Shown: positions 1-64,000 of the stretch, one piece after another
Layout of the letters: every line of letters begins with the position of its first letter
Position numbering within the stretch: the first letter of the stretch is position 1
Source: TPA_inf: Saccharomyces
Lineage: Eukaryota
Assembly: GCA_000146045.2 (NCBI GenBank)
Contig: BK006948.2
Span: 96,001-160,000 of the forward strand
DNA length: 64,000 nt
Direction: 5' to 3'
Program-made: the position numbers and the translations under genes
Notes under the pieces: generated by a model
The model's database searches: none
The model's input: the letters and a program-made list of their open reading frames with translations, nothing else
Told to the model about the DNA's origin: nothing

Positions 1-361
1 CAATAGCCCCTAAGGAGTTGATTAAGCCAAAAACCGGGACCAGTCCCATAAACGCACCAAATACTACCAGCCATGCTTTTAACCCACCATCTGGGAACTC
101 TCTGTCATCATCATAAATCAAAGAGGCCTCTGGGGTGTTTAAAACTCTTGAGGTGACGTTCGTTAACTTATTAACGTCAAGATCTACTTGATCGCTGTTC
201 TTTTTCAAAATCGCGTCCGCTGCATTGAAGTTTGGATTATATCCTGAACTTGGGCCCTCCCTTGTCTCCAGCTCCACATCGTGATCTCTCGTAGATTGCG
301 CTTCGTGATCCTTTGAGAACAGGAACCTCTTGGAGTTAGCAATTATGGGAATGTTCAACAT
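1..361 (-). CDS. MCH4: Monocarboxylate-transporter-like MFS permease, N-terminal part. The ORF continues beyond the window start.
   Basis: Minus-strand reading frame from ATG (complement of 359..361) reads [23 protein letters not shown]...[29 protein letters not shown] (first TM helix of an MFS protein) and runs off the window edge. Identity inferred from its position upstream of YOL118C/RRI2 in the chrXV-L gene order. Confidence 0.6.
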
Positions 362-607
362 CCTCCGTTTGTTAAGTTTATGAAAAGCTCTTTCAATATG
401 GTTACAAATAAAACAGAATCAATACTTTCGAGGTTATTTGCCGTGTGCCAAGGAATATTTTCCTTCTCTGAAATAGGCCTTTTGTTATATTTTAGATTCG
501 CCTGTGACTCTTTGCCATCTCGCCTGTTAATTACCGCTCATAGGCACGGCTGACTAATTTGAAGCTATCGAAATTGCTATAAAAGGAAAACTCTCTTATC
601 ATCAAGA

Positions 608-916
608 TCAGGCGGATCTCCTGAGTTTCTGACCTATAGAGCCCCAAAAAATGGGATGACATGTACATATATAGTGGTCAACGTTAATATGAGTGGCCTC
701 CCAATGGTACAGATGAAAGAAAAATTTGTTTTTGGCTGTACGGAATTGCTTCGTATAGAAGAAGGTCTTATCTTTCATACGTGCTTTTATGTACTGGTTC
801 TTGCATCCAATCATCCTTATTAGTGTTTTCGTGCGGTCAATATAGCTCATTATGGAGTCGTTTATAATAAATTGACTACCCGCTGGAGGTTTGAGTTTTT
901 TCTTTCTAAAAGACAT
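608..916 (-). CDS. Small hypothetical ORF (102 aa), YOL118C-like. Protein-coding status uncertain.
   Basis: 102-aa ORF in the ORF track with no recognisable motif. Its position corresponds to the uncharacterised ORF between MCH4 and RRI2. Confidence 0.25.
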   Translation of the reverse strand: MSFRKKKLKPPAGSQFIINDSIMSYIDRTKTLIRMIGCKNQYIKARMKDKTFFYTKQFRTAKNKFFFHLYHWEATHINVDHYICTCHPIFWGSIGQKLRRSA

Positions 917-1550
917 TCAAGATCATACGGGGGGTAGACAACTCAGCCGTTTCCGGTAGTTATAGTCCATCAAGTGTTACCATAATACGACTGTAAAATT
1001 AGCCAATTCCTCGATGTCAAACATCCATTTATATACTGAGAAAATCTTTTATAGATGCCGCTTTTACTGCGACTAGAATTTCATCTATCGCACAATAGAA
1101 CGTTTTCTTCTAGGTTACTTGCTTTAGATAACTAATTCCTCGAAAGCAGTGACAGTGATCTTACACTTTCTGGATTTCATTATGGGAATGTCGAGTTTGA
1201 GATTCGAGTTTTATATGATGGCAACAAGATTGCACAAACTTACTTTCTTACCTTTTTCAAATTTGATCTCTTAATACACACTAAGTATATAATGAGTATA
1301 ACATTTGTGCATGTATGAGAGTAGTGGCCCATATATGATAACACTGGCGAAAGTACTCTGTAGCTAAATGCCAGGTTGGCACGTTTTTCTCGTTTGCCCA
1401 AAGTGCAGCTCCTTTTCGAAGAAATTTATCTGGTCCTCGCTGAAAAATATTATAAGGGGAGCTGGATCAATTGTTTTGTGATCTCTTTGACTAAATGAAC
1501 TATTGAAACGTTTGACGCGGTAAAAGGCAAAAAGGTTCACTATACACAAA

Positions 1551-3488
1551 ATGTCTGATGAAGATAACAATTATGACGACTTCATGTTATCGGATGACGA
1601 AGGCATGGAGTCAATTGAAATGGAGGAAGAAACCGATGATGAAGACAAACAAAACATTGAAATAAATGAAGACAATAGTCAGGATGATCAAGATCGAGGA
1701 GCGGCACGACATAAGCAACATGAACAAGGCACCTTCGAGAAACATGACAGAGTAGAAGATATTTGTGAAAGAATCTTTGAGCAAGGCCAAGCTCTCAAAG
1801 AAGACGAACGATATAAAGAGGCTCGCGATTTATTTTTAAAGATATATTACAAGGAAGAATTTTCATCTGACGAAAGTATAGAAAGGCTCATGACATGGAA
1901 ATTTAAATCACTTATTGAGATATTACGTTTAAGAGCCCTACAACTCTATTTTCAGAAAAACGGTGCACAGGATTTAGTTCTACAAATTTTAGAAGACACG
2001 GCAACTATGTCGGTTTTTTTACAAAGAATAGACTTTCAAATTGATGGAAATATATTTGAATTACTTTCTGATACTTTTGAGGTATTGGCACCCAAGTGGG
2101 AAAGAGTATTCTTGTTCGACATCGAGAAAGTTGATAGGGAAAATATGATCTGCAAAATTGATTTCCAAAAAAACTTCATGGATCAGTTTCAATGGATTTT
2201 AAGAAAGCCTGGCAAGGATTGTAAACTCCAAAATCTCCAGCGTATAATTAGAAAAAAGATATTTATTGCCGTTGTTTGGTATCAAAGGTTAACCATGGGG
2301 AATGTATTCACCCCGGAAATTTCTTCCCAAATAGAGATTCTTGTGAAAGATAATGAATGCTCTTCTTTTGAGGAAAATAATGATTTGGAAAGTGTATCTA
2401 TGTTACTGCAGTATTACATATTGGAGTATATGAACACTGCACGAATAAACAATAGAAGGTTGTTTAAGAAGTGCATTGACTTTTTTGAAATGTTGATATC
2501 TAAGTCGCTTACTTTCTCACAAGAATCTGGACTGATGGTAATATTATATACCTCTAAGATTGTATTCATTTTAGACTCTGATTCAGAGAATGATTTATCC
2601 TTTGCGCTGATGAGATATTATGATCGGAAAGAAGAGCTAAAAAATATGTTCCTCTATATCTTGAAACACTTGGAAGAGATGGGAAAACTTCGGGAGAGGG
2701 ATATTACCTCTTTGTTTCACAAGTTCATTCTTAGCGGCTTCATTTTCACGAGCATGATTCTAGAAGCAATTAGCACAGACAAGATTAATCCTTTTGGTTT
2801 CGAACAAGTGAAGATTGCGCTAGGCAGCCCTATTGTTAACGTATTAGAAGATGTCTACAGGTGCTTCGCACAACTGGAACTAAGACAGCTGAATGCAAGT
2901 ATATCTCTTATTCCTGAATTGTCCGTAGTACTAAGTGGAATTATTCAAGATATTTACTATCTGGCGCAGACATTAAAGTTGTGGAGAAAAATTGCACGAT
3001 TATACTCCTGTATCTCCATAAGTGACATTATAAGTATGCTGCAAATAAGTGATGACAATGAAATGACAAGAGATGATTTGCTAACAATTTTAATGAGGTC
3101 AATAATGAAAAATAGATCGGTTGTGTATTTTAAGTTAGATTTGACAAGTGATTTAGTCTATTTCGGAGACGAGAATAAAGTCATGCTACCGAGATGTTCT
3201 AAAGAAGAATTTCGTCTTATGATCTCTCCCAAGGATGAAGAAACCACTGAAAAGGCCAGGCTAATAGATTTTGAGTACGTTAACGATGTCGCGATTTATA
3301 ATAACCCAACAAGAATAAGAACCAAATCCTCTAAAGAATTTTTCAATACATTAAGAAAATCTAGGGAAACTGTAAAATTACCGAGGGTAAGCAACCAGTC
3401 GAATGAAGATACTTTTCTACCATCGTATATGAAGTTTTCCAACAAGTACCTCGAGCTGTGCAAACTGGCCTCTAACAATCTGGAATAG
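1551..3488 (+). CDS. RRI2: COP9 signalosome subunit (Csn10/Rri2), 645 aa
   Basis: 645-aa ORF with a very acidic N-terminus (MSDEDNNYDDFMLSDDEGMES...). Length and position (immediately upstream of MSN1 and PAP2) match RRI2/CSN10. Assignment is by recall of locus order, not by a diagnostic motif. Confidence 0.75.
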   Translation: MSDEDNNYDDFMLSDDEGMESIEMEEETDDEDKQNIEINEDNSQDDQDRGAARHKQHEQGTFEKHDRVEDICERIFEQGQALKEDERYKEARDLFLKIYYKEEFSSDESIERLMTWKFKSLIEILRLRALQLYFQKNGAQDLVLQILEDTATMSVFLQRIDFQIDGNIFELLSDTFEVLAPKWERVFLFDIEKVDRENMICKIDFQKNFMDQFQWILRKPGKDCKLQNLQRIIRKKIFIAVVWYQRLTMGNVFTPEISSQIEILVKDNECSSFEENNDLESVSMLLQYYILEYMNTARINNRRLFKKCIDFFEMLISKSLTFSQESGLMVILYTSKIVFILDSDSENDLSFALMRYYDRKEELKNMFLYILKHLEEMGKLRERDITSLFHKFILSGFIFTSMILEAISTDKINPFGFEQVKIALGSPIVNVLEDVYRCFAQLELRQLNASISLIPELSVVLSGIIQDIYYLAQTLKLWRKIARLYSCISISDIISMLQISDDNEMTRDDLLTILMRSIMKNRSVVYFKLDLTSDLVYFGDENKVMLPRCSKEEFRLMISPKDEETTEKARLIDFEYVNDVAIYNNPTRIRTKSSKEFFNTLRKSRETVKLPRVSNQSNEDTFLPSYMKFSNKYLELCKLASNNLE

Positions 3489-3808
3489 AATGTCGATCAG
3501 GCACGTTCGTGTAAACATTACGATTTTGGAATTCCACTTACATAAGATAGCTTCTTTGTAAAAGCCGTTCGAAGATTTCGTTTATAGTGATGCTTTTTCT
3601 GGAGAGATTTAAGATAATAAGGATATGTGGAAGGAAATGAAAATGTACACCTACAAAGCGTTGATGGTATGGAAACTATCGACCATAGTTTGTTAAACAG
3701 GAAATATTTGCTTGAGGGTAAAGTGTTCTGATTCATTATACAAAGCCCCTTGCTTATAAGAAAAGAAACCAAATCAGAAAAGGAGATTATTTCAAGGTAG
3801 GCATCGAA

Positions 3809-4957
3809 ATGGCAAGTAACCAGCACATAGGAGCTTCAAACCTAAATGAGAATGAGGCTATATTAACCAACCGCGTTGCTGAGCTGGAAAGGCGTATGTC
3901 GATGTTTGAGGGTATATTTCACGCGTTAAGTAACCGTCTCGATCTTCACTTTAAAAAATATGATGTAGTGGTAAACTCCCAACAGCAACAAATCAACGAA
4001 CTGACCGCGTTTTTATCAACATTGCTGAATGACCAACAACGCCACGCTGAAATTCTCAGTGAAAAATTAAGCGGAACGTTGCATGGGGTGTCAGCTACGT
4101 CAATATCCTTAAGCCAAACTCTTGACCCACAAGGCTTCACTGATGGAACTACGGCACCAGGAGCTCCTAGGAATTATACTTCAGTGCCTATGAATAATGA
4201 TCAAACTGCTCATCCGCAAAATGAAGGAGCTGTTAGTAATGAAACACTTTTTGAGGACATTTTGAATGGAAATTCACAAGAAAATGATAAGAGTCAACAA
4301 CAAACTAACAGCTCAAATTCTATAAGCCAAGAAAATAATAGCACCAACCCTTCAGTGGACACTCGGTTCAACAAGCCGCAAAATTATAATTCCAATTTAG
4401 TCCCATCCTTGGAAGAGTATTCAGCAAATCCACCTAACAATGATGGTGGCCAAAGTCAAGGACTGTACATAAGCAGCAACTCTTCTCAATCACGGCAGTC
4501 TCCTAATCTCCAGAAAGTTTCTCCTAACCATGAAAATGCGGTTGAATCAAATGCACAAGAGAGCGTGCCGACATTTGAGGAGGAACAGTATGAGACTAAA
4601 ACAGGATTGAAACGGAAACGAATAGTCTGCACAAGACCCTTCGAATTTATCAAGTCACCACACTCTGTGATGGAGGTTTGGAAGGAGTATACAGAAGGTG
4701 TTAACGGGCAGCCTTCTATAAGGAAAATGGAAGCTCTTTATCAAACGGCATGGAGGCGAGATCCAGCAGTAAATAAAAGATATTCGAGAAGAAAGGTTCT
4801 TTGGAAAGCCATTCAAACTGGCCTTAATCGTGGGTATTCATTAAACTATGTTGTTGAAATATTAGAAAACTCAAGATATGTTAATGATAAACAGAAGGTT
4901 AAACAACCTATTGGTTGGTTATGCCACAGTTCTCATATTCCAGAGACTTTGAAGTGA
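3809..4957 (+). CDS. MSN1: Transcriptional activator Msn1, 382 aa
   Basis: 382-aa ORF starting MASNQHIGASNLNENEAILTNRVAELERRM, with an N/Q/S-rich middle region. Length and position match MSN1 (YOL116W). Confidence 0.8.
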   Translation: MASNQHIGASNLNENEAILTNRVAELERRMSMFEGIFHALSNRLDLHFKKYDVVVNSQQQQINELTAFLSTLLNDQQRHAEILSEKLSGTLHGVSATSISLSQTLDPQGFTDGTTAPGAPRNYTSVPMNNDQTAHPQNEGAVSNETLFEDILNGNSQENDKSQQQTNSSNSISQENNSTNPSVDTRFNKPQNYNSNLVPSLEEYSANPPNNDGGQSQGLYISSNSSQSRQSPNLQKVSPNHENAVESNAQESVPTFEEEQYETKTGLKRKRIVCTRPFEFIKSPHSVMEVWKEYTEGVNGQPSIRKMEALYQTAWRRDPAVNKRYSRRKVLWKAIQTGLNRGYSLNYVVEILENSRYVNDKQKVKQPIGWLCHSSHIPETLK

Positions 4958-5474
4958 CATTTGCTTCTTGTGTATTCACCTTTATCCCAAATTAGCCCTT
5001 GTAACACTTATGCTTTTCTTAATAAATTAATAATTGGACTTTCCTTTAAAGTGGGTTGTATCTGTAACAATAATCTCTAATAATATCCTATAAAACTCAG
5101 AAGTCAGCCAACAACAATTGTATACGTATACATATCTATATAATATGCCTTGTACTTTACGCTCTTGAATTTAGAATAGCTGAACACCTAACTGAATTTA
5201 AGTAAAGGATCCCAAGCGTGAGATATTTAGGTTTACTCAGTTTTCTTATCTTGCCTTTTGATTATCACGTTGAGTGTCGAAGAAACCTGTATTCATCCTC
5301 GGCTTCTTGTATATGATTCTAAAATAATGTGTGAAAAAAAAAATAAAATAAAAAAAAGAGGAAAATAATATAGAATAACTATTAAGTTTCATTAAAAAAA
5401 AACCATTTGAATATACGACCAAAAACGTTACGCTTTCATAAAGTGTGAATAAGCAAGGGAACTATACTTGAAAT

Positions 5475-7229
5475 ATGGGGGCAAAGAGTGTAACAGCCTC
5501 TTCTTCAAAGAAGATTAAAAACCGGCATAATGGGAAAGTGAAAAAGAGCAAGAAAATCAAGAAAGTACGGAAACCACAGAAGTCTATATCCTTGAACGAC
5601 GAAAACGAAGTAGAGATTTTACCTAGTCGTAATGAGCAAGAGACAAATAAATTACCTAAAGATCACGTCACGGCGGATGGAATTCTTGTATTAGAACATA
5701 AATCTGATGATGATGAAGGATTCGATGTCTACGATGGACATTTCGATAACCCTACTGATATTCCCTCGACTACTGAAGAAAGTAAAACGCCTTCATTAGC
5801 AGTGCACGGGGATGAGAAGGATCTTGCTAACAATGATGATTTTATCTCTCTTTCTGCTAGTTCTGAGGATGAGCAAGCCGAACAGGAAGAGGAGAGGGAG
5901 AAACAAGAATTAGAAATTAAAAAAGAAAAGCAAAAGGAAATCCTTAATACTGATTATCCATGGATTTTAAATCATGATCACTCCAAACAGAAAGAAATCT
6001 CGGACTGGCTAACCTTTGAAATCAAGGATTTTGTTGCCTATATCTCACCAAGTCGTGAAGAAATTGAAATTCGTAATCAAACCATAAGTACAATAAGAGA
6101 GGCTGTCAAACAGTTATGGCCAGATGCTGATTTGCACGTGTTTGGATCATATTCTACCGATTTGTATTTGCCTGGTTCCGATATTGATTGCGTGGTAACG
6201 AGCGAACTTGGTGGTAAGGAAAGTAGGAATAACTTGTATTCGTTAGCAAGCCATTTAAAAAAAAAAAATTTGGCAACAGAGGTTGAAGTTGTCGCCAAAG
6301 CTCGCGTTCCAATCATCAAGTTTGTTGAGCCACATTCAGGGATCCACATAGATGTTTCATTTGAGAGAACAAATGGTATTGAAGCAGCAAAGCTTATTAG
6401 AGAGTGGTTGGACGATACCCCCGGCCTGAGAGAATTAGTCCTTATCGTAAAACAATTCCTACACGCAAGAAGACTAAATAATGTGCATACCGGTGGTCTT
6501 GGTGGGTTTAGTATTATATGTCTTGTCTTTTCCTTTTTGCATATGCACCCACGTATAATAACTAACGAAATAGATCCAAAGGACAACTTGGGTGTGCTCC
6601 TGATAGAGTTTTTTGAACTTTATGGGAAAAATTTTGGTTATGATGATGTTGCACTGGGATCATCGGATGGATATCCAGTATACTTTCCAAAATCGACATG
6701 GAGTGCTATTCAGCCTATTAAAAATCCATTTTCATTGGCCATTCAAGATCCAGGTGATGAATCAAATAACATCAGTCGAGGGTCCTTTAACATTCGAGAT
6801 ATTAAAAAGGCATTTGCTGGTGCTTTTGATCTGTTGACGAATAGATGTTTTGAATTACATTCAGCAACTTTTAAGGATCGATTGGGGAAAAGTATATTGG
6901 GAAACGTGATCAAATATCGTGGAAAGGCAAGAGATTTCAAGGATGAAAGAGGTCTAGTACTGAATAAGGCTATTATTGAAAATGAAAACTATCACAAGAA
7001 ACGTAGCAGAATAATTCATGATGAAGATTTTGCCGAAGATACAGTTACCTCCACAGCCACCGCTACCACAACAGATGATGATTATGAAATAACGAACCCA
7101 CCTGCTAAGAAGGCTAAAATAGAAGAAAAACCTGAAAGTGAACCGGCCAAGAGAAATAGTGGAGAGACATATATCACTGTCTCTAGCGAAGATGATGATG
7201 AAGATGGATATAATCCTTATACCCTTTAA
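5475..7229 (+). CDS. PAP2: Non-canonical poly(A) polymerase of the TRAMP complex (Trf4/Pap2), 584 aa
   Basis: 584-aa ORF with a Pol-beta-type nucleotidyltransferase signature (HVFGSYSTDLYLPGSDIDCVVTSE) followed by a PAP/25A-associated region. Lys-rich N-terminus and acidic C-terminus. Matches TRF4/PAP2 (YOL115W). Confidence 0.9.
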   Translation: MGAKSVTASSSKKIKNRHNGKVKKSKKIKKVRKPQKSISLNDENEVEILPSRNEQETNKLPKDHVTADGILVLEHKSDDDEGFDVYDGHFDNPTDIPSTTEESKTPSLAVHGDEKDLANNDDFISLSASSEDEQAEQEEEREKQELEIKKEKQKEILNTDYPWILNHDHSKQKEISDWLTFEIKDFVAYISPSREEIEIRNQTISTIREAVKQLWPDADLHVFGSYSTDLYLPGSDIDCVVTSELGGKESRNNLYSLASHLKKKNLATEVEVVAKARVPIIKFVEPHSGIHIDVSFERTNGIEAAKLIREWLDDTPGLRELVLIVKQFLHARRLNNVHTGGLGGFSIICLVFSFLHMHPRIITNEIDPKDNLGVLLIEFFELYGKNFGYDDVALGSSDGYPVYFPKSTWSAIQPIKNPFSLAIQDPGDESNNISRGSFNIRDIKKAFAGAFDLLTNRCFELHSATFKDRLGKSILGNVIKYRGKARDFKDERGLVLNKAIIENENYHKKRSRIIHDEDFAEDTVTSTATATTTDDDYEITNPPAKKAKIEEKPESEPAKRNSGETYITVSSEDDDEDGYNPYTL

Positions 7230-7316
7230 TATGTGCCTTTTTGTTTAAATGATGCACTGAACTGTACATCACTGTGTACCTGGATAGAATGTGTGTTTAA
7301 ATATGCGTATTATGTA

Positions 7317-7925
7317 TTAATAATTGAATTTAATTTTACTTCTGTTTTTCTTTTTATCGCTGTGAACTTTTTTGTCAAGAAGTCGCTCTTTGTTGGCTTT
7401 CTCTTTTATTTTATTCCATTTCTTTGAGGTCTCAGCAGTGGTATCATTAGGAAATTGGCACGTTTGCCGAATTTCTTGAACCAACTTCTCGAAGCATTTT
7501 AATTTGTTGGTTTCCCTTGACCTAGTTTCATCAGATTGAATTACTATAGAATCGCTGCCCTTAGCGTAGTATCGAAACCTGCCGCTACTTAAGATGTTTC
7601 TCACTTCCTGAGGAATCCAAGCACAGTTTGATAAACCAGAAAGTGTCAAAGTACATTTACTATTTACCTTATTAACGTTTTGGCCTCCTGGCCCGCTGGC
7701 TCTATCGTAACGTAAAATAAATTGATTTAAGGGCAAGCCCGTTACGTTAAGTGCTCCTACCCAGTTTCTTGCCTGGACGAAGTCAGATTTCTTTCCGATC
7801 TTTTTATTACTAATCAATCTGACTGCCTCTTCAACGAACTGTTGTTTCTTGCAGTGCAACATTGGTTGAAGTACAAACAGAGGGGAGCGCCCAGTAAGTT
7901 TAAACTTTCCCATCAATGTTGTCAT
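7317..7925 (-). CDS. YOL114C: Peptidyl-tRNA hydrolase / class I release-factor-domain protein (ICT1-like, GGQ motif), 202 aa
   Basis: 202-aa ORF containing the RF-1 domain GGQ motif (ASGPGGQNVNKVNSKCTL) and a basic C-terminal tail. Matches YOL114C. Confidence 0.85.
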   Translation of the reverse strand: MTTLMGKFKLTGRSPLFVLQPMLHCKKQQFVEEAVRLISNKKIGKKSDFVQARNWVGALNVTGLPLNQFILRYDRASGPGGQNVNKVNSKCTLTLSGLSNCAWIPQEVRNILSSGRFRYYAKGSDSIVIQSDETRSRETNKLKCFEKLVQEIRQTCQFPNDTTAETSKKWNKIKEKANKERLLDKKVHSDKKKNRSKIKFNY

Positions 7926-8325
7926 ATGATATTTCTTGGCGTGTTTCCCTTCAATTTACTGAAAGGCAAACAGTAATGTTAAGGATTCTGTTGTTTTTTT
8001 TTACCGTATACGCTTGATTTCGTCAGCCCCTTGGAAGACACGAAATGTTGACTATCCGCTTCCAGATCTGGTAAAAGATTGATTTGCGATAATTCCTGTT
8101 GTTGTCATCACGGGTGTTATGGTTTGTTGTAAACTAAAAAAAGAATGAAGGAACAGGACGCAGATTCATCTAATCAAGTTCTGTGGGGAGGTCCCCAGTG
8201 GTAAGTGAATAAATATTCGCTTTATGAAGACCTACACCTGGTTTTCTCAATGGATCAGACGATAAGTACAATTTTTGTAGAGCTATACTCGAGGACAATC
8301 AGACAAAACGAAAGAATATCTTTCG

Positions 8326-10293
8326 ATGAAGGGCGTAAAAAAGGAAGGATGGATATCTTATAAAGTTGATGGATTGTTTTCGTTCTTATGGCAAAAGAGA
8401 TACTTGGTACTGAATGATTCGTATTTAGCATTTTACAAAAGTGATAAGTGCAATGAGGAACCAGTCTTATCTGTGCCTTTGACTAGTATAACAAATGTTA
8501 GCAGAATACAATTGAAACAAAATTGTTTTGAGATTCTTCGGGCAACAGATCAAAAAGAGAACATATCCCCCATAAACTCCTACTTTTATGAATCAAATTC
8601 CAAAAGATCGATATTCATTTCCACAAGAACCGAACGGGATTTGCATGGCTGGCTTGATGCCATTTTTGCCAAATGTCCTCTCCTTAGTGGTGTTTCATCA
8701 CCAACAAATTTTACACACAAAGTACACGTTGGGTTCGACCCAAAAGTGGGAAACTTTGTTGGAGTACCTGATAGTTGGGCTAAACTACTACAAACCTCAG
8801 AAATTACGTACGACGATTGGAACAGAAACTCAAAAGCTGTTATTAAAGCACTGCAATTTTATGAAGATTACAATGGACTGGACACAATGCAATTCAATGA
8901 TCACCTCAACACAAGCTTAGACTTGAAACCTTTAAAAAGTCCGACAAGGTATATTATAAACAAGAGGACTAATTCCATCAAGAGATCAGTAAGTAGGACG
9001 CTCCGAAAAGGCAAAACAGATTCCATTTTACCCGTCTATCAATCAGAACTTAAACCATTCCCAAGGCCTAGTGATGATGATTATAAGTTTACCAACATAG
9101 AGGACAATAAAGTACGCGAAGAAGGCAGGGTGCATGTTAGTAAAGAAAGCACGGCAGATTCCCAGACAAAGCAGTTAGGAAAGAAGGAACAGAAAGTCAT
9201 TCAAAGCCATCTGCGAAGGCATGATAATAATTCAACATTTAGACCTCATCGACTAGCACCATCTGCACCTGCTACAAAAAATCATGATAGTAAAACTAAA
9301 TGGCATAAGGAGGATCTCCTTGAACTTAAGAATAATGATGATTCGAATGAAATAATAATGAAGATGAAAACTGTTGCAATTGATGTAAACCCAAGACCGT
9401 ATTTCCAACTGGTAGAAAAGGCTGGTCAAGGAGCAAGTGGTGCAGTATACCTGTCAAAGCGAATAAAATTACCTCAAGAAAATGACCCGAGATTCTTGAA
9501 ATCACATTGCCACCGAGTCGTAGGCGAAAGAGTGGCCATTAAGCAGATACGTTTATCTGAACAACCAAAGAAACAATTGATTATGAATGAACTCCTAGTG
9601 ATGAATGATTCGCGCCAAGAAAATATCGTTAATTTCCTTGAAGCCTATATTATTGATGACGAAGAGTTATGGGTGATAATGGAGTACATGGAAGGTGGCT
9701 GCTTAACAGATATATTGGATGCTGTAGCAAGGAGCAATACCGGTGAGCACTCATCGCCGTTAAACGAAAACCAAATGGCATATATAGTAAAAGAGACGTG
9801 CCAAGGTTTGAAGTTTTTGCATAACAAGAAAATTATCCATCGAGATATCAAATCTGATAATATCCTTCTGAATTCCCAAGGGTTAGTGAAAATTACAGAC
9901 TTCGGTTTTTGTGTGGAATTAACAGAAAAAAGAAGCAAGCGTGCCACAATGGTAGGTACTCCATATTGGATGGCACCTGAAATAGTGAATCAAAAGGGAT
10001 ATGATGAAAAAGTCGACGTTTGGTCTCTAGGGATAATGCTTATTGAGATGATAGAAGGTGAACCGCCTTACCTAAATGAGGATCCTTTGAAGGCGCTGTA
10101 TCTGATAGCTAACAACGGTTCACCAAAATTGCGTCATCCAGAGTCAGTGTCCAAGCAAACCAAACAATTCTTAGATGCCTGTTTGCAAGTGAATGTCGAA
10201 TCAAGAGCATCCGTGAGAAAACTACTAACGTTTGAATTTTTGTCAATGGCATGCAGCCCTGAGCAGCTCAAAGTATCCTTAAAGTGGCATTGA
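8326..10293 (+). CDS. SKM1: PAK-family (Ste20-like) Ser/Thr kinase with N-terminal PH domain and CRIB motif, 655 aa
   Basis: 655-aa ORF with a CRIB motif (ISSPTNFTHKVHVGFDPKVGNFVGVPDSW) and a C-terminal kinase domain (GQGASGAVY...VAIKQ; HRDIKSDNILL; DFGFC; GTPYWMAPE). Matches SKM1 (YOL113W). Confidence 0.9.
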   Translation: MKGVKKEGWISYKVDGLFSFLWQKRYLVLNDSYLAFYKSDKCNEEPVLSVPLTSITNVSRIQLKQNCFEILRATDQKENISPINSYFYESNSKRSIFISTRTERDLHGWLDAIFAKCPLLSGVSSPTNFTHKVHVGFDPKVGNFVGVPDSWAKLLQTSEITYDDWNRNSKAVIKALQFYEDYNGLDTMQFNDHLNTSLDLKPLKSPTRYIINKRTNSIKRSVSRTLRKGKTDSILPVYQSELKPFPRPSDDDYKFTNIEDNKVREEGRVHVSKESTADSQTKQLGKKEQKVIQSHLRRHDNNSTFRPHRLAPSAPATKNHDSKTKWHKEDLLELKNNDDSNEIIMKMKTVAIDVNPRPYFQLVEKAGQGASGAVYLSKRIKLPQENDPRFLKSHCHRVVGERVAIKQIRLSEQPKKQLIMNELLVMNDSRQENIVNFLEAYIIDDEELWVIMEYMEGGCLTDILDAVARSNTGEHSSPLNENQMAYIVKETCQGLKFLHNKKIIHRDIKSDNILLNSQGLVKITDFGFCVELTEKRSKRATMVGTPYWMAPEIVNQKGYDEKVDVWSLGIMLIEMIEGEPPYLNEDPLKALYLIANNGSPKLRHPESVSKQTKQFLDACLQVNVESRASVRKLLTFEFLSMACSPEQLKVSLKWH

Positions 10294-10709
10294 AATTTAG
10301 CTTTTTTTTATTTAGGAGAAACAATATATATATATATGTATATACGTATGTATGATTCATATTTTAATCGCATTTTTATTTCATCTAAAACAATTACTCT
10401 TTTTGATTATTTATAGAAAAAAAACAACAATGATACGTTTGCTTCGCGTTATGTCAATAGAAAATGTAAAAGGAAAAAGAATGTGTTGCTATTCGTTAGG
10501 CGGATTTACGGATGGAAGACATATCTATGAACTGAGCTTACAAACGCTTTTAGCGGGGACAGTTAATCATTTTACGGATGATTTTATAAGAATAAACTAT
10601 TTTTGAAAAGTTAGGATAGTATTTTGTACATTTGGCACCGAAGTAATTCAAAATCGAGGAAGACTCGCACACTTTTACAATCACAGAAGGCAAAACCCGG
10701 CATGACAGG

Positions 10710-12188
10710 ATGATAATGTCATCAACTATGTCGACAGAAGCCGCCTTGGTACCGAACGAAAGTGTTTTTGACACAGTTTCGTCATTCAACGAAGACGATG
10801 CCAATTATAGCGTTCTTGATTTATACGATGACGACGATGAAGGGGATGATAGTTCTACAGTAGAACGAAAAGAAATATTGACAACACGTGAGCTTGAAAA
10901 AGCAAAGGCGTTTACCAGCTTAATCATGGCAGATCCTGAGAATTTTGATAGATATGGATTTAGCAAGAAAGGATATTTCATTAGTCAGGAAGAATACGAC
11001 AAATGGTGGACAGAATATAATAGATACACCGAAAGAAGAAAAAAAAAGTGGGAGAACTTTCTTCTTAAGAATAAGATTGAGCTCCACAATGATAATCCTC
11101 TAGTATATCCTGCAAGGACAGATGAATTGTCAAAATTTGTTAGAAAAGGTATACCAGCAGAATGGAGAGGGAATGCCTGGTGGTATTTTGCTGGTGGACA
11201 ACGACAATTAGACGCAAATGTTGGCGTTTATGATAGACTGAAAAGTGACTGTCGCGAGGGTGCCGTATCTGGTAAAGATATGGAAGCTATAGAACGGGAT
11301 CTTTATCGAACGTTTCCCGATAATATACATTTCCATAAGGAGTCCTTCCAAAATGGAGAGCCGGCGATCATCCGATCATTGCGTCGAGTATTAATGGCCT
11401 TTTCTGTTTATGACAAGACTATTGGATACTGCCAATCGATGAATTTTCTCGTTGGATTGCTATTATTGTTCATGGAAGAAGAGAAAGCATTTTGGATGCT
11501 GGTTATTATTACCGGTAAGTATTTACCTGGCGTGTATGAATCAGACTTAGAGGGTGCGAACGTGGATCAAGGGGTGTTGGTGTTATGTATCAAGGAATAT
11601 TTACCCGAGATATGGTCACACATTGAGTCATCGTATATGAATGGCAATGGCAGCACTGACCAGATATCAGGGCCAGCATCGGGGGAAGAATATCTCTGCA
11701 GGCTGCCTACGCTGACGCTGTGTACGGCAAGTTGGTTTATGAGCTGTTTTGTGGGCGTGGTGCCCATCGAAACGACCCTGAGAATATGGGACTGTTTATT
11801 CTATGAAGAGTCTCATTTTTTATTTAAAGTGGCTTTGGGGATACTGAAATTGAGCGAAAGCGAGTTTTTGGAGAGTAAAAGCCAGAAACTGTTTAGACAG
11901 TACTCTTCGTACACCTTCGGTGGTAGTAATGACTCTGATTCAACTTTCAAAAGATTAAAGAACAAGATTAAGACGCAGGAAGAGGCAGATATGGAGATTT
12001 TGCAAGTGATTCAAAATTTCCCAAAAAGATTGCTCAATCCGAATGATATCTTTGAGAAAGTCCTGATGAAGAAGAAGGTTGCGTTGAATGGTATTACCCA
12101 GGAAAAGATTGATCGCGGTAGAGAGTATGTGGCGATGGCGAGAAATAGACAAAGGGCGAGTAGCCGCCCAAAGGAAAGAAGAAAATAG
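10710..12188 (+). CDS. MSB4: TBC-domain Rab GTPase-activating protein, 492 aa
   Basis: 492-aa ORF with the TBC catalytic motifs IERDLYRTF (Arg finger) and YCQSMNF (Gln finger). Matches MSB4 (YOL112W). Confidence 0.85.
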   Translation: MIMSSTMSTEAALVPNESVFDTVSSFNEDDANYSVLDLYDDDDEGDDSSTVERKEILTTRELEKAKAFTSLIMADPENFDRYGFSKKGYFISQEEYDKWWTEYNRYTERRKKKWENFLLKNKIELHNDNPLVYPARTDELSKFVRKGIPAEWRGNAWWYFAGGQRQLDANVGVYDRLKSDCREGAVSGKDMEAIERDLYRTFPDNIHFHKESFQNGEPAIIRSLRRVLMAFSVYDKTIGYCQSMNFLVGLLLLFMEEEKAFWMLVIITGKYLPGVYESDLEGANVDQGVLVLCIKEYLPEIWSHIESSYMNGNGSTDQISGPASGEEYLCRLPTLTLCTASWFMSCFVGVVPIETTLRIWDCLFYEESHFLFKVALGILKLSESEFLESKSQKLFRQYSSYTFGGSNDSDSTFKRLKNKIKTQEEADMEILQVIQNFPKRLLNPNDIFEKVLMKKKVALNGITQEKIDRGREYVAMARNRQRASSRPKERRK

Positions 12189-12257
12189 TAAGCGCAACCG
12201 TGATAAAAAGCGCAACTGTGTAAAATAACAAGTATGTACGTACTAACTATACTAATC

Positions 12258-12914
<657 letters not shown>

Positions 12915-13175
12915 TTATTATTCTTCGCTAGTTTATCTCTGTATCGGTCTGTTCTAACCCTTTTCTCCAACTATGTTCTCCTGTGCATGTTTTCTTCTTT
13001 TCGTTTTTCCTTTGTTTTTTTTGGTCGTAGTTGTCGCAAGCTCGGCCTCCGGCCTGATTTTAAAACTATTCCTAATTCAAGATTCGGTAAAAAAGATATA
13101 TAATAGCTAAGGGGAGGAGAGGAATAAGAGGAAAAAGTTACATTAGAGGACAATACTCAATCTAACCCTTACTAG

Positions 13176-13889
13176 ATGTGCGATAGCCATCAAAAGGAAG
13201 AAGATAACGCAAATACGAGCGAAAGGGCGTTATTTTTTAATTACCATGAGTTTTCGTATTCATTCTACGAAGACCTCGGTTCCGAAGACGCTAAACCCAC
13301 AGAGCACGACGAAGACCACAAATTGTGTATTACACATTTCCCGAATGTGTATGCTGCTCGGGGCTCTGCCGAGTTCCAGGTGACCCGGGTGGTACGAGTG
13401 CCCCGGCGGTTCGATGAGTCTCGCAGCAGCCTTGAAACGCCACAATTTAGTACACAGCTTCCCGGTAGCGAGCCGGCGGCAATCGTGGGCGACGATGGCA
13501 CTAGCTTTGTGCGGTGCGGGCGTTACGACATTGGGGATCACGTGTTTGGCTGCTCCTCCGTCTCGCCTCTGTCAGAATATCTTAGTGCGGCAGAGCTCGC
13601 GGAGGTTGTGCACCGGGTAAACGGATTCTTGCTGCGTGAAGAAGGTGAGGTGTTCGGGTGGCGTAACTTAAGTGGCCTGTTGCTCGATATGCTTACGGGC
13701 GGTCTGTGGAGCTGGGTTTTGGGGCCCCTTCTTTCTAGACCTGTGTTTCAGGAGTCTCTCGCGTTAGAGCAGTACGTGGCGCAGCTAAACTCGCCGGGAG
13801 GTCTGCTTCACGAGCGCGGTGTGCGCCTAGTATTGCCCCGACGGTCCGGGTGCCTATCCCTAGATTTCGTCGTGCCCCGACCCAAATAG
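13176..13889 (+). CDS. SHR5: Subunit of the Ras palmitoyltransferase complex (Shr5/Erf4), 237 aa. Coding sequence is unusually GC-rich.
   Basis: 237-aa ORF whose length and position (between MDY2 and ZEO1) match SHR5 (YOL110W). From about 13290 onward the DNA is far more GC-rich than the surrounding yeast sequence; several antisense ORFs in the ORF track are artefacts of this composition. Confidence 0.75.
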   Translation: MCDSHQKEEDNANTSERALFFNYHEFSYSFYEDLGSEDAKPTEHDEDHKLCITHFPNVYAARGSAEFQVTRVVRVPRRFDESRSSLETPQFSTQLPGSEPAAIVGDDGTSFVRCGRYDIGDHVFGCSSVSPLSEYLSAAELAEVVHRVNGFLLREEGEVFGWRNLSGLLLDMLTGGLWSWVLGPLLSRPVFQESLALEQYVAQLNSPGGLLHERGVRLVLPRRSGCLSLDFVVPRPK

Positions 13890-14296
13890 TTAAACGTGTG
13901 GTTTATGGGTGCACCAGGGCTTTATCGTGTTTTATATCGATGGCGATTTGTGCCTCCAGTGTATTTTTGTATATCCAATTAAGGTTTCTTACCTAATTTT
14001 ATTTTTATCATCTTTAGTTAATGCTGGTTTGCTCTGTTTCTGCTGCTTTCTGTGCGGTTCTCCTCTTCTCTTGTTTCTTCGTGTTGTCCCCCATCGCCGA
14101 TGGGCTTATATGGCGTATATATATAGAGCGAGTTTTTACGTCGAAGATCATCTCAGTTTGCTTGATAGCCTTTCTACTTTATTACTTTCGTTTTTAACCT
14201 CATTATACTTTAGTTTTCTTTGATCGGTTTTTTTCTCTGTATACTTAAAAGTTCAAATCAAAGAAACATACAAAACTACGTTTATATCAATTAATA

Positions 14297-14638
14297 ATGT
14301 CTGAAATTCAAAACAAAGCTGAAACTGCCGCCCAAGATGTCCAACAAAAGTTGGAAGAAACCAAAGAATCTTTGCAAAACAAGGGCCAAGAAGTAAAGGA
14401 ACAAGCTGAAGCTTCTATCGACAACCTAAAAAATGAAGCTACTCCAGAAGCTGAACAGGTGAAGAAGGAAGAACAAAACATTGCTGATGGTGTCGAACAA
14501 AAGAAGACCGAAGCTGCCAACAAAGTTGAAGAAACTAAGAAGCAAGCTTCCGCCGCCGTCAGTGAGAAGAAGGAAACCAAGAAGGAAGGCGGTTTCTTGA
14601 AGAAATTGAACCGTAAAATTGCTTCCATTTTCAACTAA
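14297..14638 (+). CDS. ZEO1: Peripheral membrane protein Zeo1 (113 aa; K/E-rich, predicted coiled-coil/alpha-helical)
   Basis: 113-aa ORF MSEIQNKAETAAQDVQQKLEETKESLQNKGQEVKEQAE... ending in a basic tail. Matches ZEO1 (YOL109W). The antisense 108-aa ORF is spurious. Confidence 0.9.
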   Translation: MSEIQNKAETAAQDVQQKLEETKESLQNKGQEVKEQAEASIDNLKNEATPEAEQVKKEEQNIADGVEQKKTEAANKVEETKKQASAAVSEKKETKKEGGFLKKLNRKIASIFN

Positions 14639-14775
14639 TCACACTTGAATGTGCTGCACTTTACTAGAAGTTTCTTTTTCTTTTTTTAAAAATAAAAAAA
14701 GAGGAGAAAAATGCTGTTTATTCTGACCTTTTACATAAATTTTTCTTAATTGTATCTATCTAATAACTAATCAAT

Positions 14776-14813
<38 letters not shown>

Positions 14814-14870
14814 AATAATAGTAGTAGTAGTAGTAGTAGTAATAATGATGATGATGATGATGATGGATGA
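14776..14870. repeat. Composite trinucleotide microsatellite (AAT)n-(AGT)n-(AAT)2-(GAT)n, about 95 bp
   Basis: Direct reading of ataataataataatactaataataataataataataataataatagtagtagtagtagtagtaataatgatgatgatgatgatgatggatga. Intergenic between ZEO1 and tRNA-Gly. Produces the spurious poly-Leu ORF 14771..15019 (-). Confidence 0.95.
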
Positions 14871-14961
14871 TCAAAAGCCACAAAAAAGAATGCTCCGAGA
14901 ATAACCTCGGCGGTTATTTCACGTCCCGGAGGAAAAAAAGTTTGATAAGAAAGTAAAAATA

Positions 14962-15033
14962 TGAGCGGTACGAGAATCGAACCCGTGTCCCCACCTTGGA
15001 AGGGTGGGATGATAACCACTACACTAACCGCCC
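14962..15033 (-). tRNA. tG(UCC): tRNA-Gly (anticodon UCC), 72 nt
   Basis: Reverse complement reads GGGCGGTTAGTGTAGTGGTTATCATCCCACCCTTCCAAGGTGGGGACACGGGTTCGATTCTCGTACCGCTCA. It has a 7-bp acceptor stem, an A box (TAGTGTAGTGG), a B box (GGTTCGATTCT) and anticodon loop CTTCCAA, followed by an oligo-T pol III terminator on the minus strand (plus-strand A7 at 14927..14933). Confidence 0.95.
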
Positions 15034-15430
15034 GGGTTAATTGTTATTAGTTGGTGAAACTGATCTCAATCACTATAACATTATGGTCTCTTAATAGCAA
15101 AGGCCAACCAACTGACTTCTTGCAAACTGATGTTCAATTTTAGCTCTAAAATAAAACAATGTAAAAGAAAGATAAAATGACATAAAGCACTATCGCTTCA
15201 ACGGCAAACAATATTGAAAAAGTATCACATTATAGTAAGTTGAACACTAAAAGATTAAATAAATACTTCGGCACACTTTCGATGAAGGAAAGCATTAGTA
15301 GTAACGTATATATATCATTGTTGTTGCTACTTTTCTTTGTGGGATATGCACCACTCCCCTCTGCAAAGTGAAGAAAAGGTATGGGAAGAATTTCTTCGCT
15401 TATATTACTTACTTTACCCTACTCCTTGAA

Positions 15431-15886
15431 TCACTGACCACTCTGTCCATCACCCAGCTCCCAAATTAACTCCTTCGGTACTAAATCCCGAATGTTTCCA
15501 TTTTGTTCTTGTACGGGATCGCTGCTGCTGCTGCTGCCGGTTTTTGCCTCATGCTTAGCTATGATTTGTTTTCTCAGCTTTTCATTCCTTTCATACAACC
15601 AACTTAAGTAACTCAAGCTTTTCAGGTATATGATTAGTTCTGACCGACTTTCCTGGGGTTGCAGGTCAGGTACTACTGCTACCAGTTCGTCAAATATAGC
15701 TCTTTCCAATTCTCTCCTTTTTTTTTCAGACGAAACATGATTTATACGTATTTGACCATCAGTCAATTTATTAATCTTCTTAGACCTGCGTTTCCTTTTC
15801 TTCACATTAGCCAGTTCACCCTTTATCTCCTTAATCTCGGACAATCCCGGCTGTATTGTTTGTATCTCCTTAATATCGTTCGTCAT
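15431..15886 (-). CDS. INO4: bHLH transcription factor Ino4 (151 aa), phospholipid-biosynthesis regulator
   Basis: 151-aa ORF with a basic helix-loop-helix region (KKRKRRSKKINKLTDGQIRINHVSSEKKRRELERAIFDELVAVVP). Matches INO4 (YOL108C). Confidence 0.9.
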   Translation of the reverse strand: MTNDIKEIQTIQPGLSEIKEIKGELANVKKRKRRSKKINKLTDGQIRINHVSSEKKRRELERAIFDELVAVVPDLQPQESRSELIIYLKSLSYLSWLYERNEKLRKQIIAKHEAKTGSSSSSDPVQEQNGNIRDLVPKELIWELGDGQSGQ

Positions 15887-16001
15887 TATTGCTTTTCTCT
15901 TTTTAGTTCAAGCCGCCCTCTTAACTCCTTCGTCAAGCTTATCTTGTTGGCATTGGAATTTCGCAAACGCAATCGCGCCTCTGTCTTTAAGGTGAGAAAA
16001 A

Positions 16002-16011
16002 CATGTGAATA
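16002..16011 (+). promoter_or_regulatory. ICRE/UAS-INO-like E-box (CATGTGAATA; 9/10 match to CATGTGAAAT) in the INO4 / YOL107W divergent promoter
   Basis: Motif seen at 16002..16011, 116 bp upstream of the INO4 ATG and 91 bp upstream of the longest YOL107W ORF. The consensus is the established Ino2/Ino4 binding site. Function here is not verified. Confidence 0.3.
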
Positions 16012-16101
16012 TTTTGTTTGATACGTAACAAGCTCATACAAACCAAGCCAAGAAAAAGAAGACGACTAATCTATTTATAACAAAGATATTTGTTCACTAT
16101 A

Positions 16102-17130
16102 ATGCAATATAGTTCGAGGTTCCTAGAATTGAATATCCCGGATTCATTTTTAAATATCAATAAGATTCCTGATGCTACTAAATTTATTACAGTCACTTAT
16201 ATATGCTTAACTGCAACCCTTTTCTGTATAAGGAGATCCTTGTACAACAAGCTAGTTCTTGAAGACCCTAACTTGGACTACAACTTGATTACTTCGCCGC
16301 TTTTGCAAATGGTACCTTCGCAGATTTGGAGGTACCCCACCTCATTAGTTCTATCCAACTTCATCGACACTAAAGCTTGGAAGGTGGTAGTGAACTTATT
16401 GAATTTGATCATTGGTGGATCCTTCATTGAACGCAATTGGAACTCTTCCAAAGAAATGTTCAAATTTATCATAGTTTTAGGTTCTCTTACAAACGTTCTG
16501 ATCATCATGCTGACTTTGTTAGTATCTTTTTTCTCTAATAAGGTAAGGCTGGATATTCCCTTAGACGGGAACTACACAATTTTAATCGGTTTCCCTATCA
16601 TTTATAGACAGTTATTGCCTGAAACAACTATAATCCATCTGAAGACACCTCAATTTTTGGCCAAAAACTTTAGGTTCAAATTACTACCCATTTTTGTAAT
16701 GTTTACAATGACGGTAACCCAAATAATATGGTTTCATCATTTTGCTCAATTGTTCTCCATTTGGGTTACCTTTTTTGCCAGTTGGTCGTACTTGAGGTTT
16801 TTCCAGAAACTTGCACCCTTGAATTGTCCCTCTTTGCCAACAACTAATTCTCAAGGTGGTCAGGAAATATTGGTCGGCGATGCATCTGATACTTTTCAAT
16901 TGATTTACTTCTTTCCTGATCTAATTAAGCCGATTTTGAGGCCGATTTTCAATTTCATTTATAATGTAGTTGTTGTAAAATTTAAAGTCATTAAACCTTT
17001 TCATGATATTGATATAGATATTGGGAACACCATCGCAGAAAGTAGAGGCGCCAAAAAAATTATGACTGTAGAAGAAAGACGAAGACAGTTAGCTTTACAA
17101 GTTTTGGAAGAGCGTATGGTAAACCCTTGA
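16102..17130 (+). CDS. YOL107W: Multi-pass membrane protein (TMEM115/PL6-like, rhomboid-fold family), 342 aa from the second ATG. The ORF extends to an upstream ATG at 16090 (346 aa).
   Basis: ORF with about six hydrophobic helices. Position between INO4 and tRNA-Thr matches YOL107W. Start-codon choice between 16090 and 16102 is uncertain. Confidence 0.75.
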   Translation: MQYSSRFLELNIPDSFLNINKIPDATKFITVTYICLTATLFCIRRSLYNKLVLEDPNLDYNLITSPLLQMVPSQIWRYPTSLVLSNFIDTKAWKVVVNLLNLIIGGSFIERNWNSSKEMFKFIIVLGSLTNVLIIMLTLLVSFFSNKVRLDIPLDGNYTILIGFPIIYRQLLPETTIIHLKTPQFLAKNFRFKLLPIFVMFTMTVTQIIWFHHFAQLFSIWVTFFASWSYLRFFQKLAPLNCPSLPTTNSQGGQEILVGDASDTFQLIYFFPDLIKPILRPIFNFIYNVVVVKFKVIKPFHDIDIDIGNTIAESRGAKKIMTVEERRRQLALQVLEERMVNP

Positions 17131-17293
17131 TATATGGATCTATATAACTTGAAATATGCTCTATTATATCGTGATTTAATGACGGCTGTTGGCATTTCGG
17201 TCTTTACCAAGGTAGTAGGATTTGTATGCTGAATGTGCGCCAGTACTATCGAACCATAGAAACCCATATATTCCCCAATATTAATAATTCTAC

Positions 17294-17626
17294 TGAGAAA
17301 TGGGTGAATTTTGAAATAATTGTTGGGATTCCATCGTTGATAAAGGCTATAATATTAGGTATACAGAATGTACTAGAAGTTCTCCTCGATGATATAGGAA
17401 TCCCCATAATGGAATCTATATTTCTATGTACCAATATTACGATTATTCCTCATTCCATTTCATATGTTTCATTATCCTATTACATTATCGATCCTTGCAT
17501 TTCAGCTTCCTCTAACTTCGGTGACAGCTTCTATAATAACTTATGTCACTATCTAACACCGTATATGATAATATATTGATAGTATGACTACTAGTTGATA
17601 GACGATAGTTGGTTTTTATTCCAACA
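17294..17626 (-). repeat. Solo Ty1/Ty2 delta LTR (333 bp), 176 bp upstream of tRNA-Thr
   Basis: The reverse complement starts TGTTGGAATAAAAACCAACTATCGTCTATCAACTAGTAGTCATA... and ends ...ATGGAATCCCAACAATTATTTCAAAATTCACCCATTTCTCA. It is closely related to both LTRs of the downstream full-length Ty1. No internal Ty sequence is adjacent. Confidence 0.9.
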
Positions 17627-17801
17627 TCTACATAGTGGCACTCACTACGCTGCTAAATTTGATCATTTGGTGAATAATTTGATAATTAGTAGTTCTTCTC
17701 CGGGATATAGGAATCAACAAAAGGAAAACGATAGTTTTACATAATAATATTAATTTATCTTGCTTGGTTCGCCTTTGAAGAGCGCAGCTTTCAGAGATTT
17801 A

Positions 17802-17874
17802 GCTTCTATGGCCAAGTTGGTAAGGCGCCACACTAGTAATGTGGAGATCATCGGTTCAAATCCGATTGGAAGCA
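17802..17874 (+). tRNA. tT(AGU): tRNA-Thr (anticodon AGU), 73 nt
   Basis: GCTTCTATGGCCAAGTTGGTAAGGCGCCACACTAGTAATGTGGAGATCATCGGTTCAAATCCGATTGGAAGCA. It has a 7-bp acceptor stem (with one G-U pair), an A box (TGGCCAAGTTGG), a B box (GGTTCAAATCC) and anticodon loop ACTAGTAAT, hence anticodon AGT. Confidence 0.95.
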
Positions 17875-17883
17875 TTTTTTTTT
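17875..17883 (+). terminator. RNA polymerase III terminator (T9 run) immediately after tRNA-Thr
   Basis: TTTTTTTTT directly follows the tRNA 3' end. Confidence 0.85.
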
Positions 17884-18137
17884 AATATTTTAAAATTGTT
17901 TATATTTTTGTACCACAAACATCATTAGAAGCTGCAAATGAAGTGAATCAGAAAATTTAAAAATGAAACTAAATACTAAATATTATTGTTCTTTTTCTAA
18001 CAGTTGAAGTGCCAAAAGCAGTAAATTGTTTAAATATTAGGGTATAAAACATGATATTATAAAGTTAATGATTTAGAATGGCTCCGTCCAGCAGAACCAG
18101 TTGATTACCATTAATGTTGAGAGTTTATGCGAGTTTT

Positions 18138-19808
18138 TCAGGCTCGATTATGAGATACGGTACTAGATAATTCAGGATTATCAGGATTATCAGGGTTTAC
18201 CACTTGCAATGGTCCGCTCATCATCATGTCGGGTAAAGAATTGGCACTGAACCTTTCATTTGCACTATTCAAAGTATTTGCCTCTTCAAAAACTGTCGAT
18301 GGAAGGTTCTGTTTCTGAACCGTAGCATCTTGTAAGCCAGCCAAGTTGTTTATGATGCTTCCACTGGTGTTTGAACTAGGACTACTATAATTTGCACCAT
18401 TACTCATAGAAAAACCATACATATTACTTGTACCGATAGAACCCGCTGTATTACCCCTTGAATGTCTCATCCAATTTGTCGTACCAGAGGAGGGAGGCGG
18501 TCCTATTGGATTTGCATCCTCATCACCGAACGAATAGGGCTGATAATGTTTCGTTTCCTCCAAGTCTAATTGGTCGTGCGATTTCCGTCTCCTCCATATC
18601 AGGAACAATAGAATCAAAATAATAAAAATTACGCCAAACACAACACCAATAACAATACCGGCAATGGCTCCACCACTCAGACGCTGCTTCGAAGTCGAAT
18701 TAGATCTATTATTTGAGGCGGCAGCAGTAGCAGTAGCTACCTCAGAAGATCGTTCAACCACGGATGTCCTCGTAACAAATATTGTTTCCTGATGTTGATC
18801 AGAAGTACTCACGATCGCTTTTGTAACCACACTAGTCACTAGTTCCACTGAGGTAACTATTGGTATCGTTGATGACGTACTAGGGGTCATTGAGGTCACT
18901 TTTGGAGTTGATAGTGTGCTGCTACTCGAGGACACTGGCACCAAGGTGGAAGAGGGTGAAGAAGTACGGCTATCGACTGTGGTATGCTCAGATGAGGACA
19001 ATGTAATGGATGAGGAGCTAGACGTAACAGAAAAGATAGAGGTAGTAGAGGAGGTAGTAGAGGAGGTAGTAGAAGAGGTAGTAGAAGAGGTGGTAGAAGA
19101 GGTGGTAGAAGAGGTGGTAGAAGAGGTGGTAGAAGAGGTAGTAGAGGAAGTCGAGGAAGAGGTAGTAGAAGAGGTGGTAGAAGAGGTGGTAGAAGAGGTG
19201 GTAGAAGAGGTAGTAGAGGAAGTCGAGGAAGAGGTTGTTGAAGTGGTAGAAACTGTCGTGGCTATCATTTCAGAACTTTTCATATCTGTTGACGTTCTCC
19301 TAGTAGTTGAAGAAATTTGGGCGGAGGACAATGAAGAAGTTGTTGAGGGCATATAGGAAGTGCTAGACCCTTCTTTGGAAGAGGAAGATTCAACCGATGA
19401 AACAAAAGTTTCAGCATTTACATACACGTTCATGTACGATGACCCTCCACACATTTGGTAAGGCCAGCCAGAGCATTTAGTTCCACAGTTTGAATCTGTT
19501 GATTTCGTCAAAGAAGTCAGAAAACTTACCGAATTACCGCAGTAACAATCTGACCCGTTAAATAATGCTACTACTGCTGACTCAGGGCACTGGTTTTGAC
19601 AGTATGACACTGATTGATATATGTATGAGTTTTTCAGAGACAGTCCAGCAGACTGGATATCCGCGGCACTGTAACAGCCTTCATAATTAAAATCAGCATT
19701 AACCAGCCCAATCAGAGATTGACATAGCAAACTTAGAAGTATAAATGAGATATACCCGATTTTAATAGTTCCTTTATTTGTTAATTTTGCAAACCATACT
19801 CTTTCCAT
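18138..19808 (-). CDS. WSC3: Cell-wall integrity stress sensor (WSC domain, Ser/Thr-rich stalk, single TM, cytoplasmic tail); 556 aa from Met at 19808
   Basis: Signal-peptide-like start MERVWFAKLTNKGTIKIGYISFILLSLLCQSLIGLVNA; Cys-rich WSC domain (CYSAADIQ...CQNQCPES...CYCGNS...CGTKCSGWPYQMCGG); a long (TSST)n stalk; a TM segment (AIAGIVIGVVFGVIFIILILLFLIW); a basic stop-transfer RRRK. The open frame extends 33 codons further upstream to 19907 (589 aa), but the signal-peptide context favours 19808. Confidence 0.85.
   Translation of the reverse strand: MERVWFAKLTNKGTIKIGYISFILLSLLCQSLIGLVNADFNYEGCYSAADIQSAGLSLKNSYIYQSVSYCQNQCPESAVVALFNGSDCYCGNSVSFLTSLTKSTDSNCGTKCSGWPYQMCGGSSYMNVYVNAETFVSSVESSSSKEGSSTSYMPSTTSSLSSAQISSTTRRTSTDMKSSEMIATTVSTTSTTSSSTSSTTSSTTSSTTSSTTSSTTSSSTSSTTSSTTSSTTSSTTSSTTSSTTSSTTSSTTSSTTSIFSVTSSSSSITLSSSEHTTVDSRTSSPSSTLVPVSSSSSTLSTPKVTSMTPSTSSTIPIVTSVELVTSVVTKAIVSTSDQHQETIFVTRTSVVERSSEVATATAAASNNRSNSTSKQRLSGGAIAGIVIGVVFGVIFIILILLFLIWRRRKSHDQLDLEETKHYQPYSFGDEDANPIGPPPSSGTTNWMRHSRGNTAGSIGTSNMYGFSMSNGANYSSPSSNTSGSIINNLAGLQDATVQKQNLPSTVFEEANTLNSANERFSANSLPDMMMSGPLQVVNPDNPDNPELSSTVSHNRA
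19041..19250. repeat. Coding 12-bp tandem repeat (about 15 units of GAGGTGGTAGAA and variants) encoding the (STTS)n stalk of WSC3
   Basis: Direct reading of gaggtagtagaagaggtggtagaagaggtggtagaagaggtgg... On the opposite strand it produces the spurious EVVEEVVEE ORF 18916..19356. Confidence 0.9.
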
Positions 19809-20395
19809 TTTATATTGTCTTCTGCTAAAAAAACAAACTATACGGACATGAATTTCATATAATGCACAAAGAAAATAGCTCACCAAATATTTCTCGAGGA
19901 TTATCACTAATTTCGAGGAACAATAGAAAATTAGTATGGCGAGGGATCAAAAAATTTTTTATAGCAAATGTTTGGAAAGAAAAAAATGTATAACGAATGC
20001 AATTGTTTTATTGAAGTGTAAGAAAAATCAATATCTAACCTAGATACTATTTCAGGCAATGAAGTAAAACAATGGTCCTGGTCTGCAGTATACCACTTAC
20101 GTTAAAAAGCTTTTTAAGATTAGTGCGGAGGCATAATTACTTTTTTTATAATAAAGAAAAAAATTCTCGAGTGGCTAAAATAAGAAGTTTGCCCGGATCT
20201 CAAAGGAGAGCGGGATGACGTAAAAATTCCTGATTTTGGAAAAATGCATTCCTACTAACGAATCGGCTGGTAAAATTAGGTTAAAAATCTCCTAGTGAAA
20301 GGGCAAACAGAAAAAAATCTTCACATTAAGCAAGATTTAAAGTAAACAGCAAAGAAAAGTTTTTTTTGGTTCAGATGTAATATGGATAGCCCGTT

Positions 20396-21454
20396 TTAAC
20401 AATTCAGAATCTCATCTGTAAAGCATTGTAATATCGCTGAAAAAGTGAAAAACATTAGTTTCTTGACTGCTTCATCATTTGAATGGTCTTCCAATACCAA
20501 GAGATGTGCTGGCCTGACAAAGGATTTCACCCTCTCACTTGTAATTTCATCTGCCATCTGCACAATACCATTTGTAAAAATTAAAATACCGTTTTGACAA
20601 TCTAGCCATAAACCAAAATTCAGTTTATATTTTCTGGGTTTTCTGAAAACGTCCAAGAGACTCAAAGCATTTTTATTAAGTAAAATTGTTGTGAATTCAT
20701 CAATCGAACAACTGTATGAAGGTTGGAATGTAAAGTACCTTTGTGTTAATTTTATTACGAGTTCCCTGAGAACATTCGGAATGTTCTGATGGACCGTGGC
20801 ATTTGGCTGAGTTAATTCAGACCATTGTTGCCATTTCACCAACAGGTCATGTAAAATAAGCTCATTAAACGACTCAATGAGTTTTGACCAGTTAGCGTAA
20901 ACTTTGGTGAAATCTTTTTCTGGGCCAAATTTTGTTAAAACGGTTTCAAAGCGATTAACATATTCCTGAATTAGCTTGTAGGTTTTGGAGTTGGATTTGT
21001 CAAAGGAACAAATTCTAGGTATAATACACATCTTTAGTAATTGACTTCTATGGCGGGATACTCCAGAATTGACGACATTAACCAAGGTGGTATCACTATC
21101 GTTCCGATCTTCCCCTTCCTTTTGCCTGCTGAGTTGGAAATAGTGTGAAAAATCCTTCTGAACCAAAGAACTCAATTGACAATCTTTAAATATTTGCAGT
21201 GGGTAGTAACGTTTTGTAGAATCCTGCAAATTCGTAACGAGATCGACTTGATTCAAACAATATAACACAAACACGTAGTTCTTATGACCTCTAAACATCG
21301 GCGGGCAAACATTCGACGCAACTCCTTCTAGTGGCAAGAAATTAAGTTCCTCTTGCAGAGTATGCAACTTTGAGTCATGGAATTCAGTACAATTTCCAGA
21401 GGATGATGCTACAGGCTGCAGCAAAATACTTGCTAACCTATTATCCTTACTCAT
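20396..21454 (-). CDS. NDJ1: Meiosis-specific telomere/bouquet protein Ndj1, 352 aa
   Basis: 352-aa ORF. Length and position (between WSC3 and the Ty1/ITR2 region) match NDJ1 (YOL104C). No diagnostic motif used. Confidence 0.75.
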   Translation of the reverse strand: MSKDNRLASILLQPVASSSGNCTEFHDSKLHTLQEELNFLPLEGVASNVCPPMFRGHKNYVFVLYCLNQVDLVTNLQDSTKRYYPLQIFKDCQLSSLVQKDFSHYFQLSRQKEGEDRNDSDTTLVNVVNSGVSRHRSQLLKMCIIPRICSFDKSNSKTYKLIQEYVNRFETVLTKFGPEKDFTKVYANWSKLIESFNELILHDLLVKWQQWSELTQPNATVHQNIPNVLRELVIKLTQRYFTFQPSYSCSIDEFTTILLNKNALSLLDVFRKPRKYKLNFGLWLDCQNGILIFTNGIVQMADEITSERVKSFVRPAHLLVLEDHSNDEAVKKLMFFTFSAILQCFTDEILNC

Positions 21455-21697
21455 TATAGTTTTTCTACCTGTATTTTTATCCTAAGTTGTATATGGTATA
21501 GTTCATGACAATATTTTTGATATATCTGTCAAAATAGCCGCCCAACTTCTACGCCCGGTACGTCACTGAGTACGAAACGGATATATATCTTCCATTTGTA
21601 ACTATTACTCTCAACTACAAAACAAAACGTGGTTGCTAGTCTTAGTGATTTTATTTACCACATGGATTACTTTAATTCGCATACTTTTCCATCCACT

Positions 21698-21702
21698 CCT
21701 TC
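21698..21702. repeat. Ty1 target-site duplication, left copy (CCTTC)
   Basis: The five bases CCTTC immediately precede the 5' LTR TGTTGG..., and the identical CCTTC follows the 3' LTR ...TTCTCA at 27629..27633. Confidence 0.9.
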
Positions 21703-22040
21703 TGTTGGAATAAAAATCCACTATCGTCTATCAACTAATAGTTATATTATCAATATATTATCATATACGGTGTTAAGATGATGACATAAGTTATGAGAAG
21801 CTGTCATCGATGTTAGAGGAAGCTGAAACGCAAGGATTGATAATGTAATAGGATCAATGAATATAAACATATAAAACGGAATGAGGAATAATCGTAATAT
21901 TAGTATGTAGAAATATAGATTCCATTTTGAGGATTCCTATATCCTCGAGGAGAACTTCTAGTATATTCTGTATACCTAATATTATAGCCTTTATCAACAA
22001 TGGAATCCCAACAATTATCTAATTACCCACAAATTTCTCA
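21703..22040 (+). repeat. Ty1 5' LTR (delta), 338 bp
   Basis: TGTTGGAATAAAAATCCACTATCG ... AATTACCCACAAATTTCTCA. The TYA ATG (22000) lies inside the LTR U5 region, as is canonical for Ty1. Confidence 0.95.
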
Positions 22041-23322
22041 TGGTAGCGCCTGTGCTTCGGTTACTTCTAAGGAAGTCCACACAAATCAAGATCCGTTAGA
22101 CGTTTCAGCTTCCAAAACAGAAGAATGTGAGAAGGCTTCCACTAAGGCTAACTCTCAACAGACAACAACACCTGCTTCATCAGCTGTTCCAGAGAACCCC
22201 CATCATGCCTCTCCTCAACCTGCTTCAGTACCACCTCCACAGAATGGGCCGTACCCACAGCAGTGCATGATGACCCAAAACCAAGCCAATCCATCTGGTT
22301 GGTCATTTTACGGACACCCATCTATGATTCCGTATACACCTTATCAAATGTCGCCTATGTACTTTCCACCTGGGCCACAATCACAGTTTCCGCAGTATCC
22401 ATCATCAGTTGGAACGCCTCTGAGCACTCCATCACCTGAGTCAGGTAATACATTTACTGATTCATCCTCAGCGGACTCTGATATGACATCCACTAAAAAA
22501 TATGTCAGACCACCACCAATGTTAACCTCACCTAATGACTTTCCAAATTGGGTTAAAACATACATCAAATTTTTACAAAACTCGAATCTCGGTGGTATTA
22601 TTCCGACAGTAAACGGAAAACCCGTACGTCAGATCACTGATGATGAACTCACCTTCTTGTATAACACTTTTCAAATATTTGCTCCCTCTCAATTCCTACC
22701 TACCTGGGTCAAAGACATCCTATCCGTTGATTATACGGATATCATGAAAATTCTTTCCAAAAGTATTGAAAAAATGCAATCTGATACCCAAGAGGCAAAC
22801 GACATTGTGACCCTGGCAAATTTGCAATATAATGGCAGTACACCTGCAGATGCATTTGAAACAAAAGTCACAAACATTATCAACAGACTGAACAATAATG
22901 GCATTCATATCAATAACAAGGTCGCATGCCAATTAATTATGAGAGGTCTATCTGGCGAATATAAATTTTTACGCTACACACGTCATCGACATCTAAATAT
23001 GACAGTCGCTGAACTGTTCTTAGATATCCATGCTATTTATGAAGAACAACAGGGATCGAGAAACAGCAAACCTAATTACAGGAGAAATCTGAGTGATGAG
23101 AAGAATGATTCTCGCAGCTATACGAATACAACCAAACCCAAAGTTATAGCTCGGAATCCTCAAAAAACAAATAATTCGAAATCGAAAACAGCCAGGGCTC
23201 ACAATGTATCCACATCTAATAACTCTCCCAGCACGGACAACGATTCCATCAGTAAATCAACTACTGAACCGATTCAATTGAACAATAAGCACGACCTTCA
23301 CCTTAGGCCAGGAACTTACTGA
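22000..23322 (+). CDS. TYA: Ty1 TYA (Gag capsid protein), 440 aa
   Basis: [45 protein letters not shown]..., typical Ty1 Gag. Ends at TGA 23320..23322, just after the frameshift heptamer. Confidence 0.95.
22041..22050 (+). other. Ty1 minus-strand primer-binding site (complementary to the 3' end of initiator tRNA-Met)
   Basis: TGGTAGCGCC immediately 3' of the 5' LTR. Confidence 0.85.
23302..23308 (+). other. Ty1 +1 ribosomal frameshift site (CUU-AGG-C heptamer) joining TYA to TYB
   Basis: CTTAGGC lies in the TYA frame (23302 is a codon start relative to 22000). The +1 frame beginning GGC at 23306 is open through 27268. Confidence 0.85.
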
Positions 23323-26300
23323 ATCTACGGTAAATCACACTAATCATTCTGATGATGAACTCCCTGGACACCTCCTTCTCGATTCAGGAGCATCACGAAC
23401 CCTTATAAGATCTGCTCATCACATACACTCAGCATCATCTAATCCTGACATAAACGTAGTTGATGCTCAAAAAAGAAATATACCAATTAACGCTATTGGT
23501 GACCTACAATTTCACTTCCAGGACAACACCAAAACATCAATAAAGGTATTGCACACTCCTAACATAGCCTATGACTTACTCAGTTTGAATGAATTGGCTG
23601 CAGTAGATATCACAGCATGCTTTACCAAAAACGTCTTAGAACGATCTGACGGCACTGTACTTGCACCTATCGTAAAATATGGAGACTTTTACTGGGTATC
23701 TAAAAAGTACTTGCTTCCATCAAATATCTCCGTACCCACCATCAATAATGTCCATACAAGTGAAAGTACACGCAAATATCCTTATCCTTTCATTCATCGA
23801 ATGCTTGCACATGCCAATGCACAGACAATTCGATACTCACTTAAAAATAACACCATCACGTATTTTAACGAATCAGATGTCGACTGGTCTAGTGCTATTG
23901 ACTATCAATGTCCTGATTGTTTAATCGGCAAAAGCACCAAACACAGACATATCAAAGGTTCACGACTAAAATACCAAAATTCATACGAACCCTTTCAATA
24001 CCTACATACTGACATATTTGGTCCAGTTCACAACCTACCAAAAAGTGCACCATCCTATTTCATCTCATTTACTGATGAGACAACAAAATTCCGTTGGGTT
24101 TATCCATTACACGACCGTCGCGAGGACTCTATCCTCGATGTTTTTACTACGATACTAGCTTTTATTAAGAACCAGTTTCAGGCCAGTGTCTTGGTTATAC
24201 AAATGGACCGTGGTTCTGAGTATACTAACAGAACTCTCCATAAATTCCTTGAAAAAAATGGTATAACTCCATGCTATACAACCACAGCGGATTCCCGAGC
24301 ACATGGAGTCGCTGAACGGCTCAACCGTACCTTATTAGATGACTGCCGTACTCAACTGCAATGTAGTGGTTTACCGAACCATTTATGGTTCTCTGCAATC
24401 GAATTTTCTACTATTGTGAGAAATTCACTAGCTTCACCTAAAAGCAAAAAATCTGCAAGACAACATGCTGGCTTGGCAGGACTTGATATCAGTACTTTGT
24501 TACCTTTCGGTCAACCTGTTATCGTCAATGATCACAACCCTAACTCCAAAATACATCCTCGTGGCATCCCAGGCTACGCTCTACATCCGTCTCGAAACTC
24601 TTATGGATATATCATCTATCTTCCATCCTTAAAGAAGACAGTAGATACAACTAACTATGTTATTCTTCAGGGCAAGGAATCCAGATTAGATCAATTCAAT
24701 TACGACGCACTCACTTTCGATGAAGACTTAAACCGTTTAACTGCTTCATATCAATCGTTCATTGCGTCAAATGAGATCCAACAATCCGATGATCTTAACA
24801 TAGAATCTGACCATGACTTCCAATCTGACATCGAACTACATCCTGAGCAACCGAGAAATGTCCTTTCAAAAGCTGTGAGTCCAACCGATTCCACACCTCC
24901 GTCAACTCATACTGAAGATTCGAAACGTGTTTCTAAAACCAATATTCGCGCACCCAGAGAAGTTGACCCCAACATATCTGAATCTAATATTCTTCCATCA
25001 AAGAAGAGATCTAGCACCCCCCAAATTTCCAATATCGAGAGTACCGGTTCGGGTGGTATGCATAAATTAAATGTTCCTTTACTTGCTCCCATGTCCCAAT
25101 CTAACACACATGAGTCGTCGCACGCCAGTAAATCTAAAGATTTCAGACACTCAGACTCGTACAGTGAAAATGAGACTAATCATACAAACGTACCAATATC
25201 CAGTACGGGTGGTACCAACAACAAAACTGTTCCGCAGATAAGTGACCAAGAGACTGAGAAAAGGATTATACACCGTTCACCTTCAATCGATGCTTCTCCA
25301 CCGGAAAATAATTCATCGCACAATATTGTTCCTATCAAAACGCCAACTACTGTTTCTGAACAGAATACCGAGGAATCTATCATCGCTGATCTCCCACTCC
25401 CTGATCTACCTCCAGAATCTCCTACCGAATTCCCTGACCCATTTAAAGAACTCCCACCGATAAATTCTCATCAAACTAATTCCAGTTTGGGTGGTATTGG
25501 TGACTCTAATGCCTATACTACTATCAACAGTAAGAAAAGATCATTAGAAGATAATGAAACTGAAATTAAGGTATCACGAGACACATGGAATACTAAGAAT
25601 ATGCGTAGTTTAGAACCTCCGAGATCGAAGAAACGAATTCACCTGATTGCAGCTGTAAAAGCAGTAAAATCAATCAAACCAATACGGACAACCTTACGAT
25701 ACGATGAGGCAATCACCTATAATAAAGATATTAAAGAAAAAGAAAAATATATCGAGGCATACCACAAAGAAGTCAATCAACTGTTGAAGATGAAAACTTG
25801 GGACACTGACGAATATTATGACAGAAAAGAAATAGACCCTAAAAGAGTAATAAACTCAATGTTTATCTTCAACAAGAAACGTGACGGTACTCATAAAGCT
25901 AGATTTGTTGCAAGAGGTGATATTCAGCATCCTGACACTTACGACTCAGGCATGCAATCCAATACCGTACATCACTATGCATTAATGACATCCCTGTCAC
26001 TTGCATTAGACAATAACTACTATATTACACAATTAGACATATCTTCGGCATATTTGTATGCAGACATCAAAGAAGAATTATACATAAGACCTCCACCACA
26101 TTTAGGAATGAATGATAAGTTGATACGTTTGAAGAAATCACTTTATGGATTGAAACAAAGTGGAGCGAACTGGTACGAAACTATCAAATCATACCTGATA
26201 AAACAGTGTGGTATGGAAGAAGTTCGTGGATGGTCATGCGTATTTAAGAATAGTCAAGTAACAATATGTTTATTTGTTGACGACATGATTTTATTCAGCA

Positions 26301-27268
26301 AAGACTTAAATGCAAATAAGAAAATCATAACAACACTCAAGAAACAATACGATACAAAGATAATAAATCTGGGTGAAAGTGATAACGAAATTCAGTACGA
26401 CATACTTGGCTTAGAAATCAAATATCAAAGAGGTAAATACATGAAATTAGGTATGGAAAACTCATTAACTGAGAAAATACCCAAATTAAACGTACCTTTG
26501 AATCCAAAAGGAAGAAAACTTAGCGCTCCAGGTCAACCAGGTCTTTATATAGACCAGGATGAACTAGAAATAGATGAAGATGAATACAAAGAGAAGGTAC
26601 ATGAAATGCAAAAGTTGATTGGTCTAGCTTCATATGTTGGATATAAATTTAGATTTGACTTACTATACTACATCAACACACTTGCTCAACATATACTATT
26701 CCCCTCTAGGCAAGTTTTAGACATGACATATGAGTTGATACAATTCATGTGGGACACTAGAGATAAACAACTGATATGGCACAAAAACAAACCTACCGAG
26801 CCAGATAATAAACTAGTCGCAATAAGTGATGCTTCGTATGGCAACCAACCGTATTATAAATCACAAATTGGCAACATATATTTACTTAATGGAAAGGTAA
26901 TTGGAGGAAAGTCCACCAAGGCTTCATTAACATGTACTTCAACTACGGAAGCAGAAATACACGCGATAAGTGAATCTGTCCCATTATTAAATAATCTAAG
27001 TTACCTGATACAAGAACTTAACAAGAAACCAATTATTAAAGGCTTACTTACTGATAGTAGATCAACGATCAGTATAATTAAGTCTACAAATGAAGAGAAA
27101 TTTAGAAACAGATTTTTTGGCACAAAGGCAATGAGACTTAGAGATGAAGTATCAGGTAATAATTTATACGTATACTACATCGAGACCAAGAAGAACATTG
27201 CTGATGTGATGACAAAACCTCTTCCGATAAAAACATTCAAACTATTAACAAACAAATGGATTCATTAG
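23306..27268 (+). CDS. TYB: Ty1 TYB (Pol: protease, integrase, reverse transcriptase, RNase H), expressed as a Gag-Pol fusion via +1 frameshift
   Basis: +1 frame open from 23306; the first in-frame Met is at 23549. Protease D(S/T)G ([11 protein letters not shown]); integrase zinc motif H..H...C..C ([10 protein letters not shown] ... CPDCLIGK) and D,D(35)E; RT YXDD ([10 protein letters not shown]). Confidence 0.9.
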
Positions 27269-27282
27269 ATCTATTACATTAT

Positions 27283-27290
27283 GGGTGGTA
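27283..27290 (+). other. Ty1 polypurine tract (plus-strand primer)
   Basis: GGGTGGTA immediately 5' of the 3' LTR. Confidence 0.8.
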
Positions 27291-27628
27291 TGTTGGAATA
27301 AAAATCCACTATCGTCTATCAACTAATAGTTATATTATCAATATATTATCATATACGGTGTTAAGATGATGACATAAGTTATGAGAAGCTGTCATCGATG
27401 TTAGAGGAAGCTGAAACGCAAGGATTGATAATGTAATAGGATCAATGAATATAAACATATAAAACGGAATGAGGAATAATCGTAATATTAGTATGTAGAA
27501 ATATAGATTCCATTTTGAGGATTCCTATATCCTCGAGGAGAACTTCTAGTATATTCTGTATACCTAATATTATAGCCTTTATCAACAATGGAATCCCAAC
27601 AATTATCTCAACATTCACCCATTTCTCA
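27291..27628 (+). repeat. Ty1 3' LTR (delta), 338 bp
   Basis: Identical to the 5' LTR over the first 318 bp. Differs at 7 of the last 20 bp (CAACATTCACCCATTTCTCA versus AATTACCCACAAATTTCTCA in the 5' LTR). Confidence 0.95.
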
Positions 27629-27633
27629 CCTTC
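27629..27633. repeat. Ty1 target-site duplication, right copy (CCTTC)
   Basis: See left copy at 21698..21702. Confidence 0.9.
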
Positions 27634-27991
27634 AGCTCAAATCCTCATCCCGGAACCTTTTTTCTTATTTGTTCCCTCTTCTACTACAAGAGCTTTCAAA
27701 TTGTAGTCAAAAACCCGCTTTACTAAAAAAACATCGCCAAAAAAATTTCCAAAATCGCTCGTCTTGCCACTAAAAGTATGCAAAATATTATGTGAAGCAA
27801 AGTTATTTCGTGTCTTCCGCCTAACAGAACGTAAGCAGTTGACCATACTTTAGTATAGAGTACGAAAAAACACAAAGAATACCTTAATAAAATAAACATT
27901 GTCGTTCGCTAGGAAAACGGTAACGAAAACAAAAAACTAAAAGAAGAAAAGAGGCAGGACGCAGTAAAAGCAAGAAAACTGCTTTTTTTTC

Positions 27992-29830
27992 ATGGCTGAA
28001 ATGAAGAATTCGACAGCTGCTAGTTCCAGATGGACGAAGAGTCGTCTCTCCCATTTCTTTCCCTCGTACACTAATAGCAGTGGTATGGGGGCCGCCTCAA
28101 CTGATCAATCTTCTACGCAGGGAGAAGAACTGCACCATAGGAAGCACTGTGAAGAAGACAATGATGGTCAAAAACCGAAAAAGTCTCCCGTATCCACCTC
28201 TACAATGCAAATAAAATCTAGACAGGATGAGGACGAGGATGACGGTCGAATTGTCATTAAACCAGTTAACGATGAAGATGATACATCAGTGATTATAACT
28301 TTCAATCAGTCAATATCCCCTTTTATTATTACATTGACATTCGTTGCGTCCATTTCTGGGTTCATGTTTGGTTATGATACTGGTTACATATCGAGTGCGC
28401 TAATTTCTATCAATAGAGATTTAGACAACAAAGTTTTAACTTATGGAGAAAAAGAATTAATTACGGCCGCCACATCATTGGGCGCTTTGATTACAAGTGT
28501 GGGCGCTGGTACTGCTGCTGATGTGTTTGGAAGAAGACCATGTTTAATGTTCTCCAATCTGATGTTTTTGATCGGAGCAATTTTACAAATTACCGCGCAC
28601 AAGTTTTGGCAAATGGCGGCCGGTAGACTGATTATGGGTTTCGGTGTCGGTATTGGTTCTTTGATTTCTCCTCTTTTTATTAGTGAAATTGCTCCTAAGA
28701 TGATCAGGGGTAGGTTAACCGTTATAAATTCCCTATGGCTGACAGGTGGTCAATTGATTGCTTACGGTTGTGGTGCGGGCCTGAACCACGTCAAAAACGG
28801 TTGGAGAATCTTAGTTGGTTTGTCCTTGATACCTACTGTTTTGCAGTTTTCTTTTTTCTGTTTTTTGCCGGATACACCAAGATACTACGTAATGAAAGGC
28901 GATTTAAAGAGAGCAAAAATGGTTCTCAAACGAAGTTACGTAAACACTGAAGATGAAATAATTGATCAAAAAGTTGAAGAATTATCTAGCTTAAATCAAT
29001 CGATACCAGGAAAAAATCCAATAACAAAATTCTGGAATATGGTCAAGGAATTGCACACTGTGCCTTCAAATTTCAGAGCTTTGATTATTGGTTGTGGTCT
29101 ACAAGCCATTCAACAATTCACAGGTTGGAATTCCTTAATGTATTTCTCCGGTACAATATTTGAAACTGTTGGATTCAAAAATTCTTCTGCCGTTTCTATT
29201 ATTGTCTCAGGTACTAATTTTGTGTTCACATTAATAGCATTTTTCTGTATTGATAAAATCGGCCGTAGGTACATTTTACTGATTGGACTACCTGGTATGA
29301 CTGTGGCGCTGGTTATATGTGCTATAGCGTTCCATTTCCTAGGTATTAAGTTTAACGGTGCTGATGCAGTAGTGGCATCTGATGGATTTTCATCTTGGGG
29401 CATTGTCATTATCGTATTTATTATTGTGTATGCAGCCTTTTATGCCCTCGGTATCGGCACTGTTCCATGGCAACAATCGGAATTATTTCCACAAAACGTC
29501 AGAGGTGTAGGGACATCCTACGCTACTGCCACCAATTGGGCAGGTTCTTTAGTCATTGCGTCTACGTTCTTGACTATGTTACAAAATATTACACCAACGG
29601 GTACATTTTCATTCTTTGCCGGTGTAGCATGTTTATCAACCATTTTTTGTTACTTTTGTTATCCAGAACTATCAGGATTGGAGTTAGAGGAAGTTCAAAC
29701 AATTTTAAAGGACGGATTCAATATCAAAGCCTCTAAAGCTCTAGCTAAAAAGAGGAAACAACAGGTGGCCGAAGGTGCTGCCCATCATAAACTCAAATTC
29801 GAACCTACACAGGAAATTGTAGAAAGTTAG
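27992..29830 (+). CDS. ITR2: Myo-inositol transporter (MFS sugar-porter family), 612 aa
   Basis: 12-TM sugar-porter ORF with family signatures (GRRP... at the TM2-3 loop, PESPR-like DTPRYYV, PETKG-like region, GWN...Y.GT.F). Position downstream of NDJ1/Ty1 matches ITR2 (YOL103W). Confidence 0.85.
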
Positions 29831-29996
29831 ACTGCTACACCAACAAAAAATAAAAGATAAAGAACAAAAAAGAAGGAAGAAAGCTATAAAAGGGAGACAA
29901 TTCATTTCATCTAATCTTAAAAGTTTTTATTTAAATATATAAGTAAGAGCGAAGTATTTAAAAATAAAAATTCATAAAAGTTGAGCTTGATGAAAG

Positions 29997-30689
29997 TTAT
30001 ATCTTTTCGAGCGGTATGTTTCTTTCGTGTAAAATTCTTCTTAAAGTATCTAACTTCTCCTCATCTTTCAAGTTTCCTTTAACTACAACTTTTTGGATCA
30101 ATTCAACGGGAATACTGCTGCTTAAGTAAACATTATTGAGCGACCTGAACATTTTCAAAGTTTGAAAGAATAATGGAGAATGGCAGTCGATGAAAATATA
30201 GACGTTACTTGAAGAACGCATTCCACTAATAACTCCCTTCGCGTGCAACATCCCCGGCGATAAATGGACATGATTTCTACTCATTGGTGATATTGCTCCG
30301 GATTCAATAATCTTTATGACAGATTGAAGATTTGTTCCATGAATTAGTTCCTGTGGTAACTGCGACGCTTCAGTAATTGGTACGAGAACCTCATCTGATG
30401 GCTGAATCGATTTGATTGAATGTCCCTGAGTAGCACAGATCCATTCTTCGTCCGCTCCTAACGTTTTTATATGAAAGCGTTGTTTGTCATTTTCCTTAAC
30501 AATGCGATGGATATCATCCACCGTACATTTATGAGTTTTCAATCTATTATGAGACAATAGTTCTTTCAGCGGTGTATAACCGTTTGAGTCAATAGTCAAC
30601 TTTTCTTTCACCGCTGTATGTCGAAGCAGATATGATAAAGCTTTGGAAAGCTGTACATCCCTTTTATCTTTTTGTAGTACCTGGCGCAT
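29997..30689 (-). CDS. TPT1: tRNA 2'-phosphotransferase (Tpt1/KptA family), 230 aa from Met at 30689. The ORF extends 4 codons upstream to 30701.
   Basis: KptA/Tpt1 signature LSKALSYLLRHTA near the N-terminus and a conserved HGT..ES...GI region. Matches TPT1 (YOL102C). Confidence 0.85.
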   Translation of the reverse strand: MRQVLQKDKRDVQLSKALSYLLRHTAVKEKLTIDSNGYTPLKELLSHNRLKTHKCTVDDIHRIVKENDKQRFHIKTLGADEEWICATQGHSIKSIQPSDEVLVPITEASQLPQELIHGTNLQSVIKIIESGAISPMSRNHVHLSPGMLHAKGVISGMRSSSNVYIFIDCHSPLFFQTLKMFRSLNNVYLSSSIPVELIQKVVVKGNLKDEEKLDTLRRILHERNIPLEKI

Positions 30690-30981
30690 TGTCAAGTCCA
30701 CCTTTCCCAGTCATTCTGCTCAATTCTGTAATAATGTATTATGCATTTTGCCATTATTTTGATGAGCTTTCCTCGCGTCACGGTGTCAGTAAAAAAGAAC
30801 AAATACATCACGAAGACAGAAATACGGACAAGAACCGCAGAAGACATTAAAGTCAAAACATGAAGCTTAATTCAACTCGTGTAAGTATCTTTAAAGGAGA
30901 TACACTTCCCATTCTTGAATTATTTTTTTATTTAATTTGCCTTATTTATTCAATTATTTATTATGTGAGCACCAGCTGAGT

Positions 30982-31920
30982 CTAAGACTTGAAATTAATT
31001 AATTCGGGCTGATTCAAACTTGAATGCATCAAAATATAAGATTGAATCAAAATGAAAAAATGGTAAAAAGCCGTACCAGAAATCAAGAGATGGAAAAGGT
31101 ACTCGGAATGATTCCAACCTTCTTCCTTTTTATTTCGTCTGAACAATGATTCAGGGAACCTGGTAACGTAAATTATAGATGCCGCTACCAAAGCCACAAG
31201 TTCCCACGTAATTGCGTTCACTTTTATCCTCTCTTTCAGGTTTTCTAAACCATCAAAGGTGATTATTGCGGTTAATAGTGGCAAGGAACAACACACTACT
31301 GATACCGAAATGAAGAAAACTGTTTTATTGAATCTTTTCGAGGAAATGAGTTTGTCCGTCAATATAAAAAAGTATGCCACTAATCCTATGAAGTTCATTA
31401 AAAGGGTAAAAATTTTGAAGAAAAACACGTAATCATAGAATAGATAATAAAGAATTGTGATTTGTGATGATATCAATAAGTTGATATTCGATAAATACGA
31501 AAACTTCTGCCAATGTTCGAGATGTTGTTGTAGAGAAATATTTTTGACGAAGTGATAAATGAAATGCACCATACAAAATACAAAAACGTTCAATAAATAA
31601 AAATTGAATACAATGTAGTCTGTCATTGTAGTGGTGGTGGGGAACAAAGGTATCAAATAAAAGTCCGTGAAAAATATTAGGAGACAAAATGACAGCATCG
31701 AACCCAAGAGATATATTAGTGCTACTAGTGACTCGTTCCTACTGGATTTATTTTTGTACTGTTTCTGCAATTTTGCCAAGTCATGGAATGGAAAACCCTT
31801 CTTTGTTTCTTTTGTCTCTGCATTCTCGTTCGAATCTGTCCCCCTAGTATCATTGCTCTCTTTCTCAGTGGTTGTCTCGCATTTGACTGGGCTTTGCTCT
31901 ATTGTAGTCAATGAAACCAT
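30982..31920 (-). CDS. IZH4: PAQR/hemolysin-III-family membrane protein (Izh4), 312 aa
   Basis: 312-aa ORF with a soluble N-terminus followed by seven hydrophobic helices. Length and position match IZH4 (YOL101C). Confidence 0.8.
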   Translation of the reverse strand: MVSLTTIEQSPVKCETTTEKESNDTRGTDSNENAETKETKKGFPFHDLAKLQKQYKNKSSRNESLVALIYLLGSMLSFCLLIFFTDFYLIPLFPTTTTMTDYIVFNFYLLNVFVFCMVHFIYHFVKNISLQQHLEHWQKFSYLSNINLLISSQITILYYLFYDYVFFFKIFTLLMNFIGLVAYFFILTDKLISSKRFNKTVFFISVSVVCCSLPLLTAIITFDGLENLKERIKVNAITWELVALVAASIIYVTRFPESLFRRNKKEEGWNHSEYLFHLLISGTAFYHFFILIQSYILMHSSLNQPELINFKS

Positions 31921-33236
31921 ACTGTCAATATATATGTACCTTTATACCAATATTATATGCGCTGACAAGAACTTTAAGAAATTAATTTCCTTTTCTACTT
32001 TTTTTCATTTTTATTTTACTTCTGCGTCCATATATCCGGACCATATATATGAGTGTAAATCATTTAGCTGTTGACACCATTGAGTATTTACAATTAAAAC
32101 CAATTGAGCTCAACAGGCTTGCGTTGAATAATGTTGAGCTGCCCAACGAGCCCTTTTCTCGCGGAGTGCTGTCCGAATTGTCCGAGTTTTTATACGGACA
32201 GAACTATCGCTTCTTTGAAGTATATATAAGAATAGACCGGCTGTTCACCCCGTATCCTCCTTTTCTATCTCTTGGCTTGCTATGTTTCAATGTCAGCCTT
32301 TGCTTTTATGTGCCCTTGCATACACGTGAATATGTCTATTTTATGTAAACTATAACAGCTGGTACTGCCCGTACATATGCTTAAATTAAATAGCTATTGA
32401 CGAAGGCCCATTTTCTCGTAGAATATCAGGGTAACATATGGAATAATCATTTTTCTCTGTCTATAAGTAGTAAGACTATTGCTTCTGATCCTTCTGTCAA
32501 TCGCCTGTCTCCAGTTTTATTTCTTGTCACCTAGAGAAACATACGCTGGAGTTCCCTGTACTATCAAAAGTTGTTTCGGTCCCGCCATTTCCGACTAGCT
32601 CTATAGCTAATGGTTGAGACTCAAATAGTTCTGTAGCAATGGAAGCTGATGTACCCCAAATACGAAAAGTCTAAGGCTCAAAAATATATGGTGGGCCCAT
32701 ATATGCCTAGAATAAGGTATGAAACATGACAGATGGTTAACGATCGACTCGACACATTGTTGATGGAATAATTGGTCCCTAGTTAAACAGCGGAGAAATA
32801 GCCGCCCAGGATAATCGGAGAAAAGTCACGTGCAAAAAGAAATCATATTCGACGAAATAAACTAGAATAACTTTTGACGTTTAGCAATAATAACCCCAAA
32901 TGGAAGCGAACATTTCCCGATCCTTTTAGTTTTCTTTAAGGCGCTATTGGCATTCATCTTCAAAGCTTCCGCAACACAGAAATTATATATTCACATTTCT
33001 GAGGCAGAGAATAGTTTTGACAACGAAACTGTTAATATTTTTACTCCAGTTACCGCCTTTGAAGTCTGATATTGGTGTACAAAGGTACTTAGGGGTATTT
33101 AAGAACAAGAAACTACATAAAATAGTTCGAAAAGGGAAAACAAAAGTAACATCTTGATGAACCGAGAAGCCACTAACTAGTTTTTAAAAAGCAAAAGAAA
33201 TTAAATCTCTCCTTTTTTTTTTTTCATTTCAACCAA

Positions 33237-36200
33237 ATGTATTTTGATAAGGATAATTCCATGAGCCCTAGGCCGTTATTGCCAAGTGATGAGCAGAAGC
33301 TAAACATTAATCTTCTAACGAAAAAGGAGAAATTCTCGCATTTAGACCCCCATTATGACGCAAAAGCCACTCCACAAAGAAGCACTTCGAATAGAAACGT
33401 TGGCGATTTACTTTTGGAAAAAAGAACCGCTAAGCCTATGATTCAAAAGGCCTTGACGAATACGGATAATTTCATTGAAATGTACCATAATCAGCAGAGA
33501 AAAAATCTTGATGATGACACTATTAAAGAAGTAATGATTAATGATGAAAACGGAAAAACTGTCGCTAGTACCAACGACGGCAGATATGACAACGATTACG
33601 ATAATAACGATATTAATGACCAAAAAACTTTGGATAATATAGCGGGAAGTCCCCACATGGAAAAAAATCGAAACAAAGTAAAGATTGAACATGACTCTTC
33701 ATCTCAAAAACCAATAGCTAAAGAGTCATCCAAAGCCCAAAAAAATATAATCAAAAAGGGAATCAAGGACTTTAAATTTGGTAGTGTAATAGGTGATGGC
33801 GCGTATTCTACTGTAATGTTAGCGACGTCGATTGATACCAAAAAGAGGTACGCCGCAAAAGTACTAAACAAAGAATATTTAATACGCCAGAAGAAAGTCA
33901 AATACGTCAGCATAGAAAAAACCGCCCTTCAAAAGCTCAATAATTCTCCTAGTGTTGTGCGATTATTTTCCACTTTTCAGGATGAATCAAGCCTATACTT
34001 TCTCTTAGAGTATGCCCCCAATGGGGACTTTCTTTCTTTAATGAAAAAATACGGTTCATTAGACGAAACCTGCGCACGATATTATGCTGCGCAAATAATA
34101 GATGCCATAGACTACTTACATTCCAACGGTATTATTCATAGAGATATAAAACCAGAAAATATTCTTTTAGATGGAGAAATGAAGATCAAACTGACTGATT
34201 TTGGTACTGCGAAGTTACTGAATCCTACAAATAATAGCGTTTCGAAACCAGAATACGATTTATCAACAAGGTCGAAATCTTTCGTTGGAACTGCAGAATA
34301 CGTATCTCCAGAACTTTTAAATGACAGTTTTACAGACTATCGTTGCGATATTTGGGCCTTCGGATGTATACTTTTCCAGATGATTGCCGGAAAACCACCA
34401 TTCAAAGCTACCAATGAATACTTGACTTTCCAAAAGGTAATGAAAGTTCAGTACGCCTTTACACCAGGTTTCCCACTTATTATCAGAGATTTGGTTAAGA
34501 AAATCTTAGTAAAAAACTTAGACCGAAGATTGACGATAAGCCAAATTAAGGAACATCATTTTTTCAAAGATTTGAATTTTAAAGACGGCTCTGTTTGGTC
34601 AAAAACGCCTCCAGAGATCAAACCATATAAAATCAACGCCAAATCCATGCAGGCAATGCCAAGCGGAAGCGATAGAAAACTGGTGAAGAAATCAGTCAAC
34701 ACACTTGGCAAATCGCATCTAGTGACTCAAAGGTCAGCTTCAAGTCCCTCTGTTGAGGAAACTACTCATTCAACCCTATACAATAACAATACTCACGCTT
34801 CTACTGAAAGTGAAATATCAATAAAGAAGAGACCCACTGATGAAAGAACAGCGCAGATACTTGAAAATGCAAGAAAGGGTATAAACAATAGGAAAAATCA
34901 ACCAGGCAAGAGAACACCAAGTGGTGCAGCTTCTGCTGCCCTAGCAGCTTCTGCTGCTTTAACCAAGAAAACCATGCAAAGCTATCCAACTTCTAGTTCG
35001 AAAAGTAGCAGGTCAAGCTCTCCTGCGACAACATCAAGACCAGGAACTTATAAGCGTACTTCTTCTACAGAAAGTAAACCATTTGCCAAATCTCCACCTT
35101 TGTCAGCATCAGTTTTATCGTCAAAAGTCCCAATGCCTCCATACACACCTCCAATGTCGCCCCCTATGACACCATATGATACATATCAAATGACACCTCC
35201 CTATACGACAAAACAGCAGGATTATTCTGATACCGCAATTGCCGCACCTAAGCCTTGTATTAGTAAGCAAAATGTTAAAAATAGCACAGATTCTCCCTTG
35301 ATGAACAAGCAAGATATTCAATGGTCCTTTTACCTGAAAAACATCAACGAACATGTACTAAGGACGGAAAAACTGGATTTTGTTACCACAAATTACGATA
35401 TCTTAGAGAAGAAAATGCTTAAACTAAATGGTTCATTGTTAGATCCTCAACTGTTTGGTAAGCCTAGACATACTTTTTTATCCCAAGTAGCTAGGAGTGG
35501 GGGAGAGGTTACAGGTTTTCGAAATGATCCAACTATGACTGCTTATTCCAAAACAGAAGATACGTACTATTCGAAAAATATTATCGATTTGCAGCTCTTG
35601 GAAGATGATTATCGAATTGAAGGAGGTGACTTATCGGAGTTGCTTACTAACAGAAGCGGAGAAGGGTACAAATGCAATCAAAACAGCTCACCAATGAAAG
35701 ACGATGATAAATCCGAATCTAACAATAAAGGAAGCTCTGTTTTTTCTGGCAAGATTAAAAAATTATTTCACCCTACCTCAGCAGCTGAAACGCTCTCTTC
35801 CTCTGATGAAAAAACCAAGTACTATAAACGAACCATTGTAATGACATCATTTGGAAGGTTTCTAGTATTTGCCAAGAGGAGGCAGCCAAATCCAGTTACA
35901 AATTTAAAGTATGAACTAGAATATGACATAAATTTGCGTCAACAGGGTACCAAAATAAAAGAACTAATCATTCCCTTGGAAATGGGAACTAATCATATAG
36001 TTGTGATTCAGACACCTTACAAGTCATTTCTTTTGAGCACTGATAAAAAAACCACGAGCAAATTGTTTACTGTTCTCAAAAAAATTCTTAATTCGAATAC
36101 AAATAAAATAGAGAAAGAACTGTTGCAAAGAAACCAAAAGGTAATTGAAAGAAGAACATCATCATCCGGAAGAGCCATACCTAAAGATCTTCCAACTTCC

Positions 36201-36482
36201 AAGTCTCCTTCGCCAAAACCCAGGACGCATAGCCAATCTCCATCAATTTCAAAGCACAATTCGTTTTCTGAATCGATTAATAGCGCTAAGAGCAACAGAT
36301 CAAGCAGAATTTTTGAAACCTTTATCAATGCCAAGGAACAAAATTCAAAAAAACACGCTGCTCCAGTACCGTTAACCAGTAAATTAGTTAACGGATTGCC
36401 AAAAAGACAAGTTACCGTGGGATTAGGTCTAAACACAGGAACAAATTTCAAAAACTCATCTGCAAAATCGAAGAGGTCGTAA
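33237..36482 (+). CDS. PKH2: PDK1-like Ser/Thr protein kinase Pkh2, 1081 aa
   Basis: Kinase domain (GDGAYSTVMLA...YAAKVL; HRDIKPENILL; DFGTAK; GTAEYVSPE) with a long S/T/P-rich C-terminal extension. Matches PKH2 (YOL100W). Confidence 0.9.
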   Translation: MYFDKDNSMSPRPLLPSDEQKLNINLLTKKEKFSHLDPHYDAKATPQRSTSNRNVGDLLLEKRTAKPMIQKALTNTDNFIEMYHNQQRKNLDDDTIKEVMINDENGKTVASTNDGRYDNDYDNNDINDQKTLDNIAGSPHMEKNRNKVKIEHDSSSQKPIAKESSKAQKNIIKKGIKDFKFGSVIGDGAYSTVMLATSIDTKKRYAAKVLNKEYLIRQKKVKYVSIEKTALQKLNNSPSVVRLFSTFQDESSLYFLLEYAPNGDFLSLMKKYGSLDETCARYYAAQIIDAIDYLHSNGIIHRDIKPENILLDGEMKIKLTDFGTAKLLNPTNNSVSKPEYDLSTRSKSFVGTAEYVSPELLNDSFTDYRCDIWAFGCILFQMIAGKPPFKATNEYLTFQKVMKVQYAFTPGFPLIIRDLVKKILVKNLDRRLTISQIKEHHFFKDLNFKDGSVWSKTPPEIKPYKINAKSMQAMPSGSDRKLVKKSVNTLGKSHLVTQRSASSPSVEETTHSTLYNNNTHASTESEISIKKRPTDERTAQILENARKGINNRKNQPGKRTPSGAASAALAASAALTKKTMQSYPTSSSKSSRSSSPATTSRPGTYKRTSSTESKPFAKSPPLSASVLSSKVPMPPYTPPMSPPMTPYDTYQMTPPYTTKQQDYSDTAIAAPKPCISKQNVKNSTDSPLMNKQDIQWSFYLKNINEHVLRTEKLDFVTTNYDILEKKMLKLNGSLLDPQLFGKPRHTFLSQVARSGGEVTGFRNDPTMTAYSKTEDTYYSKNIIDLQLLEDDYRIEGGDLSELLTNRSGEGYKCNQNSSPMKDDDKSESNNKGSSVFSGKIKKLFHPTSAAETLSSSDEKTKYYKRTIVMTSFGRFLVFAKRRQPNPVTNLKYELEYDINLRQQGTKIKELIIPLEMGTNHIVVIQTPYKSFLLSTDKKTTSKLFTVLKKILNSNTNKIEKELLQRNQKVIERRTSSSGRAIPKDLPTSKSPSPKPRTHSQSPSISKHNSFSESINSAKSNRSSRIFETFINAKEQNSKKHAAPVPLTSKLVNGLPKRQVTVGLGLNTGTNFKNSSAKSKRS

Positions 36483-36724
36483 TTAGTAATTTTATCTAAT
36501 GTTTTCATCAAGCTACTTAAATACTCTAAAAATAAATATATGAGGAATTTCAAGTACTCATATAAATATAATAATAATTCTCGATCAATCAAATGAAAGA
36601 GCGCCGTAAGGCAGAATCCCAGAATTCGAAAAGAATGAGACAATGCTCCTTTTGCTATTTATTGAATGCAGATAATACGCACTGTTTCTGTGTTGAAAGT
36701 GAAGCTGAAATGGAGGTCATGTAC

Positions 36725-39700
36725 TCACGCATTTTCGTCTTCTTCACTATCAATTTCGTCATCGTCATCTTCTAGCTCTTCTATTTCGACAGTGAAACCT
36801 TGAGTTTCAAAGAATTCTTGAACTGATTCCAATTTAGCTGGATGACAGCTCACAAAGGCAACGCTTTTATTGGAATCAAACATGTTGACAAAATATTTCT
36901 GCATGGCATTTTTCAGATCTGTTTTGGTAACATTCTGCAACCTTTCCAAATACAATTCATTGAAGTTGTTCCCCCTTTGCAAACAGAATTCATCAACATA
37001 TTTGGACAGGGCTGTTTCAAAGTATCCGCATTCGATAGTAGCCAGCCTGTTAATAATACTACTGATGGCACCTTGGATTAACTGCTCATCAAATTCCAAG
37101 GCACCTGATGCATAATCTTGAACAATCTGTTTTCCAACTTCATAACATTTAATAATATCAGCGCCGCGGTAAATATTGAATCCCCAAGAATTTATCTCAC
37201 ATAATTTTAACATGCTGGCACCATAGGCCAATCCGGCACCACGGATTCCCTTCCAAAATGGACCTTCAACACATTCTAGATATTCGGAAGCCAATGAGAC
37301 AATAGCGTATTCGGGATCATGGTAGTCCAAGTTAAATGGGATAGACGTTATTAGATTCATATAAGCAGATTCTGAGGCGGGAGTAGTTATTATAAAGGCC
37401 TTTTCACCAGGTGTTCTGCAAATCGATGAAATGGTATCTAGGGCTCTTGGAACTGGTGGAATTTTTAACTTCTCAACTGGATGTGCAATGTTCAAGCACT
37501 TAATTAAGGGATTCCATGGTTCATAAACGTCATCGATCTTTGAGATGTCACCAAGAACCAAAATATGAAACTTGTTGAAATTTGCTCTCAGTTGCTTTCT
37601 CATTGTTTCTATTCTTGGCAAAATTTCTTTCTCAAAGTTGCCATTCTCAATTTCTGCAAAAATCTCTTGTAATTTTGCTTCAACAAATAATGGATCGGTG
37701 GATTTTTTCAGCGATCTTGCCGAATAGAGATTTCTGTTAGTTAAAGAACTTAACATAACATTACCATTTCTTTTCCATTCTACAATAGAATTCAAATAAT
37801 TCTCCAGCAGAATACGAACACGATTTTCATCAAAAACCATGTCAAATAGGCAGTGCTTGATCCATTGAACAGAGTTAGAGTAACCCCCAGCTCTACATTG
37901 AATTTTAAAATTAATAAGGTCAGGACAAGAACCCTTCAAACCTTGGTTGATCTGTGCGTCAATAGTTTCTGATTTTAACTTGGCGACAACTTCCTCAAAC
38001 GAGAGCATAGTTTCTACATTACTCTCCTCATCAAGGATTTTCATTGGCATGGAAAATAGCTCGTCAAACATATTAAAATATGGTAAAAGCGAGGTATCCT
38101 TAATAGATGCGGAGTTGACCAAAAAATGCAGCTCTATAAATTGAGACGGGAAATGATTTAAGTGAATGAAAAGAGGAAAATTGTCTGGCCTCGTTTCTAA
38201 AATTTTTTTGGTCAGCGGATCACTAACATTATTGTATTTATACGAATCGACAGTTGCAATGCTTTTCGTGTTGACAAATTCAACACTCTTTGAAGGATTA
38301 TCAATCTCAAATTTCTGTAGTAGAGATTTCGGAATTGGCCTATCATTAATATTTTTTGCATTGTTCAATCTTTTCAATAAAACCAGTTTCTTTTCATCAT
38401 CAAATTCAGCTTCTCTTTGTTTGATCAAATCCGATTTTTCTTTCTCTAGTTGTTCATACATCAAAGCGCTTGGTTTAGCGGTAACTATGATAGGTTTGTT
38501 GTCTACGAATATTCTGTTCAGCAAAGATTGCCAGTCCTTTTGGGACCATTGTAATAAAGCATCAAAATCACTTAAATCCTTGAGAGAAGACACTAATGAA
38601 GAACCATCTTCATTACCATAAATATAGTCGGTAATCACAGCACTAGAAAAACGACTCTCGCCATTTTTTTCATAGTTCAGCAAATATTCCCATTTAGTAT
38701 TTTCAACTACCTGTCTAACTCTTGATAAATCAATGGTATGGGTTTTCAAAATCTCCAGTACCTTGGTCTTTGTTGCTGCTATTTTTTCTGTTGGGACACC
38801 TTGGATACGAAGATCAATTATGGTTCTCATGAAATAATCAGTGCAACAATCAGTGGAATTTGCCATGGGATCGTCAATTTCAACCAGTTCTCTTGTAAAC
38901 ACTGCCAATGCAGAGTCAGTAAAGTAATCTAATAGCACATCAACCGCTAGGTCATTACGAAAATCTGAGTAGGGAACACCAATCCAAGAAAAGAGTAATT
39001 CACCCTGACTTTCATCAAGTTCAGGAAATTCTACAGTAGATTCCGTAACTTTATCTCTAGATTGCGGTATGTGCGAAAGCTTGTTGTCCAAAAATGGTCT
39101 TTTCTTTGGTATATTCGATGGAATCTCCGGCAATTTGTTATCCCATTCTTCCATGACGGTTAACAGTTCATCTGTTGGTACGTTACCACAAACAATGACA
39201 CAAAGATTATCAGAAGAATACAGAGATTTGTGAAATTGTCTGATTTCGTCGTTGGTTAAGGTTCTTAAATTTTTCGTTAGCCCACCAGTTTCTGACCGAT
39301 AGCCACTTCCTTCAGGAAACATTAATCGCTGCTTTTCTAACCCTGAAATGTACCAGCCCTGAGTTTCAATGGCTTCCATTTCACTAAATACCACACCTTT
39401 ATCACCCAAATTTTCCGGGTCGATGTGATAAACCTCAGTTAAACAAGCCTCGTCTGTTAAAGTTGGATGTAGGATGTGATCTAGATAAGCAGGTAGCAAC
39501 TTTGAGAATCCCTTCCAGCCAGCACTGCTTAATGTATAAACAGTTTGGTCGGTATCAGTCCAAGCATTGGTGTTAGACAAAGACAGATTACCAGCTGTGT
39601 CTAATAAACCTTTGTATGGGTAAGATTTAGAACCCATGAAGATCAAATGCTCCAAGGTATGCGGAGCACCTGAATCATTAAGACATTCTGTAGGAACAGC

Positions 39701-39838
39701 AAAGTAACCGTGAACCAATGGGGAGGTTTTGTGGTTTATATGTACCAGTTGCAGTTTAGTTCGTTCCGAGATATATTTAGTTATATGGTATTGTGGGACA
39801 TAATCCGGTTGGAATGATACGAGCTTCTTGAACCCCAT
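36725..39838 (-). CDS. YOL098C: M16-family (pitrilysin-like, inverted HXXEH zinc motif) metallopeptidase-like protein, 1037 aa from Met at 39838. The ORF extends 24 codons upstream to 39910.
   Basis: Inverted zinc-binding motif HTLEHLIFMGS near the N-terminus. Size and position match YOL098C. Confidence 0.8.
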   Translation of the reverse strand: MGFKKLVSFQPDYVPQYHITKYISERTKLQLVHINHKTSPLVHGYFAVPTECLNDSGAPHTLEHLIFMGSKSYPYKGLLDTAGNLSLSNTNAWTDTDQTVYTLSSAGWKGFSKLLPAYLDHILHPTLTDEACLTEVYHIDPENLGDKGVVFSEMEAIETQGWYISGLEKQRLMFPEGSGYRSETGGLTKNLRTLTNDEIRQFHKSLYSSDNLCVIVCGNVPTDELLTVMEEWDNKLPEIPSNIPKKRPFLDNKLSHIPQSRDKVTESTVEFPELDESQGELLFSWIGVPYSDFRNDLAVDVLLDYFTDSALAVFTRELVEIDDPMANSTDCCTDYFMRTIIDLRIQGVPTEKIAATKTKVLEILKTHTIDLSRVRQVVENTKWEYLLNYEKNGESRFSSAVITDYIYGNEDGSSLVSSLKDLSDFDALLQWSQKDWQSLLNRIFVDNKPIIVTAKPSALMYEQLEKEKSDLIKQREAEFDDEKKLVLLKRLNNAKNINDRPIPKSLLQKFEIDNPSKSVEFVNTKSIATVDSYKYNNVSDPLTKKILETRPDNFPLFIHLNHFPSQFIELHFLVNSASIKDTSLLPYFNMFDELFSMPMKILDEESNVETMLSFEEVVAKLKSETIDAQINQGLKGSCPDLINFKIQCRAGGYSNSVQWIKHCLFDMVFDENRVRILLENYLNSIVEWKRNGNVMLSSLTNRNLYSARSLKKSTDPLFVEAKLQEIFAEIENGNFEKEILPRIETMRKQLRANFNKFHILVLGDISKIDDVYEPWNPLIKCLNIAHPVEKLKIPPVPRALDTISSICRTPGEKAFIITTPASESAYMNLITSIPFNLDYHDPEYAIVSLASEYLECVEGPFWKGIRGAGLAYGASMLKLCEINSWGFNIYRGADIIKCYEVGKQIVQDYASGALEFDEQLIQGAISSIINRLATIECGYFETALSKYVDEFCLQRGNNFNELYLERLQNVTKTDLKNAMQKYFVNMFDSNKSVAFVSCHPAKLESVQEFFETQGFTVEIEELEDDDDEIDSEEDENA

Positions 39839-40080
39839 TGTGAAGATTCGACGAACTGTGTTGAAAGTGCGTATAATTGGTCTTCGTGCCGTTTTTTGGG
39901 TCACTTTCAACTTTTCAGCGAGTAGTTTCTCTCACTATATCTTACGCTCTGTTAAAATCTTTTGCCACTACTTCAAAATTACGATCTATGGGATGAAAAA
40001 TTTACATGAATTTACCAATACTCGGAAAAATGCAGGACAAGAAATAAGAACATTTGTATAATACAAGAGACGCATATACA

Positions 40081-40187
40081 CATACCTACTCAGATAAGTT
40101 TAACGAGTTTCTCTTCCATAGGAGGGTCTAATCTCCTTCAGAAGTCTAACGTCTAAAAGTTCGTAAAGAATATCATCATAAAGTATG
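40081..40187 (-). ncRNA. Candidate box C/D snoRNA (about 105 nt), possibly the snR58 locus. Tentative.
   Basis: On the minus strand, 5'-CCAUAC-UUU-AUGAUGA (C box, complement of 40173..40179) ... CUGA (D box, complement of 40090..40093)-GUAG-GUAUG-3'. The 5-nt terminal stem CAUAC/GUAUG brackets the C and D boxes, and a possible internal D' CUGA is present. It lies in a 690-bp ORF-poor gap between YOL098C and WRS1. rRNA guide complementarity was not verified. Confidence 0.35.
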
Positions 40188-40219
40188 GTATACAAAATTT
40201 ACTGTGCAACAACAGCACA

Positions 40220-40405
40220 ATGCAGTCCATGATCTGCTCATCTGAGCACGAAAACCTAACCTGCAAGTACTGGCCTGTTAGCTTCCTCGCTTCTTGGTGT
40301 GAGAATGGGTCTGGCACACTGATGCAGAAAGATGGTAGTCTTTTATATGCCGTGAAAAATTTTTCCCATATATTTGAAAAAAAAATTTTTCATACCAATC
40401 TATAG
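40220..40405 (+). CDS. Small ORF (61 aa), possibly the annotated small protein YOL097W-A. Coding status uncertain.
   Basis: 61-aa ORF MQSMICSSEHENLTCKYWPVSFLASWCENGSGTLMQKDG... in the YOL098C-WRS1 intergenic region. I recall a small W-strand ORF annotated here but cannot confirm. Confidence 0.25.
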   Translation: MQSMICSSEHENLTCKYWPVSFLASWCENGSGTLMQKDGSLLYAVKNFSHIFEKKIFHTNL

Positions 40406-40526
40406 AAATAGTGAGGTCAGGAGACATCGCAACACTATTGTTCTATTGCATTATTTTTTTAGTGTTAAACTACAATTTCGGATTCTATATCATTGTATAT
40501 AATAGCGTCAGAATAAGCGTGACTAC

Positions 40527-41825
40527 TTACTTCTTTTCTTGCTTAGTTTTTGGCTTAGGTGCGACAAGTCTTTCCTTTTCGCCCCAAACCAACTTATGTG
40601 GGACCATGAATTTGTCCAAGGTCTCTTCGTCCACCTGAGCTCTGCGTTCCTGGAACGCCTTAACGAATTCTTGCAGAGTCTCGATACACAGTTTCTTCAT
40701 TTCACCTGATAGTAATTCACCGGACTTATATTTGTCATAGCATTCCTTCAAGAAAACATCGTCATCCTTGAAAAATGACAAGTATTGGTATGCAACATCG
40801 ACATCGGGATTACCACCTAATTCTCTATGTAGGTCGGCGGACACTTGACCACCGCTGAATGCGTACTTGTTAATTTTCTTTTGAATTTGCTTTGGTGTAT
40901 CGGTCATGAAAATGGCAGTGGTATCATCAGAGGCTGACATTTTGGTCGTGGAACCTTGCAAAGCTGGAAAGAATCTGGAATGAAGCAAAGCAGGTTTGGA
41001 GTACTTCAATTTATCCGCGACATCCCTACAAACTCTGAAATATGGATCTTGGTCAATTGCACATGGAATCAAACATGGTGTCTTATCAGGCAAGCCTAAC
41101 ACATTAGGAAATGAGCTTGGGAATGCGGTAGCAATTTGAATGGAGGCAAAATGGAACTTACCAATACAGTCGGAGTCATTAAACCCGAAAACAGCCTTTG
41201 CAGTGGATCCTGTAATTTGTCTGGAAACTCTTACTACAGTTTCGTAAAATGCACCACCCATGTATTGCAAATCAGAAAAGATAAAGGTGTTCTTTGGATC
41301 AAAGCCAACAGCAATGATATCCTTGGCATTTTCACGGGCAAAATTCTTAACGTCATTGATGGTCAACTTGTGTTTGAATAAAAATTTTTCGTCATCTGTC
41401 AACTCTATGACTAATGGTACGTCAAACACTTCCTGTAACCATTTGGTGAAGACAAAAGGGATCATATGACCCAAGTGCATAGAATCGCTCGAAGGACCTC
41501 TACCAGTGTATAGGAAAAATGGTTTGCCTTGTTCGTAAAGGTCTAATATTTTAGTGAAGTCACGCTCACTGAAAAACAATCCCTTACGCAAAAAATGATG
41601 TGGTTCACGACCCGTCACTTGCTTGAATCTCTTCAGGGTTTCTTCGTTGACCGGCTTAGTACCGAATTGTTTGATCAATTTGTCGTAATCAATATTTTGG
41701 GCTCTACCTTGTTCATCAACCCCACCTTCCACATCCCAAGGTGTAACTACTTGCTCTTTAACATCTGTGCTTTTTAGTTCCGACACTTGTTGGGTGACTT
41801 TCTCTACAGTTTCGTCGTTGCTCAT
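40527..41825 (-). CDS. WRS1: Cytoplasmic tryptophanyl-tRNA synthetase, 432 aa
   Basis: Class I aaRS motifs HIGH-like (SMHLGHMIPF) and KMSKS-like (KMSAS). Length matches WRS1 (YOL097C). Confidence 0.9.
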   Translation of the reverse strand: MSNDETVEKVTQQVSELKSTDVKEQVVTPWDVEGGVDEQGRAQNIDYDKLIKQFGTKPVNEETLKRFKQVTGREPHHFLRKGLFFSERDFTKILDLYEQGKPFFLYTGRGPSSDSMHLGHMIPFVFTKWLQEVFDVPLVIELTDDEKFLFKHKLTINDVKNFARENAKDIIAVGFDPKNTFIFSDLQYMGGAFYETVVRVSRQITGSTAKAVFGFNDSDCIGKFHFASIQIATAFPSSFPNVLGLPDKTPCLIPCAIDQDPYFRVCRDVADKLKYSKPALLHSRFFPALQGSTTKMSASDDTTAIFMTDTPKQIQKKINKYAFSGGQVSADLHRELGGNPDVDVAYQYLSFFKDDDVFLKECYDKYKSGELLSGEMKKLCIETLQEFVKAFQERRAQVDEETLDKFMVPHKLVWGEKERLVAPKPKTKQEKK

Positions 41826-42106
41826 CGTTGTTCTACGACTATTTTTTGTTATTGAGTTTTATTTCTGATACCTCAATGACTAAAAAAAATTTTTCAACGT
41901 TTTGATCTTTTTTCTCTCTTTTCCATTATAAGCGGAAAAGAGATACTGTATTGAATAAATTACTGGCGTCTTGAAAAGGATACATCATTTAATAAACGCA
42001 GGACCATGCCATTGCTTTTTGAACTCATGCTGTACGTGAAAAAGTGTATATATATATATTTATATAAGAAGATATTTACAGTCAGATACCTACTTTTCGT
42101 TTGATT

Positions 42107-54397: not shown

Positions 54398-57300
54398 TTA
54401 TTCATAATCCCTAAAAGTGTTCACGAAAGAATAATCTCTGTCATAGATCAATTTTCCTAAAGGCAATAAGGCTCTAAAAGCTTCGAAATCTTCCTTTATT
54501 CCACTGTCACTATTAAAATTAGAATTTTCAGGGGTCTCTAGACCACTGGAAAGAGTATCTCCGGTATCAGAACTATGGATGGGATAAACAAGAGATGTTA
54601 GGTCCGAACGAATTGGGTACAAAGATGAGTCATCAGATATTCCTTTCCTATTTGAAGATGGCGATAGGTCTCCAAAATTTGAGATGGGGGAGTGAGATTT
54701 TAATAGTTTTAAAATTTCGACTGATAACTCTCCAAATAAGTTTATTGGTGCTTCCTCCGCAAAGTCTTCTGAAGAAATATCATTCGTATTCAGTCCATCA
54801 TCGGCGAGATCGGCTTCGTTGCCCTTTTGTAAAGAATGGAGAGAACCATATGATTTTAGACTCATAATTAGTTGATCGACTGTTTCATCTTTTATCTTTC
54901 TTGAATGCATAATAACTTTCGTTATCGTTTCATCATAAGGTTTAGAATCAAATATTGACGTAGAATCGTTCAAAGCATGATAACGTTGCAAAACGTATTT
55001 CAAAAAGTGGCTGTAGAACACAATCAAAGTGTTCCATTTGACATTGTCAAACAGTAACTGCTCATCATTTTCTCCCACTAATCGATCATAAGATTTTTTT
55101 AGGATATCGATGATCTCTTTTACCTCACCTTTCTTTTTTAGATCGTTCATATTATCCACAACGTAAAAGAAGAGAACAAACATAGCAGTAGAGAACTGAT
55201 ACATAACCTCGTTATACATATGCGCCTGGTAATTGATGCCTTGAAACAGCTGTAACATTTCTTTACTGGCGTTTAAGTATTGACTTGAAAAAAGAATGAA
55301 TAGCTGAGGAATATCATGGCGAGAACCTTTGTATAGGCGTTCGTTATCAATCAATAAGGATGTAGTCATCATGCTCAAAATCACTTTAGAATATAGCGCC
55401 CTAAAATGACAATTCAAAACACGAGAGCATGCAATCTCAAAACTTAAAGCCGGATTTTCTTGGGATTTTTGAGCGTAAAGTACCGATAAATACTGTTTAT
55501 AACTTTTTAGTTTCATACTTACGTGCAAGTTGTCTCTCCAATTGTTCAAAGAATCATTGAGATCTTTGATTTTATCAAGCATGGCATCGAATGAAAGATC
55601 TAGAGTACTTCTGACAGCAAAACAAGTAGAGTATATTTTACTCTCAATACTAACCAATTTTGAAACATAATATGATATGAAAAGGGATATGTGCTGACAA
55701 AAATTTACAACTACATTCAATGCAGAGTTGACATCAGTAATTTTATCGAGATCTTCCTTTTTATCAATAAGATCAGGTAGAATATTAGTTTTTATCACTT
55801 CATAATAATTTTGATCTGTTAGCATATCCATATCGCGTTCCCCCACAATAGGGGGTCTGGATAACATTAAAGAATATAGTTTATCTGTACAAAAACAATG
55901 CCACCACATTCTTCTTCTCCTTATGGCTTCTTCAAAGTCTAGTGACTTGTAAGAGGATTTTCTATTTAATTCCATGTCAACCGCCAATCTAATCGCGGTT
56001 CCTAAAATACAATTTGCTAGTTCAGTATCGTAGGTAAGTTGAAAATATCGGTTCAGTAGTAATAAAGCTTGTAGTGTTCTTGTACCTGAACAGATGGTGG
56101 ACAGCTTATGATAATAATACATGGCATTTAGTAAGGCAACGTTTTCGATTTTTTTTAACTCTTGGGAGGTTGGATCATATCTATCTTTCCTTAGAAACTT
56201 TGAATCACCTCTTATAATTGATTGAGTGGCAGATGCACCCGAGCAGAGACACACGTTTAATAATAAATGTTCAGGATATGTGAGTTTTTCGCCGCTTTCG
56301 CTGTAGTACTTTTCTGCTAAGTCTAGACATTCTTTTAACGATATTATACCAGTTACAGAGGATAATAAGGTAGCATGAAAATTCTCAAGAAGTCTCTTTG
56401 CTTGCTTTTTCGGAGGTAATGAGTATAATATTATTTCGCTGGAGAAGAAAGCCGGAGATGACAAATCCATAAATTTTTTCATTTGAGTTGCATACCATTT
56501 TAAAGATATGCTTAATATTTCGCTGATTGGAGAAAGAAACTCCTCATTGGACGCTTTCACTCCTAAACTTTGTTTGAACCAATAGAGTTTTTGAGCAGTT
56601 AAAAGTGCCGTAGAGTATATTTTTCTCGCTGGTTTGGGCAAATTGTTCTTTTCCTTGTATTTGCCTTCCTGCTTTTTAACAGCCTTGTCCAATAACCACT
56701 CAAGTCTAGCCACACTGTCAATAATGTAAGACATTTTTCTATCCAATTTTTCAATCTTTGAATTCATTTTTTTGTTAAGATTATTTTGAATATTGGAGAC
56801 TTTATCGATGATATTGCTTTCTAAGGGGGAATTACCGTTTAAAAGTTCAAACCTTCCACTGTTCGGTACTGAAGAAGACGCTACAGGATTGCTAATACTA
56901 TTTGAGGTTTGAAGTGATTCCCCTGGTGTTGCATGATGTTTGATTTCTAATTTTCTTTTCTTCTTAAGAATCTCATCACGATGTTTGAAAGTGCAAGGCA
57001 ACTGAAACTTAATACAGTTTGAACATTTTTTGGTCTGCTGGTCCACTTCATCACATCTGATTTTTCTTTTTCGGCAATGGTCACAGGCCTTTGATACACG
57101 TTTCTTGAGATTTTTACCAGAGCCGCTCATATCATTACTGTTAGTGTGTTCCATCATCGTGCTGATGTCACGGTTCTGTTGTGTCTGAAATTGCGACTGA
57201 TGCTCTGTTGGCGAGTATATTGTATTGGGATAAGCCACATTCATGGGGATATTTGGACCTATTGTACTACCTGTCATAAGGGTGTTTTCTCTGTTAGGCA

Positions 57301-57490
57301 TCGTCATCAGTTGATCTGGCACAGGCATCGACCATATTTGAGTTTCAGGAACCAGACGTGGGGTACCAGTTTGATGGTTTACATTTGAAATGTCACTTCT
57401 ACCGGTGATTTCATTGTTAAAAACCGCATTCATATTGCTTGCTGAGTTTGAAAACCCATTTGGGCTGTAATCTCCACCTTGATTTTCCAT
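54398..57490 (-). CDS. HAL9: Zn(II)2Cys6 binuclear-cluster transcription factor Hal9, 1030 aa
   Basis: Zn2Cys6 motif CDHCRKRKIRCDEVDQQTKKCSNCIKFQLPC plus a fungal-specific transcription-factor middle homology region. Matches HAL9 (YOL089C). Confidence 0.88.
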   Translation of the reverse strand: MENQGGDYSPNGFSNSASNMNAVFNNEITGRSDISNVNHQTGTPRLVPETQIWSMPVPDQLMTMPNRENTLMTGSTIGPNIPMNVAYPNTIYSPTEHQSQFQTQQNRDISTMMEHTNSNDMSGSGKNLKKRVSKACDHCRKRKIRCDEVDQQTKKCSNCIKFQLPCTFKHRDEILKKKRKLEIKHHATPGESLQTSNSISNPVASSSVPNSGRFELLNGNSPLESNIIDKVSNIQNNLNKKMNSKIEKLDRKMSYIIDSVARLEWLLDKAVKKQEGKYKEKNNLPKPARKIYSTALLTAQKLYWFKQSLGVKASNEEFLSPISEILSISLKWYATQMKKFMDLSSPAFFSSEIILYSLPPKKQAKRLLENFHATLLSSVTGIISLKECLDLAEKYYSESGEKLTYPEHLLLNVCLCSGASATQSIIRGDSKFLRKDRYDPTSQELKKIENVALLNAMYYYHKLSTICSGTRTLQALLLLNRYFQLTYDTELANCILGTAIRLAVDMELNRKSSYKSLDFEEAIRRRRMWWHCFCTDKLYSLMLSRPPIVGERDMDMLTDQNYYEVIKTNILPDLIDKKEDLDKITDVNSALNVVVNFCQHISLFISYYVSKLVSIESKIYSTCFAVRSTLDLSFDAMLDKIKDLNDSLNNWRDNLHVSMKLKSYKQYLSVLYAQKSQENPALSFEIACSRVLNCHFRALYSKVILSMMTTSLLIDNERLYKGSRHDIPQLFILFSSQYLNASKEMLQLFQGINYQAHMYNEVMYQFSTAMFVLFFYVVDNMNDLKKKGEVKEIIDILKKSYDRLVGENDEQLLFDNVKWNTLIVFYSHFLKYVLQRYHALNDSTSIFDSKPYDETITKVIMHSRKIKDETVDQLIMSLKSYGSLHSLQKGNEADLADDGLNTNDISSEDFAEEAPINLFGELSVEILKLLKSHSPISNFGDLSPSSNRKGISDDSSLYPIRSDLTSLVYPIHSSDTGDTLSSGLETPENSNFNSDSGIKEDFEAFRALLPLGKLIYDRDYSFVNTFRDYE

Positions 57491-57911
57491 TATTTCAAAC
57501 CGAAGATTTGGAGTGGAGAGTGCTGATTTCCTAAGTTGAATTAAAGTACGATAATAAGCTCCCTAAGACATTTATTCTTTTTTCGAATTAAAGGCTTTTT
57601 ATATAAAGCCATCTTTCATGTACGTAATTGGAGATTATACCAAAACCAAACAGGGTAAGAGATGTTTCTCTAATGAATAAAATAACAGTGTTACCTTAGC
57701 ACAAGCCAATATTCAAAACACATGTGGTAGACCTTCTGTAATATTTATGTATATCTCCATAATCTTTCACCTACACAATCTCACTTATATTGCGGCTAAC
57801 GTACATTGTTAAATATATATGTATCTGTGTATTTGTTGTACCTCAGGGTGAGGGTCCCGCTTCCGTCTGTAGTCGGTATTCGTAAAGTAAAAGACAGAGC
57901 GAAGCTTATGT

Positions 57912-58745
57912 TCAAAGCTCGTCATGACTACTGGTATCTTCTAACTGGTCTTCTATGTGTGATAATAGGCTCAATTGTAGACGAATGATTTTCAGTTTTT
58001 CTTTAACTTCTTTACTCAAGTCATCTCCATTTTGCTTAATTAAAGCTTCTAGTCTTCGCCTTTCCTTTTCCAGCCCATTCACGTCACCGTATAATTTAGA
58101 TAAAGTATCAGAGTAGTATTCTTTACCAGCTTTACACAGAAGCTGTTGAGAACGTAATTCTTCATTGCAATTCCTAGAATCATCGAAAATATGTTCTATG
58201 AATCTTTCTTCTGTATCTTTACTTCTTACAGTATCGATAAAGTTGCTTAAACTCTTTAGGTTCCTACTCCCTTCAAAACGAACAACCCTAGACGTATCCA
58301 GTTGGTACTTAGGATTGTTGAACCACGTCTTGATTCTTTGCCATAGTCTTTCATGAAATTTCATAGACGACCAATCGAGCTTCGGAAGAACTAAGGGCTT
58401 AGTACGAGGTTTGACCAGTTCAATTATTGGAAATCCAGGCAAGTCGGTACATAAAGTTGGCCCGAAGAATTCACAGTTAACTTCAAGGAAGTTAATTGGG
58501 GTATCATCTTTATTAGCTTTTTTGGCGTATAGCTCACCAAGCTCTTCGTATACTGGGGCCAGAGTTTTACAATGTTGGCACCAAGAAGTGTAGTATTTTA
58601 TCATTGTGTAAGAATCATTCCTATTGCAGATATCGAAGTACTGCTCAATCGACTTGACCATCGTGACAGCTTCACTGTAGGCCAACGCTGGTAAAATGAC
58701 GACGCATGTTGATAATACGGAAAATAAAAAGCCGTGCAATTTCAT
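57912..58745 (-). CDS. MPD2: ER protein disulfide isomerase family member Mpd2, 277 aa
   Basis: Signal peptide, thioredoxin active site WCQHCK (CxxC) and a C-terminal HDEL ER-retention signal. Matches MPD2 (YOL088C). Confidence 0.9.
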
Positions 58746-59286
58746 CTCCTTTGTGTTTTACTTTGCCGACGTACTTGCACTAGACTCGCTGTGTTTTTTT
58801 TCTGTTGTTTTGTTGTTATGCTGTTCTTTAGCTCAAAAAATTGGCCACTGTTCCCCGCTCTGTAAATTAATTGCTCTTAAAGAAACAAAAATGATTAAAA
58901 AAAATTAGAAATATTTGAGATAATAAGAACATCATTCAGGTCGCCCATATTCACAATTATTTACAGACTGTATTTTAATGAAGAATGTGTGCATAACTTG
59001 ATGGTACCTATTCAATATAAAATTTGATAAATAAATAATATTATAAAAATGTCTATGTAATTATTATAAAGCTCTAGAGTATGTATGAGTTGTTACACAT
59101 AGCATTCCAATGAGTACTTGCTTTTTTCTTCGTTCTTTAGACATTTCAGAAGAATATTCTTTATCTTGTCATTGTTACTGCAACTACTATTATAGTATTA
59201 TTAGTATTATTGTTGGTATTGTTACTATATATTTACGCTTAAAAACTCCAAATTCAGACCCCAAAATATAATTTAAATAAACATTA

Positions 59287-62200
59287 TCATTTCCCCTCAT
59301 TCCCGTTGACCTCATGAACTAGCGGTGAATTATGTACTTTTCTTCTGTATTCTAGAACTATGTCACCCTGAGATTTCCAGTAAAGTGTTCTAACGGTATT
59401 TAAAGTCATATCGTTATCAAGCACTTGGCCCCTACATAGTAGATCCAACCAAAGACTAGGTTCCATTTTTGCTTTCATTTCAGGAGTTTTCGTTTCAAAT
59501 CTGTCAGCGACGTAAAGTTTAATTTTTTTCACCCTAATCATTCCAGGCGCAACCAGCTTGACATTCGCCTCAGAGATTCTCGGTAAATCTGTGGGGTTTA
59601 ACTCCTGCTCGCTGGTCTTCGGACGGCCAAACTTTAGCATATTATGGAACTGTTGCTGTGTTGATGGGGAAACGGCTTCATTACCATTTCCAAGGCTGCT
59701 ATCGCTACTATCGTTGCCAGAAGATTCTGTGGTATCTGATGCACTAATAAACTTCTTCTTGTTTTCATTGCCAGCTGCCTCACTCCCACCAACAGAAGAC
59801 CATGGCATGATTAAGAAGTTCAACTTTGGTTGCTCTTCCACCGTCTTAATATCTCTAAATAAAGCTTTTGCAAACCAGTAGGGCAAATTTTCCTCCAATT
59901 GCTCAAAAATTTGCCTTCTGTTGAGTCTGCTTCCTAACTCGCCATCAATAAGATCATATTTTCCTAATTTGTCATCATCTACAGCTTGAAGGTCTACTTC
60001 TTCATCATCTGGCGGTTTGGAATTTTCTTTGCCGCCGCTGACGGTTTCATTATCGACATGAGATGGCGGTAATAGGGTGGAAAATAATACCCTGCCACCA
60101 CATGAGCCTTCCTTCCAAAGATGGACCAAAACTAACGTGGCAGATTTTACTCTAATAATTGGACATGAACTAGCCTTGATTATCTTGGTGACTGGAAGCC
60201 TCTTCGTCAGGTATTTTAGAGAAGAAGTATTCATATATTGTTGCTTGTAAGACTCTTGAATTTGCTCCAGTAAATCGGGCATGAACTCAGGCTTCTTCTT
60301 TTCGTTGCCTTCCAAGGTTGACGTGGAATTCGCCCTTGAGTTTTCAGATGATCTTAGTTTGTTATGAGTGTTGTTACTCGGTAAATCTTGTGATGAAATA
60401 GCGGATAGTTTTTGCTCTAGCTTGAAAGGATGATTCCATAACATAGATTCTGGAGTTGCATCCTTAGACTGCTGAGTTGTATTGATAGCTTGAGGGAAGG
60501 CCGAGTCATCATTAATAACGTGCGGAGTATCTGGCAGAATTCCTTTGGGCTCCTCTGGAGTGTTTAACCCTGTTGTGGCACGACCAGAAGTAGACCTAAA
60601 TGATTTGAACTTTCTACTTAACAAGGAGCCAGAGCTCTGCGTTCTAAAATATGGCTTTTTGGATGCAGGCAATGGTTGCACGAGTTCTAAAGAGTCATCT
60701 ATTGCTTTATCAGAAGCTGACTGCAACAATGGTTGTTCTTCTAATACTATAGTCTCTGCCATTACCGGGGTTGCAGGTGCCGAATTTGGTGGAGTTCCAC
60801 TGCTGTTGGTATTTCCAATGGACAGAGTTGAACTAATTTTGAAGGTTGATTTTCTCTTTTTATCTTTATTATTCTTTTTTGATTCACTGTTATATCCCGT
60901 ATCCAAGGTTAATGAATTGGTTAAGTCTTTTTTCTTCAAACTAAAAATTTTCTTCCTTAAAAGTTTATCCTTTTGGACTTCATATGATATGAACTCATTG
61001 AAAAGCGAATTAATAACAATTTTACCCAAATTATATCTCTCATCTGAGTTAATTTCAATATTGTTCACAACCTGATAATCCTTTAGCGCGGATCCATAAA
61101 CTTCAGTTTTCAGAAATTTTGGGTTTATTTTTACGAACAGCATACCGACCTTAACGGAAACAGTACACCAATGAGATAGAATTTCCTTTGAGGTGTATTT
61201 CATTACAATATCATCAAATGAACCTTCTGATGAATCAAAAGTATTCAAAAGCTCACATGAAACGATATCCCATCTCTGCATTTGGCCTTTAGTGTTTTCC
61301 GTTATTACATGCCTCCTGTTGGTTAGCAGTGAGCTTCTGGTCAGTGCGAACCCACCTTCGTTGACACTGAAATGGTTATTAGTTAAATCGAGCACGTTTA
61401 GATTTGAGTCAGTACAAAAAGAAAACAACAATTTTTCATTAGGTAAAAGGGCAATATCAAGGATACCACCATATTTTTTTACTTTCGCATCTGTAGTTGA
61501 TATATTTTGCTCTTCGTGTTCATGGTGATGATGATGATGGTGGTGATGATCAGGCTTGAAAATTCTTGTAAGTTTAGCATCTTCATAACTGGATAAGTTT
61601 GCTCTCATAACATTGCCCTGAGAGTCACCAAAATACAACTTATCAAGGCTCGTTCCTTGGACACACCATATGGAAGAATCCCAGGACCAAGATCCAATTT
61701 TTTTGGGAAGCTGAAGGGCACCAGTAGTCTGATCATGCCTACAATTCAAGTCCCATACATTTATTACACCATCTGAGCTGGTACTGATTAGTCGTGTGGA
61801 GTCATCAAGAGTTCTTACTACTTTTATATTTGTTCTGTGGGCGTTTTGAATTCTTATCACCTCCTTACGATATTTACACGAATAAAAAATCAAATCACCA
61901 TTACAGTCTCCGGCAACAAAATCAAAGGGACGAGACGTTTGATTGTCATCAAAACTGTATTTTGGGATGATGGGACTCATGGAGTATATTGAGCCTGTGT
62001 CGTTTGATTGTGCATTATCAAATGTGTGTAGTAGCGTAGCCATTTTTTCTGGCCCGCTGCTCAGGCACCAAAGTTTGATTTTTCTATCTAGACCACCTGT
62101 CACAAAAAGAAAGTTGTTCTGTTCATCAACAACAATGCCATTATTTATTCCATCGTGTACATTATCAGGACCACCCTCTTGTTCTTCCAATTCATAGTCA

Positions 62201-62637
62201 TTTGACATTTCATAATGTATGGGCACTATGCACTTGATATAATCGTCGTGGTCACCGATTATTTTCTTATCCCAGGTAGTTAACTGCGCATTCACACTAA
62301 TTAATACTATCGAAAAATCGTGACTTACTGATATGAATGTGTCCCCTGCAGATGGGTCTGAATTTTTCATATTAACATGTATTAGATCGCTTGCCCAATC
62401 GCTATGAACTTGCATTCTTATCGCATCGTTTTTTATGGTAGTTGCAGCAGTCTCAGGCTCGTTCGAGAGCTGTGTGTTCTTGTGCAAAATTATGGAACCA
62501 TCCCTTCCTGAAGTAAGAAAATAGTTTTTACCAGGTATATCCGGGTACAGAATCTTTGTTATCGGTAAGATGTGCGCATCTTGGGAAGTGCAGTAATCTG
62601 GGGAAATTAGGCCATAACTCACTGTCAACTGATTCAT
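59287..62637 (-). CDS. DUF1: WD40-repeat ubiquitin-binding protein Duf1, 1116 aa (contains a His10 tract)
   Basis: N-terminal WD40 repeats, a poly-His run (DHHHHHHHHHHEHEE) and a long S/T-rich C-terminal region. Length and position match DUF1 (YOL087C). Confidence 0.8.
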   Translation of the reverse strand: MNQLTVSYGLISPDYCTSQDAHILPITKILYPDIPGKNYFLTSGRDGSIILHKNTQLSNEPETAATTIKNDAIRMQVHSDWASDLIHVNMKNSDPSAGDTFISVSHDFSIVLISVNAQLTTWDKKIIGDHDDYIKCIVPIHYEMSNDYELEEQEGGPDNVHDGINNGIVVDEQNNFLFVTGGLDRKIKLWCLSSGPEKMATLLHTFDNAQSNDTGSIYSMSPIIPKYSFDDNQTSRPFDFVAGDCNGDLIFYSCKYRKEVIRIQNAHRTNIKVVRTLDDSTRLISTSSDGVINVWDLNCRHDQTTGALQLPKKIGSWSWDSSIWCVQGTSLDKLYFGDSQGNVMRANLSSYEDAKLTRIFKPDHHHHHHHHHEHEEQNISTTDAKVKKYGGILDIALLPNEKLLFSFCTDSNLNVLDLTNNHFSVNEGGFALTRSSLLTNRRHVITENTKGQMQRWDIVSCELLNTFDSSEGSFDDIVMKYTSKEILSHWCTVSVKVGMLFVKINPKFLKTEVYGSALKDYQVVNNIEINSDERYNLGKIVINSLFNEFISYEVQKDKLLRKKIFSLKKKDLTNSLTLDTGYNSESKKNNKDKKRKSTFKISSTLSIGNTNSSGTPPNSAPATPVMAETIVLEEQPLLQSASDKAIDDSLELVQPLPASKKPYFRTQSSGSLLSRKFKSFRSTSGRATTGLNTPEEPKGILPDTPHVINDDSAFPQAINTTQQSKDATPESMLWNHPFKLEQKLSAISSQDLPSNNTHNKLRSSENSRANSTSTLEGNEKKKPEFMPDLLEQIQESYKQQYMNTSSLKYLTKRLPVTKIIKASSCPIIRVKSATLVLVHLWKEGSCGGRVLFSTLLPPSHVDNETVSGGKENSKPPDDEEVDLQAVDDDKLGKYDLIDGELGSRLNRRQIFEQLEENLPYWFAKALFRDIKTVEEQPKLNFLIMPWSSVGGSEAAGNENKKKFISASDTTESSGNDSSDSSLGNGNEAVSPSTQQQFHNMLKFGRPKTSEQELNPTDLPRISEANVKLVAPGMIRVKKIKLYVADRFETKTPEMKAKMEPSLWLDLLCRGQVLDNDMTLNTVRTLYWKSQGDIVLEYRRKVHNSPLVHEVNGNEGK

Positions 62638-63172
62638 TATTACCTTTCTATTTTCTCCGGCTTTTTATTGGCTTGCTCTTCTAAAGTCAGAAAAGCGTAG
62701 ATTTGCTAGAATGTATCGTTTCCTCGTTAGGAATGGCTTGAACTAATTCCTGTATCTATGCAATTGCAATCCAACTACACTTATACGACGTCAAAAGGAA
62801 GGGGCGGAGCGTTCTAATTGTAGTTGCAAAAAGCGATGTAGTCGTTCTTCAAGTAGTAATTAATACCAGGATAGGACACGGTGTTATGGTGCTGGTAGTT
62901 ACTTGTTATAATGTTATTATTGGGCAAAAAGAGAGTTCACTGTTTAACAATAGCAATGGGGTTTTTTTCAGTATACATTTGAACTGCAATGGAATTTGGG
63001 CGGAGGGAGCAGTAAAGGGGCGATCAGAGTTGAAAAAAAAATGCTGCCGTAAAAAAAGCATGCACGTATACACTTGAGTAAATATATTTATGTATTCATA
63101 TCTCAAGATAAGATCATGATACATAAAAGCGATATAACGTCTTGAAGCTCAGGTAAGGGGCTAGTAGATGCA

Positions 63173-63445
63173 ATGAATGACGATGAAGATAGAGCCCAAC
63201 TGAAGGCTAGGCTGTGGATCCGTGTGGAAGAACGATTACAACAGGTGTTGTCCTCTGAGGACATAAAATACACACCGAGATTCATCAACTCATTGCTGGA
63301 GTTAGCATATCTACAATTGGGTGAAATGGGGAGCGATTTGCAGGCATTTGCTCGGCATGCCGGTAGAGGTGTGGTCAATAAGAGCGACCTCATGCTATAC
63401 CTGAGAAAGCAACCTGACCTACAGGAAAGAGTTACTCAAGAATAA
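63173..63445 (+). CDS. MHF1: Histone-fold protein Mhf1 (CENP-S homolog), 90 aa
   Basis: 90-aa ORF MNDDEDRAQLKARLWIRVEERLQQV... with a histone fold. Position immediately adjacent to the ADH1 3' end matches YOL086W-A. Confidence 0.8.
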   Translation: MNDDEDRAQLKARLWIRVEERLQQVLSSEDIKYTPRFINSLLELAYLQLGEMGSDLQAFARHAGRGVVNKSDLMLYLRKQPDLQERVTQE

Positions 63446-63547
63446 GAATTTTCGTTTTAAAACCTAAGAGTCACTTTAAAATTTGTATACACTTATTTTT
63501 TTTATAACTTATTTAATAATAAAAATCATAAATCATAAGAAATTCGC

Positions 63548-64000
63548 TTATTTAGAAGTGTCAACAACGTATCTACCAACGATTTGACCCTTTTCCATCT
63601 TTTCGTAAATTTCTGGCAAGGTAGACAAGCCGACAACCTTGATTGGAGACTTGACCAAACCTCTGGCGAAGAAGTCCAAAGCTTCTCTGGTGTCAGCTCT
63701 GTTACCGACGTAAGAACCAACAATAGAGATGGACTTGACGACTTGGTTGAAGACATCAGAACAACACTTGGCACCAGCTGGCATACCGACCAAAACGGTG
63801 GTACCGTTAGCTCTAACGTATCTGGTAGAAGCTTCAATAGCGGCTTCGGAAACGGAAACGTTGATGACACCGTGAGCACCACCGTCAGTGGCCTTTAGAA
63901 CAGCACCGACAATGTCCTTTTCCTTAGTGAAGTCAATGAAGACTTCACCACCGATGGATCTGAATAATTCTTCCTTACCTTCACCACCGTCAATACCCAA
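63548..64000 (-). CDS. ADH1: Alcohol dehydrogenase I, C-terminal 150 codons. The gene continues beyond the window end.
   Basis: Translation ...[149 protein letters not shown] stop. Strong optimal-codon bias. The leading M in the ORF track is an edge artefact. Confidence 0.95.

What the first reader, a model, noticed from the sequence alone, without database searches (positions are those of the whole stretch)
13290..13889. SHR5 coding region is a sharp GC-rich island in AT-rich DNA
By eye about 60% of the bases in this 600-bp stretch are G or C (runs such as gcgggcgttacgac, ccccggcggttcgatg, gcgcggtgtgcgcc), against roughly 38% for the yeast genome and for the flanking genes. The abrupt composition shift begins inside the ORF, about 110 bp after the ATG, and ends at the stop codon. 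The paucity of stop codons creates three overlapping artefactual ORFs on both strands. Possible explanations are: a gene-specific constraint, GC-biased gene conversion at a recombination hotspot, or acquisition of this gene or its 3' portion from a GC-rich donor.
Basis: seen in the sequence. Interest (0 to 1): 0.5.

Follow-up and report, generated by a model that had tools for sequence, protein, structure and literature searches.

The report
Ancient GC-rich island over yeast SHR5
The yeast gene SHR5/ERF4 really is a 60%-GC spike in 37%-GC DNA, but it was inherited vertically, is shared by all Saccharomyces species, and looks like the slowly decaying summit of a local GC peak left by an old GC-favouring fixation bias, not a foreign gene.

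Summary
Window 13290-13889 is 58.0% GC against a window mean of 37.4% (z=5.8; next-best 600-bp window 46.7%). The ORF 13176-13889 is SHR5/ERF4 (Pfam Erf4).

Horizontal transfer is rejected. The GET5<->ERF4 gene pair is syntenic in all 12 yeasts examined. Protein identity falls off with species distance, and no donor-like relative exists.

All six Saccharomyces species carry the island with the same borders (54-62% GC against 34-38% flanks). Four outgroups lack it, so it predates the genus radiation.

GC pressure hit all codon positions. Arg is CGN in 14/15 codons, there are six I->V replacements, and GARP/FYMINK is 1.5-2.0 against 0.5-0.7 in outgroups. Codon optimality is the lowest in the window.

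SHR5 is the summit of a 2.5-kb GC3 peak (11430-13889) that also covers MDY2 and the 3' half of MSB4.

Since the genus ancestor, the 5' two-thirds has lost GC at neutral-like rates (S->W 32, W->S 12). The 3' third is frozen by synonymous-site constraint.

Best explanation: an old regional GC-biased fixation process of the gBGC type, confidence about 0.45. The main weaknesses are that the flanking intergenic DNA is not GC-rich and that Spo11 hotspot maps could not be reached.

The parts
13176..13889 (+). SHR5/ERF4 ORF (237 aa), a subunit of the Erf2-Erf4 Ras palmitoyltransferase
   Evidence: The ORF is listed. It hits Pfam PF10256 Erf4 at E=1e-20 over residues 72-230 and is 100% identical to an S. 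cerevisiae protein. GC 55.2%; GC1 .63, GC2 .43, GC3 .59. Fop is .32, the lowest in the window.
13353..13883 (.). Core GC island from maximum-likelihood two-breakpoint segmentation: 60.3% GC
   Evidence: One search gives the same borders (+176 to +189 nt from the ATG, -6 to +22 nt from the end of the stop) in S. cerevisiae, paradoxus, mikatae, kudriavzevii, arboricola and eubayanus. Likelihood-ratio statistics are 60-93.
13290..13889 (.).
11430..13889 (.). Regional GC3 peak spanning the 3' half of MSB4, MDY2 and SHR5, with SHR5 at its summit
   Evidence: Third-position GC was measured in 40-codon bins. The 17 bins inside this domain average .545 against .361 for 389 bins elsewhere in the window (Mann-Whitney p=9e-10), and 11 of the 19 bins at or above .55 lie here. 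The same profile appears in all six species.
13353..13655 (+). 5' two-thirds of the island: GC-rich but evolving at neutral-like synonymous rates and losing GC
   Evidence: From: inferred ancestral synonymous GC3 is .75, W->S 12 against S->W 32. Per-site rates are u=.102 and v=.089, against .079 and .109 in neighbours (not significant). GC* is .45-.53.
13656..13886 (+). 3' third of the island: synonymous sites under constraint
   Evidence: The S->W rate is .035 against .109 in neighbours (p=3e-5), with only 16 substitution events over 47 synonymous sites. Third positions are invariant across six species in 55-64% of codons, against about 30% in neighbours. The most conserved 100-bp window of the 6.7-kb alignment is 13775-13874. 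RNAalifold gives no covariation support for an RNA structure.
13890..14100 (.). Conserved, pyrimidine-rich proximal intergenic DNA between SHR5 and ZEO1, with ordinary GC
   Evidence: 43% of columns are identical in six species, against 14-29% in other intergenic regions. GC is 38.5-39.5%, the 78th-82nd percentile of intergenic 200-bp windows.
12897..13175 (.). Divergent MDY2-SHR5 promoter region: AT-rich, fast-evolving, not part of the island
   Evidence: GC 35.5%. Only 14% of columns are identical in six species.
12258..12896 (-). MDY2/GET5, the divergently transcribed neighbour, with elevated GC3 (.54) but ordinary GC1 and GC2
   Evidence: Pfam Get5_bdg, ubiquitin and MDY2_C. GC3 values.
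13260..13541 (-). Antisense ORF of 93 codons, a by-product of stop-codon scarcity. The same applies to 13265-13501(-) and 13414-13620(+).
   Evidence: Listed. The extents of open alternative frames differ among the six species.

Best explanation
SHR5/ERF4 is an ordinary, vertically inherited yeast gene. It sits at the summit of a roughly 2.5-kb GC3 peak.

In the lineage leading to the common ancestor of Saccharomyces, a regional nucleotide-level bias favoured fixation of G/C over A/T. The most plausible source is GC-biased repair of meiotic heteroduplex (gBGC) from recombination initiated in the two promoter-containing intergenic regions that flank this short gene.

That bias drove synonymous GC3 to about 0.75. 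It also pushed first and second codon positions as far as the protein tolerated: AGR->CGN, TTR->CTN, I->V, K->R, and gains of G/A/P.

Since the genus radiated, the force has largely lapsed in the cerevisiae/paradoxus/mikatae and arboricola lineages. There the 5' two-thirds of the island is relaxing toward the genomic equilibrium at the neutral rate. The 3' third is held by an unrelated constraint on synonymous sites next to the conserved ZEO1 upstream region.

What is shown: the island is real, old, shared and vertical; all codon positions are affected; the GC3 peak is regional; the island is decaying.

What is inferred: the force was gBGC and it was tied to a recombination hotspot.
For: (1) Vertical descent. 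The GET5<->ERF4 divergent pair is conserved in six Saccharomyces species, Nakaseomyces, Vanderwaltozyma, Torulaspora, Lachancea, Kluyveromyces and Kazachstania. Identity runs 92/86/86/83/80% within the genus and then about 47%.

(2) Age and distribution. All six species carry the island with the same borders: gene 54-62% GC against flanks 34-38%. V. polyspora, L. thermotolerans and K. dobzhanskii lack it; N. bracarensis and T. globosa show at most a slight excess.

(3) A nucleotide-level force rather than protein-level selection. Over 202 aligned codons GARP/FYMINK is 1.5-2.0 against 0.48-0.74 in outgroups. Arg is CGN in 14/15 codons and Leu is CTN in 19/27. There are six I->V replacements. 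GC3 at 48 invariant residues is .52-.79 against .25-.58 in the four outgroups. K. humilis, whose whole locus is 58% GC, has convergently acquired the same TRVVRVPRRF motif.

(4) Not translational selection. Fop is .32, the lowest of 31 ORFs in the window.

(5) Regional, not gene-limited. GC3 is elevated from 11430 to 13889 across three genes in all six species. This matches the conserved GC3 peaks reported for Saccharomyces (PMC2997560).

(6) Non-equilibrium decay. In the cer+par+mik clade the island has W->S 22 against S->W 68, while neighbours have 380 against 337 (Fisher p=3e-7). S. arboricola has 7 against 24. Synonymous rates in 13353-13655 equal those of neighbours. In S. cerevisiae, paradoxus and mikatae GC3 is now below GC1, as expected if fast-evolving sites relax first.

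(7) No overlapping element explains it. There is no Rfam hit. RNA folding z-scores are +0.67 and +1.18. Alternative ORFs are not conserved.

(8) Geometry. SHR5 is short and lies between two promoter-containing intergenic regions. That is the arrangement the conversion-tract model predicts to be most affected (PMC3020949).
Against: The two flanking intergenic regions are not GC-rich (35-39%, within the intergenic distribution). The upstream one evolves fast, so simple gBGC should have enriched it too. The total-GC border coincides with the stop codon in six species.

The amplitude, an ancestral GC3 of about .75, is far above the average gBGC effect modelled for yeast (about +.09 to +.12 over a base of .32).

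Whether gBGC operates in S. cerevisiae at all is disputed (PMC9246145).

No recombination or DSB map could be consulted.

Substitution polarities rest on parsimony over six taxa, and the S. eubayanus edge contains the root and cannot be polarised.

The relative-rate test shows no clear acceleration of the Saccharomyces Erf4 protein.
Confidence: 0.45

Rival explanations
1. Selection on nucleotide composition of the coding sequence or mRNA. High GC or rare GC-rich codons in SHR5 would have been favoured in the Saccharomyces ancestor, for example to tune Erf4 output to Erf2, to alter mRNA stability, or to build a nucleosome-favouring block upstream of the very active ZEO1 promoter. Conservative GC-raising amino-acid changes would have been carried along.
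For: The total-GC borders coincide with the coding sequence, and the intergenic flanks are ordinary. Synonymous sites in 13656-13886 are clearly constrained: the S->W rate is one third of that in neighbours, p=3e-5, and 41% of 4-fold sites are invariant against 18%. The island has persisted through the whole genus.
Against: In 13353-13655 synonymous sites turn over at neighbour-like rates and lose GC, so nothing maintains GC there now. GC3 is also raised in MDY2 and the 3' half of MSB4, which a SHR5-specific function does not predict. Poor translation could be obtained more cheaply with AT-rich rare codons. An inhibitory-looking GTA-CGA pair is not conserved among species (codons listed). There is no structured RNA.
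Confidence: 0.18
2. A local, temporary shift in mutation bias toward G/C, for example an error-prone repair or replication context, raised GC in this 2-3 kb region in the stem lineage without any fixation bias.
For: It would act on all codon positions and on neighbouring genes, and its cessation would give the observed neutral-rate decay.
Against: It should have affected the fast-evolving intergenic DNA at least as much as the coding DNA, and it did not. From general knowledge, known yeast mutation spectra are AT-biased. No mechanism is known that would confine such a bias to about 2.5 kb.
Confidence: 0.1
3. Ancient replacement of the SHR5 coding sequence by a homologous copy from an unsampled GC-rich yeast (introgression or a cDNA-mediated patch), followed by amelioration.
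For: The borders lie near the ORF ends. Codon usage resembles that of a GC-rich yeast such as K. humilis. GC has been lost steadily since the genus ancestor, as in amelioration.
Against: Synteny is intact. No relative closer than about 48% identity exists outside Saccharomyces among 5.8 billion proteins. The N- and C-terminal parts have the same pattern of affinities, and Get5 next door shows the same distances. The GC3 rise in MDY2 and MSB4 is not explained. Homologous replacement would need flanking homology.
Confidence: 0.05
4. Pure protein-level constraint: Saccharomyces Erf4 needs G/A/R/P/V-rich residues, and GC content merely follows.
For: GC1 (.63) and GC2 (.43) are the highest or near-highest in the window.
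Against: Synonymous sites are equally enriched: GC3 is .56-.79 at residues invariant across ten yeasts, and Arg is CGN in 14/15 codons. The replacements are conservative swaps at otherwise conserved positions (I->V, K->R). K. humilis reaches the same residues under locus-wide GC pressure.
Confidence: 0.03

Closest known systems
GC3 peaks along Saccharomyces chromosomes that correlate with meiotic recombination hot regions and are conserved between species (Lynch et al. 2010, PMC2997560; conversion-tract model of Marsolier-Kergoat 2011, PMC3020949)
   Same: Third-position GC is elevated over several adjacent genes (11430-13889). The profile is conserved in all six species. S. eubayanus is the GC-richest, in line with the genome-wide shift reported for S. 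bayanus. The intergenic spacers stay AT-rich. A short gene between two promoters is the most affected.
   Different: The amplitude is far larger: inferred ancestral GC3 of about .75 and total GC of 60%, against typical GC3 of .35-.45. It reaches codon positions 1 and 2 and reshapes the protein. In most lineages it is not at equilibrium but decaying. The link to a hotspot was not tested here.
Mouse Fxy (Mid1) gene straddling the pseudoautosomal boundary, and other gBGC 'biased clustered substitution' regions in mammals (from my own knowledge; related compensatory-evolution work in PMC12290510, seen)
   Same: There is a sharp intragenic rise in GC at all codon positions, with GC-raising amino-acid replacements in an otherwise ordinary, vertically inherited gene. 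Reversion follows once the force lapses.
   Different: In Fxy the introns and non-coding DNA rise too, and the cause (translocation into a highly recombining region) is documented. Here the non-coding flanks did not rise and the recombination history is unknown.
Lachancea kluyveri chromosome C left arm, a GC-rich introgressed region (mentioned in PMC9246145; PMC5554000 listed)
   Same: A compositionally deviant, GC-rich segment in an otherwise AT-richer Saccharomycetaceae genome.
   Different: That region is about 1 Mb, includes intergenic DNA, and is attributed to introgression. The SHR5 island is 0.5 kb (2.5 kb at GC3), excludes intergenic DNA, and shows no sign of foreign origin.
Erf4/GOLGA7 family (PF10256), partner of the DHHC palmitoyltransferase Erf2
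   Same: The ORF is S. cerevisiae SHR5/ERF4 itself, with a full-length Pfam match.
   Different: Nothing differs at the family level. Only its nucleotide and amino-acid composition is unusual compared with orthologues outside Saccharomyces.

Membership tests
Erf4/GOLGA7 protein family (SHR5/ERF4 orthologue) | Significant match to the Pfam PF10256 profile above the gathering score | tested here: met
   74.3 bits against a cut-off of 29.3, E=1e-20, profile positions 1-116 of 116.
Erf4/GOLGA7 protein family (SHR5/ERF4 orthologue) | Orthology by conserved gene neighbourhood and graded identity | tested here: met
   GET5/MDY2 is divergently adjacent in all 12 loci. Identity is 100% to the S. cerevisiae protein and falls to 80% for S. 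eubayanus.
gBGC tract / recombination-associated GC peak | GC enrichment at synonymous sites extending over neighbouring genes, not one gene only | tested here: met
   Mean GC3 is .545 in 17 bins between 11430 and 13889, against .361 elsewhere, p=9e-10. The pattern is present in six species.
gBGC tract / recombination-associated GC peak | Enrichment independent of codon position and of translational optimality, with GC-raising amino-acid replacements | tested here: met
   GC1 .63-.67, GC2 .43-.46, GARP/FYMINK 1.5-2.0 against 0.5-0.7, Arg CGN 14/15. Fop is .32, the lowest in the window.
gBGC tract / recombination-associated GC peak | Non-coding DNA inside the tract shares the enrichment | tested here: not met
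   The intergenic regions 12897-13175 and 13890-14296 are 35-39% GC, the 59th-82nd percentile of intergenic windows. Parsimony places their ancestral GC at about .31-.32.
gBGC tract / recombination-associated GC peak | Coincidence with a meiotic DSB or crossover hotspot | not testable with these tools
   The Pan 2011, Mancera 2008 and Lam & Keeney 2015 data are not held, or no supplements are held. No paper in the library links SHR5 or ZEO1 to hotspots.
gBGC tract / recombination-associated GC peak | Present-day equilibrium GC (GC*) elevated relative to flanks | tested here: inconclusive
   It is not elevated in 13353-13655 (GC* .45-.53 against .40-.42, rates not different), nor on the cer, par, mik and arb branches. 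It is elevated on the S. kudriavzevii branch (.59-.70). The S. eubayanus edge (.71-.87) contains the root and cannot be polarised.
gBGC tract / recombination-associated GC peak | W->S alleles segregate at higher frequency than S->W alleles | not testable with these tools
   No population data were available. Only two further S. cerevisiae alleles were recovered (L011, L013).
Horizontally acquired or introgressed segment | Phylogenetic incongruence, or a nearest relative outside the expected clade | tested here: not met
   Every hit is consistent with a Saccharomycetaceae origin (all named ones are) and they rank by species distance. The island part is equidistant (.37-.46) from all outgroups, as is the N-terminal part.
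Horizontally acquired or introgressed segment | Break of synteny or patchy presence among close relatives | tested here: not met
   The gene order SKM1-MSB4-MDY2-SHR5-ZEO1 is the same in all six Saccharomyces species. The island is present in all six.
Horizontally acquired or introgressed segment | Amelioration of deviant composition toward that of the host | tested here: met
   There is net S->W loss. The relic-of-gBGC model predicts the same, so this feature does not discriminate.
Translationally selected codon bias | Excess of tRNA-optimal codons | tested here: not met
   Fop is .32, against .84 for ZEO1 and .40-.61 for other ORFs.
Structured RNA or overlapping gene embedded in the coding sequence | Known RNA family, stability beyond shuffled controls, covariation, or a conserved alternative ORF | tested here: not met
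   There is no Rfam hit in the island. Folding z-scores are +0.67 and +1.18. The RNAalifold covariation term is -0.41 kcal/mol. Alternative-frame ORFs are not conserved in extent.

The most novel reading that the evidence does not exclude
The GC-rich block is, or contains, a selected DNA/RNA-level device specific to Saccharomyces. The clearest candidate is the 3' 230 bp of SHR5 (13656-13886), whose synonymous sites are frozen and which is contiguous with the conserved ZEO1 upstream region. It could be a coding-embedded regulatory or chromatin element, for example a nucleosome-favouring barrier or transcription-factor site cluster for the very active ZEO1 promoter, or a cis-element in the SHR5 mRNA. 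On this reading the island's composition was built and kept by selection rather than by biased conversion.
Probability: 0.12. Interest if true: 0.6.

Novelty: new member of a known kind. Interest (0 to 1): 0.38.

Why it matters
If the gBGC-type reading is right, SHR5 is an unusually clean and extreme natural case in yeast of a non-adaptive nucleotide bias rewriting a protein: I->V, K->R, and almost exclusive use of the rarest Arg codons. It is followed by visible relaxation.

That bears on a live dispute over whether GC-biased conversion acts in Saccharomyces at all, or whether GC content instead drives recombination (PMC9246145). The locus offers a 0.5-kb test bed in a tractable organism. It can be recoded, its DSB and crossover frequencies measured, and lineages that keep the island (S. 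eubayanus, S. kudriavzevii) compared with those that are losing it.

It is also a caution for composition-based screens. A 5.8-sd GC spike with atypical codon usage in a eukaryotic genome is not evidence of horizontal transfer.

If the island instead proves to be maintained by selection, it would be an example of regulatory information embedded in synonymous sites next to a strong promoter.

Tried and rejected
1. Horizontal transfer or a foreign patch. Tested by synteny, graded identity, N- versus C-terminal affinity and a relative-rate comparison with Get5. Rejected as the main explanation.

2. K. humilis (P0034) as donor or as an independent island. Its whole locus is 58% GC with GC3 .78-.88 in every gene, so it is not a gene-specific island. 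It served instead as a control for what GC pressure does to Erf4.

3. Known or structured RNA. The Rfam scan of the window, single-sequence folding of both strands and RNAalifold on the constrained 3' block all gave nothing.

4. Overlapping protein-coding ORFs. Their extents are not conserved.

5. Tandem or other repeats in the island. None were found.

6. Translational selection. Fop is the lowest in the window.

7. Spo11, crossover or hot-ORF data. The Lam & Keeney preprint has no held supplements. Pan 2011, Mancera 2008 and the Science version are not held. The supplement of the SVM hotspot paper holds no ORF names. Literature searches for SHR5/YOL110W/ERF4/ZEO1 combined with GC content, GC-rich, recombination hotspot or Spo11 found nothing relevant.

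8. Polarising the S. eubayanus branch with S. uvarum DNA.

9. My first reading, from raw third-position parsimony counts, that synonymous rates are normal across the whole island. This was revised after 4-fold-site and sub-block analyses showed real constraint in the 3' third only.

10. NG86 dS values. These are reported, but they are biased by codon-family composition and were not relied upon.

11. First change-point run. It latched onto the AT-rich microsatellite region in two species and was repeated on a narrower range.
Full report
**Observation**

The stretch 13290-13889 is 58.0% GC in a window averaging 37.4%. Among 600-bp windows (sd 3.6%) it is the maximum, z=5.8, and the runner-up reaches only 46.7%.

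The ORF 13176-13889 (+), 237 aa, matches Pfam Erf4 end to end (E=1e-20). Its neighbours are Get5/Mdy2 (12258-12896, -) and a ZEO1-like 113-aa ORF (14297-14638, +). The protein is 100% identical to an S. cerevisiae protein.

The three overlapping alternative ORFs exist. Their extents are not conserved among species, so they are by-products of the scarcity of stop codons.

**Borders**

A two-breakpoint likelihood segmentation puts the island at 13353-13883 (60.3% GC). That is 177 nt after the ATG and 6 nt before the end of the stop codon. Essentially the same borders appear in all six Saccharomyces species.

Two qualifications apply. First, at strictly synonymous third positions codons 1-59 were also GC-enriched in the genus ancestor (0.61 against 0.36 in neighbours). 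The AT-rich 5' end reflects conserved F/Y/N/H/E/D/K residues, whose codons cannot be GC-rich.

Second, third-position GC is raised well beyond SHR5. In 40-codon bins it is 0.48-0.62 in the 3' half of MSB4, 0.43-0.60 in MDY2 and 0.51-0.71 in SHR5, in all six species. In the S. cerevisiae window the 17 bins between 11430 and 13889 average 0.545 against 0.361 for the other 389 bins (p=9e-10).

SHR5 is therefore the summit of a 2.5-kb GC3 peak. Only there does the enrichment reach codon positions 1 and 2 and become visible in total GC. The intergenic DNA on both sides is ordinary: 35-39% GC, the 59th-82nd percentile of intergenic windows.

**Not horizontal transfer**

I fetched the orthologous loci of S. 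paradoxus, mikatae, kudriavzevii, arboricola and eubayanus. I also fetched those of N. bracarensis, V. polyspora, T. globosa, L. thermotolerans, K. dobzhanskii and K. humilis.
- The divergent GET5-ERF4 pair is conserved in every one. Within Saccharomyces the order SKM1-MSB4-MDY2-SHR5-ZEO1 is identical.
- Protein identity declines as 92, 86, 86, 83 and 80% within the genus, and then to about 47% for all other Saccharomycetaceae.
- The island-encoded part and the N-terminal part show the same pattern of affinities.
- The distances parallel those of the neighbouring Get5.
- No closer relative exists in a 5.8-billion-protein collection.

**Age**

All six Saccharomyces species carry the island: gene 54-62% GC against flanks 34-38%, with S. 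eubayanus highest at GC3 0.74. V. polyspora, L. thermotolerans and K. dobzhanskii show none. N. bracarensis and T. globosa show at most a slight excess over their neighbours.

K. humilis ERF4 is 64% GC, but so is its whole locus (58%, GC3 0.78-0.88 in every gene). That is a locus-wide property, not an island. The island thus arose on the stem leading to Saccharomyces.

**Nature of the force**

Over 202 ungapped aligned codons, GARP/FYMINK is 1.5-2.0 in Saccharomyces against 0.48-0.74 in four outgroups. Arg is encoded by CGN in 14 of 15 codons, against 0/8 in V. polyspora and 3/12 in K. dobzhanskii. Leu is CTN in 19 of 27.

At 48 residues invariant in ten yeasts, GC3 is 0.52-0.79 against 0.25-0.58 in the four outgroups, so the ranges overlap (K. 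dobzhanskii 0.58). The commonest replacement is I->V, six times, for example TRIVRIPRRF -> TRVVRVPRRF. K. humilis, under locus-wide GC pressure, has convergently acquired the same V residues.

Codon usage runs against translational optima: Fop is 0.32, the lowest of 31 ORFs. This is the signature of a nucleotide-level pressure that is blind to codon position. It is not protein-level or translational selection.

**Dynamics since the genus ancestor**

I used parsimony on a six-species alignment of 6.7 kb.
- The inferred ancestral island GC is 0.63, and 0.72-0.75 at third positions.
- In the cerevisiae+paradoxus+mikatae clade the island shows 22 W->S against 68 S->W changes, while neighbouring genes show 380 against 337 (Fisher p=3e-7).
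- S. arboricola shows 7 against 24. S. kudriavzevii is balanced at 13 against 15.
- The S. eubayanus edge shows 29 against 20, but it contains the root and cannot be polarised.

Splitting the island is informative.
- In 13353-13655, strictly synonymous sites evolve at the same per-site rates as in neighbours (u 0.10 against 0.08; v 0.09 against 0.11). They are far from equilibrium, with 12 W->S against 32 S->W and GC* of 0.45-0.53. This is a neutrally decaying relic.
- In 13656-13886 the S->W rate is one third of that in neighbours (p=3e-5) and all substitution classes are rare.
- Consistently, 41% of 4-fold sites in the island are invariant in six species against 18% in neighbours (p=5e-5), and the excess is concentrated in codons 161-237.
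- This constrained block abuts the conserved, pyrimidine-rich proximal half of the SHR5-ZEO1 intergenic region.
- It shows no RNA covariation, no Rfam match and no excess folding stability.

In S. cerevisiae, paradoxus and mikatae, GC3 (0.56-0.60) has fallen below GC1 (0.61-0.63). It exceeds GC1 in S. eubayanus and in K. humilis. That is expected if the fastest-evolving sites relax first.

**Interpretation**

The best-supported account is an old, regional, GC-favouring fixation bias of the kind attributed to GC-biased gene conversion. It would have acted on a short gene lying between two promoter-containing intergenic regions, the geometry the conversion-tract model predicts to be most exposed (PMC3020949). 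It also fits the conserved GC3 peaks already described for Saccharomyces, including the systematically higher GC3 of the S. bayanus lineage (PMC2997560).

The force has since weakened in most lineages.

I hold this at about 0.45 for several reasons.
- The flanking intergenic DNA, one stretch of which evolves very fast, did not become GC-rich.
- The amplitude is several-fold above the average modelled effect.
- The existence of gBGC in S. cerevisiae is contested (PMC9246145).
- I could not consult any DSB or crossover map.

The rivals are as follows.
- Past selection on coding-sequence composition: 0.18. It is supported by the CDS-coincident borders and the constrained 3' block.
- A transient local mutation bias: 0.10.
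- Replacement from an unsampled GC-rich relative: 0.05.
- Pure protein-level constraint: 0.03.

**Novelty**

No paper in the searchable library mentions the composition of SHR5/YOL110W/ERF4. The phenomenon belongs to a known kind, yeast GC3 peaks and gBGC-like tracts. This is an extreme and well-delimited member, with an added unexplained block of synonymous constraint. It is a useful test locus rather than a new category.

Noticed in passing
window 13656-14100: A conserved block spans the last ~230 bp of SHR5 and the first ~210 bp of the SHR5-ZEO1 spacer. Third positions are invariant in 55-64% of codons (against ~30% in neighbours). The most conserved 100-bp window of the 6.7-kb alignment is 13775-13874. 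The proximal spacer has 43% of columns identical in six species, against 14-29% in other spacers. It may be ZEO1 upstream regulatory sequence reaching into the SHR5 coding region. No RNA covariation was found.
   Followed up: partly
L006 5661-5740 (L. thermotolerans ERF4); proteins P0011, P0019, P0024 and others: ERF4 of pre-WGD yeasts has a short intron near the 3' end (GTATGT at gene nt 661, TACTAAC at 713), just before the ...LDFxIPKP tail. Many database proteins read through it as '...SGYLSVC...'. The intron is absent in Saccharomyces, N. bracarensis, V. polyspora and K. humilis.
   Followed up: partly
L012 1-5778 (Kazachstania/Maudiozyma humilis): The entire syntenic locus is 58% GC, with GC3 of 0.78-0.88 in all five genes. 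Its Erf4 has convergently acquired the same I->V changes as Saccharomyces (TRVVRVPRRF).
   Followed up: partly
window 12897-13175: The divergent MDY2-SHR5 promoter is the least conserved segment of the six-species alignment. Only 14% of columns are identical, and S. cerevisiae-S. paradoxus identity is 75-78%. It sits between two GC3-rich genes.
   Followed up: no
window 14761-14871: A compound trinucleotide microsatellite, (TAA)n then (TAG)n then (ATG)n, lies in a 17%-GC stretch between ZEO1 and a tRNA gene. It produces a spurious poly-Leu/Ser ORF on the minus strand (14771-15019).
   Followed up: no
window 14962-15033 (-), 17802-17874 (+), 40088-40183 (-): tRNA-Gly(UCC), tRNA-Thr(AGU) and the C/D-box snoRNA snR58 are the only Rfam or ARAGORN hits in the window.
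   Followed up: no
L011 5001-5718 (S. cerevisiae assembly GCA_949122415.1) / protein P0008: The odd 216-aa 'S. cerevisiae' Erf4 with 64% identity is an annotation artefact. Its DNA is 99.6% identical to the window but carries several 1-nt indels, probably long-read assembly errors in this GC-rich gene.
   Followed up: yes
window ~13480-13500 (codons ~103-110) and orthologous positions: The acidic/glycine loop (GDDG...) is a hotspot of length variation among Saccharomyces species. S. arboricola has +9 codons (VDCDDDGDD), and S. eubayanus and P0006 (species not named by any source; about 80% identical to S. cerevisiae Erf4) carry Gly/Ser insertions.
   Followed up: no
window 18138-19808 (-): A 556-aa ORF has unusually high second-position GC (0.57) but ordinary GC3 (0.37). 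This suggests a compositionally biased (Ser/Thr/Ala/Pro-rich) protein. It was not examined.
   Followed up: no

Follow-up and report, generated by a model that had tools for sequence, protein, structure and literature searches.

A U5-confined mismatch between the two LTRs of the yeast retrotransposon YOLWTy1-1, most likely a recombination scar of reverse transcription

Results

A complete Ty1 element on chromosome XV

The DNA analyzed here (the window) is a stretch of 64,000 nucleotides from Saccharomyces cerevisiae S288C chromosome XV, approximately positions 96001-160000. We found that it contains an intact, complete Ty1 element at 21703-27628, which is YOLWTy1-1, annotated by Carr et al. 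2012 at chrXV 117703-123628 (their chrXV_u31+), i.e., at an offset of 96000. YOLWTy1-1 is a known, annotated, full-length Ty1 (Pseudoviridae, copia-type LTR retrotransposon). The LTR coordinates of Carr et al. 2012 map to window positions 21703-22040 (5' LTR) and 27291-27628 (3' LTR), both on the plus strand, and a scripted comparison returned an exact match of both LTR sequences to the published S288C alignment (Carr et al. 2012, File S6), in which the 5' LTR is the entry chrXV_u31+_TY1_5. The 3' LTR is identical to the 3' LTR of YPRCTy1-4 (u35). Both are 338-bp direct repeats of the form TG...CA (TGTTGG...TCTCA), within the approximately 334-338 bp of an intact Ty1 LTR, and the 5' LTR carries a Ty2-like patch in its U3. 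The element is bounded by a target-site duplication, CCTTC, whose left copy at 21698-21702 is matched perfectly by the right copy at 27629-27633.

The R-U5 portion of the 5' LTR (21947-22040, plus strand) corresponds to the 5' end of the genomic RNA, with the RNA start at 21947 inferred from the 53-nt 5' UTR of Ty1 (PMC3592414) and the AUG at 22000. Directly after the 5' LTR lies the primer-binding site (PBS), TGGTAGCGCC (22041-22050, plus strand), which is complementary to the 3' end of initiator tRNA-Met and is the sole match in the window; it has the 10 nt of the Ty1 PBS (PMC3592414) and, by arithmetic from the inferred RNA start, would span RNA nucleotides 95-104. The TYA (gag) open reading frame (22000-23322, plus strand) encodes 440 aa that match UniProt Q92392 / NP_058182, 'Transposon Ty1-OL Gag', exactly (Pfam TYA, E = 2.7e-233). 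This Gag is 97-99% identical to Ty1-OR, DR3, ML1, and BR Gag, where identity of at least approximately 97% marks a canonical Gag, and YOLWTy1-1 is a canonical-gag Ty1, as opposed to Ty1' or Ty2. The heptamer CTTAGGC (23302-23308, plus strand), found by sequence match in the gag/pol overlap, is taken by us to be the established Ty1 +1 frameshift site, and the TYB (pol) frame (23306-27268, plus strand) runs open to its stop codon and covers protease, integrase, and reverse transcriptase/RNase H (Pfam rve, RVT_2, and Pol_BBD). A polypurine tract, GGGTGGTA (27283-27290, plus strand), presumably the established PPT1 of Ty1, adjoins the 3' LTR. Outside the element, an old solo delta with 88-90% identity to the LTRs lies at 17294-17626 on the minus strand, upstream of tRNA-Thr(AGT).

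The two LTRs differ only near the end of U5

We found that the LTRs of YOLWTy1-1 differ at exactly seven positions (LTR positions 319, 321, 322, 324, 325, 329, and 330), which in the 5' LTR are window positions 22021, 22023, 22024, 22026, 22027, 22031, and 22032 and in the 3' LTR fall within 27609-27620, while LTR positions 1-318 and 331-338 are identical. Seven random differences would all land in the terminal 20 of the 338 LTR positions with a probability of 8e-10, and in 2,000,000 random draws of seven differences the span was never 12 nt or less. The discordant patch of the 5' LTR, AATTACCCACAA (22021-22032, plus strand), is of the 'SNYP' U5 haplotype and codes for Gag residues 8-11; in the LTR alignment, the corresponding patch of the 3' LTR, CAACATTCACCC (27609-27620, plus strand), is of a Ty1-H3-like 'SQHSP' U5 haplotype. 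The LTR coordinates and the clustering of seven mismatches at the U5 end had been reported in a preliminary description of the window, and realignment bears them out. No transcription slip lies behind them, and the mismatch is also present in the published alignment and in two further assemblies with the same insertion, L040 and, at six of the seven sites, L023. That the patch alters N-terminal Gag codons, as also described, is the case for codons 8-11, and the Gag N-terminus reads as it was given. The perfect identity elsewhere, which had been offered in favor of a patchy gene conversion or template switch, is uninformative as to the length of the exchanged tract, since the active Ty1 LTRs that were read show no variation in R or in the remainder of U5 and so hold no markers there. 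Standard reverse transcription leads to 5' and 3' LTRs that are equal at insertion; YOLWTy1-1 has seven differences, and six in L023.

The same insertion in other assemblies

An artefact of assembly or of the reference, caused by misplaced reads of the other LTR or of further Ty1 copies, might be suspected on the grounds that Ty1 is a high-copy repeat, that the chromosome XV reference in Ty regions dates from the 1990s, and that L023 and the reference disagree at 22032 and 22882. However, each patch lies no more than 20 nt from a distinguishing anchor, with the PBS on one side and the unique flank on the other, and L040 (GCA_947370585.1), an independent chromosome-scale assembly from another isolate, holds this insertion with identical 5' and 3' U5 ends and with both private bases. 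The insertion is also in L023 (GCA_949121635.1), where six of the seven differences reproduce the discordance. Furthermore, the discordance of a second S288C element, i4, recurs in CEN.PK (L017). We regard the chance of an artefact as close to negligible. Only one or two private substitutions separate YOLWTy1-1 from its orthologs. The base at 22032 is A in S288C and L040 and C in L023, and this single base may be a later private change.

In six other assemblies we found the exact empty site, with a single CCTTC at 21698-21702. Since the duplication is intact and the empty site exact, a crossover between two elements is excluded, and YOLWTy1-1 is the product of one simple integration event. Of the 25 SGRP strains that could be scored, 2 have the insertion (Carr et al. 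2012, File S2). Given this distribution, the zero LTR differences outside the patch, and the one or two private substitutions relative to the orthologs, the insertion is young.

Both U5 ends are standing Ty1 haplotypes

U5 haplotypes were defined from published alignments of all S288C Ty1 LTRs together with full elements from other genomes, for which other Gag variants and the flanking genes NDJ1 and ITR2 served as the starting points. Two haplotypes are common over the final 20 nt of U5, type A, CAACATTCACCCATTTCTCA (Gag SQHSP, as in Ty1-H3), and type B, AATTACCCACATATATCTCA (Gag SNYPH), with minor variants that include AATTACCCACACATTTCTCA. The 3' LTR of YOLWTy1-1 is pure type A (CAACATTCACCC, SQHSP), and the 5' LTR is a type B variant (AATTACCCACA, SNYP). 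Among 41 active S288C Ty1 LTRs, CTCAACATTC is present in 23 and CTAATTACCCA in 14, and the type B end is also found in Ty1 LTRs of S. paradoxus. In the Czaja alignment there are at least 11 B ends at 5' LTRs versus at least 8 at 3' LTRs, and at least 14 versus at least 12 A ends. Solo LTR st23 departs from the 5' LTR of YOLWTy1-1 at position 330 only and is the same as the L023 allele throughout; the 5' version of the patch, AATTACCCACAC, is carried without change by st23 and by DBVPG6044_f14. Both U5 ends of YOLWTy1-1 are common standing haplotypes of active Ty1, and neither is aberrant. The preliminary description had treated the 5' variant as a departure from the 'canonical' sequence, a view that does not survive the 14 of 41 active LTRs that have it. 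It had also named the possibility that the variant is the standard U5 end of its subfamily, and so it is: every other LTR with the U3 of YOLWTy1-1 (i15, i11, i4, i6, and solo st23) has an end of the type B family. Which LTR looks foreign therefore depends on the yardstick, the 3' end being the odd one when held against its own U3 subfamily and the 5' end when held against the adjacent gag. The 5' patch had no match in IMG/VR viral contigs, and a look-up of the Gag cluster representative returned only metagenome contigs without LTRs.

Independent point mutations, or errors of reverse transcriptase near the U5/PBS border of one LTR, would also place differences at this end. Gabriel and colleagues are said to have described an error hot spot of reverse transcriptase at the U5-PBS border, and in u25, L005, u2, and the opening record of the Czaja alignment, single private substitutions do cluster at the U5 end. 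At six of the seven sites, however, one standing haplotype is turned exactly into another, which is known from many Ty1 copies and from S. paradoxus, and the probability of seven independent hits in 12 nt is below 1e-9. At most, the A at 22032, where L023 has C, may be a private change. For the patch as a whole, point mutation thus appears effectively refuted by the haplotype match, and we hold it to be very improbable.

The preliminary description had read the clustered differences as the product of recombination rather than of scattered mutation, which agrees with both versions of the patch being standing haplotypes, and had proposed an exchange with a different Ty1/Ty2 LTR subfamily. Recombination between two different Ty1 templates is the part of this proposal that stands; a Ty2 origin of either U5 patch was rejected, the Ty2 U5 end (CAAAATCCACATTCTCTTCA) differing from the two YOLWTy1-1 ends at 9 and 8 of 20 positions. 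The U3 of the 5' LTR does contain a Ty2-like segment, GAAGCTGAAACGCAAGG...GATCAATGAATAT, that is also in the Ty2 LTR reference. The Ty2-derived U3 segment GAAGCTGAAACGCAAGG...GGATCAATGAATAT is present in that reference and absent from canonical Ty1 LTRs, and it places YOLWTy1-1 in the Ty1/2 hybrid LTR class. The nearby solo delta had been described as carrying the 3'-LTR-type end, and its end, CAAAATTCACCCATTTCTCA, is indeed of the 3' type with one mismatch. As donor of the 3' patch this delta was rejected, since its identity to the LTRs is 88-90% and its patch has CAAAATTC in place of CAACATTC.

The haplotypes meet around the primer-binding site

Gag alignments contain a second haplotype block at codons 40-44, in which TEECE is linked to A-type U5 (L010-L012 and L018) and IQEYD to B-type U5 (L001, L005, L016, and L017). 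In YOLWTy1-1 this block (22118-22131, plus strand) reads TEECE, which elsewhere in the sample is linked to the SQHSP U5 and not to SNYP, so that the element joins a B-type U5 to TEECE. We found that YOLWTy1-1 equals the four B-type copies at 22021-22031 and equals type A at 22118-22131 and at 23090, and that its interior from approximately 22100 to 26900 is nearly identical to the A-type element L010. The 5' haplotype and type A have their last 9 nt in common. Since the 5' haplotype AATTACCCACAC ends like type A and pre-exists, the exchange point can be placed only within 22031-22118; these comparisons map the junction to the interval between the two positions, around the PBS (22041-22050). 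By its linkage to TEECE, the U5 of the 3' LTR 'belongs' to the gag of the element, and the U5 of the 5' LTR 'belongs' to its U3.

Two further ideas about this region were dropped. One took the 5' end for a newly formed B-to-A mosaic, joined at 22031-22035 with a misincorporation at 22032 during the switch; AATTACCCACAC pre-exists in st23 and DBVPG6044_f14, and L023 has C at 22032. The other was a coupling of the U5 block and the Gag codon 40-44 block through RNA structure. In type A, nucleotides 72-92 were predicted to pair with 173-186, but no more than one pair was compensatory in type B, so that covariation was unsupportive.

U5-end discordance recurs in other Ty1 copies

YPRCTy1-4, whose 3' LTR is that of YOLWTy1-1, has a 5' LTR that differs from it at three of the same sites. 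The LTRs of L018, a CEN.PK element, differ at two sites (CC versus AT), and one or two differences each are found in the last 20 nt of i4 (with its CEN.PK ortholog L017), u25, u2, and L005. Target duplications are intact in L005, L017, and L018, the S288C entries being known from an alignment without flanks. Elsewhere in the LTR, differences are few: one in i9, two in u3, and a 2-bp indel in u2. Overall, the last 20 nt are discordant in 7 of 18 elements versus 3 of 18 for the other approximately 315 nt (binomial P of approximately 7e-7), in a survey in which the comparison was visual only for four S288C pairs (u32, u27, u28, and i8) and in which some CEN.PK orthologs of S288C copies may have been counted separately. 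Among the copies compared, no element with an intact duplication had LTRs of discordant U3 haplotype. L031 does have LTRs of different U3 type, and its target duplication is non-matching (AAAAG/AAAAC); without a matching duplication, it is not a simple insertion.

Discussion

Two Ty1 RNAs in one particle as the favored origin

Our data indicate that the U5 mismatch of YOLWTy1-1 is a recombination scar, most likely from reverse transcription, and not the mark of a new kind of element. On balance, and with moderate confidence, we favor the reading that the LTRs were already unlike at insertion, the cDNA having been made in a virus-like particle that held two different Ty1 RNAs. A template switch, or alternatively a reverse transcription that read through a heterologous U5, had been among the possibilities named in the preliminary description, and a reverse-transcription origin of this kind is the one preferred here. 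Since the genomic RNA has U5 only at its 5' end and both U3 copies derive from its single 3' U3, a difference confined to U5 fits two U5 templates. Furthermore, since B-type sequence at 22021-22031 is combined with A-linked sequence at 22118-22131 and 23090 and with an A-type 3' LTR, two parental RNAs in one cycle would account for every piece.

In the proposed course of events, minus-strand strong-stop DNA would be primed on an RNA with SQHSP U5 and TEECE, which would fix the U5 of the 3' LTR. RNase H would then destroy the R-U5 of the SQHSP RNA, so that the minus strand would run out of template in the PBS region and could go on along the intact U5-R of a co-packaged SNYP RNA, by a forced template switch or read-through. 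When the SQHSP plus-strand strong-stop DNA annealed, a short heteroduplex would be left in the U5 of the 5' LTR only, and replication after integration or mismatch repair would fix the SNYP version there. An intermolecular plus-strand transfer would be a variant with the same product. We infer both the order of these steps and the placing of the event before rather than after integration. The minus-strand read-through step is reportedly known from retrovirology and from work of Lauermann and Boeke.

Several published properties of Ty1 bear on the two-RNA reading. PMC7472051, citing Lauermann & Boeke 1997, holds that Ty1 inherits its PBS strictly from RNA on both strands. [quoted passage not shown] Counting against the two-RNA reading, the standard scheme of reverse transcription given in PMC6894440 predicts identical LTRs.

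Gene conversion after integration as the main rival

Ectopic gene conversion after integration is a less probable reading but one to be taken seriously. Both LTRs would first have been SQHSP-type, and the 5' LTR would then have been repaired from an SNYP-type Ty1 LTR or cDNA, with a conversion tract that would end within or just past the last few LTR bases. Such a conversion of the 5' LTR, chromosomal or cDNA-mediated, gives the same product as two RNAs in one particle. That Ty elements undergo gene conversion, also by way of cDNA, is established. In the 5' LTR, the patch is flanked left and right by ample homology, and perfect donors exist in the genome, namely st23, which equals the L023 allele, with i15, i11, and i4 sharing the U3. 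If the donor was a solo LTR or a 3' LTR, the tract would have had to stop close to where the LTR ends. Among the 32 full-length S288C Ty1 copies, Carr et al. 2012 (PMC3511429) inferred no fewer than 41 recombination events.

However, the same study considers gene conversion infrequent (Carr et al. 2012, PMC3511429), and here one more event and a third sequence would have to be assumed for a young element without any other LTR change. None of the pairs examined had the postulated ancestral state, the U3 of YOLWTy1-1 with the SQHSP end in both LTRs. Conversion cannot act on the end of the 3' LTR, since only 8 bp of homology lie to the right of the patch there for homologous recombination; the 3' end was thus not altered after integration. 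It also leaves unexplained the concentration of differences in U5 across copies without U3 discordance at intact duplications, though that absence of U3 discordance could also reflect homologous recombination preferring identical donors.

We tentatively extend the preferred reading, two RNAs in one particle, to Ty1 at large, although we would not expect the extension to prove right as readily as the reading itself: the PBS-proximal U5 may routinely be templated separately, by minus-strand strong-stop DNA for the 3' LTR and by read-through to the RNA 5' end for the 5' LTR. U5-confined, recurrent discordance at intact duplications, in copies with known flanks, is what would be expected if the two copies of U5 can have different templates.

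Relation to known recombinant elements

The element and its sequence are already public, recombination between Ty1 elements is well known, and nothing here is categorically new. In the literature searched, we found no mention of U5-only LTR discordance in genomic Ty1 copies or of the LTR difference of YOLWTy1-1. One close likeness is to mosaic Ty1 elements that arise by recombination during reverse transcription when different RNAs are packaged together (Boeke 1986; Wilhelm 1999; Bleykasten-Grosshans 2011, reviewed in PMC6894440), which likewise hold two parental sequences in one copy and carry a strand-transfer signature in the LTRs, whether inter- or intramolecular; the interior of YOLWTy1-1 is also a patchwork relative to other copies. 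Those accounts and the standard scheme nevertheless end with identical LTRs, whereas the LTRs of YOLWTy1-1 differ, and only in U5. An added step would be needed: the minus strand would read through or switch template at the PBS and leave a heteroduplex, or the plus-strand transfer would be intermolecular. Y12 mosaic Ty1, and the origin of canonical gag by horizontal transfer (Czaja et al. 2020, PMC7055915), are similar in that the SNYP-type U5 matches Ty1 LTRs of S. paradoxus. They differ in being recombinants fixed at the level of the subfamily, presumably with concordant LTRs, in contrast to the single-copy event in YOLWTy1-1.

Ectopic conversion between Ty elements, or between Ty and cDNA, resembles the present case as a short non-reciprocal transfer between dispersed repeats that leaves the flanks unchanged; it has reportedly been described by Roeder and Fink, by Kupiec and Petes, and by Melamed et al., and such work is cited in PMC3511429. 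It differs in that neither confinement to U5 nor recurrence at the U5 end is expected of it and in that it cannot change the extreme end of the 3' LTR. Retroviral recombination in heterozygous virions shares pseudodiploid packaging and strand transfers that may be intermolecular. In retroviruses, however, plus-strand transfer copies the tRNA and the heteroduplex lies at the PBS, whereas the PBS of Ty1 comes from the RNA on both strands (PMC7472051).

Our observations bear on the mechanism of Ty1 plus-strand transfer, which is incompletely settled. If the two copies of U5 are indeed templated separately, particles with two RNAs would yield insertions whose LTRs are discordant from birth, and genomic Ty1 copies would be a readable record of co-packaging and of unusual plus-strand transfer. 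Dating by LTR divergence would then be systematically inflated for discordant copies. By an LTR clock, the seven differences of YOLWTy1-1 amount to 2.1% apparent divergence, yet the insertion is found in 2 of 25 strains, and U5-end differences are best left out when Ty1 copies are dated in this way.

The Ty1/Ty2 hybrid subfamily of S288C (Jordan & McDonald 1998; Carr et al. 2012, PMC3511429) has in common with YOLWTy1-1 the Ty2-like segment of U3, AAACGCAA...GATCAATGAATAT. The discordant patch, in contrast, is not derived from Ty2, so that hybrid status accounts for the U3 and not for the U5 mismatch. The region 26900-27290 of the element is unlike the Ty1 references at hand. The C-terminal part of its pol presumably is Ty2-like, which we take to be a trait of the hybrid class.

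U5-end discordance among Ty1 copies

Among the Ty1 copies compared, we found that, where the 5′ and 3′ LTRs of the same copy differ, the differences cluster strongly in the final 20 nt of U5, adjoining the PBS (LTR positions 319-338). Such within-copy differences occur in this segment in 7 of 18 elements, compared to 3 of 18 elements elsewhere (P ~ 7e-7), and those at the U5 end comprise both haplotype swaps and private substitutions. U5 ends are discordant in YOLWTy1-1, which carries a variant of the B-type U5 (Gag SNYP, linked in other copies to IQEYD at gag codons 40-44) in its 5′ LTR and the A-type U5 (Gag SQHSP, linked to TEECE) in its 3′ LTR (window 22021-22040 and 27609-27628), and in the Ty1 of L005, a locus from another genome (7022-7041 and 12613-12632). 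Discordance within this segment is also seen in copies at two other such loci (L017 and L018) and in the S288C elements i4, u25, u2, and u35.

Two substitutions, at window 22032 and 22882, were found, among the Ty1 copies compared, only in the YOLWTy1-1 allele shared by S288C and another assembly (L040). Window 22032 is A in this allele, C in the allele of a third assembly (L023), and C or T in the other Ty1 copies compared; the A changes Gag residue 11 from H to Q. At window 22882, S288C and L040 have A while L023 and all other Ty1 copies compared have G, resulting in Gag D295N. Either the YOLWTy1-1 insertion exists as two alleles or the L023 sequence was polished towards the Ty1 consensus.

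Predicted pairing of the U5 and gag blocks

In the minimum-free-energy fold of A-type Ty1 RNA, the variable U5 block (window 22018-22038; RNA nt 72-92) is predicted to pair with the variable block at gag codons 40-44 (window 22119-22132; RNA nt 173-186), and the same modeled fold reproduces the published 1-7/264-270 stem. This helix is predicted to be lost in B-type RNA, with a compensatory change at one pair only, and the YOLWTy1-1 chimera would retain just 6 of the A-type pairs.

Other mosaics and genomic setting

A solo delta fragment beside the full Ty1 of L005 (6620-6707, minus strand) is a further U5-end mosaic, CAACATTCACAAATATCTCA, being A-type on the left and B-type on the right and having a CAA triplet in common with YOLWTy1-1. 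The Ty element of L031 (GCA_012275245.1) has concordant U5 ends, LTRs of different U3 types (7208-7541 and 12753-13066; 46 aligned differences), and flanking 5-mers, AAAAG and AAAAC, that differ at one base; these features suggest either recombination between elements or a chimeric assembly.

Within YOLWTy1-1, the final ~400 nt of TYB (window 26900-27290) show 16-20 mismatches per 200 nt against every Ty1 reference compared. The encoded pol C-terminus presumably resembles Ty2, which would fit an element of the Ty1/2 hybrid class.

The insertion starts at window 21703, in the NDJ1-ITR2 intergenic region, and the nearest tRNA gene is 3.8 kb away (tRNA genes: Thr-AGT, 17802-17874, plus strand; Gly-TCC, 14962-15033, minus strand). 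We take this position to lie beyond the stretch upstream of Pol III genes into which Ty1 usually integrates. Unlike YOLWTy1-1, an old solo delta (17294-17626) and a delta fragment (17687-17752) both lie in the expected place for Ty1 integration. A 589-aa ORF (18138-19907, minus strand), which we take by its position to be the cell-wall sensor gene WSC3, contains a tandem array at 19007-19270 with a 12-nt period (at least 13 copies, 63-80% identity), presumably encoding a Ser/Thr-rich repeat.

What the first reader, a model, noticed from the sequence alone, without database searches (positions are those of the whole stretch)
40081..40187. Candidate box C/D snoRNA in the YOL098C-WRS1 gap
The minus strand shows the canonical snoRNP architecture. 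A short terminal stem (CAUAC ... GUAUG) encloses a C box AUGAUGA near the 5' end and a D box CUGA near the 3' end about 85 nt apart, with an internal CUGA that could be D'. The gap between the two flanking genes is unusually long (about 690 bp) for this compact genome. I have a faint recollection that snR58 maps near WRS1 but cannot verify it; if this is an annotated snoRNA it is not novel, and if not it deserves testing.
Basis: partly seen in the sequence, partly recalled or inferred. Interest (0 to 1): 0.5.

Follow-up and report, generated by a model that had tools for sequence, protein, structure and literature searches.

The report
Known yeast snoRNA snR58 (SNR58)
The candidate is real but not new: it is SNR58, the well-characterised budding-yeast box C/D small nucleolar RNA that guides 2'-O-methylation of cytosine 663 in 25S ribosomal RNA.

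Summary
Rfam identifies window 40088-40183 (-) as snR58 (RF01199) over its full length: 116.4 bits against a cut-off of 70, E = 8e-18. The flanking genes are S. cerevisiae WRS1 (100% identity) and an M16-peptidase gene, 688 bp apart.

The 14 nt upstream of the internal CUGA (D') pair with 25S rRNA 659-672 (13 Watson-Crick pairs plus 1 G-U). The fifth guide position lies opposite C663, the site the literature assigns to snR58. None of 500 shuffled guides did as well. The element upstream of the terminal D box has no rRNA target better than chance.

The RNA is nearly invariant in four Saccharomyces species. Its boxes and D' guide are identical in five more distant yeasts, where the D'-C' hairpin and the terminal stem are kept with different sequences.

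A conserved AGNN-capped hairpin upstream is the published Rnt1 processing site of the pre-snoRNA. A conserved TATA box and Nrd1/Nab3-like motifs complete an independent gene.

Verdict: already known and ordinary. The only small extras are a D-side element that resembles the D' guide, and possible accessory pairing next to C663 in some other yeasts.

The parts
40088..40183 (-). snR58 box C/D snoRNA, 96 nt (Rfam boundaries)
   Evidence: Rfam RF01199, 116.4 bits (gathering score 70), E = 8e-18, full model. Nearly invariant across four Saccharomyces species, against 76% mean column identity for the whole intergenic alignment.
40173..40179 (-). C box AUGAUGA
   Evidence: Read directly. UGAUGA is invariant in 9 yeast species.
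40142..40155 (-). D' antisense (guide) element UAGACGUUAGACUU. G40146 is the fifth nucleotide from D' and pairs with 25S C663.
   Evidence: 14-bp duplex (13 Watson-Crick + 1 G-U) with 25S 659-672 of a Saccharomyces-type rDNA contig. 0 of 500 shuffled guides did as well. Identical in 9 species. Cm663 is assigned to snR58 in the literature.
40138..40141 (-). D' box CUGA
   Evidence: Read directly. Invariant in 9 species.
40120..40137 (-). Hairpin between D' and C' (AGGAG-AUUAGACC-CUCCU) that brings the two internal boxes together
   Evidence: Folds at -6.1 kcal/mol. A hairpin at the same place is kept with unrelated stem sequences in K. africana, N. dairenensis, T. globosa and Z. rouxii. It is absent in N. 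glabratus.
40112..40118 (-). Degenerate C' box UGGAAGA (the two GA dinucleotides are kept)
   Evidence: NGGAAGA or GUGAAGA is found at the same position in all 9 species. PMC8413462 lists snR58 among the snoRNAs whose C'/D' motif keeps both sheared pairs and the first pair of stem I.
40094..40111 (-). D-side spacer GAAACUCGUUAAACUUAU, which looks like a guide but has no canonical rRNA target
   Evidence: Best rRNA match is 7 Watson-Crick pairs in a run of 8; 84 of 100 shuffles do as well. Not conserved outside Saccharomyces. Its core is 9/10 identical to the D' guide (25 of 5000 shuffles).
40090..40093 (-). D box CUGA
   Evidence: Read directly. Invariant in 9 species.
40076..40195 (-). Terminal/external stem flanking the C and D boxes (5' arm about 40195-40182, 3' arm about 40089-40076).
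   Evidence: MFE fold and duplex, -11.6 kcal/mol, 1% of shuffles as good. Flank complementarity is kept with different sequences in 7 of 9 species.
40206..40282 (-). 5'-leader hairpin capped by an AGAU (AGNN) tetraloop at 40243-40240: the Rnt1 (RNase III) processing signal of pre-snR58
   Evidence: Fold. The loop reads AGAU, AGAC or AGGU in four Saccharomyces species while the closing stem is kept. SNR58 is listed as an uncapped C/D snoRNA with a NET-seq signal over its Rnt1 site (PMC5934358 supplement). It is also listed as cleaved in vivo and in vitro at chrXV 136221/136222 on the minus strand (PMC13183374 supplement). That equals window 40221/40222 if the window starts at chrXV 96001, which is inferred.
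40340..40358 (-). Conserved promoter block UUUUCACGGCAUAUAAAAG with a TATA box (TATAAAAG, 40347-40340), preceded by a T-rich tract
   Evidence: Invariant columns 178-194 of alignment A1 across four Saccharomyces species. The promoter function is inferred, not tested.
40002..40089 (-). 3' flank with Nab3-like UCUUG (40068-40064, 40042-40038) and Nrd1-like GUAG/GUAA (40089-40086, 40015-40012, 40005-40002) motifs: the probable NNS terminator
   Evidence: Read directly. CUUG at the first site is kept in 4 of 4 Saccharomyces species and UCUUG at the second in 3 of 4. These are motif matches only; the function is inferred from the established NNS pathway for yeast snoRNAs (summarised in PMC5934358).

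Best explanation
This is SNR58, an independently transcribed box C/D snoRNA gene of Saccharomyces cerevisiae chromosome XV, lying between WRS1 and YOL098C.

Making the RNA:
1. RNA polymerase II starts downstream of a conserved TATA box and makes a capped, 5'-extended precursor (inferred from anatomy and from the class it belongs to).
2. Rnt1 recognises an AGNN-capped hairpin in the leader and cuts it (shown in published data).
3. 5'-3' exonucleases then trim to the mature end, and Nrd1-Nab3-Sen1/exosome forms the 3' end (inferred from the established pathway).

Structure and action:
- The C and D boxes, held together by a flanking stem, form the kink-turn that binds Snu13, Nop56, Nop58 and the methyltransferase Nop1.
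- An internal hairpin juxtaposes D' with a degenerate C' box.
- The 14 nt upstream of D' base-pair with 25S rRNA 659-672.
- Nop1 methylates the 2'-OH of C663, the nucleotide opposite the fifth guide position. The pairing is shown here; the assignment of the modification comes from the literature.
- The sequence upstream of the D box is not a functional rRNA methylation guide.
For: - Identity: Rfam full-length snR58 match, 116.4 bits, E = 8e-18. The flank is 100% identical to S. cerevisiae Wrs1p. The other flank is a 1037-aa M16 peptidase, as in yeast strain genomes.
- Guide: the D' guide forms a 14-bp duplex with 25S, with position 5 opposite C663 (the 25S starts GUUUGACC and is 3396 nt long). 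0 of 500 shuffled guides did as well.
- Literature on the target: Cm663 is guided by snR58 and is partly modified, 62-91% (PMC5199042). The same assignment appears in PMC2806949, a 2024 bioRxiv preprint and PMC5699541.
- Conservation: snR58 lies at the syntenic place in S. mikatae, S. kudriavzevii and S. uvarum at 117-120 bits. Homologues with identical boxes and D' guide lie upstream of the YOL098C orthologue in K. africana, N. glabratus, N. dairenensis, T. globosa and Z. rouxii.
- Structure: the hairpin and terminal stem are kept with different sequences.
- Processing: the AGNN hairpin is conserved, and Rnt1 cleavage of SNR58 is published.
- C'/D' motif quality is noted in PMC8413462.
Against: Nothing substantive.
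- No expression or protein-binding data could be generated here; those rest on the literature.
- The leader hairpin's folding energy is not better than shuffles (z = -0.5), so its role rests on the conserved AGNN loop and the published cleavage data.
- The mapping of the published chrXV cleavage coordinate onto the window assumes an offset of 96000.
- The rDNA used for the pairing test came from metagenome contigs of Saccharomyces type, not from a named S. cerevisiae record.
- With a looser statistic (run length counting G-U pairs), 7 of 300 shuffled guides matched the D' duplex.
Confidence: 0.98

Rival explanations
1. snR58 has two working guides: the D-side element (GAAACUCGUUAAACUUAU) also directs a methylation, on rRNA or on another RNA such as an snRNA, tRNA or mRNA.
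For: It sits in the canonical guide position directly upstream of the D box. It is conserved within Saccharomyces (one substitution).
Against: - No 18S/5.8S/25S match better than shuffled sequence in any of 9 species. The one marginal case, N. dairenensis at 5 of 100, is not at a known site and falls within multiple testing.
- The element differs between genera, while the D' guide is invariant.
- The literature read here lists only Cm663 for snR58.
- Non-rRNA targets could not be searched.
Confidence: 0.05
2. The D-side element is an accessory ('extra base-pairing') element, or a decayed copy of the D' guide, that contacts 25S next to or over the C663 target and modulates how efficiently this partly modified site is methylated.
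For: - In K. africana and T. globosa the D-side element's best duplex among 1029 windows of 18S+25S lies at 25S ~651-685 (rank 1). In N. dairenensis it is rank 9.
- These three share GUAUAGAUAU.
- In S. cerevisiae the D-side core is 9/10 identical to the D' guide (25 of 5000 shuffles).
- Accessory pairing is established for many yeast snoRNAs, often in the unused second guide region (PMC3116282).
- Cm663 is substoichiometric.
Against: - In Saccharomyces itself the pairing near C663 is weak (-8.2 kcal/mol, rank 62-65 of 1029).
- In the best register it overlaps the D' target, so the two would compete, and there is a mismatch at C663.
- Z. rouxii and N. glabratus show nothing.
- snR58 is not among the 24 snoRNAs listed by van Nues et al..
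Confidence: 0.12
3. The long WRS1-YOL098C gap is explained by a small protein-coding gene (the 61-aa ORF at 40220-40405 on the + strand), and the C/D-like motifs are incidental.
For: One strain annotation calls this ORF as a gene (L001 4421-4606). It has an ATG and 61 codons.
Against: - The ORF is broken by stop codons and frameshifts in S. mikatae, S. kudriavzevii and S. uvarum.
- There is no Pfam hit on record.
- Its only conserved stretch coincides with the Rnt1 hairpin on the other strand.
- The snoRNA evidence stands on its own.
Confidence: 0.01

Closest known systems
snR58 (Rfam RF01199; S. cerevisiae gene SNR58 / YNCO0003C)
   Same: Everything tested is the same: full-length model match above the curated cut-off, C/D'/C'/D box order, a D' guide for 25S C663, position next to WRS1 on a Saccharomyces chromosome, and Rnt1-processed leader.
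   Different: Nothing. It is this gene.
Other independently transcribed, Rnt1-processed ('uncapped') yeast box C/D snoRNAs, e.g. SNR47, SNR60, SNR65, SNR68, SNR69
   Same: 5'-extended precursor with an AGNN-capped hairpin cut by Rnt1, probable NNS-type 3' end, and a single snoRNA per transcription unit (PMC5934358 supplementary tables).
   Different: Different guides and targets. snR58 uses only its D' guide, and its site Cm663 is one of the few substoichiometric 25S sites.
Rfam clan CL00077 and the human guide for the equivalent 28S site
   Same: The Cm663 site is stated to be conserved between yeast and human ribosomes, near the exit tunnel and uL4 (bioRxiv 10.1101/2024.08.07.607065). Rfam places snR58 in clan CL00077.
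   Different: The identity of the human orthologue was not tested here. My recollection is that it is SNORD104 (U104), from memory only. Human box C/D snoRNAs are typically intronic, whereas SNR58 is an independent gene.

Membership tests
Box C/D snoRNA | C box (RUGAUGA) near the 5' end and D box (CUGA) near the 3' end | tested here: met
   AUGAUGA at 40179-40173 and CUGA at 40093-40090. Both are invariant in 9 species.
Box C/D snoRNA | Terminal stem that brings C and D together (kink-turn context) | tested here: met
   13-bp flanking stem, -11.6 kcal/mol, 1% of shuffles as good. Kept with different sequences in 7 of 9 species. It lies mostly outside the mature boundaries, so it is probably a precursor stem.
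Box C/D snoRNA | Antisense element of at least 10 nt directly upstream of D or D', with the modified nucleotide opposite position 5 | tested here: met
   14 bp with 25S 659-672. Position 5 (G40146) lies opposite C663. 0 of 500 shuffles as good.
Box C/D snoRNA | The predicted target is a known 2'-O-methylated nucleotide | tested here: met
   Cm663 of 25S is mapped by HPLC and RiboMeth-seq and assigned to snR58 (PMC5199042; PMC5699541).
Box C/D snoRNA | Internal C'/D' pair | tested here: met
   D' CUGA at 40141-40138 and degenerate C' UGGAAGA at 40118-40112, joined by a covarying hairpin. The literature notes that both sheared pairs are present.
Box C/D snoRNA | Stable ~100-nt RNA bound by Snu13, Nop56, Nop58 and Nop1 | not testable with these tools
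   Indirect literature support only. snR58 is measured in RNA-seq and microarray studies and in snoRNP studies.
snR58 (Rfam RF01199) | Covariance-model score at or above the curated gathering score of 70 bits | tested here: met
   116.4 bits, model positions 1-97 of 97, E = 8e-18.
snR58 (Rfam RF01199) | Conserved genomic position and sequence in related species | tested here: met
   Downstream of WRS1 in S. mikatae, S. kudriavzevii and S. uvarum. Upstream of the YOL098C orthologue in five further genera, with an identical D' guide.
Rnt1-dependent pre-snoRNA | 5' leader hairpin capped by an AGNN tetraloop, cut about 14-16 bp from the loop | tested here: met
   AGAU loop at 40243-40240 on a long irregular stem. 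The loop is AGAU, AGAC or AGGU in four species. The published in vivo and in vitro cut is at chrXV 136221/136222, which is 18 nt 3' of the loop under the inferred offset. The fold's z-score alone is not significant.

The most novel reading that the evidence does not exclude
The apparently unused D-side 'guide' of snR58 is not inert spacer. It may be a decayed duplicate of the D' guide in Saccharomyces. In K. africana, T. globosa and N. dairenensis it may be a conserved accessory element that pairs with 25S right next to C663. Either way it could tune how fully this naturally substoichiometric site near the exit tunnel is methylated. snR58 is not in the published list of snoRNAs with such extra base-pairing.
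Probability: 0.12. Interest if true: 0.2.

Novelty: already known. Interest (0 to 1): 0.04.

Why it matters
It matters mainly as a control. A reader working from raw sequence alone correctly recognised a genuine box C/D snoRNA and its likely name, and every check agrees. Biologically, snR58 directs one of the few partly modified 2'-O-methylations of yeast 25S rRNA. The site lies near ribosomal protein uL4 and the peptide exit tunnel, and is of interest for ribosome heterogeneity. That is established knowledge, and nothing here changes it.

Tried and rejected
I replaced it with the exact complement of the guide plus conserved LSU context recalled from memory. The hits were then verified as eukaryotic LSU by Rfam.
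2. The '18S' of contig L040 turned out to be chimeric with a prokaryotic rRNA operon. The 18S scan was repeated with L007.
3. A run-length statistic that counts G-U pairs was too permissive for U/G-rich guides (7 of 300 shuffles matched the D' duplex). Ranking by Watson-Crick pairs first gave 0 of 500.
4. RNAalifold on the MAFFT alignment of nine species found only a spurious small helix, because the variable hairpin is misaligned. I replaced it with per-species folding.
5. The leader fold energy is not significant against shuffles. I relied instead on the conserved AGNN loop and on published cleavage data.
6. Rfam at gathering score found no snR58 in N. glabratus, K. lactis or K. africana. 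An E-value search and a direct guide search recovered homologues in all but K. lactis, where synteny is broken.
7. Supplementary files of van Nues et al. 2011 are not held, so I could only check the main-text list.
8. One literature query failed on the term 'C/D'.
9. I considered and rejected the 61-aa antisense ORF as a real gene.

Full report
**Observation.** On the minus strand of the window the sequence reads, 5' to 3': GUAUAC-CAUAC-UUU-AUGAUGA ... UAGACGUUAGACUU-CUGA-AGGAGAUUAGACCCUCCU-A-UGGAAGA-GAAACUCGUUAAACUUAU-CUGA-GUAG-GUAUG-UGUAUA.

- CAUAC at 40187-40183
- C box AUGAUGA at 40179-40173
- internal CUGA at 40141-40138
- D box CUGA at 40093-40090
- GUAUG at 40085-40081

The gap between the stop codon of the 432-aa gene (40527) and the ATG of the next gene (39838-39836) is 688 bp.

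**Identity.** A scan of the whole window against Rfam 15 at curated thresholds gives three hits: two tRNAs, and snR58 (RF01199) at 40088-40183 on the minus strand. The snR58 hit scores 116.4 bits against a gathering score of 70, E = 8e-18, and covers model positions 1-97 of 97.

The 432-aa neighbour is a class I Trp/Tyr tRNA synthetase. It is 100% identical to S. cerevisiae Wrs1p. The same protein lies in the same gene order in complete S. cerevisiae strain chromosomes: UvrD-type helicase, methyltransferase, WRS1, then a 1037-aa M16 peptidase. The window is therefore S. cerevisiae chromosome XV, and the element is the annotated gene SNR58. A 2026 dataset lists it as SNR58 / YNCO0003C on chrXV, minus strand.

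**Target.** I took rDNA from public metagenome contigs found with the complement of the D' guide. I confirmed with Rfam that they hold a Saccharomyces-type unit: 18S, 5.8S, a full-length eukaryotic LSU, and 5S on the opposite strand. The 25S starts GUUUGACC and is 3396 nt long.

The 14 nt upstream of D' pair with 25S 659-672 (13 Watson-Crick pairs and one G-U). The fifth guide nucleotide from D' (G40146) lies opposite C663. With 18S, 5.8S and 25S as targets, 0 of 500 shuffled guides reached this. A looser run-length statistic gave 7 of 300.

Cm663 is a mapped 2'-O-methylcytidine assigned to snR58. It is one of the few partly modified 25S sites, at 62-91% depending on method (PMC5199042). The same assignment appears in PMC2806949, PMC5699541 and a 2024 preprint, which places the site near uL4 at the exit tunnel and calls it conserved in human.

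The element upstream of the terminal D box has no rRNA match better than chance. Its best is 7 Watson-Crick pairs in a run of 8, and 84 of 100 shuffles do as well.

**Conservation.** Orthologous loci were fetched through WRS1 relatives.
- snR58 is found at 117-120 bits downstream of WRS1 in S. mikatae, S. kudriavzevii and S. uvarum.
- In the alignment of the whole intergenic region, the snoRNA is nearly invariant while the region as a whole averages 76% column identity.
- In K. africana, N. glabratus, N. dairenensis and T. globosa, weaker Rfam matches (29-51 bits, below the cut-off) lie just upstream of the YOL098C orthologue.
- A direct search for the guide also finds the Z. rouxii copy.
- In all nine species the C box, the 14-nt D' guide, D', a GA..GA-type C' box and the D box are kept.
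- The hairpin between D' and C' is kept in eight species with unrelated stem sequences. Flank complementarity around C/D is kept in seven with different sequences. This is the pattern expected of structural rather than sequence constraint.
- No copy was found near WRS1 in K. lactis, where synteny is broken.

**Gene anatomy and biogenesis.** Upstream lies an invariant block UUUUCACGGCAUAUAAAAG, with TATAAAAG at 40347-40340 behind a T-rich tract.

Between it and the snoRNA, the leader folds into a long irregular hairpin (40282-40206) capped by AGAU at 40243-40240. The loop reads AGAU, AGAC or AGGU in the four Saccharomyces species while its closing stem is kept. This is the AGNN signature of Rnt1 substrates.

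Published data confirm the processing:
- SNR58 is classed as an uncapped C/D snoRNA made from a 5'-extended precursor, with a NET-seq signal over its Rnt1 site (PMC5934358 and its supplementary tables 1-2).
- It is cut in vivo (log2FC 10.4) and in vitro (8.3) at chrXV 136221/136222 on the minus strand (PMC13183374 supplementary table 1).
- If the window starts at chrXV 96001, that cut is window 40221/40222, which is 18 nt 3' of the tetraloop and inside the stem, as Rnt1's ruler mechanism predicts. The offset is inferred, not verified.

Downstream there are Nab3-like UCUUG and Nrd1-like GUAG/GUAA motifs, partly conserved. Their role as an NNS terminator is inferred from the general pathway. snR58 was also among the RNAs raised in a TRAMP interaction mutant (PMC4330371).

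**Mechanism.**
- Shown here: identity, boxes, guide-target duplex, conservation and covariation.
- Taken from the literature: Cm663 depends on snR58, and Rnt1 cuts the precursor.
- Inferred from the established box C/D snoRNP model: Snu13/Nop56/Nop58/Nop1 assembly on the C/D and C'/D' kink-turns, methyl transfer by Nop1 to the nucleotide opposite guide position 5, Rat1/Xrn1 trimming, and NNS/exosome 3' end formation.

**Rivals.**
- A second functional guide at the D box is unlikely, because it has no target and is not conserved across genera.
- A 61-aa ORF on the opposite strand (40220-40405), called in one strain annotation, is disrupted in the three other Saccharomyces species and is most likely spurious.
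- A minor open point is the D-side element. In S. cerevisiae its core is 9/10 identical to the D' guide (25 of 5000 shuffles). In K. africana and T. globosa its best duplex in all of 18S+25S lies beside C663 (rank 1 of 1029 windows), and in N. dairenensis it is rank 9.
- That resembles the 'extra base-pairing' described for other yeast snoRNAs (PMC3116282), whose list does not include snR58.

**Verdict.** The finding is real, correctly interpreted, and already known: it is SNR58. Interest is low.

Noticed in passing
window 40220-40405 (+): A 61-aa ATG ORF, antisense to the snR58 leader and promoter, is called as a gene in one S. cerevisiae strain annotation (L001 4421-4606). It is broken by stops and frameshifts in S. 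mikatae, S. kudriavzevii and S. uvarum. Its only conserved part mirrors the Rnt1 hairpin on the other strand, so it is probably not a real coding gene.
   Followed up: yes
window 40094-40111 (-) versus 40142-40155 (-): The unused D-side element (CGUUAAACUU) is 9/10 identical to the D' guide (CGUUAGACUU); 25 of 5000 shuffles do as well. It is 8/10 in the other Saccharomyces species and not similar in other genera. It may be a decayed internal duplicate. In that register it would pair with 25S 657-674, with a mismatch at C663.
   Followed up: partly
L046 7035-7049, L048 10633-10649, L047 7001-7015 (D-side elements; coordinates approximate): K. africana, T. globosa and N. dairenensis share a D-side element, GUAUAGAUAU-CUGA. 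Its best duplex in 18S+25S lies at 25S ~651-685, beside or overlapping the C663 target (rank 1, 1 and 9 of 1029 windows). snR58 is not in the published list of snoRNAs with extra base-pairing.
   Followed up: partly
L040 10491-14809: Metagenome contig OGXL01001083.1 looks chimeric. After a complete yeast rDNA unit comes an '18S' that starts as eukaryotic but ends GGAUCACCU, then a tRNA and a bacterial-type LSU rRNA.
   Followed up: partly
L044, L046, L048, L049 (between WRS1 and the YOL098C orthologue): Outside Saccharomyces, snR58 stays next to the YOL098C orthologue rather than next to WRS1. A RIB3-like DHBP synthase gene lies in between, and in T. globosa and Z. rouxii so do an SLD5 gene and another gene. 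The WRS1-snR58 adjacency in S. cerevisiae therefore reflects gene loss or rearrangement.
   Followed up: partly
L044 7428-7502; L046 6967-7059; L047 6933-7027; L048 10568-10660; L049 ~10600-10700: The Rfam snR58 model at its gathering score (70 bits) misses clear orthologues in other Saccharomycetaceae, which score 29-51 bits. Z. rouxii is not reported even at E <= 1, despite an identical 17-nt guide plus D' box. The N. glabratus copy is short (72 nt from C to D) and lacks the D'-C' hairpin.
   Followed up: partly
window 17802-17874 (+) and 14962-15033 (-): Two tRNA genes were found by the Rfam scan (70.1 and 58.1 bits). They are unrelated to the finding.
   Followed up: no
window 40342-40358 (-): The block UUUUCACGGCAUAUAAA is invariant in four Saccharomyces species, so conservation extends beyond the TATA box itself. 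The CACGG part could be a binding site for a factor, which was not identified here.
   Followed up: no
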